From contig CBFFRP010000071.1 in NCBI GenBank assembly GCA_965644295.1, positions 124,001 to 188,000 on the forward strand: a DNA stretch of 64,000 nt, read 5' to 3'. Positions 1-64,000 of the stretch are shown here, one piece after another. A program made the translations under genes and the position numbers. Position 1 is the first letter of the stretch. Each line of letters opens with the position of its first letter. The stretch is from Paraphysomonas bandaiensis. Its lineage: Eukaryota; Protista; Chrysophyceae. The notes beneath the pieces are model-generated. The model saw only the letters and a program-made list of their open reading frames with translations, did no database searches and was not told where the DNA came from.

Positions 1-3000
1 GTACCACAACTTCTTGAAAGCCAAAAGACCATAAATCCGTTAAGAAGTGAGGCGGTAAAAAGGTTAAGAAGCAAGAGTACGCCAATCACATACCACATCA
101 CAAAATATAACCTTGAAGAAGTGCCGTTAGTCACTGATTCTATGCCTTCCGAGGTGATGTCCATGTTATTGACCATAAGGAGCGTAAAGAGTGTACCCAT
201 TGCAGATAAGATATCATTGAAATTTAAAACATAATAGTTCTTTTCACCGAAAGATGTTTCTGATAGTGTCGTATACGTACCATTACCGGATGCCTGAATG
301 AACCCACCAAATGCCTGCGGTGCGTAGTTACCAAAGAAAATCAACAATGTCACTAAGACTACTAACCTTAACTCCAACCCCAGCAAATACTAACCCAATG
401 GTCAGTAATAACAGCAGCAACAGAATAACATCCAGAGCACCTAGCATAATATAAACGCATAAAACAGTATTTTTAATGACTGCATACCGACTACGCAACG
501 ACGTATTCCAAATTTAAGAGCACGCCGATAGGGTCTCATAGAATCCAACAGAAAGATGTTGCGTGGAAACAAAATCACGCGAACAGCTGCAGCATATATA
601 AAAGTGGTGCGTGAAAAATCAACCAGGACCACTCCAGCCTGAGTAATGGTTACAATAATTCATGCACAACTGTGTAAAGTGTATACAAAGCACAATCTAA
701 TGCCGATACGCCAATATGATGATTGCATTACACATACCATGACAGTAGTTAGAGCCATGTCTTGAAAATATCTATAACTCGCCAGAAATCTAACGCCCAC
801 AGTGTGAAAGGGTGCGGCAAAAAACATCACATCATACCTTCTTATTCCCTTGGCCCACATTCTCAATATAGTTTCCAGTACACAAAACACAGTGATAACT
901 ACCGCTAGGGCAAAATCACATGCACCGCACACCGCAGCGAAACAGAGGCACGTCACAATGAAGTCATGTGAAAACTCAAATTCTTTGCAGTTAATCTGCG
1001 CACTTAGCCATTGTACAGAAGCAAATGCCGGCATTGCGAGCTGTCCTAAACCAGATTGCACGGAGTCCAAACGCGGTTTCGACTTCAGAAGATACTCATA
1101 TCGCGAGGCAAGCCATTGTAGGCGTATATCATTGTCGAAAAAAATGACAATATCGTTAGAATCCTGAGCGACTTGTGGCATGGAAACATCAGGAGAGTTT
1201 GACAAAACAACACTACCCCTGCCCGGAATTACAGATGGAAGTAGCATTGGGTGGTCATGAGAAAAACTCAGTAAGTCTTGAACATTTTCATTGTGATATG
1301 TATTGACATCAAACACACCTTCCGATATGCCCCGATTATCACCGGAGAAAGATACATCTGCTACATCTTCACAAATACTTTCGAGAACAGAACCCCTATC
1401 ATAGATAGATCGCATTTCAGGTGATGCATTCAATTCCATATCTATTGGTTTGCTACAACTGAGCACTGGAAGTGATTTAAGAAACTTGGCACAGTCCGTC
1501 TCAAGAACGACAGTAAGAAACAACTGGAAGAATAACTCACGTGGCATCCCAGAGTCGTAAATGTTCTTCACAGCATCAGACCGACGGTGTACAGCAGTCT
1601 TTCTCAAAGTAGATACAGAGGAGCGAATTCCAAAAGCATAACTGTACGAAGTCGCCATCGCTTCTCCGTGTAAACGAAGCAAAGGCTGAATATCCAACAG
1701 CGGTAGAGGAGAGGTGTATTCCTCAAACCAGTCGAAATTTGGACGAAATTTCTTCAATATCTTTGCCTTTGACCACGGGTCTTCATCCTGTTGTCTCATA
1801 TGTTCCTGTGTGTCTTCCATAGGCTTCGATTTGACTTTGGAAGGTGCAGAGTCTGCTGAAGAAGCTTGTGTAGGCCTATAATCTCGTTGTACGCGTAATG
1901 TCTCCAATTGAGCCGCTCTGTAGTGAATATTCATAACAGCCAAAAGTATGTCAGTATCTTCGTTGAACTCGGAATCTCTTGCCTCCAATCCACTTTCCGG
2001 TGGTCGTATGCCACGTATCCGAGAAAATTTACAGGTAATTTCACGTAGAAGATCTTTAAAATGCAACACCGGAATGGCTGAGTCTCGCTGCATTGAGGGA
2101 CATGTGTCAGGGTTCATGGACAGCATTTTCTCATAAGCGTTTGTAATATTCATAAGGGTACGTGTATGACAAGATATCCGGGAATTCCTTTGCATAGCCC
2201 TGAGAGAAGTTATTTCACAGAATACATTTGATAATAGTAAAACGAAACCTGAAGAATCCAAGCAAGAGGCCAGATATAACGTTGAGCATTCCCCAACTAG
2301 CAACCAGTAGGAATGCAAAGAAAAAGAAAAAAAGAAGTTTAGACTCCTAGAATATAAAGTTAGTGAGTTGTATGCTGGTCAGTACGTTGATGTGCGCATA
2401 AAGCATTACAAATTACAATTATACCTCGTATGACCACACAAAAGGATCGGGCCATGCAGCAGCATTCATAACTGTGAACATCGTCCACAAACCTTCAGCA
2501 TACGACTCAAAATACTTAGCACCCGTGTCAGACTTGGGATTGATGAGCATCATTGCAAGAGCCGTGTATACCACCAACAACCCACCCAGCAAAAGAATGA
2601 GATAAAGAAAACGTGGTATCGTACGAACAGCTATCTTCAGCATAGAAAAATACCTCTTCTCCAACAATAGTGCATATACGCATTCAAGAGGGAATATATT
2701 TAGCCATACTGACGAGCGGACAAATCTTGCTGCATCATCACCAGCAGCATTTACAGATACGAAAAGGAAATGAAGAAGTAATTCACACCATTTGAGGCCA
2801 TACAATACCAGCAATATGTGGAATACATATCGTCTGAACGTTCTAGTGCGGCCAGATTTCCAGTACCACTTTTTTCGATCTCGGTAAACTTTCCTACCCG
2901 CTGTAGCAGTCGAATTTACTTTCGAGTTTGATATATTTTCCCCTTCATCATCGTTGTTTTCCTCGTCTTCATTCTCTTCTTTTATCGTATGTTGACCGAA

Positions 3001-3701
3001 CCTGTGCGCAGACAATGTATCCCGACTGCTAACCCCATCTCCATCTAATGCGGGGCCAACTTGTGATAGATGTATACCCGAGCTAACCTCATCACTATCA
3101 AGTGAAACATTCTTTTCTCCACTATATTCGTAGCGAAATATCTCAACTATGGCATCCAAAACTAAACTGATACCAAGCACAACCATGACCAAAGCTTGGA
3201 TCCCAAGAATAATGTCATCATTGATGTAGCCCAGGTTCGAGACCTTGAATCTAAAAAGCTATCAAATTGAATTATGCGTCAGTTGTAAATGACTAAACCA
3301 CCTTTCCGAGTCATTCCAGTCGTGATATCTGAAAGTCCAGTTGGGTTTGCGAAATACTTCCAAAATAATCACGACCCATGCTGCAGCTCGAAACACAGAG
3401 TGATACTATAGTACAACTATGGTTAATACAATACAATGACATGAGATTATCCTCACCTGCTGTCGGTATGCATAGCAGTCCCTCTCAACAGTCGATTGAA
3501 ACGGCTCTTCAAAGAATTCACCTGTAAATAATGAGACGATTGAGACAGTTATGAGCGACAGATAAACCCAACCATCAATAGCGAGCTGCACTGATACAGC
3601 AGCACTCTCAAGAGGAGTCAGAGGAACACGCCCCTCCAGCCAGTCCTGAGAGAGACTCCCTTAATACACACACACATACAGTGTATGCGTTTACCTTCCA
3701 T
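1..3701 (-). CDS. Two-pore channel (TPC)-like cation channel, multi-exon, C-terminus beyond the left edge of the window
   Basis: N-terminal AAVSVQLAIDG resembles plant TPC1 AAALVDLAEDG. Pore 1 YFESYAEGLWTMFTVMNAAAWPD (ORF 2419-3192). Pore 2 translated by hand from about 20-315: NYYVLNFNDILSAMGTLFTLLMVNNMD...LYFVMWYVIGVLLLLNLFTA. Candidate ATG at 3701 splices in frame across a short GT-AG intron. Exon boundaries only partly resolved. Confidence 0.8.
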
Positions 3702-4134
3702 GATATATACGAGCTCATATGAAGACCACAGCCATGAGAACTATCTCGAATGATTGCACTGAGCTCACCTTCTAGTGGACTTGTGTGCTATGGATGATAT
3801 CTAGAGCCACTGGGCCTCATGGCCAACATACAGCACTATCCAAACCAACATACAAAACTGTGCTTTTATCAGGCATATATATAAAAACCCGGTATTTGTA
3901 AGTAGATTTTTTGAAAATATCGATTATTTACTGCATCTACAGTGGCAGATACAAACATATGTTGCTGCTCCATATGGTAAACGTACCTATGTACTGTACT
4001 GTACGTACATACATACAGACCAGCTGCTGATGTGTTGGTTGTGCGTGGGCTGCATATGGATACACTGGATATAAGCGCACAGGTGTCCACCGCGTAATTA
4101 GAGCACGATCTATCTCTAGCGGTGTCTATCTGTT

Positions 4135-7100
4135 ATGATGGACACGAAGGGAAGTATTGACGATAAGAATCTGTTGAATGCAGCGCATATTTCCTCCAGT
4201 GTGGACCCGCAGGAGGCAGGCGTCCCCATCGTATGGATGAAGCACTCCACAGTTAATCTCTATATCTATATCGTATTATCTGTTTTATCCGGTGGTCTTC
4301 TACACGTATTCTGTACAGTGCACCCCAAGTGGAAGGACTGGTGCCTTGCATCCCCGTGTGATGCTCCTGATGCCGACTCTGCTGTTGTCACTGTAGATGG
4401 CGTCAAAAATGTCGTGAAAGTCCAACATAATGATGTGGATGGGAAAAAGATTATATCTGTTGAAGCTGTTTGCAAAAGATACTGGGCATCGGCTACGGAT
4501 GGGTGGATACTTCGTCCAGTGGATGATGTACCAGCACATTTTTCTGATCTGGTGCAAGAGGCGCCCACATCGACTGAGAAAATTTCCAGAAAGATGTATT
4601 TTGCTTTGTACGGTCTCAATGTAATGGAGTTACCGAAGGCCTCGTTTTGGGACATATTAGCAGTTACTATATTTCATCCTTTCTATATATTCCAGTATTT
4701 CGCCGTAATAGTCTGGATGTTCGAGGACTATATTCTGTACGCCTGCGTTATTTTATTAATTACTGGCGGCGCAATTTACCTTACTACTTCGGAGACTGTG
4801 TTTAATCTTAGACGTCTTCACGACCTTGCAGGTATATCGTCTACTGTATCTGTTATTCTACCAAGTGGCGAAATTGTCGAAGTGTCCGATAAAGAGCTTG
4901 TGCCTGGCGATAGATTTATTATCAAGCAGGGTACAGCCATGCCTTGTGATGCTGTGCTTGTGTCAGGCCGTGTAAGCGTGGATGAGTCGATGTTAACTGG
5001 TGAGAGTGTACCTGTCAACAAGACACCTGTGGTTGAATCCGTCTTCTCCACCCGTAATCCGGATGGGTCACCAATGAGTAACCAGGCTGCACTTGGTAGA
5101 TATCCTGGACACGTTTTGTTCAGTGGCACCAAGGTACTACTCACGTCGAGTAGGGGAAGTGGAACAGAGGGGTCATCTGAGCAGTGTGTTGCCGTAGTTT
5201 ATCGTACTGGCTTTCGGTCGGCAAAAGGGCAGCTGATTGCTACACTTCTCAATCCAAAGGAGAACTTTTTGAGTTTCTTTTCTGATGCTCTGTGGGTAAT
5301 CCTCTTTATGGCTGTTTTGTGCACTGTGCTATATATATGGAGTGCAGTATATCTGAGGAAAAATAACGCAACGTGGGGAGATATCTGTTTAAAATACCTT
5401 GATGCGATCACGATAGCTGTTCCTCCTGCTCTAACAGCGAGTCTGACTGTGGCGACTGGCATATCCATTGACCGGTTACGGAAGAAGAATATCTTCGTTT
5501 CTGAGAGCACTCGGGTTAATTGGGCAGGCATTATCGGGGCAGTATGTTTTGATAAGACGGGGACACTCACAGAAGAGCGGCTTCACTTCAAGGGTGTGTC
5601 TGTTCCAGAGCACATTGCAGCAGCTGCAAACACCAGTGTCACCAGTCCTGATTCATGCTTTTCTGCCCAAAAAGCAGTGTCGTCAGTAGAGTTATCTCCT
5701 GACTCTGAGAATATCCCGCTGCCTTGTATGGAGCTTATGGCGACTTGCCATGCCCTTGCAGTGATAAACGGAACTCCTCTGGGTGACCCATTAGAAGTTG
5801 AATTGTTTCGGGCCTCAGGATATAGTTTACAGACGCCATCGACAGGGGAGGGAGAACATAGTTTGTCCGCACACCCACCAGGCCCACCGACCTCATCTAA
5901 TGGGTACAAGATTCTTCGTCACTTCGAGTTTACCTCGGATCGTTTACGTGCTGGATCTTTGGTGCAACGTCCGGAAGGAACATGTGTCTACTACTGCAAA
6001 GGGTCTCCCGAGATTATTATTAATCTAGTACGTCAGGAGACTGTCCCCCCTGATATTCATACGACTCTAAACTCATTGTCAAAGAGAGGTCTGAGAGTGC
6101 TTGCTCTCTGCTACAAGCTGGTTGCCAATCCATTACCAGGTGGGGTTGATGCCTTATCAGCACCTCAGAGTGCACTAGAAGAGGACATGGTATTTCTAGG
6201 TTTGGTCTTTCTGAGTAATGCGTTAAAGGCGGAAACAGTGTCCACAATCAGTGCACTCCGTAAAGCAGATATTAAGTGTAACATGATTACCGGTGATCAT
6301 ATATACACGGCCATTGCAATAGCAACTGACTGTGGGTTGCTAGTGCCTGGCCAAGATGTGAACATCATTGATGCTGAAGAGAGTTCACCGTCGGGTATAG
6401 CAATCACTAGCACACGTACCGAGGGTGTTGTGTCCACTAACCTCTTTGATTTCATGACTCATATTGACCGTCCGACAGATTCTCAAAATTCTACTAGCAC
6501 TCAGATAGCAGTCACGGGTCGGGGATTAGAGGTCGTGAAAACCCGACATGCGTATGTTCTTAAGATTCTTCTGGAGTGTACTCAAGTCTTCGCTCGTATG
6601 AAACCTTCAGATAAACAATATATTGTGGATGAGCTTCAGCGCATGACGGAGAAAGAGGTCCACCAGCATGTGCACGATTCTTCTATGGATGCGGGAGATA
6701 ATAATGTCCAAATATCGTCTGACAAAACTTCAACTCATGGATTACTCGGTGCATCAGGGACCACAATTATAGATAACGTGTCCACTGCAGTGAATATGAG
6801 TGACGATGGGCGCGGTAACCTCCATGTACTATTTTGTGGAGATGGTGCAAATGTATGTTGCTACAATCTGCTTTGTTTGTTGTGTGATAGTTGACTTTAA
6901 GGACATGGCCGCCCTTCGTGCTGCTACAGTAGGAGTGTCTCTTTGTGAAGCGGAGACTAGTGTAGCTGCCCCGATTACCTCCAGGCTGCAAACGCCAGGG
7001 TCTGTTGTGGATGTGATCAAAGAAGGAAGGTATGTACACTGTGCGTATTAATTTTTTTGTCAGACATATCACAGGTGCTCGTTAATTACCGCTTATGTTT

Positions 7101-7747
7101 TGGTGGCTTTCAACATAATGTATGGGACCATTCAGCTCTTTATGGCGGTAATGATGTATAACTATGGTTTGGAAGTTGGTGACAACACTTATCTTATCCA
7201 AGACCTATTTTATACTCTTGTTTTGGGGCTAGTTATTGCTGTTACTCCTCCTAGTGCAGAACTCAGCGAAGAACTCCCCCCGCAGCGCTTCTTCACGAAA
7301 TACTTTTGCTTCAAGCTGTTCTCTCAGATAATATGTTTCCCAATATTTCAGTTGATTGGCTTGCGTGCTTTGGCAGCTCAGTCCTGGTATCACAAGTACG
7401 ATTTTGGTGACGATCCTCTGACAGAAACCTACGCATACGAAACAAGTGTGATTGCGTCCCTCGGGTTGGCGCAGGTCATGATTGCATCTGTAGTCGCCAC
7501 CATTGATGAGCCCTTTAGAAAGATGTGGTACACCAATAAATACCACACCACTGCTCTACTCTTTCAAAGTGGGTTTCTGGCCTATCAAATATTTGGCAGG
7601 AAAAGCAAGTTCATGGAAGATGTTCTTGAGATACGACCTCTCCATCTTGACTTCTGTTGGATTCTAGTAGCAATAATCGCGCTGAATTGCGCTGTGTCAG
7701 GATTTTTATCATGGTGTGCAGACCTCATCAAGAAACATCTATCATAG
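4135..7747 (+). CDS. P5-type (P5B, ATP13A-like) P-type ATPase, 3 exons
   Basis: Motifs LTGES, PPAL, DKTGTLT, GDPLE, KGSPE, MITGD, FARM.P..K, CGDGAND. Introns 6853-6901 and 7030-7074 (GT-AG) join the ORF pieces in frame. C-terminal transmembrane helices in 7100-7747. Confidence 0.92.
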
Positions 7748-8071
7748 TGACAACTAATCACAGTGAAGATGTACACCAAATCCCAATTAGCAAATTTGTC
7801 TAATATCATGCCTAGCTGACGTAGCAGCACGTTGATATATTAGCTTTTGCAGTCATATGTACTTTGTCAAAGTTTTGTGTGCTACAAGCAGTTCATACTA
7901 GCTAATGCGTAACTAATACACCTTCTTTAGAGTATGTCAACCACCATATTGAGTAGTCGTTAGTCTAACACCTCTCACCTTCTTGTAGGATATGCGCCGT
8001 AAGGTTAGGATGAAAGGTAAAATAATAATCCAAAGTCTAATGATTTAAAATATACAACGCCCGTTCGATAC

Positions 8072-9300
8072 TGTTGAGTTCTGCAATATGATGTGATATA
8101 TATTGTGCAATTGAAGTGAGTTAACAGTGTGCAATTATAGGTAAAGTCAACTCATAGGTGTAACGGGTGATTATAGTAGTTACAAAGGAATTAAATTCAG
8201 TTACTGATGTGTGACTATACAAGATATAGAACTGACTGATGAACATATGATAAACAGATGTTGCTGGGAACAGATGTTTCAACATATGTTACACGAATAT
8301 GTAGTGAAGTGTTCAGAATAATAATTATAATTTCTTACTTGAAAGTGCATTGTGTTCAACAGCAAGGTTACGGTTTACGTGTAGAGCAAAGTTAACTTCA
8401 GTGAAATGTCCAAAGCTAACATGGTAGCGAGTGGTAGCTCTGATGAGGCGATGGAGGACAGCAAGGTGCTGAAGTTTGACAAGTGAAACGACACGTGTGT
8501 TGTAACGATTTGGGAGGCATGTGAACATGACGCAGATGTGTTGGAGGGTGCCGACCGATACATGGAGGCGACTACCACATGATGATCCCAATAAGGAGGT
8601 TTTGTCCAATCATATGCTTCAAACGCTGGTGGATAGGTCTAGGAGTGAGTTGGGAGTAGTACTCCAAAAGACTACAGCGAAATACCAGCTTGTAAATATT
8701 GGCCAATGATATGGACGAAATAGAGATTGATAGGCTGAAATGTATTTTCTACTAAAACTGCCTTCTACACTGAGCAGAGCAGCAGAGCAGTGCAGCTGTT
8801 CATAGTTAACGAGCAGAGAGTGCTGAACATATACATGAACAGAGACAGAGACAGAGTTCATCGGCGGAATGGTGCTAATATGAAGATGATGATGTCTCAT
8901 CTGGAGGGGAGTCCAATATGATAGAATCTGATGGTGAAGTGCTTATGACTGAAACAGTAGACCAACGAGTGTATCTAGACAGTTGTGCCGGAAAGCAGCT
9001 ATTCATTGTTGTTAAATATCATAGAGTGCTAGAGAAATATGAAGCAGAGCCAGGAGTCATATCTCTGACGAAGAAGGGGTCAGCAATGGAGACTCAAGGA
9101 GTAGGAAGCTTTCAACACTGGCAAAAGAGAAGGCATCAAAGTATGTGAAGATGCGGTGAAGAATATTGTCTCAGGCGGAATGCTGCGGGCACTGGTGTGT
9201 GGATTGGAACTACTTAGAATACCGAGAATTGTAGAGTTAAACACTGGTAGAGAGGTGCTGGCTGGAGACTATGATGAGAATGGAGGAATGCCATGGGAGG
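8072..9300 (+). mobile_element. Degenerate Ty1/copia-like LTR retrotransposon relic (candidate LTR 8072-8361, broken gag, protease remnant)
   Basis: TGTTGA...TCAACA termini bound about 290 bp. Downstream frames are interrupted by stops. 8918-9200 gives VYLDSCAGKQLF...METQGVG...VCEDAVKNIVSGGML, which resembles the copia protease pattern (LDSGAS...G.G...NLISVG.L). Confidence 0.5.
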
Positions 9301-9782
9301 CACTATATAATATTATGACGTTTTGAATTTGCCTATTATTACGTCATCATGCCATCATGTAATGGAGGAAAATGCCAAGGAGGACAGTAAAGTTAGTGGA
9401 TGTTGCCTTATGAGTGTGTTCCTGGGAGGAAAGGTGCCCGAGTTATCCTGGTTGAGAGGAAATGGGGGTGCAAGGCGTATGTATTAGTCATCATGTATCT
9501 GTCAATGTCATCATCATGAATATATACAATACTTTGATGTTAAAACTACACACTTGATGTGGTTTATAGTAAGAATTGACGTTAACATGTTCGTGTTGTA
9601 CACATGTGTCCTTATTAAAATAGTAGTCGAAGCATTAACATTAAAACAAGTCAAACAAGGCTAGCACTATGATATCAACAAAGAGCACAGTTATTATAGA
9701 GAATACTATAATACAATATACCAGTAATAGCAAGCATGGATCTGCACTGGATAGAGAAGATAACCAACACGGGTTTTTTATG

Positions 9783-9931
9783 CACTTAAGCACTTACAAC
9801 TCATCGTCTGAATGAATTTCGAAATCCTCAACAATGGATGATCAAAGTGAGTTGGTGGATGGCTGTATGGGGTCATCCATTGTTGAGGATTTCGAAATTC
9901 ATTCAGACGATGAGTTGTAAGTGCTTAAGTG
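9783..9931. repeat. Perfect 59-bp inverted repeat with 31-nt spacer
   Basis: 9783-9841 is the exact reverse complement of 9873-9931, checked base by base. Confidence 0.95.
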
Positions 9932-10374
9932 AAACGCATTCAAATAAGGATATGAAATTGATTTAGTGATGTAGCACTGTTATGAACACATTATTGAAAG
10001 GATTTATTAATTCACCTGAGTACGTTACACTCAACTCGGTACTGTCTTTCCAGACTCGACATTAACTGCACTCACTCGTCTCTCATAGCCTATGCCGAAT
10101 CCAGCAGAGTCTCAGTATCTGTCTTGGATTGCTTTCTCTTGGCTGGCATAGTACAGATATAGAGTGGAGTATGTATATTTGTGGTGTAGATATATATCGA
10201 CCAGGAAGCATGTCTGCAACGCCATATCCGACTTTGCACCTGGCCTGGTCTAGAAAATGCTGAACCAGGCCAAAAATTTCTTAGCTAGAATTGGATGAAA
10301 AAACTGTTGTTCCTACCGAGCTTTTTTTTGTATGGAAACCAATGGGAAGATACTGTGAACATAAGATGAGAGTT

Positions 10375-10585
10375 TGTATGTATGTATGCGTGTATGTATG
10401 TATGTATGTATGTATGTATGTATGTATGTATGTATGTATGTATGTATGTATGTATGTATGTATGTATGTATGTATGTATGTATGTATGTATGTATGTATG
10501 TATGTATGTATGTATGTATGTATGTATGTATGTATGTATGTATGTATGTATGTATGTATGTATGTATGTATGTATGTACGTATGT
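10375..10585 (+). repeat. (TATG)n microsatellite, about 50 units
   Basis: Direct reading. Ends about 330 bp upstream of the MetH ATG. Confidence 0.97.
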
Positions 10586-10912
10586 AGAGCAGCACTCAGT
10601 AGAATTTCTGTCTAATGGTACGGAACTAGTACTATTCTTACACGGTATCCAGTATTCTCGAAGCTATAGCAAAAAAACAAGATGGTCTCATTGTTCTGGT
10701 GCTCCTGCCTCATAAATCACACCCAATCAATTTATATTTCTATCATTTAATTAGTCGAGAATTCAAGTGGTCGAGAGGAGTGCTGTAATCCACAAGTTTT
10801 CGTTAGCCTTCTCCATCCTGCCTACACATGAGCTGATCTTCTCCTCATCCTGCGCATCAATCCACATATAGATGAGCTGTTACCGTTAGAGTACAGCTTA
10901 GTTATAATAAAT

Positions 10913-13900
10913 ATGTCTAAAAATAAGATACCCCGTAAGACTTTTGATTACGATGATGTCCCTGAGCGACCTGCTCTTGAGCCTCCTGCTCCCACCTCTG
11001 AGTATGCTCAAAAGAAGATCCCCTCCTCATACCAGGGTAGTGCAAGGACTCACCCGAATGTAGTCAAGGTTCGTAGTGGAAATTTGGATCCGATAGCCGC
11101 AAAGGCTCCTGGTTGGAGTGATCTGACAATAGATTGGGCCCAGCCTTCGAACATGTATCCGGAGAATTTCCCCTACTTTGTGCGTGGTCGTGATAGTTTG
11201 AGAGTTTATATTACAAAGCTGTTCAACACGGAGGTCACAATGTATGACGGTGCTATGGGGACAATGATTCAGAATGAGGGCAAATGGCTGGATGAGGCAG
11301 CGTACCGTGGTGAACGTTTCGCAGACTGGAGCTGCAACGTCAAAGGCAACAATGACCTTCTGTCACTAACACAGCCCCAAGTTATCAAGAAGATCCACAT
11401 GGAGTACCTAGAGAGTGGTTCTCGCTTGATCGGCACGAATACATTTAGCTCTACTCGCATTGCTCAAGCGGACTACAAGATGGAAGATCTTGTTTACGAA
11501 TTGAACTACAGTGGAGCTCGACTGGCTCGAGAGGCGTGTGATGAGATGACAGCCAAGTACCCTGATCGTCCCTGCTTTGTGGTTGGTGCTCTTGGTCCAA
11601 CGAATCGCACGGGTTCTATCTCTCCTAGTGTTGAGGACGCAGCATTCCGCAACGTGACTTTTGACGAGTTAGTTGAGTCGTACTACGAGCAGGCTGTTGG
11701 TTTATTGGATGGTGGTGCCGATATTCTTATGGTTGAGACTATATTTGATACTTTGAATGCCAAAGCGGCATTGTTTGCAATTGGGGAGTTATTGGAGGAG
11801 ATGGAGGTGGATATTCCAGTATTTGTCTCTGGTACCTTGGTGGACTTGAGTGGTCGTACACTATCGGGGCAGACCACAGAGGCATTCTATGCATCGATTC
11901 GTCATTCTAAGCCTATGTGTGTCGGGCTTAACTGTGCCCTTGGAGCCCAGCAGATGGTTCCTTTTGTGGAGCGTTTGGCTGCATGTGCTGAGTGCTTTGT
12001 TCACGTGTATTCGAATGCGGGTTTACCTAATGCAATGGCCGGCTATGACGACACCCCAGAAGACATGGCCCGATTCAACAGTGTATTTTTGGAGAAGCAG
12101 TGGTTGAATATGGTTGGAGGATGCTGTGGCTCGACTCCTCCTCATATTGCTGCTATTGCGGGTGTTATTAAAAACCAGGGCTTCAAACCGCGTCCTCTTC
12201 CTCCCATTCGCCGACCAAAGATGTGGTTGTCTGGATTGGAAGATCTTGTAGTGGAGGATTCCCACAACCATCTTGGCTTGCCTTTCCTAAATGTTGGTGA
12301 GCGATGCAACATATCTGGCTCTATCAAGTTCAAGAAGCTGATGATGGCCGGTAACTACGCGGAAGCAATGGATATTGCTAAGAAACAAGTCGTCGATGGA
12401 GCTAATGTTATTGATATCAACGTTGACGATGGTATGCTTGATGGGGTTGCGGCGATGCAGAAATTCGTCAAGATTGCTGTGACGGAGCCCGAGATCGGCA
12501 AGGTTCCTTTTATGTTGGATGCATCAAAGTTCGAGATTGTACTTGCCGGCTTGAAGTGGTGCCAGGGCAAATGCATTGTAAACAGCATATCGCTTAAGGT
12601 TGGCGAGGCCCTATTTATTGAGCAGGCCACGCTCCTGAAGAAGCATGGAGCTGCTGTTGTGGTGATGGCCTTTGACGAGGAAGGACAGGCTGCCACTGCA
12701 TCCGAGAAGATTCGCATTTGCAAGAGAAGTTATGATATTCTCGTCAATAAGGTTCACTTCCCACCTGAGGATATTATTTTCGATCCTAATGTATTGACGA
12801 TTGGCACTGGCATGGAGGAGCATTCCAATTACGGCGTTGATTTCATCGAGGCAACCAAGGTGATTAAAGCAGAGTGTCCCTACGCTAAAGTGAGTGGTGG
12901 AATTTCTAATCTATCTTTCGGGTTTCGAGGTGTCAATGTTGTTCGTGAGTCTATTCACTCGGTGTTTTTGTATCATGCCATTATTGAGGCTGGCATGGAT
13001 ATGGGAATTGTAAATTCTCACGAGATGATTCATTATGATGACATCGAACCTGATATGAAGCTCCTGTGCGAGAATTTGGTGTTTAACAAGACCCCAGATG
13101 CCACTGAGAAGATGTTGGAGCGCACAACCTGGGAAAAGGAGGCTGCTGCTGCCAGGAAAAAAGGTTTACCACTTCCGAAGAAACCTCGTGTGATAGTGAA
13201 GATTCCGCGCAAGACTTTTGATTACGATGATGCCCCTGAGCGACCTGCTCTTGAGCCTCCTGCTCCCACCTCTGAGTATGCTCAAAAGAAGATCCCCTCC
13301 TCATACCAGGGTAGTGCAAGGACTCACCCGAATGTAGTCAAGGTTCGTAGTGGAAATTTGGATCCGATAGCCGCAAAGGCTCCTGGTTGGAGTGATCTGA
13401 CAATAGATTGGGCCCAGCCTTCGAACATGTATCCGGAGAATTTCCCCTACTTTGTGCGTGGTCGTGATAGTTTGAGAGTTTATATTACAAAGCTGTTCAA
13501 CACGGAGGTCACAATGTATGACGGTGCTATGGGGACAATGATTCAGAATGAGGGCAAATGGCTGGATGAGGCAGCGTACCGTGGTGAACGTTTCGCAGAC
13601 TGGAGCTGCAACGTCAAAGGCAACAATGACCTTCTGTCACTAACACAGCCCCAAGTTATCAAGAAGATCCACATGGAGTACCTAGAGAGTGGTTCTCGCT
13701 TGATCGGCACGAATACATTTAGCTCTACTCGCATTGCTCAAGCGGACTACAAGATGGAAGATCTTGTTTACGAATTGAACTACAGTGGAGCTCGACTGGC
13801 TCGAGAGGCGTGTGATGAGATGACAGCCAAGTACCCTGATCGTCCCTGCTTTGTGGTTGGTGCTCTTGGTCCAACGAATCGCACGGGTTCTATCTCTCCT

Positions 13901-16900
13901 AGTGTTGAGGACGCAGCATTCCGCAACGTGACTTTTGACGAGTTAGTTGAGTCGTACTACGAGCAGGCTGTTGGTTTATTGGATGGTGGTGCCGATATTC
14001 TTATGGTTGAGACTATATTTGATACTTTGAATGCCAAAGCGGCATTGTTTGCAATTGGGGAGTTATTGGAGGAGATGGAGGTGGATATTCCAGTATTTGT
14101 CTCTGGTACCTTGGTGGACTTGAGTGGTCGTACACTATCGGGGCAGACCACAGAGGCATTCTATGCATCGATTCGTCATTCTAAGCCTATGTGTGTCGGG
14201 CTTAACTGTGCCCTTGGAGCCCAGCAGATGGTTCCTTTTGTGGAGCGTTTGGCTGCATGTGCTGAGTGCTTTGTTCACGTGTATTCGAATGCGGGTTTAC
14301 CTAATGCAATGGCCGGCTATGACGACACCCCAGAAGACATGGCCCGATTCAACAGTGTATTTTTGGAGAAGCAGTGGTTGAATATGGTTGGAGGATGCTG
14401 TGGCTCGACTCCTCCTCATATTGCTGCTATTGCGGGTGTTATTAAAAACCAGGGCTTCAAACCGCGTCCTCTTCCTCCCATTCGCCGACCAAAGATGTGG
14501 TTGTCTGGATTGGAAGATCTTGTAGTGGAGGATTCCCACAACCATCTTGGCTTGCCTTTCCTAAATGTTGGTGAGCGATGCAACATATCTGGCTCTATCA
14601 AGTTCAAGAAGCTGATGATGGCCGGTAACTACGCGGAAGCAATGGATATTGCTAAGAAACAAGTCGTCGATGGAGCTAATGTTATTGATATCAACGTTGA
14701 CGATGGTATGCTTGATGGGGTTGCGGCGATGCAGAAATTCGTCAAGATTGCTGTGACGGAGCCCGAGATCGGCAAGGTTCCTTTTATGTTGGATGCATCA
14801 AAGTTCGAGATTGTACTTGCCGGCTTGAAGTGGTGCCAGGGCAAATGCATTGTAAACAGCATATCGCTTAAGGTTGGCGAGGCCCTATTTATTGAGCAGG
14901 CCACGCTCCTGAAGAAGCATGGAGCTGCTGTTGTGGTGATGGCCTTTGACGAGGAAGGACAGGCTGCCACTGCATCCGAGAAGATTCGCATTTGCAAGAG
15001 AAGTTATGATATTCTCGTCAATAAGGTTCACTTCCCACCTGAGGATATTATTTTCGATCCTAATGTATTGACGATTGGCACTGGCATGGAGGAGCATTCC
15101 AATTACGGCGTTGATTTCATCGAGGCAACCAAGGTGATTAAAGCAGAGTGTCCCTACGCTAAAGTGAGTGGTGGAATTTCTAATCTATCTTTCGGGTTTC
15201 GAGGTGTCAATGTTGTTCGTGAGTCTATTCACTCGGTGTTTTTGTATCATGCCATTATTGAGGCTGGCATGGATATGGGAATTGTAAATTCTCACGAGAT
15301 GATTCATTATGATGACATCGAACCTGATATGAAGCTCCTGTGCGAGAATTTGGTGTTTAACAAGACCCCAGATGCCACTGAGAAGATGTTGGAGCGCACA
15401 ACCTGGGAAAAGGAGGCTGCTGCTGCCAGGAAAAAAGGTTTACCACTTCCGAAGAAACCTCGTGTGATAGTGAAGATTCCGCGCAAGACTTTTGATTACG
15501 ATGATGTCCCTGAGCGACCTGCTCTTGAGCCTCCTGCTCCCACCTCTGAGTATGCTCAAAAGAAGATCCCCTCCTCATACCAGGGTAGTGCAAGGACTCA
15601 CCCGAATGTAGTCAAGGTTCGTAGTGGAAATTTGGATCCGATAGCCGCAAAGGCTCCTGGTTGGAGTGATCTGACAATAGATTGGGCCCAGCCTTCGAAC
15701 ATGTATCCGGAGAATTTCCCCTACTTTGTGCGTGGTCGTGATAGTTTGAGAGTTTATATTACAAAGCTGTTCAACACGGAGGTCACAATGTATGACGGTG
15801 CTATGGGGACAATGATTCAGAATGAGGGCAAATGGCTGGATGAGGCAGCGTACCGTGGTGAACGTTTCGCAGACTGGAGCTGCAACGTCAAAGGCAACAA
15901 TGACCTTCTGTCACTAACACAGCCCCAAGTTATCAAGAAGATCCACATGGAGTACCTAGAGAGTGGTTCTCGCTTGATCGGCACGAATACATTTAGCTCT
16001 ACTCGCATTGCTCAAGCGGACTACAAGATGGAAGATCTTGTTTACGAATTGAACTACAGTGGAGCTCGACTGGCTCGAGAGGCGTGTGATGAGATGACAG
16101 CCAAGTACCCTGATCGTCCCTGCTTTGTGGTTGGTGCTCTTGGTCCAACGAATCGCACGGGTTCTATCTCTCCTAGTGTTGAGGACGCAGCATTCCGCAA
16201 CGTGACTTTTGACGAGTTAGTTGAGTCGTACTACGAGCAGGCTGTTGGTTTATTGGATGGTGGTGCCGATATTCTTATGGTTGAGACTATATTTGATACT
16301 TTGAATGCCAAAGCGGCATTGTTTGCAATTGGGGAGTTATTGGAGGAGATGGAGGTGGATATTCCAGTATTTGTCTCTGGTACCTTGGTGGACTTGAGTG
16401 GTCGTACACTATCGGGGCAGACCACAGAGGCATTCTATGCATCGATTCGTCATTCTAAGCCTATGTGTGTCGGGCTTAACTGTGCCCTTGGAGCCCAGCA
16501 GATGGTTCCTTTTGTGGAGCGTTTGGCTGCATGTGCTGAGTGCTTTGTTCACGTGTATTCGAATGCGGGTTTACCTAATGCAATGGCCGGCTATGACGAC
16601 ACCCCAGAAGACATGGCCCGATTCAACAGTGTATTTTTGGAGAAGCAGTGGTTGAATATGGTTGGAGGATGCTGTGGCTCGACTCCTCCTCATATTGCTG
16701 CTATTGCGGGTGTTATTAAAAACCAGGGCTTCAAACCGCGTCCTCTTCCTCCCATTCGCCGACCAAAGATGTGGTTGTCTGGATTGGAAGATCTTGTAGT
16801 GGAGGATTCCCACAACCATCTTGGCTTGCCTTTCCTAAATGTTGGTGAGCGATGCAACATATCTGGCTCTATCAAGTTCAAGAAGCTGATGATGGCCGGT

Positions 16901-19549
16901 AACTACGCGGAAGCAATGGATATTGCTAAGAAACAAGTCGTCGATGGAGCTAATGTTATTGATATCAACGTTGACGATGGTATGCTTGATGGGGTTGCGG
17001 CGATGCAGAAATTCGTCAAGATTGCTGTGACGGAGCCCGAGATCGGCAAGGTTCCTTTTATGTTGGATGCATCAAAGTTCGAGATTGTACTTGCCGGCTT
17101 GAAGTGGTGCCAGGGCAAATGCATTGTAAACAGCATATCGCTTAAGGTTGGCGAGGCCCTATTTATTGAGCAGGCCACGCTCCTGAAGAAGCATGGAGCT
17201 GCTGTTGTGGTGATGGCCTTTGACGAGGAAGGACAGGCTGCCACTGCATCCGAGAAGATTCGCATTTGCAAGAGAAGTTATGATATTCTCGTCAATAAGG
17301 TTCACTTCCCACCTGAGGATATTATTTTCGATCCTAATGTATTGACGATTGGCACTGGCATGGAGGAGCATTCCAATTACGGCGTTGATTTCATCGAGGC
17401 AACCAAGGTGATTAAAGCAGAGTGTCCCTACGCTAAAGTGAGTGGTGGAATTTCTAATCTATCTTTCGGGTTTCGAGGTGTCAATGTTGTTCGTGAGTCT
17501 ATTCACTCGGTGTTTTTGTATCATGCCATTATTGAGGCTGGCATGGATATGGGAATTGTAAATTCTCACGAGATGATTCATTATGATGACATCGAACCTG
17601 ATATGAAGCTCCTGTGCGAGAATTTGGTGTTTAACAAGACCCCAGATGCCACTGAGAAGATGTTGGAGCGCACAACCTGGGAGAAGAATCGAATGGAAAT
17701 GATCAAGAAAGGTATCAACCCCAATGGCGAGTGTGCTCCGAAGGCTGTTACTTGGAGAGATAAACCTGTGGTTGAGCGTCTGTCCCATGCTCTTATCAAT
17801 GGAATTACCCAGTATATTGAGGGTGATGTAGAAGAGGCTCGTCAACAAGCATCTAAACCACTTGAAGTTATTGAGGGTCCATTAATGAGTGGGATGAATA
17901 TTGTTGGAGATTTGTTTGGGTCTGGAAAGATGTTTTTGCCTCAAGTTATTAAGAGCGCGCGTGTGATGAAGAAAGCTGTAGCTTATTTGCTTCCTTTCAT
18001 GGAAGAAGAGAAACGAGCTAATATGATAGCTGAAGGAATTGATCCTGATAATTTGGATGAAGATGATACATCTAACTTTGCTGGTACTTTCCTCATTGCA
18101 ACAGTTAAAGGTGACGTTCATGACATTGGCAAAAATATTGTTGCTGTTGTTCTAGGATGCAATAACTACAAAGTGTATGATTTGGGCGTAATGGTTCCAT
18201 TCGAAACTATTCTTGATGAAGCAGCGCGCCTCAAAGTCGACGTAATTGGTCTGTCTGGTTTGATAACACCTTCTCTTGATGAAATGGTAACAGTAGCTAA
18301 GGAAATGAAGAAACGAAATATGACTCAGCCACTTCTCATTGGTGGGGCTACGACATCTAAAATGCACACAGCTGTGAAAATTGCTCCCAGTTATTCTAAC
18401 CAGCAGCATCCGGTTATTCACGTGCTTGATGCAAGTAGATCCGTCACTGTTGTCTCAAGCCTTTTAGGTGAGAATCGCGAGGAGTTTGTTGAAGGTATAC
18501 TAGAAGATTACGAAGAACTTCGTGATGACTACTATGATGGTCTCGAGAGTAGATCGTATCTGCCGTTTCAGAAGGCCATTGAAAAACGCAAGATTATTGA
18601 TTTCACGCAGTCGCCTCCTGCACCATGTCCTGCCCAGCTTGGTACTTTTGAGGTATCAATGTCAATTAGCGATGTACTGCCATTCATTGACTGGAATCCC
18701 TTTTTTCAAACGTGGGAACTACGAGGTCGTTACCCCAATAGAGGGTACCCTAAGATATTTAACGACGAGAAAGTCGGAACAGCTGCGAAAAATTTACACA
18801 ATGATGCGTTGGCGATGTTAGATACCATAATTAAGGACAAATCACTCGAGCTGAAAGGAGTTGTTGGTTTATATCCTGCTAACAGTGTCGACACCGAAGA
18901 TGTCGAGGTCTATTCAGATGAAACCAGATCAGAAGTTGTCGCAAAGTTTTGCATGCTTCGTCAGCAATCTGAAAAAGAGAATGACGATGCATATTTAAGT
19001 CAAGCTGATTTCATTGCTCCAAAAGATAGTGGTATTCCTGATTACTTGGGTATGTTTGCCGTGGCTTGCATGGGTGCCGACAAGTTGGTCGCGAAGTTCC
19101 ACGCAGACATGGATGACTACTCTAAAATTATGGTGGAAGCACTCGCTGACCGGTTGGTTGAAGCGTATGCCGAAGCTCTTCATAGAGAAATTCGAACTAA
19201 ACTTTGGGGATATGCAAAAGATGAAGATTTGAGTTCGGAAGATATGCTGAAGATAAAGTACCAAGGCATTCGACCTGCTCCTGGGTATCCCAGTCAGCCT
19301 GACCACACTGAAAAAGATACCATGTGGAAGTTGATGAATGTCGAAGAGAGAACGGGAATATCTCTGTCTGAGCACTACTCTATGATGCCAGCATCCTCCG
19401 TTTCAGCCCTTGTATTCGCACATTCCCAGAGCGAATACTTTGCTGTAGGACCTGTGACGAAAGATCAAGTTGAAAATTATGCTAGCAGGAAGGGATATGA
19501 CGTGGAAACTATGGAGCGTTGGTTGGGTTCTGTTCTCTCCTATCGATAA
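10913..19549 (+). CDS. METH: Cobalamin-dependent methionine synthase with triplicated Hcy-binding + pterin-binding modules, then single cap/B12-binding and AdoMet reactivation domains (2878 aa, no introns)
   Basis: Each of 3 copies has [27 protein letters not shown], the Zn ligands GLNC and GGCCG, VGERCN, DINVDDG and [12 protein letters not shown]. Present once only: [22 protein letters not shown] (DxHxxG), [23 protein letters not shown]. Confidence 0.97.
10937..17682 (+). repeat. Intragenic tandem triplication, period 2274 bp: cores 10937-13134, 13211-15408, 15485-17682; 76-bp linkers 13135-13210 and 15409-15484
   Basis: Identical antisense ORFs recur at +2274 and +4548 (e.g. 11269/13543/15817). 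The only core difference I noticed is T>C at 13233 (Val>Ala in copy 2). Confidence 0.97.
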
Positions 19550-20043
19550 ACTAATGTAGTTACTGAAATTGCGAACAGACTGTAGCGTAGTTGAATAAAA
19601 ACTGCTCTGCTGTGCGTTAGTTTAAAGCTGGCGTTGCTTGTTAGTCGTTTCTTGTATGCTGAATGAACCACAAGCACTGTTTAATATTTTTGCCTATGCA
19701 ACGATTCTGCTATATTATTTAACTAAAACAGATACCATATTATGTTTGTAGTCTGTCTTGAAATTAATGTGAAACGTACTAGTATTACATCTAATGCTCG
19801 TTAATGCGGATCTTGGAATACGTGTCTATCAAGTAGTTGAAGCACAAAGCTTCGTTTATTTGTTTTGTGTTGTACTTATGTATCGTGTCATAATATTGTA
19901 TCAATATATTGCACTTGAACTTACATATATTGAAAGTCTACTAAGTGTGAGTAGAAGTAAGTGTTACTACTATCGAAGGTTAGTTAATTTAAAAAATGGA
20001 ACAAACTAAGAAATTACTAAGGAACAGATGGTAAAAAATATTA

Positions 20044-21250
20044 CTAAGTAGAAACAAACGATACAGGAAGAAGTGCTAAATCAGCCGACGGAAATGTATT
20101 GGTTTCAGTGAGGTGGTCATGATTCCGTGAATTCTCCAGTTCGGCTGTTCGAGCTGCCACATGCTGCTGCTCGTTTAAAAAAATATCCATTCTCTTGCGG
20201 CGAATATTAGTAACGATTTGAATCATTTCATCCAGTGTATCTGGACAAGTAAGAGCATGCAACGTCTGATAAAAGGAATCAGGACTGCGGTCTTCCATGA
20301 TCGAATACTCTGCAGGATCGTCAGGCAAGGGAGTAAAATTTTCCTCCAGCTCCAGAGTGCAAGTAAAAATCCAGGATTGTCAGGCAAGGGATTTTTACTT
20401 GCGCTCTGCAGTATTTTCTGGATACAATGTATGGGAGTTCTATGAGCTCTACTGTACTGGGATTTATATCTGCTCAAGATTTGTCGTTAATTTGCAGCAA
20501 ACACATGCATGTGTATGTTGTACAACGTACAGCATGACAAGTGAAAGCAGTGATCTAAGTCAACTACTAACTACTACCACACTGGGACGCTTAAGACCAC
20601 ACATACATTTTGTGCAATTTGCATTTGGGACTGCCTTATGTGCCTCATGGCAACCAGGGGAAGCAGCAATATACCCTTCTAAGTTTGGTGATATGGTGGC
20701 CTTCCTTTAAGCTCGAAGGTATGTGGATGAAGGTCTTGCAAAAGGTGTTGATCTACTGTGATGAAGCGTCGGAATCGGCTCTTTTGCTGTCTTTTAGCCA
20801 GTAACAGAGAGAACACATGAAAGAGAGTGTATTGTTGGACACTAGTGGGATATATGCGGGTTCTCCGCCGGTGTATCCAGCAACAGGGAGTCGAGAGAGA
20901 GTGTGATGGTACAAGAGAGGGAATATCTGGAACGTCGCCAAGGTCGAGTACTCTGAAAGACCTATGCACGAGATAAGCATGATTGTAAGGAGAGTCACTG
21001 ATGTATGACTATATTTCTGAGAACAGATGTTCACCAGATGTTATATTATTATGTTGTGAAGCTATGTTTTGCGCAACAGAGGAAGGTTCTAGTTTACGCG
21101 AAGAGCAAGGTTAACGTCTGTACAATGTCCAATTCTAACAGACTCGGACGTCCTCAGCTGCCCTTGAACTTACAAGCGTTTGGCTCCACTTACCACCATT
21201 CAAAGAGTTTGAAGCATGGTTATAATTCAATATGTTGCAATAGTATTGTA
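20044..21250 (-). pseudogene. Fragmented coding-like remnant of unknown origin (possibly a decayed transposon ORF)
   Basis: Several short overlapping minus-strand ORFs broken by stops and frameshifts. Internal duplication of CCCTTGCCTGAC(A/G)ATCCTG. No recognisable motif. Confidence 0.25.
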
Positions 21251-21472
21251 AGGAATACGGTAGTGTCTAGTATTTTAAGGTATTCGAATCAGTGCATTGT
21301 ACTATATATTGTACAAGTGTCATTAATCAATAATATGTAAACTCCTCCGTAGATTCCATTATTAGTACCAGTCATTAGTCAACATCACCATATTCATTCA
21401 AAATTATTTAAAATATATGCTTGCATCCGGCCACATCTGTCGATTAGCTTTTAGAAACAACAGCATATTAAG

Positions 21473-22145
21473 AGTAGTATGAATGCCTGGTTATTAGCAA
21501 TAGGCTTGTAAGAGTCAGATCTAAAGTAGCAAAAAAATTTAACTAACTAGTGCTTAACTCTGATATTCCACTAATTTTGGCGCTACAAAAGCTGCTTGTG
21601 CGTCACCGCAAACACCGAGGTGCAACCACTTTTGTTCTCTGTTCTTAAGGTGAACAGCCCGGATGCTTGACTTCGTAGTCATTAGGTAGTCCAATACGTC
21701 GGATACCATTGAGATGGGCCCATTCCCGGATGCCTGTTTATTCGTCAAGGCCCAAAGACGTCTACACAAGCGACACTATTCACTATTTATTGATCCTTTT
21801 ACCTTGTACCACACAAGCATTTGGCTATATGAGAGAGCAGAAAATTTCTGCTCTCTATTCTCTATGTATATGGCTCATGTTAGTTTCTCCTATACTTATG
21901 AACGGAAGTGGTTGCACCTTGGTGCTTGCGGCGACGCACAAGCAGCTTTCGTAGCGTTAAATAGTAGGATAAAAGAGTTTGTATTGATTAGTTACGGGTA
22001 GTGGTCTAACTAGTATGACTAGCATTCTTCTAGCCACGAATTGATGCAAGGTCTCAACGCCTATTGCTAAATAATCAGACATTCACTACTCCTATACTTA
22101 TTCCCCAGAACACCACGAGAAGGTGCGAGTCCGACTTTGTTGAGT
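21473..22145 (-). repeat. Diverged retroposon-like 3'-end repeat (module B + module A + shared tail), interrupted by the 21900-22090 insertion
   Basis: 21691-21899 plus 22091-22145 align to the reverse complement of 49070-49325. 21473-21630 resembles the LINE 3' UTR and ends ...GCCTATTGCTAATAACCAGGCATTCATACTACT. Confidence 0.75.
21900..22090 (+). mobile_element. 190-bp 5'-truncated copy of the LINE 3' end with target-site duplication
   Basis: Nearly identical to 56816-57006. Flanked by the direct repeat (CT)CCTATACTTAT at 21887-21899 and 22089-22101. The homologous repeat at 49070-49325 lacks the insert. Confidence 0.9.
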
Positions 22146-22419
22146 GATTCGGAAGTCAATTACAACGTATGTTGTCATTGTGTGATATGTTCTTGGAGTC
22201 AAATGTGTGTTGAACTCATGATTCCTTGGTGAATAAGTTTTGGGTTCGAAAGAGTTGTCTACATACATACCACATAAAACTACTTGCAAAGTTCCACCAA
22301 GATATAACTACGTATAGATCTTTCGGCTAATAATAGTGCTTTATAAATATATCAAAATATTAAAAAAATTACGAAAAATATGCAATTCCGTAACGACTGT
22401 ACAACAACCTGAAAATTAA

Positions 22420-25400
22420 TCACAGCTGATTTAGTTTCTCTTTTTTCTTTTGCACCTTAAGTGCCATTTCTGCCATCAACCCCGCCATACCACCTTCAGG
22501 TTTACTTGGCAAGGGTGTCTGATTTTTAACTGCTTTTTTTGAAGTAGGCTTCGAAAGTTTTGCTTGTGCACCAAAAACGGATGCGCGACGCATGATGGAA
22601 CGTGATGGTTGGCGCAATTCCTCAGATTTATCACCGGTGCATTCATTCTCGCTGGTGGATTCCGTGACTTCATTTTCACGTTTTGCCAGTGAATCCATTT
22701 TGTTGGACATATAATCTTCTGCTTCGTCCTTATGAGACACCTCGTCGGGCACAATACTCTCCTCTTCTGGATCAAATGGGCCTTCATCCGACATATCTCT
22801 ACGAAATTATTAATACTAAGCAGAAAATCGAGAAAAATATAGTACAACCTGTAACAGGAAGTTCTAACCGAGGTCTTTAAAAATTGACGAATATCATTTT
22901 CAGATGGTGTTATTTGCGAAAAATCTGTTGTTTCTGGCGCCCATGGCAATTCCTGTTTGCACTTGGTCTGTAGACTCTGTAATACTCCCTGCATCAACTA
23001 ATTAGTCCTTAACTCACTTTAATTCTAACATATAACCTCTTTCCACGCTGCCTTATCCCCCTTCGCATCATTGTCAAATGTCTCTGGTAGAGAGGCAAAC
23101 ACAGCCCTTAACTCAATTTCATCCAACCCTTGTGGGCTATATTTCGACTGTAGATCAGCAATGTGAAGTCTTGCGATGCGAGACGAGTCCATACGGGTCA
23201 ACCACAACGCCTTTTTCATCCATACCCTCTTTGCCACACTCTTCGGAAGTTTGTCCTCAAGCATCACCAATGTGCAAGCTGAAGCAATCGAAGGTGGAAC
23301 AATAGTGCGCACCATTCGAAGTGCAATTTCGTTCACGGGCTTATTTTCCCTCTCCCACTTTTCTCTCCTTTCGGCCTCCTTCTTTTTATATTCAGGGTGG
23401 TTACGAACAAACTGATCCCACTTATCAAAATCCTTTGCTGCGTCTTCATCTCCTTCCATAAGACGCATCAAGGCTGCTTGAAGTTTCTGCTCGGCCTTCG
23501 GAAAAGTTACTACTTCAGCAACTGGCTGCGCCCCAAGCGACTCCACTTGACTAGTGAGAATATCAATTAACATGCGTTGCTTCTTCACTCGCTTCTTCAG
23601 ACGCAGCTGTTTGCCTCCGTCATCACTGTCATCCACATCGCCATCATCATCATCAACCGATTCTTCATCAGATGAAACATCAAACACAATATGCTGGTCC
23701 TTAATTCCTTTAGCATTAGACTGCAACGAGCGCGAGAGACTCGATGTCTGCTCTCCAGGAATCTTGAAACGCGTTCTTATAACCTCTAACTCCCTTTCAA
23801 TTTTACGATGAGACACTTCGACGAATTCCTTATCCACCTCAATGTCAATCTTTTCCATGATATAAGCACGTAACGCACTCTTCGTCTCAGAATCAGCTGT
23901 TTCATTGCTTCCATCACTCTCTATTAAGCGCCAACGCAAAGCTTCAATTGCTTTGTGCTTTTCTACAATTGATTGCTCTAATATAGCAAGATTCTTCTCA
24001 CATTCCTTCAAATTATCATTTGCTATTTCGATAGAAGCAATATCCGCATTTAATTCGCGCAGTTGGTTTTCACTGCGCGTATAGCTCTGCTCGAATGTAC
24101 TGATGTCTTCTAACGACGAGGACAAGTTGGACGCTTTCATTTCATTATATCGAACCAGCAATTCTTCTTCTTGTTGCTTCAACATATTCAGATCATACCC
24201 ATATCTCTTATCGGTCGCAGTCAAGGTTTCTAATTCTTTCGCTTTAACAGATTTGGAAGTTAACAAATCATGCATCGATTTTAGTTCAGATTCAAACGAG
24301 TTTATAGCTGCGCGCTTGTCAGTCAGTTCCTTCTCTTGTTTTCTAATGTTCTCTCTCAATGCTTCCCTGTCTGTGTGCAATTTCACAAGCAATCTATCCG
24401 GCCAGCCTGGACCTCCCAGAACAACAGACGACGTATTGCTAATTTCGTTCCTTTTCGCCACGTACTCCATTTTGAGGAATTGTGTAGCGCCATCAGCATC
24501 CTCCTCGAAGGAATTCATCAGAGCTAGTAAAGCATCGGAGTGTGAATCTGGCACGTGCGAGTTATTGCATACATCCCGCAGGCGTAGCTCAAGCTTTTCA
24601 GCTTCTATTTCCTGCCCAGTTAGACGATACAAGGAAGCAAGTCTGTCCACACTTGCAATAACTATTTCACTCGACTCACCATATATAGATGTCCGCATAT
24701 CGATTACTTCACTCATTATCGCCACTGCTTCACCCATACGCCCTTCCATGGCAGCAAGGTCGGATAGACTGTGCATCGTATTCGCCACACTACTATGAAT
24801 ATCGCCATAGTTCAGTTTACGAGAAGACAGTGCAGTATTGAGACATTCTCTAGCCTCTTGGTATCTGCCCATTGCAGCAAGTAGCATGCCCAAACTATTG
24901 TTAGCTACTGCAAGAGCAGGATGAAGTTTATTTTCAGACGAATAAAGCTCTGAGCGAATAGCCAGTGATTCACGCAATGCTTTCTCAGCATCGGTGTGCA
25001 TCAGCATGCTCTTCAATACGAGACCTAAATTGTTGAGAGAAACCGCAATGCAGAATCTACTATCTGAGCCTTCATATAATTTCCGCCTAATTTCAAGACA
25101 TTCATCAAGATGTTTGCGGGATTGGGCGAAATTTCCCTCTAAGTAGCACAGATGGCCTAAAACCTTCAATGATTCGGTCACAAAAACATGAAAATCGCCA
25201 AAAATTCGTCTCCTTCTCTCAAGAGCAAGGGAAATAAGCGATATAGCATCCTCATTTTTACCCTGTTGAGCTAATAGTGTCCCTAAATTGTGCATCGCAG
25301 TAGCAACATGCGGATGATTTTCGCCATGAACTCTGCGTAGTATATCGAGTGCCTTCTCATGCATTGTTTGAGCCTGTGCAAACCGTCCTTTACTGATCAA

Positions 25401-28400
25401 CACCCTGGCAAGGTTATTTAACGCCATTGCTATGCGGGGGTGATTTTTCCCATACTGACTGCTAAGAAGTGATACAGCCTAACAACCAGAGTAAGTTAAC
25501 CATATCATATATATCTGTATTGTTTCACCTTCTCATGAATGGGAACAGCTTCGTCGAACTTGTTCTCTGCAGACAACAGGGCGGCAATACTCCCCAGCGC
25601 AGACGCTGATACTACCACGGGTGCATCATTACTATCCTGTCCACTTCGATCGCCGTTTTCACCGTCCACGTGAAAATTCTCTGACGTACTCTCACCCAAA
25701 CGTCGGTATATTTTAATGGACTCCTCGCGGTGTCTCTTGGCTGCTCGTTCTTCACCTCTTTCACTGAACAAATCTGCCAGTAGCTCAAGTACGTGTGCTA
25801 TTGTCGCACTGTGCAACCCTGGTGCGGAGCGAAGCTGCTCAAGAGCAGCATCATAAAGCTCCCGTGCTGCCTCAAAATCATGCCTATCTTTCTTCAGGTC
25901 AGCAAGAGCACAGAGTTGCTCGGCAATAGCTTTCACCACACGACCGTCATCTCCATCATATTGTGTGTCACGTAACAATGCGAGAGCGCGGGATAGACAC
26001 AATTCCGCCTGCTGGTGATTAGATTGTGCGGAGTACATATCAGCTAAGGCATTCAAAGCTTCCACTGCAGAGTCCGTGCACATACACTTTTCACTTAAAC
26101 TCAGAACTTCATTAAGTATTTCTTCCGTCTCACTATACTTCGCTTGTGATTTATATATTTTTCCGATCTTACAGAGTACTGATGTACTTTGATTACTGTG
26201 AACACCATAGAGCTGTTTCATAATATCATACGCCACCTTGGCTTTCTCGACAGCAGCACAATAATTCCCTTGCTCGAGCAGCACATCGGATAGACGGAGG
26301 TACACTTCAGCCTTTTCATGCACCACAGAAGGAGATTGTATTGTCAGAGCATTTAAAGTCTCCAAAGCAGACAACAGCAGTTCTTCAGCAGAGCTGTACT
26401 TAGCCTGTGCAAAATCACACTCGGCAATGTCTACAAATACTGATGGAACACGTGAATGCACAAGGTCCTTATTAGTTATAGTTTCGTACACTCCAATCGC
26501 TTCACAAAGGGCAACTCTTGCATCATTATATCTATCAGAGGACATCAGCATTTTCGCTCGCCGTTGCAATAGTTTCGCTACAGATTCGCTCTGATCTCCT
26601 CGAATTCGAATTATGGTGTCCACAGCGCATTTGCTATGCCGCAGAGCATTATCAAGTTCATTCTGCATACACTTTACTTCAAACATACGTTCATGAAACA
26701 CGGATATCTTCAATTGGGTCGCTTCATCGGAAGGATTATCCTCAAGTATATGCTGCCATATTTCACAGAGTGACTTCAAACTTAGCTCCGCCACTTCATA
26801 GTTTCCTTGTGCAAACGAAACATCTGCCATTTCACTATATATATCCCCTATAAGTGGGTCAACACTAGGATGCTGTGAGACTTCCTGTCTACATTCAAGC
26901 GCCTCTAAGTAGCGCATACTAGCTTCCGCTAGCCTTCCCATCCTGAAGCAACACCAAGCAACACGCTGTTTCCACGTGGCAACCTCACCTGAGTGTGACG
27001 TACCAGAAGGGGCTAGTGTCGTTAAAATGTCGAGTGCACGAGTAGCCAGCACATGAGCTGTTGGGAATATACCTTTCTCAACCGCAAAGTGAAAAGCAGA
27101 TTCGCACAAATCAAAACAAACTCTCAACTCCGAAGTTGCTAAAGTCACCGCTCGCTCCACGTGAGAGAGAAGAGACTCTCTACTCACACCTTCATCCGAC
27201 CAAGCTTCTTCGCGAGGAGCATTATTTTCTGTTCCAAAATACCCCAGGAGAAATCGTATGATCTCCATTGACACTGTTTTCTCTCTTCCCTCCTGCTGAA
27301 GTGTGTACTGCACCGCATCTTGTACGCTTTTCTCCACTCCAATGGTTACAACAACTCGCTTACAACCACCCGATGATTCTTCATCTTCATCATCTTCCAC
27401 ACCATTCTGGTTTGTATTCATATCAAGGCGATGCTGAATTCGTATAATACCTAGTGCAACAAGCGGCTCCAATAAGCGCTTCACTTTTTCCTCCCTCTGC
27501 GAGTCACTCACATCCGCTTGATGGATATTTAGAAACTTTTTAAGTGTATCATTATCACATTGCATCGGCCACATCGAGTCTGCGCATAGTTGTGTTAGAG
27601 CTGTGTTTATATTCTTTTCAAGCTGTTTCTTAGAATATGCGGTCGATAGCTGTGGGAACTGGACCACCTGCATTTTAGCAGAGCACTTGTCCCGAATAGT
27701 GTTGAAGAAATATTCAATGTCGGAATATCTCCGATATACACTCCACGTGTACATCAACTCGCCACTCGTTTTAATCAGCCTAGGGAGGAGGGAATGAATC
27801 GTGACGATAAACTCTATATCCTGATCACTAGCTATTTCTTCTACAGCTGAGATAGACAAACGCATTGCAGTTGCAGGAATCACAGCACCCATTGAGGCCG
27901 CGTCGGACAGGCAGAGTGGCATATAAGATGGTCGAATCCAGTCAAATAGTATGCGAATGTCTACACTGTCTGAGCAAATAAAGCACATTAGGTCCATAAG
28001 TCGTTGGATTGTTCTATCACAAGCCGTTTCCATGTCCTTGGCTGTGTTAAGCCGCATGACCAGAGACTGATACGCCAACACCACTCTAGCGACGGCACTA
28101 TCGCATGACGGTACTGAAACATGTTCCGGCATAGAGGGCATCTCCTTCAGACGGTCAAGATATTCCCTTGGGCCAATCTCGCAAAATGAGCGATTTCGCA
28201 TGCAATTGATAGTTCTGAGCGCGCTTGCAAACCAGCTGGGTGAATAATCGAAATGCTGGAGCAGTTCGAGGATATCTGCTTTGCTGATGTCCCCAACAGT
28301 GCACAGACCTTTCTCTGCAATGGTCAATCCTTCTTCGCCGGATAGTGGGCATAATTCTATCACTCTAGGACGGGATTTGAATATAGTTCTCCATTGATTG

Positions 28401-29347
28401 GTATGGATACTGAGAGACAATGCAACCACTGTGCCATCTCCAGACTGAGGAATCATGTCGGACGTGACAAGCGAGGGGTCATCAGCCCCGTCTAATACTA
28501 GGAGATAAGGCATTGGTAGTCTTTCCATCCATCTAACAACTACAGATATAATAGCAGGAGCAGGGATTGAAGAAATGTCACTTTCCCATGTCATAAAACT
28601 GGGGTCGTTTCGAGCGATTCTCTGTGCCAGGTAACGAAAAGAAGATGTGATACTTGCCTGAGAGCAACAAGTGAGCCACACTACCGCTCCATATATTCCC
28701 TCTTCAATGCACTGGTATGTACACTCAAGAATTGTCTCCGAGCGGCCCATTCCACCAACACCTGCCTTGTTGACTACGCACATGTGTCGTGGCTTACCGG
28801 ATGGCCTCATCATTTCGCATACTTTAGAAATCACATCACACCGTGGAAAAAGAGACATGTTACGGTCCGGGAGGAATATCATAGGCCACAGGGAATTAAT
28901 CATTGCTTCACTGGATGCTCTGGAGCATACCCATGGTGATTTGACATTAGGTTGCTTAGCAGGAACATACACCCCTATTCTCTTAAGAAAGAGTATGAAT
29001 TTCGTCACTTCTTCATCAAAACTCTTGAAATGAACTACAGACTCCAATTCAATACGTGCCATAGTAGCCGAGTTAGCGTTTACGGTTTTATCGATAACAT
29101 TAGACTGTATATTCTGCAGACTCTTGTATAGACACTGCAACAAGTTCCGCATCTCAATATCTGCAGTTACACGCGTTAACGAGTAGCTATACGCACATTT
29201 CAAGGGCTGTCGTAAGTCCCTCAATATACCACATAATACACTAATATTCTGCAAGGATGATAGCAGTGCAAGTGCCCGATCATTGACAATGGAAGCATAA
29301 TCCATTATTATCTTCAGTAATTTCGGATTGTTTGTTGTTTTCTGCAT
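22420..29347 (-). CDS. Large NB-ARC/STAND-like + PX + TPR-repeat + coiled-coil protein, about 4 exons
   Basis: GVGGMGRS (Walker A-like), VVWL, LLVLDGADD (Walker B). PX-like WSVYRRYSDIEYF. Kinesin-light-chain-type TPRs (HPHVATAMHNLG, IAVSLNNLG). Long coiled coil. A 50-nt intron at 25479-25528 joins the 1280-aa and 800-aa ORFs, with further short introns near 23000-23035 and 22800-22850. Confidence 0.8.
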
Positions 29348-29970
29348 GTTTATTATGTGAAACTGATCAGAGACACTGATTGCAAAGATCTGTCCCGATA
29401 CTGTGCATGTGTAAGGCTCTCTGCACTGGTTGATTGGAGAGTTGCTTCAATTGAGGCTAAGTCCAACTGTGATTATTACACCCAATAAAATCATATTAAT
29501 TAGGACAAAATTTAATTTCATGTTGTGTAATAAAATTTTTATCCCATAAGATCACGATGAGGTCGTAGTGATTTGGTGTAAAATGAAATTTTGTTTTTTG
29601 TTTCGAAAAATTTTTTGAGGACAAGCAGACAGCAGAACACCCCATCTAGATTACGTATAGGTGTGATAGTATACAGAGTATATGTCACTGTATTTTGTGT
29701 ATACTGGATAGAGGCATATACGTATACCTACTCTATAGGATGCCTGTACTGCTGGTGTATACCATATACGATCGTAGTGTATTGCACATGCTGTGGTCGT
29801 GTATGTATGTACTGTATGTCACTGCTCTCTGTATGCAGCTGTACAGGCAGCAGCAGTATGCCTAGCAGTGAGCAGCACATACACACACATACATACACAC
29901 ACAAGTCTGTCTCCTCATAATATTATCTCATATTATTAAGCGCTTAGTATCCAGGACACGATAATCTAGG

Positions 29971-30621
29971 ATGTCTTTAGTGCCTCATTTCTGGAAGAAG
30001 TTGCTGCCTAAGCCAGTGTATGAAGCGGTAGTCTCATATATACATACAGTGGCCGCGCTATAGACTCATATTGTATTGCAGCTCTGCTTACTGAAATTTC
30101 ATCCGGATCGTGAGTTGAAATACACTGCTAGAGATAATAAAGTCAACCCTGCCTATGGATCGAACCCAACATATGGACCCACAAGCAAGAGAGATAACCC
30201 CTTCTCTGTGCTGAAATACACCTCTGATCCCAGAAATTTCAAGCCTGAGGTATGGTCCATCACATATCAGTGATGTAGTATTTTAATTCATGTTATTGAG
30301 TAGAATTTTACGATAGCGAACACTCGGTATGGTATGTTAAAGCTGCAAGAAGGTCAGAATCGTGCGAATTCGAAGGGCCAGGACATCCCTGCCGTTTTCA
30401 GTTATGACCCAACCGGTCTGTCTACTCCAGCGACAGCCACATGGGAAGCCTTGGACAAGGAACTCGCAAAAGTCAAGCCTACTCATTTTCCAAAGGATGG
30501 TCCCACTGAATTGGAGATGGCTGAGTACAGACTTGAGTGCATTGCCAAAGGAAGACCGGTGACCGAGCCACCTCACCGCTGGAAGAAGGTGTCTTCTCAC
30601 CGCCACATACTTCTCATTTAA
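29971..30621 (+). CDS. Small hypothetical protein, at least 3 exons
   Basis: MSLVPHFWKKLLPKPVYEA exon from 29971 joins ORFs 30076-30273 and 30334-30621 via short GT-AG introns. No family recognised. 3' end uncertain. Confidence 0.6.
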
Positions 30622-31075
30622 TTCTTCCCGTGCATGCTTTTTGGGTTTATGTTGTCGTAAAATATCGCATGTACTGAGATTTGAGGTGTACTACATTAGC
30701 TAGTGCGGGAATAAAGGCCGAACTGTCATAGAAACTGTGATTTCATGCCTTATTCTCGGAAAACCAAATAAATAAGTAATGAGTTCGAAACATGATGATG
30801 AAATGTGCAATGCGAATATATTTGAACTAATTGTAAAATGTTCTGTCACAATGTGTTTTAGTTTTGTATGGCACATGAGTGCATGATAAACAATGAACAC
30901 CCCAGTTTGCTAGATTAGAGCATCAGTGGCGTGTCCTATTTCTTCGTTCACAGCCATTGCTTAAAGCATTAATGATCAATATCTTAAAGTGGAAGTAATA
31001 TGAATTCGAATTAAAACTACTACTACAAAGCCAGTGGCAGAAAAAATTAGCCAACTCATATACAAAGTATTACTA

Positions 31076-34000
31076 TCAATCCTTTATAAGTTGTACATCG
31101 TTCTTATCCACGTATATATGGGAAGGACATTGCTCTGATATCATTCGCTGATATATATCCACTGAATTAAAAGAAAATATATTATTCGTTGTCACTTGCT
31201 GACCACGGGTGGTGGTTACAGAATACGGCACATGTCCAGCTAGTTCGGTGGTGGGAACGATATATAGTTGCCACTCACGATTATCTGTCTTTGATAGGGC
31301 CGCCCCCCATTTCCCCTGCCCTAATATATGGATCAGATTCTCGCCCATCCTGATGTTGGAGTGATCGCGGTAACCCTGCAAGTGTAATAAACTAAGTTCA
31401 CTCTCATTTCAAATCATATCAATGACACTCACCATGTACGCAGAATCTAATATTGTGGGAATGTTCTCCATATCCATCACAACCTCTGTGCGGACGTCCT
31501 TCCTATGTAAGTATTCCATCGCATCTATGATAAACTTTCCGTCGCTATTTGACACCATTACTGCAGGAATAGTGGTAGACCCTATCTTAGATGAAGTAGC
31601 ACGTGAAGCTGAACGGAAGGCGTCAAATCGCTAAAATTGTTCAAGTAGCAGGATGACTATACCTTGTGTTTTCTCTACGGGTGACGCTTCCGTACTTCCA
31701 GTATTCATACCCGACATCATGAACAAATTGGGCTGCAAACACTATGAGGTTAAAATACTATGCCATTCTGAGTAGTACCTCCGTGTTTACGACAATAACT
31801 CCCTTGGCTCCTCCATCTTCCGCATTGATAACCTTCTCTTCGAACATACAGTCACCACGGTCAGCTAACAAAACTTTGCCACCGTATGGTAGAGAATACT
31901 CCTGTTTAGTAGCCTTCTTAGATCCCCAATTAAACCACCCCCTGCTTGGTTCGGGCTCGAGTTCTGCGCCATCGGTGGAAGAATCTTTCGCATCCGGCAC
32001 GCGCTCGCTCCCGTCTGCATTCACTATAGTCGTTTTTACCTTGTGAGGTGAGTGACATGACTTAGTGTCTGTAGAATAATGTGGGGCGCCGACGACTGGT
32101 TCCTGAGGGAAAGTGGATATATGACCAGTTGGACCGAAAGATGCAATCGAACAACATCTGCATAAGCAATTAGGCATATAGACATCATCCAATAGCCGGA
32201 ATACCTTTTTTTCTCTAGTTCGGATGGAACGAACTGCTTGTCGAACTTTTTCGAACCCCAAACATTTTTTCCTGCATCTGAATTTACTTCCGGCCAGTAT
32301 GCATTCATATGTATATTGCAGGTGGATATCGTCCCATCCATAGATGCAACAACTGTGGATGAATGTGTGGTGTTGAATTCTTTGACAAAGACGGATGGCT
32401 GACCGACACCTGCTATTTCAATGGTGTTCCCATACTTCAAGCTGTTTATTATAAATCCATCCAAATAGACGTGAACCAAAAATGTTCCTAGCTTTCCCAC
32501 ATTAACTTCTACTACTTTTTCCACTCCTTCTCCTCCAGGTGCTGAGGGTGTTACAGGCTCATCACCAATCGGGCAAATGGAGCGAGGGTCAAAAGGATCA
32601 GCCTTTTTGTGCATGAGATTAAGTAGACTCGCCAGATCGAATACATTAGTAGGGTTGTCGGTTCCCTCACCAGCTCCCTCCACAGAAACCAGAGAACCCG
32701 CATGCTGATAAGGGCTGTAATTCCACCAATATCGTTTCGGGCATTGTAGATGTATCGAATGCAAAGACTTGCCCTCCTTCCAAGCTATGTACTCCTCGTC
32801 AGTATTTCCTACTTCGATAACTCCCTCTGTATCATCTTCACCGCCCTCCATACTGGGCCTATATATATCATCATCCGGATCAGCCCCAGTAAAATGGCTG
32901 AGTAGACGGTCGAAAAAATCATAGTAACCTTCACTTTCTCGGGGAGGAGTCTTAGCACTTACATCGCTGCACTCAAAGAGTTGCATTGGGTCAAAAGGGT
33001 GTGCCTCAGTGGAAAAAATATACCCCCGGTTGTGTACAAAGTTATTCTCATCAAAGAGCAAAAATAGATACTTGCATGTTTCTGACAAAAAAAATGATGG
33101 CATTGAATCTTCAAGCGCTCGGGTTGTCACATCTTTCACCGTTGCATATCCACATTCCGTCTTAGTGTGCATCTCTAGTGATCTCAAGAATTCCCTTCCA
33201 GCAGATAACCAGGATCGATCCCCAGTAGATCGGTAATGCAGATACGTACTTTCCACGAGCTCTGGACGCAGCGGATATAACTGAGATACTAAACCTGCTT
33301 TTCCAGGTGTCCACTGAACATAGTCGAATTCCTCAGGCAGGAAGCCCACATCACTCCACACAATGTAAAACGCATTTAGCAGCCTCGCACTTGAATCGGT
33401 TAGTCCTAGCATAGCCTCCATTCCAGGCCAGAAAGCCTGAAGATTTTCAGAGCGTTTCTTGCGTAACTTTCCAGAAAACATATCAACGTCTATGAACCAA
33501 TCACCGCTCATGGAATGCTTCTTCACGGCATGGTAAACTTCAGTGAACATGTGGTAATAGTCCTTGCGTCGAAAGAGGAGGTACGCCTTTAGAAGGTACT
33601 CATAAAAAGAATCACTATTACTACCTACACCGGAAAGGGTCTCGTGCCACTTGCCACTGCGGACGTGAATATGTTTACCGAGTAAGCCAAGGGCACTCCT
33701 CCTTTGAAACAGAGCCTCCGCTGCTTTCATAGCAGCAGCCCCGTACTTCGGATCTCCACTAAGACAGGAAAGCACCTCAAACTCCAGGACAAGGGAACCA
33801 GCTCCAGCAGTGGAAGCGAGCTCGGTCTCTCCCTTAGGCACACCTCGCAGTAAATTCACCGTACCGTAAGGAATTCCTGTCACAGTGCGAAAAGCAGGCA
33901 TCAGTCGATCCCCTAAATCCACAGCCAGATCAAGAAGTCGGCCGTCATATCCACCGTCAGCCTACGCAAAAGATCATATTATTTCAAACACAGATTATAC

Positions 34001-35169
34001 CAACATTGTACATACATATATTGCTAGCTCCGGGTCGACGGCCATCAGGTGTGCTGACAAGAGACCCCCAAGAATTCGGATTGTGGTTTCGAATACTGAC
34101 ACGCTCACATCAAAGTTGAACGATTCAATTTCTTGTGATATCAACCCGACAGCTTTCCTGAACTCACTGTGATTTCCCAGTACGACAAGGGTGTCTAGGG
34201 TATCCATGAGAGTGACGGCAGGTATTTTTATTAAATCAAATTTTCCGCCGGCACAGGAAAGAGGTTTTAGCTCCGCCTGCGAAATTGTCACAAAAAGGAT
34301 ACTACTACTGTCTTTCATACCTTTGGAAAGGCATGCTTCATATACGAATCATAGCCGTGATAAAACATACTACGTACTCTCTCTCTCAATTCCATCTGTT
34401 CCTGCTCCGAAACTGGAGATATATGAGGCACCTGCGACGCATTCAACACCCGGCTGGTAGTATGTGAGGCCGGCTCAGCTTTACTGTTTCCAGCACTTTG
34501 CTCTTCTGTGGGAAGTGGTAAGGGATTCATTCGAATCACATCTTGAATAGATGGAGGAGGCTTAGGGGGATACTTGCTGCGTCTCTCTCGGTCTCTTGCG
34601 TCGTCTAGCTCCTTTAGCCGTGCTCTATCGCACACAAGCTCTGAACAAATCTCCAGCTTGTAGTGGCAGGGGTCAGTTTCTTCTACATCATCTATAAATG
34701 TACCCAGACGTGTATCTACTCGTTTATGCTTGTGATTACGGTCCTTGTAGCGGCAACAATGGATAGAAACTGCTGCAGACCTCTTTATAGCAATATCACT
34801 ATCAGGCGGAATGCATTCCGCAGTTGGGCTCTCATAGAAGTGATCCAATTCATTGCTACCGTTGGAAATATAGTCACCAATATGATTCACTTCACTTGGC
34901 TCCTTATTCCTGCGGTGAAAGTGCAGTTGACTCACAGACTGCTCGTGACACCACCTGTAAGACCACCACCCGTTGCGAGCGTTATACGTCAAGCACTGAC
35001 CGCGCAACACATCCATTGTGCCCTTGACATCAGCTAGAGCATAATCGTCCATACGCTGAGACAGAGTAAATACATGTTAGTAACATCTGAGTGGATTTAC
35101 CTCTGAGCCGGAGCATAATAACACGTACATGGTATAGATAACAAGCAACTGAATATATATAAGACCCAT
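31076..35169 (-). CDS. Secretory-pathway EDEM-type GH47 alpha-1,2-mannosidase-like protein with N-terminal MRH (OS-9-like) lectin domain and C-terminal PA domain
   Basis: Signal peptide MGLIYIQLLVIYTMYVLLCSGS. MRH motifs GWWSYRWCH and VEETDPCHYKLEI. GH47 motifs MFYHGYDSYM, TLMDTLDTL, VSVFETTIRILGGLLSAH, DSFYEYLLKAY, YPLRPELVES, MPSFFLSETCKYL, FSTEAHP. PA motif DRGDCMFEEKVINAEDGGAKGVIV. Confidence 0.9.
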
Positions 35170-36023
35170 AGCTGCCCTACACTAACAGTGAACACCCGAT
35201 ACAACCACAGAGTGTAGGTGACAGATACTTGTATATACAAGACAATAGAATGATGTCAGTTCATGTCTGTGGTTTATGAGGTGGGTCTGGCGACATTATC
35301 ACCACACTTTAATTGTATATACACTCACCGTACATAGCTAGCAGAGTTCATAACTATAGCAGTGGTGTGGTACACATACACACACAGGTACAGGTACGCA
35401 CGTACACAGGTACACAACACATACAGAGTGTTCTGTATACCCTTGTATACGTTCATGTATTCACCCCGTATACATGACGGGACATACCACACAGTCTCAC
35501 CTTTCGGTGCGAGAATAATATGCTTTATACACAAATGAATCACATACAGTAAATAGACATAAACCCATGAAATGTATGTGGGAATGCAGACATTCCACAT
35601 TTGGCGACAATGGATGTATTAGATTGTTTGGATTTGTTAATGTGTTTTGGCTGTGTTTTGGGAATAAAATGGACAAAAAATGCACTTGGACCATTTTTTT
35701 GTAGGCTGACAAACGTACGATGACCGTCACACAGAATGTATTTGCATAGCCCGTATTTTAGAGGTATTTCTATATGTATTCCTGTGTACGGTTATGTAGG
35801 GGGGGGGGCAGTAGCATATAGTGCTGCTGTATATTGATATTGAGGTCTATGTATGTACTGCACTGTACTGATGTGCTGTATGTGTGTAACACACACAGGC
35901 AGGTATACACACAGTAGAGTTCTTAATAATCAACCCACCACCCAGACCGTACCATGTCTCCGGGGACAGTAACCGGAGGTGTTAAACCCCATAGTCCCTC
36001 CCTCTGATAATGCGGTGGATAGC

Positions 36024-38262
36024 ATGACGCAGCCTCACTCCTCTCTCACAGCGTCAGATATCATCAATGTCGTTCATGCGGTGTCTCATGATGTCAAATC
36101 CGTGCTGGTAATAATCAAATTATGTCGTTAATCTTCTGTAAAGTGTCTGTTATAACAGCTAAAGAACTCTAAGAGGACATCAGAGGATGATAATGTAAGC
36201 CCTCTGCTCTACTGATGTCTGCTGTACACTGCTGGTGTGATGTATCTGTCGTGTGTTCTCATATACTGTTCAGACACACCCTGATTTCACAGTACTGGAA
36301 GATGATATTGATGTCAAGGCTCTGTCCAAAATTATGTTTCGAAGAGATTCATCCCCCACTAATCAGCAGTGGGAATTTTTTGATGACTTCATGGCGCTAT
36401 ACTTTAAAGTCGCCTCAACCATTACCCAACCTAACCTTGAGTTTTGCGCACACTATGCGAGGTTTATAATTCTTGTCTTATCCACTTTCTACTTATTCCT
36501 ATATGTTTTGTAGTGTTTTGGTATGTTTTTGCCTTTGTAACCAGGAGGATGCCATGCGGTTTGTCATTGGGTTATTTGCTCCAAGTGAAAACAGTCGCTC
36601 CATCACTTTGCCTCGATGTAAGGAACTGATGTCTACGATATTTCGAAGGGGAATTATAGTATCTGAAGGGTAGGTGATGTACGAACACTTGTGTCCTCTA
36701 ACTTGTTTGTGACGGAATGCAGGACCCTTGCAGATGTTTTTCTCGACCTCAGCCAGTACATAAACAGCCACCCCTTGCGTCATAATCGGAGCAATGAGAG
36801 TAGTGTTGACAGTTCTCTTTCTACCATGTCCTCCTCCCAAAACCTGATGGATTTTGATTTGGAGTCTAGTGGGCATCATGACATGGTAGGGGAGGACAGC
36901 GAAAATGAACTCTTCCCGATTAAACTGGCATACAATTACTTTACGAGGCGTCACAAGACTCTCTTGTGGCCTGTGCAGGTCATGCAGAAGCAGGTAGAGC
37001 TGTGTGTTATACGTTTACTTTAGATAAAATTTGTAATTGTCACTGTCCACTAGTTGCGTATGAAGTTCATGGGAGAGAGTGTGTGGCAGCACATGCAACA
37101 GAGCAATATCACTCCTCCAGCACTTCGGGTCACAGGCGAAGAGACCATATTCGAGTATGTAAAAACGATATATGATATATACGATCAATCAATGGGTCGG
37201 GAATATGGTACTCGCCCCAAGAGAACTCCATCAATGTGGGTTGACACATCCGCCGTACAGCAACAGTATCCCGGCGATATAGTAAAAGCAGAGGACACAC
37301 GATCGGCCTCCTGCTCATCAGCTGCCAACGAAACTATGCAGCCGTCGACATCCAGCGCAGACAACCTGAGGGATGGTACGCCTACTGACGTCAATGGTGA
37401 GCAGACTTCTGATAGCACAACTCCCACCCTAGTAGTAGATACAGCCACGTATCCTCAGACCTCACGGTCGCGATCTCCGAAGGCCTCTCGAGCCGCCAGT
37501 CGCCTTCTCCGAATGATGTCTAGCTTCAACGAGCAGGAAGGAGGTCTGAAGATAGTGTCATCGACTCTTATGAGACAACACTTAGTGAATCAGGTTGACG
37601 ACAAATTTGTGAAAGTGAAAACGTCGAAGCGACTGGCCTCTCGACTAGGACATGTTCAGAGTAGTCCTCCTCGTCGTGGTCCTGTGCGATCCTGGTGCGA
37701 CCCGGATATGTCTCTGCTGCGTGATGAACAGCAGACACCACACCGGGAGACGGAGGATTGTATTGATGGAGAAGTGGAAGACGACAGCGGAGAGACTCTT
37801 CGGGTGATGGTCGTTGAGGACAGCAAGTCTCAGCGAAAACTTATGCTTTACCGAATGCGGTGCATTCCCGGTGCGGAGAACTGGGTTGTGCGTGCAGCGA
37901 TTAACGGAGAAGAAGCTCTTAGCTTAGTTAATTCATCTGATGAGCCTTTTGACGTTGTTATTGTGGATGAAAACATGCAGTCCTCTGGGGGTAGTTTACT
38001 AGGCCACGAGGTAAGCTTTATCATGAGAAATAGCTTTACTTTGTTGACTTTCTGTTTGTCGTCACAGATAGTGGACATTCTGCGGAAGAGGCCCGACATG
38101 AGTCAGTCAGTGATAATAGGGTGCACTAGTAATGCTGTAAGGTATGCAAACAACTTTCTTGCCGCCGGCGCCGATGCTGTTTGGGCCAAACCTATGCCCG
38201 ATCAGGATACTATAATGAGTGAAGTGTCGTCTATTAGAGCGGCCAGAAGGAATTCACTTTGA
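36024..38262 (+). CDS. Multi-exon protein with C-terminal response-regulator receiver domain
   Basis: LRVMVVEDS, FDVVIVDENM (phospho-acceptor Asp), IIGCTS, AGADAVWAKP. Upstream exons inferred from GT-AG introns. Start codon tentative. Confidence 0.75.
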
Positions 38263-38931
38263 TAACATATACGGGATAGTAGTCTGTGTGTGTCAATATA
38301 TATGTTCTTGTGCTTGCTATATTTTTGTAGAGTTGAAAATAATATTTTCAGTTCATCTATTCTGGAAACTAAAGACCAAGGGTGCCTACGACATTCGATT
38401 GAAAGTGTATATAGAGTCTTTGCTGCAGTTACACAACTCCTACTATTTATGAGTTTCAAGGAATTTTGTCCGGTTACGACATCTACGGTAAGGTTTTGTA
38501 AATAGCTATTGCAATACATTGCTCTCAATCCCTGCTCTCATAGCTTCATTTCATACTTTGCTTCGGAGTGTGATAATTGTTAAATTCATGTAGTCAATAT
38601 TCAATATTCTTGCAGTAGCCCATGCGACATGCGACGAGATACATTCATTGTCCATAAACATATGTATATGTGAAATAGGAGCTATATATGTTATATTGAA
38701 ATGTATAGTGCGATTACCAGATGACTAAGCAATACGACTATTACCATTGCTGAAGAAAATTACCTCTAATATTTATGAGACTGTGCCCTAAATGATATCA
38801 AGCATTGGCCAAATGTTAGAAATATGAGCTACAGTCTAATTCGGAAATCATTAGGTTGATCTAAAATCTAAATGTACTGTGCAATACCTCAGCCATCAGT
38901 ATCACCAAATACAAAGTAATTTAGTTCTAAG

Positions 38932-39554
38932 TAGGGCCTGTTAACCGTTAATGGTAGTGGCATTAATGGTTGTTACAATTTCCGGGACATTTTACATTAA
39001 TGCCATTATAACTGCCTAGAGTGAAAGAGGTTGTACCTTGGTGCTTGCGGTGGCGCACCAGCAGCTAGCGTAGCGTTCAAAAGTAGGATATCAGAGTACA
39101 GCACTACTTAGGTAAATTACAAAGCACTAGTTAGTTTTGGATCTTACACGCCTATTGCTAATTATTTAGACACTCACTACTTATAATTGCAGGGAACTGG
39201 TACTTGATATATAGAACTAAGAACAAAGCACTTTAAGATATAGTATCTCCTATATACTCCAAATAAACTCTAAACAATGTTACACAATGTTCATGCAACT
39301 ATACAGCTACTTTGTGCTTTGTTGCACCTTTGTTCATTATCAGCTAAATTTATAGAGATCCGTAGTATGTTACTTTACTAAATTAGTAATTAAGGGAGCA
39401 TCACACTGTAATTTACGAGTGGTATCAACTACATAGTAGGTATTAATGGCCATTAATGGACCATTATAATTGCCGGGGCAGTTCTCATTAATGCCATTAT
39501 AATTTCCGGGAACTGGGCCACCGTTAATGGACCAATAATGGTTACCAGGCCCTG
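38932..39554. mobile_element. hAT-type MITE with a nested LINE-3'-end copy
   Basis: Imperfect TIRs TAGGGCCTGTTAACCGTTA / (rc) CAGGGCCTGGTAACCATTA. 8-bp flanks GTTCTAAG and TTTCTAAG. Repeated subterminal CATTAATG and CCATTATAA motifs. Confidence 0.8.
39026..39180 (+). repeat. Diverged copy of the LINE 3' end (module A + tail)
   Basis: GGTTGTACCTTGGTGCTTGCGGTGGCGCACCAGCAGC...CGCCTATTGCTAATTATTTAGACACTCACTACT aligns with 56826-57006. Confidence 0.8.
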
Positions 39555-40652
39555 TTTCTAAGTAGGATATATAATATATACAGTGTGCGCAGTCTAGAGT
39601 GTAGTGTGATGGATTCCTTGTGGCTGACCGATAGAGTGATGACGAGTCTAGGAAGGGTCAGGCTGAAGTAAGTGATGCAAATGTTAAATTTCACTATTAA
39701 ACCCATTCAAATGTTGGAATGAGTAGAACTTTAGTGCTTAATAATATTCTCCTGTAGATATTCTCCTATGTGGGGTCAGGTTACCAAGATACCCAGGATG
39801 TAATCAAATACAGCAATACCAATACCGCTCAGATGGTTGACCAGAGCTGATCGACAGGCGAATGATGGGAGTAGTTGTAATAATGCGACCATCACAACTT
39901 CTTCCACTAAAACACAAATACGGTGATTGCTGAGATACTCTGTATCCCACTATCTTCCATTAATACCGTTAACGTCATCGTGTTAGTTCATTATCTGCAC
40001 CTCATAAGTAACGGCTTCACCTGTACAGCTTCCTTCTTGTGTGTCAATACTGCATTGTCATCGTCTGTGTTACTCTCATTATCAACACCTTAACTGTTAA
40101 TCATAAGCTGTTCAGTACTCTATTCAAAGCTCTGTTAATTTAAGTGCAGTGCACTCAATGCTGTATTGGAGGATGTGTGCGTGAAGGCCGCAGTGGCTGG
40201 ACGGACTGTTACTGCTGTGTTCATTCATGGCAAGATTTTTTTTGTAAAATCATTTTTACGTAAAAAAATATTTTTTTGTACAGTACAAAAAGTACTGTAC
40301 GACATTCCTCATAATTAAATATACAAAAACAGAAATTGCTAACAAAAATTTCGTTTTGAAAAAAATCCTGCCTGTATATTTCACACCTTAGCGATATTTG
40401 ACAGTTGCTTAGAACTCTCACTGTATACATACACCATATACACAGTCAGTAGTATCTGTGTACATGTCTGTATGTATGTATGTGTGTGTGTGTATGTACA
40501 GCATATCATATACATAGTCCACTGAACCATCATATCAATCAATATCAGATTTATTTCACTGTTTCAATATAAGCGATACACTCATACTCATCATATCGGG
40601 TTTGCTTGTCTGGCAAAGGGCTAGAGGGGCTCGTATATCAATCTAATAATCT

Positions 40653-43008
40653 ATGAGTAGCCTTGCGTTAGATGCTGGTGATATAGCAGATTGGCTCGAG
40701 GAGCTCGGTCTAGAGAAAAGGAAAGTGAACTTTACGAAGAATGTTCCGGCTGCATGCGCAGATGGGGTGCTTGTTGCCGATATCATCCATGCGATGTATC
40801 CGAAAATGATTCAGGTGACTGTTATCTGCTCATGCATACCATCCCTGTCTGTCTACAGCATACGGTCCCTGTCTATTAGTACCATACTATCCTATCCGTA
40901 CCTGTTAATAGCATACTATCCGACTATAGTATGCAATCCGTATGTATTTATATTAGCATACTATCCGTATATGTTAATGGTATGCAACCTGTATCTATAA
41001 GTTGCATGCAATCTAAGTCTATAGCATACTATCCGTGTCTATTAGTACCATACTATCCTATCCGTACCTGTTAATAGCATACTATCTGTCCATAGTATGC
41101 AGTCCGTATCTATAAGTTGCATACTATCTATATCTGTCTATAGCGTACTATCTGTATCTGTAATAGCATTCTATCCGTATCTATTATATCTATTAATAGT
41201 ATGCTATCCTTTTCTATTTATATTAGCATACTATCGGGCCTCATTGTAGGATGTGATCTATTTTGATTAATGGAATGTGAGCCGTATATATTGATATTAT
41301 GTAATCTATATCTAGCTATTATAGAGTTCTATAGCTTTTAGTAGTATGTATTCTGTCTATAGATTTTTGTTATCTATACCTCTAATTCGTCTACCCTCCA
41401 GATACATAGTTACAGTGAGACAAATAGTATTCAAAGTAGAAAGGAAAATTGGCGTCTACTGAATAGGAAAGTCTTGAAGCATTTGAGATGTGAGGTTACT
41501 GAAGACGACATTGATATATATGCAACCCGCAAAAGTGGCCAAAAAGTGATTGAATATTTACGAATGCTGCGAGCAAAATTACCCGCATACGAACCTTTCT
41601 ATTTGTCGGGACAGTATAATAACGACGCTGGTAGGCAGGCGCGGGCCTCTGCATACTTGGCGTCAAGTGGTGCTCCACCTCCTGTCCCAGAATTAAGTGA
41701 TACGACCTCCACGCCCGCTCGATCACGCCAGAACAGTGGCCGCTTTTCCACTAGTAGTCACGGAGCTAACGTAGAACCTGGTGGACCCCGCAACCGACGT
41801 CCTTCAATGATCAAGAGCGAAAAAATTCTAAAAGAGTAGGTGCCATGACTTCTATAGGTCGAAATATGATAATGCTTTATACAGACGGCAAAAAGTAGTA
41901 AGCCGAGCAAGCAAGAAAGCAGCAGGATTGTCTGAGCATGAAATTGACGCTTTGTACATACAGTATGCCAAAGAACTGAAGAAATCGGCCCAGGAGCTTG
42001 CAATGCAGAGCGATGAACTTGATCATCGCAGTGCTATCATGGATGCTAAAATAGCAGCTTTACGACAACAGAATAAGGTGAGACCCGTATTCATGGACCA
42101 CGATGCGTGACTAATATGTGCTAGGACGAACTGCTGCGGATAGAGAAACGTATTGCACAAACACAGATTACTATGGCTGAGGCAGAGATGGGACGAGAGA
42201 TTGTTGGTGTTGACGATAGGGTTATTGATCATCTATCCGATACACAAAAAGACACGAACTTGAAGGGACAACTCCGGAAGCAATTCCACCGTGCAAGCAT
42301 TACGATAGGTACTCCAGAGAGTGTATGGTACAATAAAGATACCTCACCAGTATCCTCCGCTGGCAAGCCACGTAGAAAATCCGACAACCCTCGAGCATCT
42401 GTAAGTAGCAAGGCTACACCGTCTCCGAAGAAAGGTCTCCGTACACCTCAGTTGACCCCTGGTAGTATACCTGCGACCCCAGATCTTGGGCAGAGTAGAA
42501 CGGAAGACTCTGACGTGTCTCCGCTAACAGTCCACACCAAAACATTCAGTCCGGACGGCAGACTCAGTATCGAAGGGGATGATGAATCCGACAGCGACGA
42601 AAGGTATGAACGTGTGTTCTATTGTGTAAAGTAAGAATGACTTTGGTATCTAGCGATATACCACCACCGCCTCCTCCTCAGTCTGAAGAAAACGACAGTC
42701 CAATCAAAGTAGCTAATGATTCTGAACCTCCAGCACTCCATGCTGGCCACAGTGTTGAACAGGCTAAACCAGATCCCCCACCAGCTGCACCACAGAGAAT
42801 TCCCACAGTTGACTTCATACGCCACTTTTCTGCTGAGTATGGTAGGTTCTTTTATATGCGCACCTCTGTGGGACCTGGTGAGGAAGCAAGTCAGTGGATT
42901 CCACCCACGTCAGGGGTGGTGCAGTGCAGAGATGACTCCACTGGCAGAGACTATTATACCGACTCGTCAACAGGAAAATCTGCGTGGGTGCTGTCTGATT
43001 TATGTTAA
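40653..43008 (+). CDS. SPEF1/CAMSAP-type calponin-homology domain protein with coiled coil and C-terminal WW-like motifs, multi-exon
   Basis: ACADGVLVADIIHAMYPKMIQ|IHSYSETNSIQSRKENWRLLNRKVLKHL matches the CH_2 pattern. C-terminal YGRFFYM...SQWIPP and DDSTGRDYYTDSSTGKSAW. Confidence 0.75.
40835..41240 (+). repeat. Degenerate minisatellite (core AGCATACTATCCGTA) in the first intron of the CH-domain gene
   Basis: Many imperfect recurrences of the core inside the intron at about 40816-41401. Confidence 0.8.
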
Positions 43009-43584
43009 TTATGACCACTGCAGTCCGTCTTCCAGAGTAGTTGTTTTCTATATCCATAATCATGTGTTTTGTGTTTAGTAATCTTTAGTAAACGCTGTAT
43101 AGTGCTTTAAAGTAACCCTTTGTCGTCGCAACGTATATACCAAAGTTTGTACTCCGAAATTTGCTGAAGCATTAAAGAACACTTCCAAAAACTGTAATTT
43201 ATGTTTTAGTCTCATTTAAAGACCTAAAGATACTCTAACATCTAACAAAGTGATCATACACAATGTTGATGCATCGTGTGATTTACTCGTTATATATCCT
43301 TCTATCAATTATGTGTTGAAATTTTAAATTTAAAAGTGCTTTATCAGACATTTTGATATTGTTATACCCACTCCTTCTTGTCACTTATAACTTATATTGT
43401 GATGCTTACTAGTGTCAGCAGTAATAAAAAGCGATTCGCATACTACATCCACAAATCTTTCTTAACACTCGCAATTGCTACAATTTGTTTTGAGAAATAT
43501 CGAATATATTTGGTGATTCTGTTGTCCTATTATTAATACTAGCTATCAAAAGAAGCACAAATACTAAAATACATCAACTACATC

Positions 43585-45795
43585 TTATTTCATGTCAGTA
43601 TCAGGAGTAGATTGCTGGCCATAGGCGGCAGTCTGTTGTTGCTGAGCGTACCAGTTAGCATACTGTTGATACTGATTTGGATCCGTTCCTTGCACTGGCT
43701 GAGCGGGGTTCTGCCCAGCAGCAGGGGTCTGTGCCGCAGTACCCTGTTGAGCCCAGTAACCAGCATAGGCATTAGGATCCGCCGAGGCGCCCACTTGTTG
43801 AGGTGGGTATCCCCACGGTGCATATCCCTGAGGAGAAACATACGCACCAGGGTAAGCCTGCTGGTACTGCTGCTGCATCCATGGCATCGCAGGATTAGCA
43901 CCAGGAGTTCCTGTTGGCATGCCTGTGATCACAGTAGACATCTGTATTACAGTCTGCTTCCCCTTCTTCGTCACAGTTACGCCAGGAGCAGTTTCTTCTT
44001 TTTCCTCCGCGTCTTTGCTAGTTCCATTCCCCCCCTTGGCATTACCCTGCCCGTCGTCCCCAAGTTCTGCCATGAAACTCATGTATTCGGTGTCCAGAGC
44101 TACCTCATTCGTAGGAGCATCCTATGCGGCACAATTAATTAGACAGTCATCAGAAGGAATAGAGTAAGCCACAAGTATATATATCAACAAACGCATACCT
44201 CTTTTAGCGGACAATCTCGTGTGGGGTGACTTTGATCTCCACAAATTGCACACCTAACCCCTGCCGCCTGGAAGGTCTTCGTGCGCTGAGGGCACTCGAA
44301 GTGACGATGTCCTTTTTCTCCACACACAGAGCAGAACTCGTCTTCTTTCAAGGTACCATTAATAAGCGCCAGCTCCCTCAGTTGTTTTTGCTTGTGCTCA
44401 TTCTTTTCGTCATCAACCGGTACTAAAAGCTCTTGCACCATTCTTGCCGCGGCCTCAACCTACGGACACCAATCAATACAAAGCGGATTCGAGGTACACT
44501 GCACGAAGCTGTCCATATCTTGCCGACAAATGACACAATGGGTTTTCTACGTACATTTTCCTCAGTTTCTCCTTGAACAAAGCAGTGTAGCTCATCGTCT
44601 TCATCTGGTTGCTGCTTGGCCGCCCGACCCTTGCTGCCTTCCTTAACACTCCCCTTTCCCCTGATGCTTATCTTACACCCAGTCTCGCGTTCCATTCGCT
44701 TCTGTGTGTTCCCTCGAGGACCAATGATTAGTCCAATGAAATTGTATGTCGGGTGCTCTTTGTAGGGGATATACAACTTGCGGTACGGTTTCTGCCTCAC
44801 GAAATCTGCAGGTGGCTGCACACAAGTGTAAGACGAATATAAGTGGGTGTTCGAACTCATTGCGTACATCATCAAGTACACAAACATGCACTGACAACAG
44901 TACCAACCTGAAATAGAGGGTTGAGTTTCAGCATCTCCTCGATGACCTGTGTCCTCTGTTGGGTAAGAGACTCGCGCATACGTACTTCTCGGGTGTTCAT
45001 TCTCTTTCCGTGGGCGTCGTACTTCGGAGGCGGCGACGGAGATCTATTGGGATTCAATTCCGCCGCTGCTGCATCTTTTACGACAGTCATGAGGCGGTCG
45101 TTGATCTCTTTAAGCTTTAGCTGCAGGACAAGAGTCTGCTGCATGATCTCTGCTGTCAATTGGAAGGGTTGCGGGGCAGCAGCAACAGGTGCAGGTGGCT
45201 CAGCAGGAGCAGAAGACCAGCGAGAGCGGCGAGGTTTCTTGGTTCCCTCCGTAGGAGGGTCCTCAGTTCCAGCTGATACAGCGGTTCCAGTAGAAGTAGA
45301 CTCCTGTGCGCTAGAAGGAGCAGCACTTTCTGTCGCAGTCACAGGAGGAGCCTCACCCCATCTGTTACGACGCTTCTTCTTCTTCTCACCATCCGCACCA
45401 TCTGATTGAGCATTGCTCGCATCCCCCTGACCACTATGAAGGATCTTCTTCTCTAGTTCCAGTATATCATAACTCTCTCCCGCCTCTGTCTTCTCAGTGG
45501 CAGCCAGATATAACTTCTTCACGCTCTTAAAGCATGACCATGTTTCCAGATCTCTCCAGAACAGTGGAAATTTCTCGTATTTTTCCTGTACAATAAAATG
45601 AGTGTATAATTCCTCTTAGTTTGTGTGTATATGTCTATATACGTGTATGTATTGTACGTATATAAGTACCTTGAAAGAGTCGTCCAGGGAGTTAAACCAC
45701 GTCTTCATAGGGAGATACAGGGCCTTAAGCATGGCCTGCCGCTCCTGCTGCTCTTCGTATTCATAGGTGTCACTCGAGTCATTGAATGCACTCAT
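43585..45795 (-). CDS. SF1: Splicing factor 1 / branchpoint-bridging protein
   Basis: KRRNRW and RRSRW ULM motifs, [22 protein letters not shown] domain [18 protein letters not shown]...[13 protein letters not shown]2 [16 protein letters not shown], two CCHC knuckles, [10 protein letters not shown]. Confidence 0.95.
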
Positions 45796-45909
45796 ATTGA
45801 ACGATAGGCGGACTCGGACTGTTGTGGGCACTGTCGCGGGCTAGACGATAAATAGATGACTTAACTATGAAAACTACAGTAACAATAGTGTCAATGGTGC
45901 AGACTACAC

Positions 45910-46185
45910 TACATACATACATACATACATACATACATACATACATACATACATACATACATACATACATACATACATACATACATACATACATACATAC
46001 ATACATACATACATACATACATACATACATACATACATACATACATACATACATACATACATACATACATACATACATACATACATACATACATACATAC
46101 ATACATACATACATACATACATACATACATACATACATACATACATACATACATACATACATACATACATACATACATACATACA
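45910..46185 (-). repeat. (TATG)n microsatellite on the minus strand, about 69 units
   Basis: Direct reading. About 115 bp upstream of the SF1 ATG. Confidence 0.97.
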
Positions 46186-46958
46186 GCAGTGTGGCGTGTA
46201 TACTGGGAATACATAGTATGGTATGGTATTATCGGTTGGTTGCTTCAATTACGGTGTTGTGTGAAGCGCTTTTGAATGCTTGTCTCTTAATCTCATACTG
46301 GAGCTGAGACATTCACTGATAAGATATTACTGTGACACGCCTCTCGCTTCAATCTGTCTACAAATCAGACAAATTGATATATAGCGTACATTATTTTAAA
46401 CCTGAGTAATTATGGCCGATAGCTCTCTTTCAGCTTCGGAACTAAGACAGCGATATCACAGAGGAGGGACAGCCAATGACGATGAATTATCCGCATCGCA
46501 GCTTCGTGCACGACATGGGATTTCATCTAATACGAGAGGTAGTCGATAACTTACTATCGCCTGCTTTACTAATAACACTTTTTTAGATTTCTCAACATCC
46601 TCGAAGTCGAATGGTGTACCTGTTGTTGCTATTGTTGGAGTAATTGTGGTTGTAATCGGAATTGCTTTCTTTATATATACATCATCCAAATGACTAGTCT
46701 TGTCTGTTCGATAGAGATTCGAGAACTTGAACATAGTATTATTTGGCAGGGAAAGGTAATATCCTAATTGGAATAACTTTATTCAGTTGTTTTGTTTACA
46801 TCGTGAAAATCATCCATATATTTATTGCTATGTATATGGCCTAAAGGTTGTTTTTCACGTCATTGCTTAGTGCTATATGCAATAGTTTATGCAGTGCATC
46901 GCTCAAAATGTCGTGTCGTTATCACATCACACAACAGTGGTAGAATTAAATACTAACA

Positions 46959-46984
46959 TGTGTTTAGGGGATCCCCTAAACACA
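46959..46984. repeat. 26-bp perfect palindrome TGTGTTTAGGGGATCCCCTAAACACA
   Basis: Self reverse-complementary with no loop. Confidence 0.9.
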
Positions 46985-47089
46985 CACCACTATTTATGTC
47001 CTCGAAATGGCAATAGTAGTACAGCTCTATTTAACGATCCACTTAAACTTCACATAACTCAGTTAATGCCATGAACCATGAATTAACAT

Positions 47090-47805
47090 CAGGGCTGCGT
47101 AACAATTAATTGCAATTATTAGTTATAGCTCGCGCAATTCATTGCAATGTAATTGTGCCAATTATTGTATAATTAACTTCGTTACTCATTGCAAACACGT
47201 ATAGCATCTTCAACCGTATGATGATATAATTGACAGAGTATGATATTTACATGGTCAAAACTCTAAATATCCAGGTTTTCGTCTGCAAAAAACAGTAAAA
47301 AGCCCTGATAATCCATGTCCATACCGCTGCACATCCAGTTCGTAGTGAACTTCAATCCTGCAGTGTCCTGTAAGGCATCCAGGATCGGAAGAACATGATT
47401 GCCACACTACATATAGATATATATCTTCAGCTAGAGGGGTATTGAGCATTACATATACACTATGGATCGAGCTGAACTAAGTTTTGTAGTAAAAATCAAG
47501 AGGAAAAACACATAATCGACCGTTCAAAAAAGCAGTACCTTTCTTAAAGTAAAGAAAACGTTATAATGGGAGTCCAACCTTCCCACTATTGTAATAGCCA
47601 TTGTAATAACCAATAGCCATCGTCCTTAATGTTTTGCAACTTCTAATTCTAAGATTATAATGTGCTCTTATACTATATATATAGTTAATAATTGCCAATT
47701 AATTGAAATTTAATTGCAACCTTACAACGAGCAATTATAATTGCAATTATTACCTATGTTCCATGCAATTTAATTTCAATTACAATTAATTGTTACGCAG
47801 CCCTG
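47090..47805. mobile_element. hAT-type MITE (716 bp)
   Basis: Perfect 23-bp TIR CAGGGCTGCGTAACAATTAATTG. Perfect 8-bp TSD ATTAACAT (47082-47089 and 47806-47813). AATTGCAAT-like subterminal repeats. No ORF of note. Confidence 0.92.
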
Positions 47806-48009
47806 ATTAACATTAGTCGTTGTTAATAATATTTACGTACTGCACAACACAGCTTATAAACGAATTGTTCCGTCAACATTGTGCCCAAGGGTAAACGTCC
47901 AGCCTAAAATACGGTACTAAGCTATACAAGAGTAGATATTGTGTTCATTCGTGTATTCAATGTTTAAGAATACTCAGGATTCTAAGTACTAAATACAATT
48001 ATAGTTTAA

Positions 48010-48101
48010 CCACTGGTTGCAAGGGAACTATATCGTCCCACGCTCTAAATTTTGAACCGAGTGAGACAGGGGACGATACTCGTTATCTCGTTATCCCTAG
48101 G
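48010..48101. mobile_element. Possible tiny degenerate piggyBac-like element
   Basis: TTAA|CC...GG|TTAA boundaries with internal inverted TATCGTCCC / GGGACGATA. Short and imperfect. Confidence 0.35.
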
Positions 48102-49069
48102 TTAAATTGTTGCTTATCCTCATGATGCTAAAAACCTAACCCTACATGTAGCTTGATTGCTGTCAGAGGAAATACGTTGCTTTTCTCTGATCTCTGATTA
48201 ACAGTAAGAAAACGTTGAATAGCTAAAGTACTGTTTCCAATCAATGTCAAACTCAGGGAATGTCAATTGCACTACATTGACTCGATAGAATAAACTTTGA
48301 CATGTCAATAATGTAACTCTACCACAAAAGAATGCTGAAGGAATAGCTAAAGCGATGAATTGAAATTCGTACATAAAAATGATGATGAATCTGAAATTGT
48401 ACTCGCACGAGGCTTCTTTTGTTGTTACTTGCATCATCATCACATTTATTTACATCACGCTAAACCCCTGCTAGCCTGCTAGTGCAACTGAGTCGGATGC
48501 TGTGCGAACTGAGTGGGCAGAACAATAATATTTGCTGGGGCTAGATATGCGGATCATATGTTTCTTGAGCAGAATTTTCTTTACCCTACCGATGAGGAAA
48601 GTTCTAACTGCATCCTGTAACTCCTTTGTTGGCCATACTTCCAAAATAATAATGATAAGTATATACACCTCTAATGGATATAAACAACAAGCAACTTTCA
48701 AAGCCAAAAAATTGTATTATACTTTTAATCATTGGTATATTCTACCTACTACGATTCTCTGTCAAAGGGATGGTCTTTATTCTATTTCAATTCAGACATA
48801 CCAGTTTAATCATAACTGACTACGATAATTCATCGTCAATTTATAAGGAAAAGTACGATCAAGGTATTTCATCTAGTTCAAATGCATGTTATGCAGTAGT
48901 ATAAAAGATATGTATTAAAGAAACACAAGTATGTACAATGAACCTGAATATTATTGAATGTATAAGATCTAGTCTACCTATATGATTGTATACTATTGGT
49001 TGGCATTTAGAAAGAGTGACAGAGTCTTTATAGAGTGAATGATGAGAAATGCATATCGCATATTTACTC

Positions 49070-49348
49070 CCTCAACAAAGTCGGGCTCGCATCTTTTTGT
49101 GGTTTTCTGGGGGATAAGTACTAGACATTTCTCCGGGAATACTAATGTCAGCCGCATATATAGCCAGCAGATACTATTGTTCTGCCTACTCATAGCCAAA
49201 TTCTTGTGAGGTACAAGGAACACTAATAAGTGTCACTTGTGTAGACGTCTTTGGGCCTTGACGAATAAGCAGGCATCCGGGTCCGGGGTATTGGGCCCAC
49301 CTCAAGGGTAACAACCGCCGTATTGCTAATAACCAGACATCCATTACT
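49070..49348 (+). repeat. Retroposon-like 3'-end repeat (module B + shared tail)
   Basis: Homologous to the reverse complement of 21691-22145 once the insert is removed. Ends GCCGTATTGCTAATAACCAGACATCCATTACT. Confidence 0.75.
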
Positions 49349-51284
49349 TAACGTCAACTTACTCCTACGTACGAACTTGTAGCTTGCTGATTTTTGTAGT
49401 GAAAATTATTGGTGTTGGTGACTAATATGTTGCTAAAATCACATTACTACCATGTTAGAAATGGACATTTCACTGAAGATAACCATGCTCTTACACTTAA
49501 AATTTAGCTTTGCTTTGTTGAACAAAATGCGCTTTCACAAGTAAGAAGTATAACCAATTCACAACATAATCATGTAACGCCTGGTGAAGATCTGTTCTCA
49601 GCAACACCTGTTCACTCCTATCAGGGCCAGTCAAAATATATATTGACTTGCTACAATATATTGATTATTACAATAGCTAAATCCATACACGCTGCCCAAC
49701 TCATTGCCCAACAAATATCTGCGTTCTGCGTACTTTCGGGAATGGAACTCTCTATCCCCAAAGTAGTTTGCACAGTGTTTCCGATCCTACAGGATTCCAA
49801 CAAGTCCTCCGACCCCATTGGCTACATCATTCTCTACGACTGGTCATGGCGCCCACACCCAGTCCCTATCCAAACATCACTAGAGTCGATACATTACCTC
49901 GGAGCAGACCTTCCTCTCACAATCACAGACAAGGCCTCCCATGACTGGTGTCTAAAATACCTGAAAGTCGTGACCACACACCTAGGGATTAAACAGGCCT
50001 CAGCCGGCTGTAAAGTCATGGTTATCGAGACCCAAATCATACCGACTTTGCTCTATAGAGCCACCAAAGCTTCATGGCCGCTACACTGGTACAGAGAAAT
50101 TGACGCTGCTTGTGCAACCCTCTACAGAAAGGCCCTCAGTCTAGGCCCTGGATACCCCACGGAACTGATCTACCTCTCACTCAAGCACAACGGATTAGGT
50201 ATGAAACGTTTCTCAGACTCGGCGCAGGTGTGCAGCCGTGCTGCAATTGTTCTTCAGCGGTTACGCAAGAGAGGTGGAAAAGGTAGTGTAACGCTGTGGC
50301 GTTCAACTATACTCCTGTGAGTGAGATTTGGATGTCTATCTACTGGTGAGTGCTATGGCTATGGTTGGATACTTATATGGGCTACGCTAGGAAGATTGAG
50401 ACCTCTTGCTGGTGATACATATTGTGTATATTATTATATCTATGCTTGTATGTACACTACACTATGCCTTGCACTGCATGTCATTATTGTATTGATATTG
50501 CATTGTATGCACTCACATTTATTACTATATCACTCACATCACACCACACCACACATATATGACATACATTATACATCATATATATCATTGCATACATACT
50601 ACACTACTTCACACTTATATCTCTATGCTGTGTTGGTATTAATTCTTCTCTAGCTGCAGATAGAGGGAATTAGATATCAATATAGTGCATTCATATTCAT
50701 CTATACCTTCTTCTATCTCTATATGTATGTGTAGTACCATCTATATCCATCATCACACTCTTATCACTTGCATACTGTATGGCATATAGTACACGTGCTT
50801 GTATAAGATCCAAGTCTTGTCATAAGCACGATCTGCATGTATACATGACATAAATACAACCTATGTATGATATATGTACACATTGTATCACCTGAGGGTC
50901 CATTCATCTTGTCATGAGGCCACTGGTACTCTCTGTGTGGTCTTCATATTCCTGTGGAGCGCAGTGGACTCTAACTCCTCGTGTTCATGATGTTTGGAGC
51001 CGTGACTTGCGTCAGACGTCTGTCATTATGGACTTGAGTAGTGTGCCAAGTGTCATCGTCTATCTCTTACTGGTTATGGAGTGTTGACATGTATCTGCAA
51101 TGAGCGTTCAGAGCATCATCATCTTCAGTCTCTTCTCAACTGTTGTTTTTGTCGTATGCCGTATTTACTGTATTTACTGTATTTGCTGTATACTCCTGGA
51201 TGCTACTCTGCTATGCGGGATGTATGAGACCTTGTACTCCTCTGTATATGCGACTGTATGATGCTGTATATGATTCCGAGTATA

Positions 51285-54278
51285 CCGACAACAGCATCGG
51301 AGGGGCAGCACCCACATCGGAGGGGCAACATCCGTAGTCCCGTTTTTGTGTTCTGTACGTGAATATTAGTATGATCGAATGGGGATGGCGGGCTCTTCAT
51401 ATCTACACACCACATCCAAATAAGCATATCTTCATATTTAAACTATTCGGAATACACTGTTGTGTTGTTGTGCCCACTGTAGAAACTTAATTTTATCGAT
51501 TTTATGCTGTAATGATGCAGGAAAACCACCCAAATAATGACCACAGTGGGGATCACACAATCCCATTATCATGAAGTGCTCGTGACAATCATACATCCCT
51601 ACTAGATGAAGACTGTCCCCTGGATGATTTGTCATTAGATATCTTTTGAAGGAGCTTCAGAAAGAGCTATCAGCGGATGAGGTATACGACGAAAAGTGTT
51701 TACATGAAGCTCTTCTGCAGCAGTGCAGGGCAACTATGAAAGGAAGGATATATGCAAAGATATCCAAAGAGAATGGGGAAATGGAGGGAGAAACAAAACT
51801 AGGAGACAAGATTTGAAGATAGGTGGCATTGAATATATATCATTATGCTTTATCATGAAGACTTTAAAGCGAACTAGAATTTAAGGACATACATACTTCC
51901 CTTGCAGTAAGTTGTAAGACGAAGTTGTTTGTGAGTATGGATTTCATGATATATACAACTAATGTGGTGTACGTTGTAGATCGCCGTAATGATATTGCTT
52001 TTTGGTCAATAGTACATACTTAAATCATCGTATGCCTTATTTGCATAAACCATTTGATGTAACCTAAAACTGTAATGATGTATGTTATACTTTCCGTGTA
52101 GTAAGCTATTTATGCATGTATATTGCATGATGTAACAAATGTAATGTATGCTGTAGGCCGCTGCAATGATATTCGAATTTGTTTTTGTTAATTGCACATA
52201 CTCAAACCTTCGTATGTCACAACTATTTGTCTAACGTTATCTCGCAGCAGCAATTTCTAGCGAGCGTGTGCAAGCAAGCTAGGGACTATTTATTATAGTT
52301 TACAGACAATCGTTTCAATGTACTCATGCTAAGGTATAGCAAGTAGCTATGTAACGCTTGTAAAATGTTTATATGTGCGCGAATAATAAGACGAAGAGCC
52401 GTTGCATCTAACACTATTATAAAACGGGACAACCTCACCCCTGTACGTCATTTGTCTAAATTTTAAAGTCTAAAATATTTACTACCTGCCAAACTGTGTC
52501 TAGGTACAAGTAGGAAAAGGCTTGTTAAGACCCTGATATAGTGGAGAAATTTTGCAAGGAGGAGGGGTGAGAAGAAAGAAATAATGCCGCAGCTTTGGCG
52601 AAACATGCGAAGGCGGCTTAGGCTCTGTTGGGAAGGTAATCAGAGAAGGACAGGTTTAATTCCTTATCTCCAGAGCAGTATAAGGCTGAGAAAGTGACCA
52701 AGAAAAGAGTAGGAGCTGAAGCAATAAGACAGAAGTTTGAAGCAGTCGCTGGAGAATTAGCTGAAGCTCTTGTTTTCCTTGAAACATATCATCGTTGAAG
52801 AGTATCTGAGTTAAACGTTTTTGAAGTATATTAGTTGAAACATGTTTTGTTTGAAAAGTGTTTCAGCTGTAACATGTCTTGTTTGAAAAGTGTTTTAGTT
52901 GTAACATGTCTTCTTTGAAAAATATTTTAGTTTTAACATGTTTTGGATGAACAAATGAGAAGTATTCTAGCTGAACCATGTTTTGTTTAAAAAGTGTATT
53001 AAGTAGAAACGTACTAACCTTTTTTAAAAGTATCTGAATTGAAACAACTTTTGAAACATCTAAACGATGTATGAAATAAATTGCCCAGGAATAGTATGAA
53101 AAAAATTCCATGTACCTGCACGAAACAGATTGCTTACGAGGCCAGGCAGCAAGCAGTATAACCGTTTTTCGTCTTATTATTCGCGCACATATAAACATTT
53201 TACAAGCGTTACATAGCTACTTGCTATACCTTAGCATGAGTACATTGAAACGATTGTCTGTAAACTATAATAAATAGTCCCTAGCCTGCTTGCACATGCT
53301 CGCTAGAAATTGTTGCTGCGAGATAACGTTAGACAAATAGTTGTGACATACGAAGGTTTGAGTATGTGCAATTAACAAAAACAAATTCGAATATCATTGC
53401 AGCGGCCTACAGCATACATTACATTTGTTACATCATGCAATATACATGCATAAATAGCTTACTACACGGAAAGTATAACATACATCATTACAGTTTTAGG
53501 TTACATCAAATGGTTTATGCAAATAAGGCATACGATGATTTAAGTATGTACTATTGACCAAAAAGCAATATCATTACGGCGATCTACAACGTACACCACA
53601 TTAGTTGTATATATCATGAAATCCATACTCACAAACAACTTCGTCTTACAACTTACTGCAAGGGAAGTATGTATGTCCTTAAATTCTAGTTCGCTTTAAA
53701 GTCTTCATGATAAAGCATAATGATATATATTCAATGCCACCTATCTTCAAATCTTGTCTCCTAGTTTTGTTTCTCCCTCCATTTCCCCATTCTCTTTGGA
53801 TATCTTTGCATATATCCTTCCTTTCATAGTTGCCCTGCACTGCTGCAGAAGAGCTTCATGTAAACACTTTTCGTCGTATACCTCATCCGCTGATAGCTCT
53901 TTCTGAAGCTCCTTCAAAAGATATCTAATGACAAATCATCCAGGGGACAGTCTTCATCTAGTAGGGATGTATGATTGTCACGAGCACTTCATGATAATGG
54001 GATTGTGTGATCCCCACTGTGGTCATTATTTGGGTGGTTTTCCTGCATCATTACAGCATAAAATCGATAAAATTAAGTTTCTACAGTGGGCACAACAACA
54101 CAACAGTACATTCCGAATAGTTTAAATATGAAGATATGCTTATTTGGATGTGGTGTGTAGATATGAAGAGCCCGCCATCCCCATTCGATCATACTAATAT
54201 TCACGTACAGAACACAAAAACGGGACTACGGATGTTGCCCCTCCGATGTGGGTGCTGCCCCTCCGATGCTGTTGTCGG
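51285..54278. mobile_element. Foldback / non-autonomous DNA transposon with about 1.1-kb inverted arms, probable TA TSD (Tc1/mariner-like)
   Basis: Arms 51280-52395 and 53168-54283 are reverse complements (about 5 mismatches noticed). 772-bp spacer. TA|CCGACAAC...GTTGTCGG|TA. Doubled CATCGGAGGGGCA near each tip. Confidence 0.85.
52838..53055 (+). repeat. Degenerate tandem repeat of about 32 bp (AACATGTTTTGTTTGAAAAGTG...) in the foldback spacer
   Basis: Several imperfect units visible. Confidence 0.65.
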
Positions 54279-57200
54279 TATACAGTATTGTGCTGTTGTA
54301 TATCTGTGTATGGTCTATAGTACAGTGACGGTATATTGTCGAGTACAAGCATATGATTGGACGATATTCTCATTTTGGTGTGCTGGAGACTCTGTTGGTT
54401 GGAGTTGGTCTTCATAGCATTCTACGGGAGTGTTCCAGAAAACTGATATGTCCACATAATCAACCAAATCTTGTACAATCTTTTGTAGAATATTGTTCTA
54501 GATGTTATTGTGCGCTTCTAGATAGCTTGTAGAACATGAGTGGTTCTTTGTGAGTTATTTTGTGTTCTGCTTGCTGTTCAGTATTTTGTTAGAGTGCCTT
54601 ACACCTTAACACGTAGTTGGAGGTGTCTAATTATAAGAGCTTGGGGGTGCCTGAGCTGTTGTAAGGCTTAATAACAAACATATTCTTCTTCTCTTTATTG
54701 CTTCTTTCTTATATTTTGATTGTTTATTCATATATAGTGGCTGCACCCGGTGTTATACCTCGGGTTTGGTTAAACAGGAGCAAAAATGGGGATCTCTACA
54801 GCGCGCAATAACCCTCGGGGGAGAAGCAGGTCAAGCAGCACATTTTCTACTCACTCAGACAACAGAGCCACAGCCCCAATACCACCACTATGCTCTCAGC
54901 CTCAGGGAATGGGGAACGGAATTGGGCCTTACCCTTCAGGAACCTGAGCCCCCCGAACCACAGGATGAACACATGCTGACCAACCTAAAACAAGAACTCG
55001 GCCTTAATAGTGTCCAACCAGATACTTTCAAGGCTATCTTCACAGATGGATCATACACAGCCAGTGCGCTCTCCACGCGTCGCCTCACTCATGTCAATCC
55101 GCGAACACGATGGACACACCGAGGAGGTGCAGCGGTCGTCTACTTACCCCCAGAAAATGCCTGGGAAGATGGTACAACCACAATACTACGACTAGATACA
55201 CCCTTTCGTGACGTGCCCGGTTTGGACTCATACGCATATGAACTCATAGGCACAGCCATGGGGCTTATACTCTCAACACGTATTCCCGAACACATAAGAA
55301 GCCACACAGACTGTCAGGCAGTGTGCACCCGCACTGAGGAAGCACTCTCCACAAGACGCAGAGCTCTCGGTCACCGTGCAAAAGGGGTACTACTCGAAAG
55401 CATCGCGGCCAGCAGAGATTACAAACGACAGGTGACCTGGGTGAGGTCTCATCCCGAACGACGTACCACAGATGAAACGGAGTGGACGTTTGAGGACAAG
55501 GGCATCTATATTGCTGACGCAGTTGCGGGTGAAGACTGGCATGAAGTCGATCGCATCCTTGGAAAAAATAACTACACTGTCTGTACAATTGCGATTGACA
55601 GTGCCATCGAACGCTTACTAACTGCTGGATTATGGCACTGGCGTATGCACAGTACAAGACGGCCATACTACTCTAGCCCACTCCTTACTAATTTCCAGGA
55701 TCTCTGCGACCTAAGGACACTTGAGAACTACACTTCAACCAGAGATCAACGCTACGGACACAATCCTGATCGAGCGCCTGGCTACTGGACCAATAGCGGA
55801 GTACACCTCCCGCGCAAACTCGCTCAAGCGGATGGCAGTGCATCCAAAGACAAACTCAGCTCAAATCTACGCCAAAGAATACTCAACACGGCACTGACAT
55901 GGGACAAATCTTTCTGCATAGGGAGGAACCGGGCCAAAACCAAACAGGGGCTTGACCTGACCAAAGCCGCATGCTCTGACTGCGGGTTTCGACTAGATTC
56001 CCTAAAACATATGTGCCTCGACTGCACACATGAATCCATCACCCAAATAAGGGAAACTGCATTTCAATCGCATAAAAATGTGCTACACGAAATACAGAGA
56101 ACTCAGACCTTACCCAACTGGATCACATCTGCACTACGGAGACTCTCCAGCATAGCCTGGAATCCCTCCATCCCACAGGTCGAGAGATACTGGACTGGAA
56201 CCATCACAGCAGCCCAACTGGAAACGGTCTTCGGAGATGCCATACACAACCACCTGACGGCACACAGTCTACGGAACCTAGAAACAGCGGTTATTAATCT
56301 CCTGCAACCGCTTTACACTGCAGCGAAGCTTATGTTACAGGATCGCGGTTGTCGCTATATCACCATGTCCAAAAGGCCGCCCAGGCTACTCCCGAGACCC
56401 CGTCCGAAACGCAGTCAGTCAAGACAACGCCCGAGAGTCCTTCGCTTACTAGGGGTCCAACGACGACCCCCCACAGCGTATCCGACTCCAGACACACGTG
56501 CACACCTCACAGGTCCTACCCGACAGAGCACTGGACTGCCCAGACCTCCACAATGCCGACGGCTTCGACAACTCTATCTACACCCGCGGCCCCACAGGAG
56601 CACAGTAACACAGACTACAAACCCTACCCCTCCTCCCAACAATCCCCACCACCCTCAACCCACACATCTGGAACTAGGTGCACTCAAGACCCTAATTAGA
56701 ACGCTGAGCCCCCTCCAAAACCAATGGAGACCCATCCCAAAGGGAGACCCCCAGATCAATAGCGCCGGTGAGTCCCAGGACACACGATCATGGCGAGCCT
56801 CATAACACACACTAAGAACGGAAGTGGTTGCACCTTGGTGCTTGCGGCGACGCACAAGCAGCTTCTGTAGCGTTAAATAGTAGGATAAAAGAGCTTGTAT
56901 TGATTAGTTACGGGTAGTGGTCTAACTAGTATGACTAGCATTCTTCTAGCCACTAATTGATGCAAGGTCTCAACGCCTATTGCTAAATAATCAGACATTC
57001 ACTACTATTGATTATTATTATTTTAGCAGAATTTGGCCTCGCAATATATTGCAATATATTGATATATATTGCTCATATGCTAGTGTGTCTTATAAAATAT
57101 ATTTGATTTATCATAAACGACCCTTTATAATCACATATAACTCATATACTTTTATGATATCGAACAATTATGATAACTACCTGCAACGAAGAACACAATT

Positions 57201-57701
57201 TATGTTCAATATTAGAAGTGTACTGTCTCTGTCAAGCTATTTTCCGAATAGTAAACTCCAAACTGTTTAAATTGATGCTGCCATCCTCATGCAATTATGT
57301 TTTTCTTATAACCTATATCTTACATAGTATATAGTCACACATTGAATTTAATTCCTTTGTAATTGTATTCACCATTCACCCCTTACACCTATGAGTTGAT
57401 TTCACGTATTCCACACTATTAAGTCACTGCAATTGCACAATTTATATCGCATCATACTGCAGAACTCAACATACAACGTAACAGCCTTACTCTCTTGAAA
57501 TATACACCGTGTCTAACTAAACCCAATTTAACATCACCTTTCAAGAACAAATCTATCCTGCAACAATAAAGTTGTAACTAGTAATGTATTAATTATTAAA
57601 AACAAATAACCAAAGCTATCAGTGTAATGGGCCAGCAAGCGTTTCCGTGTATAATGAACAATGTAGTCCTACACGGTTCAGCTGGCAAAATGTTAACCAG
57701 A

Positions 57702-60273
57702 TTAGTCACTGCCTTCATCATCTGACCACTCCATTGCTCTAATTTCATCCTGCATAGCACTAACATCGGTATTTCCCTCGTCATATTCACTACTATATTC
57801 ATCATCATCACCAGATTCATCTTCACTGTCTGACCCATCTTCATCCTTGCGGTGATTGCGAGACCCACTATCAATCGGGTTAATTGATGTCGCTGCCCGA
57901 ATCAAACCTTTACCGGGTGAAGCAGCAGCGGTGTCGACAATCAGTGTTTTATCACCGGTATGAACTAATAGTGCACTCTTATCGGATGACATCAGCTTCG
58001 CAAGTCGTTCAGACGCACAAGGTGGGAGTGGTTTTTGTATTTCCCGTAGAGGTTCGAATCCTTTTACACTCATCGGAGCGATGCCCAGTTCTAGTCGCCG
58101 TGTCTTAGCGACGGAAGAGTATTGCTCACATTGGTTCGCTAGCGCACGAGTGAGGTCCCTCCACTTCGCAACCTTGCATTTTTTGTTAAATGCTTTCAGC
58201 TTTTTCGTTGTAATGTAGAGATATTCCGGCAACCCGACGTGAAATCGGTATATCTCTAAGTCGTAGCGTAGAAGTGTGATGACAGTTTGTACCACCACGT
58301 CTCTCACCGGGGGCTTACTGATAGCACCCGCCGGTAGGCGTACAATATGCTGCAGGTTCGGAGCTGGGTCTGTAGATGGAGTGGTGGATGAGGTCGAGAT
58401 CTCATGAGATTCAAGAATAGCAAGAAGTCGCGGACAAGTAGGAATGAACACCTCGGCATGCGCAGCCAGCTGCTGCAGGCAAGATATGATGTGGAAGTGT
58501 AAGGGAAGATAGACAGCGGATGGGCTTGCGACAACCACCCCGTTAAGGACTTGTGATAGCGGGAATACTAGCGGGCCCAGATCATCTTCAGCAGGCATTG
58601 CACAGAGCAAGCGTGTCCAGAGACGGAGGCAGTTAAGAAATTGCCATGTCAAGACCTGCTTAGTGGCCTCCGGGGTCTTCTTAAGTAGTGCAGTGCGGAG
58701 ATGTAGAGCTAATTGTCGAGTGTACATGAATGCCTACAAACCATGCATTAGCACTTCGTAAACAACAGAAATTCGATAGCAGTAATACCTGTTGGTAGGC
58801 ATGTGCAACATCTGTGCGATATAACTCTGTAACACATTGGGACATAAATATAACCGATGTCCTTGATTGCTCGGAGAATGACTTAGCTGTGCGTGCAAAG
58901 CAAAGATATATAGCACGGAAGCACTCCTCCGTGATAGTGCCAGGAAGGAGAATCGACATTTGCCTAATTCGCAGGAAGCTGTGTCCTCGCACGTTCGAGG
59001 TATCATTTTCTGGGGCGGGTCCTTGTGACCATAGTCGAAGTAGAACTTTAATGACGCCCTTGGCGAGTCTTGAGACAGGGGAGAGGAGGGGAATGTATGG
59101 CTCCAGACAAGAAACAATATACGCTGCTACGTGGGATCCTCCTTGATTCGTAGAAGAGCGGTCGGTTGGGGCGGGATCATCAGCAGTAGATGTATCACTA
59201 ATCTGCGTGGAAAGGCTGGCAAGAGTGTGTAATACCGATTTGTAAAAGGACAAAACAAACATCTGGAGTTTCTTCCATTTCGGATGGTCTCCAAGATTAG
59301 TAAGCTTTTCTCGCGTGAGTCCATCCAATGAGAGGTCTAAATGAGATGCAAAGACCCCACCAGCATGTTCAAGTACTTCAACCATAACATACTCATAAAC
59401 CTCTGGATCACTTACAACGTAACGACTTGTTGGGCGACCGTCCACAGCAGGTTCATCATCGCCACCTTGTGAGTTAGGTAAGCAAGTAGCGCGAAACACA
59501 GACAGAAGCTTGCGGAACGATGTCAATGAACCCGATTTTGAGGACGTCACAAGCTCATCCACAAGAGCAGCAGTGACTTCGATAGATGATCTGTCTTGGC
59601 CACCAGCCCCGGAAATTTTACTATCATGATCATCCTCATCAATATCATCATCAGAGTCATTGTCTACATCATCTTCCTCCATATCACCACTCTCATCTTC
59701 ACTCTCTTCACTCTCATCACTCTCTTCTATAGCATCATCGTCATCTTCAAAATCCAGAAGACCTGCATCATTTTTCTGCAAATAATTAAAAAACTCAGGG
59801 TCTTTCTCCTTCAAACTATCCAATTCGTCTTGGTGCCTATAGTCAAGTACATATATCACCATATGAACACACTCACACCTCTAACAGAGGCACATACACA
59901 CACATCAACATATGAACAAACACACTCACACCTCTAACAGAGGCACATACACACACATCAACATATGAACAAACACACTCACACCTCTAACAGCGGCACA
60001 TACACACACATCAACATATGAACAAACACACTCACACCTCTAACAGCGGCACATACACATATATCGCAATACTCACTGCTTAATAGAACTCTTCTTTTTC
60101 TTTGGAGGCTCTGAAGGCTTTAAGTCTTTCATAGATATCGCTTTCTCGACCTCAATATGAGTCATCTCCGGCTCCTCTTTCCTCACTCGTTTACGGCCCA
60201 TCTTCTTCACTCCATGCTCGCTCTTAGCGGCCTTACGGAGGAACTTTATACTGCGCTTATTGGCTTTAGGCAT
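57702..60273 (-). CDS. NOC2: Nucleolar complex protein 2 (ribosome biogenesis), 3 exons
   Basis: HQDELDSLKEKDPEFFNYLQKNDAGLLDF, acidic tract, HPKWKK, FMSQCVTELY...AYQQAFMYTRQLALHLR, VLTWQFLNCLRLW, LVFPLSQV, YLPLHFH. Confidence 0.92.
59860..60059 (+). repeat. 53-bp minisatellite, about 4 copies, in NOC2 intron 1
   Basis: Units start at 59860 (shorter), 59909, 59962 and 60015. Confidence 0.92.
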
Positions 60274-60380
60274 TTCGCTGGGAGTTATGTGTGTTAGTGT
60301 ATGGGCTAGATATGCCTCTGGTTAACTTATCCACAACTCAATGGCCAGATAACAACACCACCACATCCATCAATCTCACC

Positions 60381-60945
60381 TACATACATACATACATACA
60401 TACATACATACATACATACATACATACATACATACATACATACATACATACATACATACATACATACATACATACATACATACATACATACATACATACA
60501 TACATACATACATACATACATACATACATACATACATACATACATACCTACCTACCTACCTACCTACCTACCTACCTACCTACCTACCTACCTACCTACC
60601 TACCTACCTACCTACCTACCTACCTACCTACATACATACATACATACATACATACATACATACATACATACATACATACATACATACATACATACATACA
60701 TACATACATACATACATACATACATACATACATACATACATACATACATACGTACATACATACATACATACATACATACATACATACATACATACATACA
60801 TACATACATACATACATACATACATACATACATACATACATACATACATACATACATACATACATACATACATACATACATACATACATACATACATACA
60901 TACATACATACATACATACATACATACATACATACATACATACAT
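60381..60945. repeat. Compound microsatellite (TACA)n-(TACC)n-(TACA)n between divergent NOC2 and PH genes
   Basis: Direct reading. TACC block at about 60545-60630. Confidence 0.97.
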
Positions 60946-61102
60946 TCGTACGTACGTACATACTGCTGTGTATGCACCAGATTATGGGTTCTGCCCCTTG
61001 TCTCGATGTCTTTTTTGTTCCTAGAGTTAGTGTATCCACTGTAAAAAGCCGTGTGTTGTCTTCTGATAATTAAGCAGCTGTTATCTGTATAGTTTTCTCA
61101 TC

Positions 61103-61569
61103 ATGAGTTGCGAAGTTGATAAACCATCGCCTCCTGTCCTGTGCGGGTATTTGACCAAACTGAAACACAAACGATCTGTTTTTGGCTCGTGGACGAAGCG
61201 TTACTTTGAAGTAAATGAAAGTCGAGAACGTATTGAATATTTTCGTACGAAGCCTCAATGTGTAGACGATGCTACTCCATCTGGTTTCATTAATTTATCG
61301 GAAGTTGATGCCGTGCGAAAGTATGAAGGGAACGCCTTTCAGGTCGCCTGTTTTAATGCATTGTTGCCATGGAACTAATTATTGTTTAGATTGAGGCTGG
61401 TCCGTATGTTTTATTTTTAAAAACTGGCAGTGCAGCTGAACATGCCTGCTGGGTTCAAGGTCTTCAGAATTATGTCGAGCAACGCCGCGAGTATGATCGC
61501 ATGGCCAGTGCCCGTGAAGTATCAATGCAAGAAACCGCATGCAGCGATGATAATGCACTGAATTATTGA
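61103..61569 (+). CDS. Small PH-domain protein, 2 exons
   Basis: LCGYLTKLK...WTKRYF...IEYF...GFINL. Intron 61343-61389, then IEAGPYVLFLKTGSAAEHACWVQGL (C-terminal PH helix Trp). Confidence 0.85.
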
Positions 61570-63450
61570 TGAGCTCTATATTCAACAATTATGACTTGAA
61601 TTAATATAATCTGAAGTACATGTGTTGTGTCTTTTTTTGTTATATTTTGTTTTTCTTGTTTCTATCACTTCTGATTCGAATGATAATAATATATTTCATT
61701 TATTTGCACTGATCATTTCCCGTCTTCGTTTATCGTGACTATTAAAATATGGTTTAGGATAAAAGTTACGGATTAATGCATGCATGTCAGCCGTTGAGAA
61801 ATATTATGATATAGATGCCGCCCGACCCACCTGCTAGAGATGTATGCAGTGCTATTATATTGTGGAAGTGAAGAGTATCATAGTGCAATATATATATATT
61901 GCATATTGCAGTAGTAGAGATGGTTTATAATATATTTGAATATATTGCTGGAGCCCACTATAAACTTCACATACTTCTATAGAACATCTAACGAATTCGC
62001 AGACAGTAACGTCTACCTTCTACGAATTAATTGCGCGAATTTGACCTTTTATTTTCACCATTCCAAGAGGCTAACCACCGCTCGCCTGCGTATTGCCTCC
62101 AATTAACTACTAAAACTCTGATCTTTTGCACTGATATTACGTAGTCCCCTAATCTGTAATTATGTCATCTCTCGGTTACATACTACACCCCCATTATACC
62201 CATCCATGCATACAGCTGACTATGCTTAATTATTTTTAGTCGTGCTGCATGAGTTGAAATTTTCCCATCTGTATGAATATTACATTTAACTACTTGGTCT
62301 AGCGGATCAAATACCTTTAACATCAAACTTCAATCTGTAGAACATGTTACACCATCTGATTTTATTAATTTATCAGAAGTGAAAGATGTACGTTGATCCA
62401 TACATAGTTATGAATACTTAATGTGTACGGGTTTAGAGAGTGAATGAATGACAGTTGCCTGTACGAGCAGTCAGTAAGTAGTCCGACTCGAAGGTATTAC
62501 TATATATTCCACTGTGCTGCTCACTTACTACAGTATTTTTGTAAATTGTAGTATCAGATAAGCTGCCCAACTTGAGTGTTTACTTAGGTACTCGCATAGT
62601 GATGCAACGCCTAATCAATATTTGTCGAACGAACACACCATGTATATTACGGCTGTAAGTAAGTGGTCGGCACATTAATAGGATTGTTGCAATGAATAGT
62701 ACATATGTAATTTTGTTATCGTCATGTTTATTCATCGATAGTGATGTAATCTTTTATCAGACAATGATACTGTACGTTTAGTATAGCTACACGATCATAT
62801 GCTGCTGATAGTTTCATCGCACATTCACTCGGTCTAACCAATAGAGTGGCGATCAACAGCTACTGGGACTGTATATGAGATCACATGCATCATAACAACA
62901 AGAGAAACAGATGAATGTCCATAGCAGTCCCTCATCACTGTGTTCTAATAATGCGTGTCAGTCGCATCATGCCGACAGACATATAGGTGTTATATGAAGA
63001 GTAGAGCTGTGCCTTGTTATGTCCCTCACACACTAGCTAAAGGTGTGTGCATATCTCCTGCATCATGTTAAACAGCAGGGTCTACTGGTGGACATATACA
63101 GCAGATACGTATATATATACAGCAGTATACAGAACGAACATCTAGAATGTGTACAAGAATGACCAAAGAAAAAAACACTAATTTTCAGCACCATAAAAAG
63201 GTGATTTTTAAGTGATACATCACACTGATATAGAAATACAGCACAGCAGGCATAGAGAGTGGGATGATGTGTTCGTAGTATTGAATATTCTGCCATTCAT
63301 ACGTGTGTTCTGTGGTGCATAGTATATGTACTGCTGTACTCAGTCCTGTTCTATATGACTGTACATGTATATAGAGGAACACTGCGCATATATAATAACA
63401 TATTCACCTTAAGAACATCTGAGACATATCTACTCTGTGTATATTCTAAC

Positions 63451-63891
63451 ATGTTTGCACTCGTAACGGGAAGGCATATATTAAGGCGAGCTCACACATC
63501 CGCTCCATGCGCCCCTCACATCCGACTACTGTGCTCTCGACACGGCAGTCCTGTTAACTCTGTCGCCAATCCCGAGCCATCTAAAGTAGATGATGCGTGG
63601 GTGGAAGTAAAGGATGAGGGGAGTGGACAGTACTATTGGTGGAATAAAATGACCAATGAAACAACGCATTTAGGTGCTCCTCGACCACAGTCTAGTGATG
63701 TTGCGAACACATCGCAAGCTCCACCTCCAGCACAGCAAGGAGGTGGTATGATGTCCGAATTCGGCAGCATGGTTGCGCAGGGAATGGCGTTTGGAGCAGG
63801 GTCGTCGATAGCCCACAATGTAATCGGCTCGATATTTGGCGGATCATCAGGCCATGATGATCATCCAGATGATGACGGTGTCGACATATAA
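63451..63891 (+). CDS. Probable mitochondrial protein: presequence + WW domain + CHCHD2/Mix17-like hydrophobic helix
   Basis: Arg-rich, acid-free N-terminus MFALVTGRHILRRAHTS. WW AWVEVKDEGSGQYYWWNKMTNETTH. Helix GSMVAQGMAFGAGSSIAHNVIGSIFGG. Confidence 0.75.
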   Translation: MFALVTGRHILRRAHTSAPCAPHIRLLCSRHGSPVNSVANPEPSKVDDAWVEVKDEGSGQYYWWNKMTNETTHLGAPRPQSSDVANTSQAPPPAQQGGGMMSEFGSMVAQGMAFGAGSSIAHNVIGSIFGGSSGHDDHPDDDGVDI

Positions 63892-64000
63892 GTAATGAAA
63901 TGTGATAATAATTGGCCTTAATAAGGATATATTTTTTTTAATTCAGTGCTTTCTTGGAGCTATTTATGCAAGCTAAGTAAGCTTTTACAGTGAATAGGTG

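Follow-up and report, generated by a model that had tools for sequence, protein, structure and literature searches.

The window analysed here, a stretch of 64,000 nt of Paraphysomonas bandaiensis DNA, carries at 10913..19549 (+ strand) one open reading frame of 2878 aa (ATG start, predicted mass 318 kDa) that, judged from its sequence, encodes a variant form of cobalamin-dependent methionine synthase (MetH/METH/MTR, EC 2.1.1.13). MetH is a textbook modular enzyme: a single B12 domain travels between one homocysteine, one folate and one reactivation site. In the predicted product, a block of N-extension, homocysteine (Hcy) barrel and pterin barrel occurs three times and is followed by the Cap, B12 and activation domains, each present once. 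We think it likely that this is a genuine, transcribed MetH with a predicted three-module protein, whose upstream modules would be competent and usable by the single B12 domain. The features of the locus are the following:

10913..19549, + strand: complete ORF of the triple-module methionine synthase, intronless, stop codon included (ORF listing, Pfam, motifs)
10913..13186, + strand: module 1, aa 1-758, with an N-extension of about 95 aa, Hcy barrel, pterin barrel and C-terminal helix
11243-12163, + strand: Hcy barrel of module 1
12296-13015, + strand: pterin barrel of module 1
13135..13198, + strand: linker 1/2, junction-specific DNA (22 residues of peptide listed)
13187..15460, + strand: module 2, aa 759-1516, with the same core as module 1
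15409..15472, + strand: linker 2/3, identical to linker 1/2
15461..17734, + strand: module 3, aa 1517-2274, with the identical core; its end departs from 17683 into the genuine Fol:Cap linker
17771..17989, + strand: Cap domain (B12-binding_2), one copy (Pfam)
18086..18367, + strand: cobalamin-binding Rossmann domain, one copy, with GDVHDIG at about 18110-18130 (Pfam, motif)
18665..19495, + strand: AdoMet/reactivation domain (Met_synt_B12), one copy, the sole one in the genome (Pfam, genome search)
19742, + strand: polyadenylation site (an RNA contig of run X8 ends there with a poly(A) run, and RNA depth falls beyond)

Pfam profiles match S-methyl_trans and Pterin_bind in three stretches each and B12-binding_2, B12-binding and Met_synt_B12 once each, in the expected domain order and with all scores far over the cut-off; the activation domain is covered from profile position 2 to 273 of 273. 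The motifs GLNC, GGCCG and GERCN each occur three times. The Zn cysteine triad (GLNC, GGCCG) is found in all three modules and lines up with human MTR, and the pterin-barrel columns N557, D588, R605, D624 and N666 (unit numbering), which are at least 97% conserved across 66 single-module references, are likewise kept in all three. By contrast, the cobalamin motif DxHxxG..SxL..GG is present in a single copy (GDVHDIG at aa 2400, then SGL and GG). The original prediction of a triple substrate half in one ORF, with Zn-ligand and folate-site motifs intact in every copy and a lone DxHxxG, thus holds in each of these parts. Since the stoichiometry is 3:3:1:1:1 and not one substrate half per cobalamin domain (1:1:1:1), the gene is a variant of the MetH family rather than a canonical member. 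Tandem genes or a fused gene model were also considered and rejected: neither module 1 nor module 2 comes with its own B12 half, and the reading frame continues through the two junctions.

With canonical MetH (E. coli MetH, Thermus tMS, human MTR; PDB 9ssp, 8ssc, 8g3h) the protein shares the five domains and their order, the Zn-cysteine triad, the pterin-site residues, the cobalamin motif and a full-length activation domain, and positions 95-1361 of a one-module version align to residues 17 to 1262 of human MTR (9ssp). It differs in having three Hcy-Fol halves instead of one per B12 domain, in the structured N-extension of about 95 aa that each half bears and human MTR lacks, and in the joining of its modules by a dedicated linker that stems from the first part of the Fol:Cap linker. 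Each upstream module has a counterpart in the isolated N-terminal fragment of MetH (Hcy+Fol; T. maritima 1q7m, human 4ccz); that fragment is free, whereas the modules are covalently chained to a complete enzyme.

At the DNA level, the modules are three in-frame units of 2274 nt whose 1911-nt cores differ at 0 positions, an identity far beyond chance. The few differences between the copies all lie at the unit edges: those at 10930, 10933 and 10936 are synonymous and confined to copy 1, and 13233 is C in copy 2 only (Val to Ala), the single difference of module 2; this C is unseen in contigs of any run examined, and contigs drop minor variants. The units are separated by a 64-nt dedicated linker whose sequence is not merely a unit end followed by a unit start. 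In a structure model, the inter-module hinge at linker 1/2 is short (about 16 residues) and of low confidence; the genuine Fol:Cap hinge (Linker II) occurs after module 3 only.

Identical unit cores are also what would be seen if the assembler had expanded one genomic unit, and none of the reads or contigs in the public runs covers the three units together, so that the copy number is based on the assembly and on k-mer depth. This depth stands at 2.6 : 1.6 : 1 for unit, linker and unique part, which fits about three copies with some coverage bias or a mixture of three and two copies. DNA run X1 contains a 136-nt contig of depth 151 that leads from the unit end through the linker into the unit start (15379-15514); in the same run the unit stands at 239.5, the unique part at 92.8 and the flanks at 88-95, and run X6 gives 82 for the unit versus 27-37. 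In both DNA data sets the unit thus reaches 2.6-fold the depth of the flanks, and subtracting the linker depth from that of the unit leaves roughly the depth of one flank, as expected for a tandem array. Moreover, the linker is unique sequence found in runs of several studies, the edge-specific differences tell the copies apart, and independent assemblies of relatives contain the same design. We therefore regard an assembly artefact as highly improbable; the tandem repeat has been borne out by its depth and by the linker junction in contigs of independent DNA and RNA runs.

The array is also visible in RNA. A contig of run X8 (15379-16680) crosses the unit end, linker 2/3 and the next unit; a contig of the metatranscriptome X11 begins at 15438 inside linker 2/3 and thus reaches the linker from the downstream side only; and the MMETSP transcript protein P0271 (1387 aa) corresponds to aa 1492-2878, beginning in the end of the preceding unit and the linker. 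In the culture RNA X8, contig depth is about 1170 over the unit and about 1205 over the unique 3' part, not threefold, a ratio to be read against the nature of these data: the runs are in contig form and from 3'-biased poly(A) libraries, so that no start or full-length molecule is readable. The equal depth would follow from strong 3' bias or from a transcript that is mostly shorter. On a rival reading, the main product would be shorter through internal transcription starts, through processing at the linkers as in a polyprotein, or because part of the population has 2 copies, and the cell would contain a standard one-module MetH together with free Hcy-Fol halves. The DNA ratios of 2.6 and 1.6 would suit such a 3/2 mixture, and the basic, proline-rich linker motif KKGLPxPRKPR, which emerged from a linker comparison across stramenopiles, is conserved more than a passive tether needs. 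Nevertheless, we consider a shorter main product quite unlikely: the RNA contigs and the MMETSP transcript are continuous across a unit end, the linker and the beginning of the following unit, the poly(A) metatranscriptome X11 is plainly 3'-biased, a protease site or promoter is hypothetical, and relatives with modules unlike enough to assemble yield transcript-derived two-module proteins (P0036, P0044).

The three-module gene is one of many. Public protein sets hold 324 long MetH proteins (at least 1583 aa), and all 120 of the 120 among the matches listed carry 2, 3 or 4 modules. They come from diatoms, thraustochytrids, pelagophytes, green algae (including Chlamydomonas) and dinoflagellates, examples being Chrysophaeum taylorii (2877 aa), Chlamydomonas reinhardtii (CHLRE_06g250902v5), Volvox, Chlorella, Nitzschia inconspicua, Hondaea, Polarella, Bryopsis and Haematococcus. 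These unnamed entries share the layout (Hcy-pterin)n, Cap, B12, Act with n = 2-4 and modules that are near-identical within each protein; Pfam confirmed 3+3+1+1+1 or 2+2+1+1+1 in four of four relatives, and the genes of the relatives L007 and L008 are, in independent assemblies, likewise single intronless ORFs. Among the matches listed, module number (2, 3 or 4) varies even among close lineages, and the nearest relatives (P0003-P0013, 74-84% identity) carry two modules (n = 2) where the P. bandaiensis gene carries three (n = 3). A library clustered at 50% identity and searched with a one-module query returned mostly single-module bacterial representatives and fragments and is for this reason unfit as a census of module number. 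The multi-module design is abundant in public protein sets without a published description that we could find: the full-text literature, outside of which most subscription journals lie, yielded none of repeated Hcy-Fol modules.

How have the modules evolved? Their identity is 84-100% within a protein versus 50-80% between species, and in the module tree they cluster by protein in 27 of 27 proteins, with 38 label changes, which is as few as there can be. Between species, synonymous sites are saturated, and they are unchanged between the modules of the P. bandaiensis gene, which are the most fully homogenised among the multi-module METH compared; in L007, 27 of 28 inter-module differences fall within the last 230 nt. 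Conservation of the linker, on the other hand, extends from chrysophyte-like forms to diatoms, thraustochytrids and pelagophytes. Species-wise grouping of the modules, together with a linker conserved throughout stramenopiles, indicates an old tandem duplication whose unit interiors were apparently kept uniform by gene conversion or unequal crossing-over. Likeness within species exceeds that between species and the duplication is older than the species, which makes the gene a concertedly evolving intragenic tandem repeat. Green algae and dinoflagellates use linkers that differ from those of stramenopiles and from each other, and each group forms its own clade in the module tree; the duplications may reflect one ancient event or three independent ones.

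The diverged modules of L008 show an inter-module dS of 0.33-0.53 and a dN/dS of 0.036-0.049. Of 260 modules, 254 retain all three Zn cysteines, and the pterin-site residues are present in 258-260. Based on the dN/dS of about 0.04 and the retained Zn cysteines, the extra modules are, by these sequence measures, under purifying selection. It is against these data that a neutral explanation has to be weighed, in which an old in-frame duplication persists, the last module alone cooperates with the B12 domain and the number of copies changes by neutral drift: upstream stops or frameshifts would kill the essential tail, and gene conversion would recopy the working module into its passengers. Variation of module number among close lineages, the homogenised interiors and a Linker II after the last module only all agree with it, as do some first modules that have lost a Zn cysteine or diverged in sequence (P0050, P0090, P0091, P0097). 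Yet the modules of L008 have escaped from conversion and still evolve under constraint, catalytic residues are preserved in 254-260 of 260 modules, and three large eukaryote groups retain the design although each module costs about 760 aa. Hence, we judge it unlikely that the upstream modules are passengers.

If the upstream modules are indeed used, all three would bind Zn, homocysteine and methyl-folate and be catalytically competent. An N-terminal fragment of MetH was reportedly found by Goulding, Postigo and Matthews in 1997 to exchange methyl groups with exogenous cobalamin in both directions. The single B12 domain, either that of the same chain or that of a partner chain, would dock on more than one module, and the larger number of loaded docking sites per cobalamin would shorten the conformational search as the limiting step of turnover, while copy number (2, 3 or 4) would drift via unequal crossing-over. 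[quoted passage not shown] We infer that the B12 domain serves modules 1 and 2 as well; this service is in doubt because only module 3 has the true Fol:Cap hinge. A higher turnover per cofactor, and with it B12 economy, is a plausible hypothesis; its specific form is weakened by the presence of the true hinge after module 3 only and by the occurrence of the design in an alga with METE.

P. bandaiensis is described as a marine protist. Its genome contains no other MetH and a single activation domain, and a genome search found no MetE; for these reasons the organism appears to depend on B12. This agrees with the suggestion of the original prediction that the host needs the vitamin, but the tie between design and auxotrophy did not stand: the design also occurs in Chlamydomonas, an alga that has METE too, and B12-dependent animals manage with one module. 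Thus, it is not simply an adaptation of auxotrophs.

It is tempting to speculate, and we do so tentatively, that multi-module METH is an undescribed, selected design across algae and related protists, in which the B12 domain would cycle, within one chain or between chains, among 2-4 loaded modules to make more methionine per scarce B12, gene conversion would keep the modules matched to the single B12 domain, and short-read collapse would have hidden the design. The true length of METH is under-reported in short-read transcriptomes and some gene models, as in P. bandaiensis itself, with 1387 aa in its own transcriptome entry versus 2878 aa in the genome. Natural enzymes with 2-4 selected substrate halves per cofactor offer a ready test of whether turnover is limited by conformational search or by chemistry, they allow one to ask whether the B12 domain serves barrels to which it is not hinged, and the presence of a multi-module METH in Chlamydomonas makes the design genetically testable there. 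Many phytoplankton are B12-limited. If the enzyme spends protein mass to save cofactor, B12 quotas and counts of METH transcript or protein would need rereading.

A triple-module methionine synthase (MetH, or METH) is indeed encoded in the window. Its gene is the sole open reading frame of at least 150 amino acids between 9.0 and 21.5 kb, and its features are the following:

10913..19549, + strand: MetH open reading frame, 2878 aa, ATG start, predicted mass 318 kDa
10930, 10933 and 10936: synonymous changes adjoining the start, only in copy 1
13135-13198: inter-module junction 1/2, same sequence as junction 2/3
13233: Val/Ala site setting copy 2 apart
15409-15472: inter-module junction 2/3, same sequence as junction 1/2
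from 17683: divergence of copy 3 into the genuine Fol:Cap linker, the hinge between pterin barrel and Cap

Pfam identifies, far above the cut-offs, Homocysteine S-methyltransferase and Pterin_bind in three stretches each, and one copy each of the cap (B12-binding_2), B12-binding and Met_synt_B12 activation domains. The original prediction of a single 2878-aa frame with three substrate halves and one B12 half is thus borne out by the ORF listing and by Pfam, and so is the integrity of the Zn motifs in all copies: GLNC and GGCCG occur three times each, as does GERCN. The only DxHxxG motif is GDVHDIG at aa 2400, with SGL and GG coming after it. Module 3 plus tail, i.e. a one-module version, aligns with full-length human MTR (PDB 9ssp) over residues 17 to 1262. 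From this alignment, each P. bandaiensis module has about 95 extra N-terminal residues that are without counterpart in the human enzyme.

The three units follow each other at intervals of exactly 2274 nt, or 758 codons. Their 1911-nt cores do not differ in any pair, and all differences are confined to the edges. Both junctions differ from a plain fusion of unit end and unit start: the first part of the 22-residue junction peptide resembles the true Fol:Cap linker (16 residues) only distantly, and such a linker is beyond what an assembler can invent. Identical interiors with diverged edges are what gene conversion leaves behind when it works on an old duplication.

Public sequencing runs were examined as contigs, and copies were estimated from the mean k-mer depth per contig, which is informative because de Bruijn contigs break exactly at repeat boundaries. 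X1 was taken as DNA because its depth is even across the gene and the intergenic flank.

Mean k-mer depth of contigs in two DNA runs
X1, 15379-15514, 136-nt contig with unit end, linker and unit start: 151
X1, 15485-17682, interior of the unit: 239.5
X1, 17653-20019, unique 3' part: 92.8
X1, flanking contigs: 88-95
X6 (different study, different organism label), unit: 82
X6, unique part and flank: 27-37

In X1, the depths of unit, linker and unique part relate as 2.58 : 1.63 : 1, and unit minus linker is about one genome equivalent, as required of any tandem array. The comparison of repeat and unique 3' part that had been proposed with the original prediction therefore came out in favour of a repeated unit in X1 and X6, but the X1 ratios are explained equally well by three copies under slightly biased coverage and by haplotypes of three copies mixed with haplotypes of two. 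The junction is also transcribed in frame, as judged from three sources. In X8, which is RNA given the poly(A) run after 19742 and the collapse of depth past this position, one contig (15379-16680) crosses the previous unit's end and the linker into the unit; a contig of the poly(A) metatranscriptome X11 begins within the linker and extends into the unit; and the MMETSP transcript protein P0271 of P. bandaiensis corresponds exactly to aa 1492-2878 (15386-19546), its first 29 residues being the previous unit's end plus linker. With 1387 aa as compared to 2878 aa from the genome, P0271 is a case of modules collapsed in short-read assembly. Single-module METH entries of other protists from short-read transcriptomes may be likewise collapsed. 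The depth of X8 is equal over unit (about 1170) and unique part (about 1205) rather than 3:1. A 3' bias, which is steep in X11, could explain this; it is also possible that the transcript is mainly a shorter one.

The P. bandaiensis genome (62.6 Mb, 669 contigs) contains a single Met_synt_B12 domain, that of this gene, and a profile search for MetE (Meth_synt_2) gave no match in it. S-methyl_trans is found elsewhere in two unrelated small stand-alone genes, probably homocysteine S-methyltransferases (G000:C238:162166-162930 and G000:C128:21468-22589). Methylmalonyl-CoA mutase, the other B12 enzyme, is present (G000:C115:102948-104963) and is divided into exons, its match falling into seven or more pieces; in contrast, the 8.6-kb MetH frame has no intron. 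The nearest named relatives are chrysophytes, Paraphysomonas vestita (83%) and Epipyxis (80%). A long (GTAT)n microsatellite (10372-10590), with some 55 units, lies about 320 nt 5' of the start codon. Just 3' of the gene, 19850-21050 has the look of a dispersed element present in very many copies, with many contigs that have loose ends and a DNA-run k-mer depth reaching values of 1,500-17,000 as compared to about 90 for single-copy sequence; 20650-21049 is also highly abundant in X8.

The repeated design is widespread. A search limited to proteins of 1583-5036 aa gave 324 MetH homologues, and BLAST splitting with the module as query found two, three or four modules in all 120 that were listed. 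In the four long homologues checked, Pfam gave 3+3+1+1+1 or 2+2+1+1+1.

Module numbers among the 120 listed homologues
2 modules: closest relatives (P0003-P0013); diatoms Nitzschia and Epithemia; thraustochytrids Hondaea and Mucochytrium; Mesostigma; many unnamed marine sequences
3 modules: Chrysophaeum, P0001; core green algae Chlamydomonas, Volvox, Chlorella, Dunaliella and Trebouxia; dinoflagellates Polarella and Prorocentrum
4 modules: Bryopsis, Haematococcus

The loci of P0003 and P0001 (L007 and L008) are each one intronless frame in independent assemblies, and Mucochytrium, where the modules differ enough for assembly, provides two-module proteins derived from transcripts (P0036, P0044). 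In P0104 of Mesostigma viride, both modules are preceded by an additional domain of some 90 aa (residues about 20-110 and 800-890), flagged PF16561 (AMPK1_CBM, a carbohydrate-binding module) in a precomputed Pfam list; its sequence is visible at the junction.

Modules are 84-100% identical within a protein as compared to 50-80% between species. A maximum-likelihood tree was built from 81 modules; for all 27 multi-module proteins, the modules of one protein cluster together in it, and the 38 label changes are the minimum possible. The junction position and the motif ..ERTxWE+..A+KKGLPxP+KPR.. are kept across P. bandaiensis, diatoms, thraustochytrids and pelagophytes; thus, the duplication is older than these stramenopile lineages and its modules undergo concerted evolution. 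In the two-module locus of the nearest relative, L007, 27 of 28 nucleotide differences fall within the last 230 nt, which again looks like gene conversion. The linker common to green algae is a different one, some 68 aa long, and dinoflagellates share yet another, a pattern that would fit either one origin or several.

In the three-module locus L008, dN/dS between modules is 0.036-0.049 at a dS of 0.33-0.53, and this low ratio despite synonymous divergence indicates strong purifying selection on each module. All three Zn cysteines are kept in 254 of 260 modules and the five pterin-barrel residues conserved in 66 single-module references in 258-260; lineage-specific substitutions are common to all modules of a protein. 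A Zn cysteine is lost in a few first modules (P0050, P0090, P0091 and P0097). The otherwise invariant Ser470 of the pterin-barrel GS motif is Leu or Met in the first module only of three green algal proteins (P0015_m1, P0056_m1 and P0068_m1). The substitutions at Ser470 hint that module 1 is beginning to specialise in some Chlamydomonadales.

AlphaFold2 predicts one unit with a pLDDT of 93.7 and a pTM of 0.93; the N-extension is confidently placed (88-96) save for residues 61-70, and the unit terminates in a long helix (730-750). For the pterin barrel modelled together with linker, N-extension and next Hcy barrel, the pTM was 0.67, with low confidence limited to about 16 junction residues. These models therefore suggest compact modules on short, basic, proline-rich hinges rather than on long tethers. 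According to published structures of MetH, Hcy and Fol move together as one rigid unit, the Fol-on and Hcy-on states are guided by the Fol:Cap linker acting as a hinge, and turnover is limited by conformational change rather than chemistry. We suggest as the best reading, in agreement with the original prediction, that every module is competent and that more loaded docking sites per cobalamin would shorten the conformational search. Two points count against its simple form: the true Fol:Cap hinge is present only at module 3, and animals depend on B12 with a single-module MetH. A third is that Chlamydomonas, which bears the multi-module design, also has METE. Alternatively, modules may be served between chains, the extra modules may be passengers, or the protein may be processed at the linker.

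Multi-module METH sequences are already in public databases under generic names. In the full-text literature searched, outside of which most subscription journals lie, we found no account of METH with repeated Hcy-Fol modules, and papers that tabulate METH Pfam domains across algae are among those covered. The multi-module METH is of real interest to both B12 enzymologists and phytoplankton biologists, and lends itself to direct testing.
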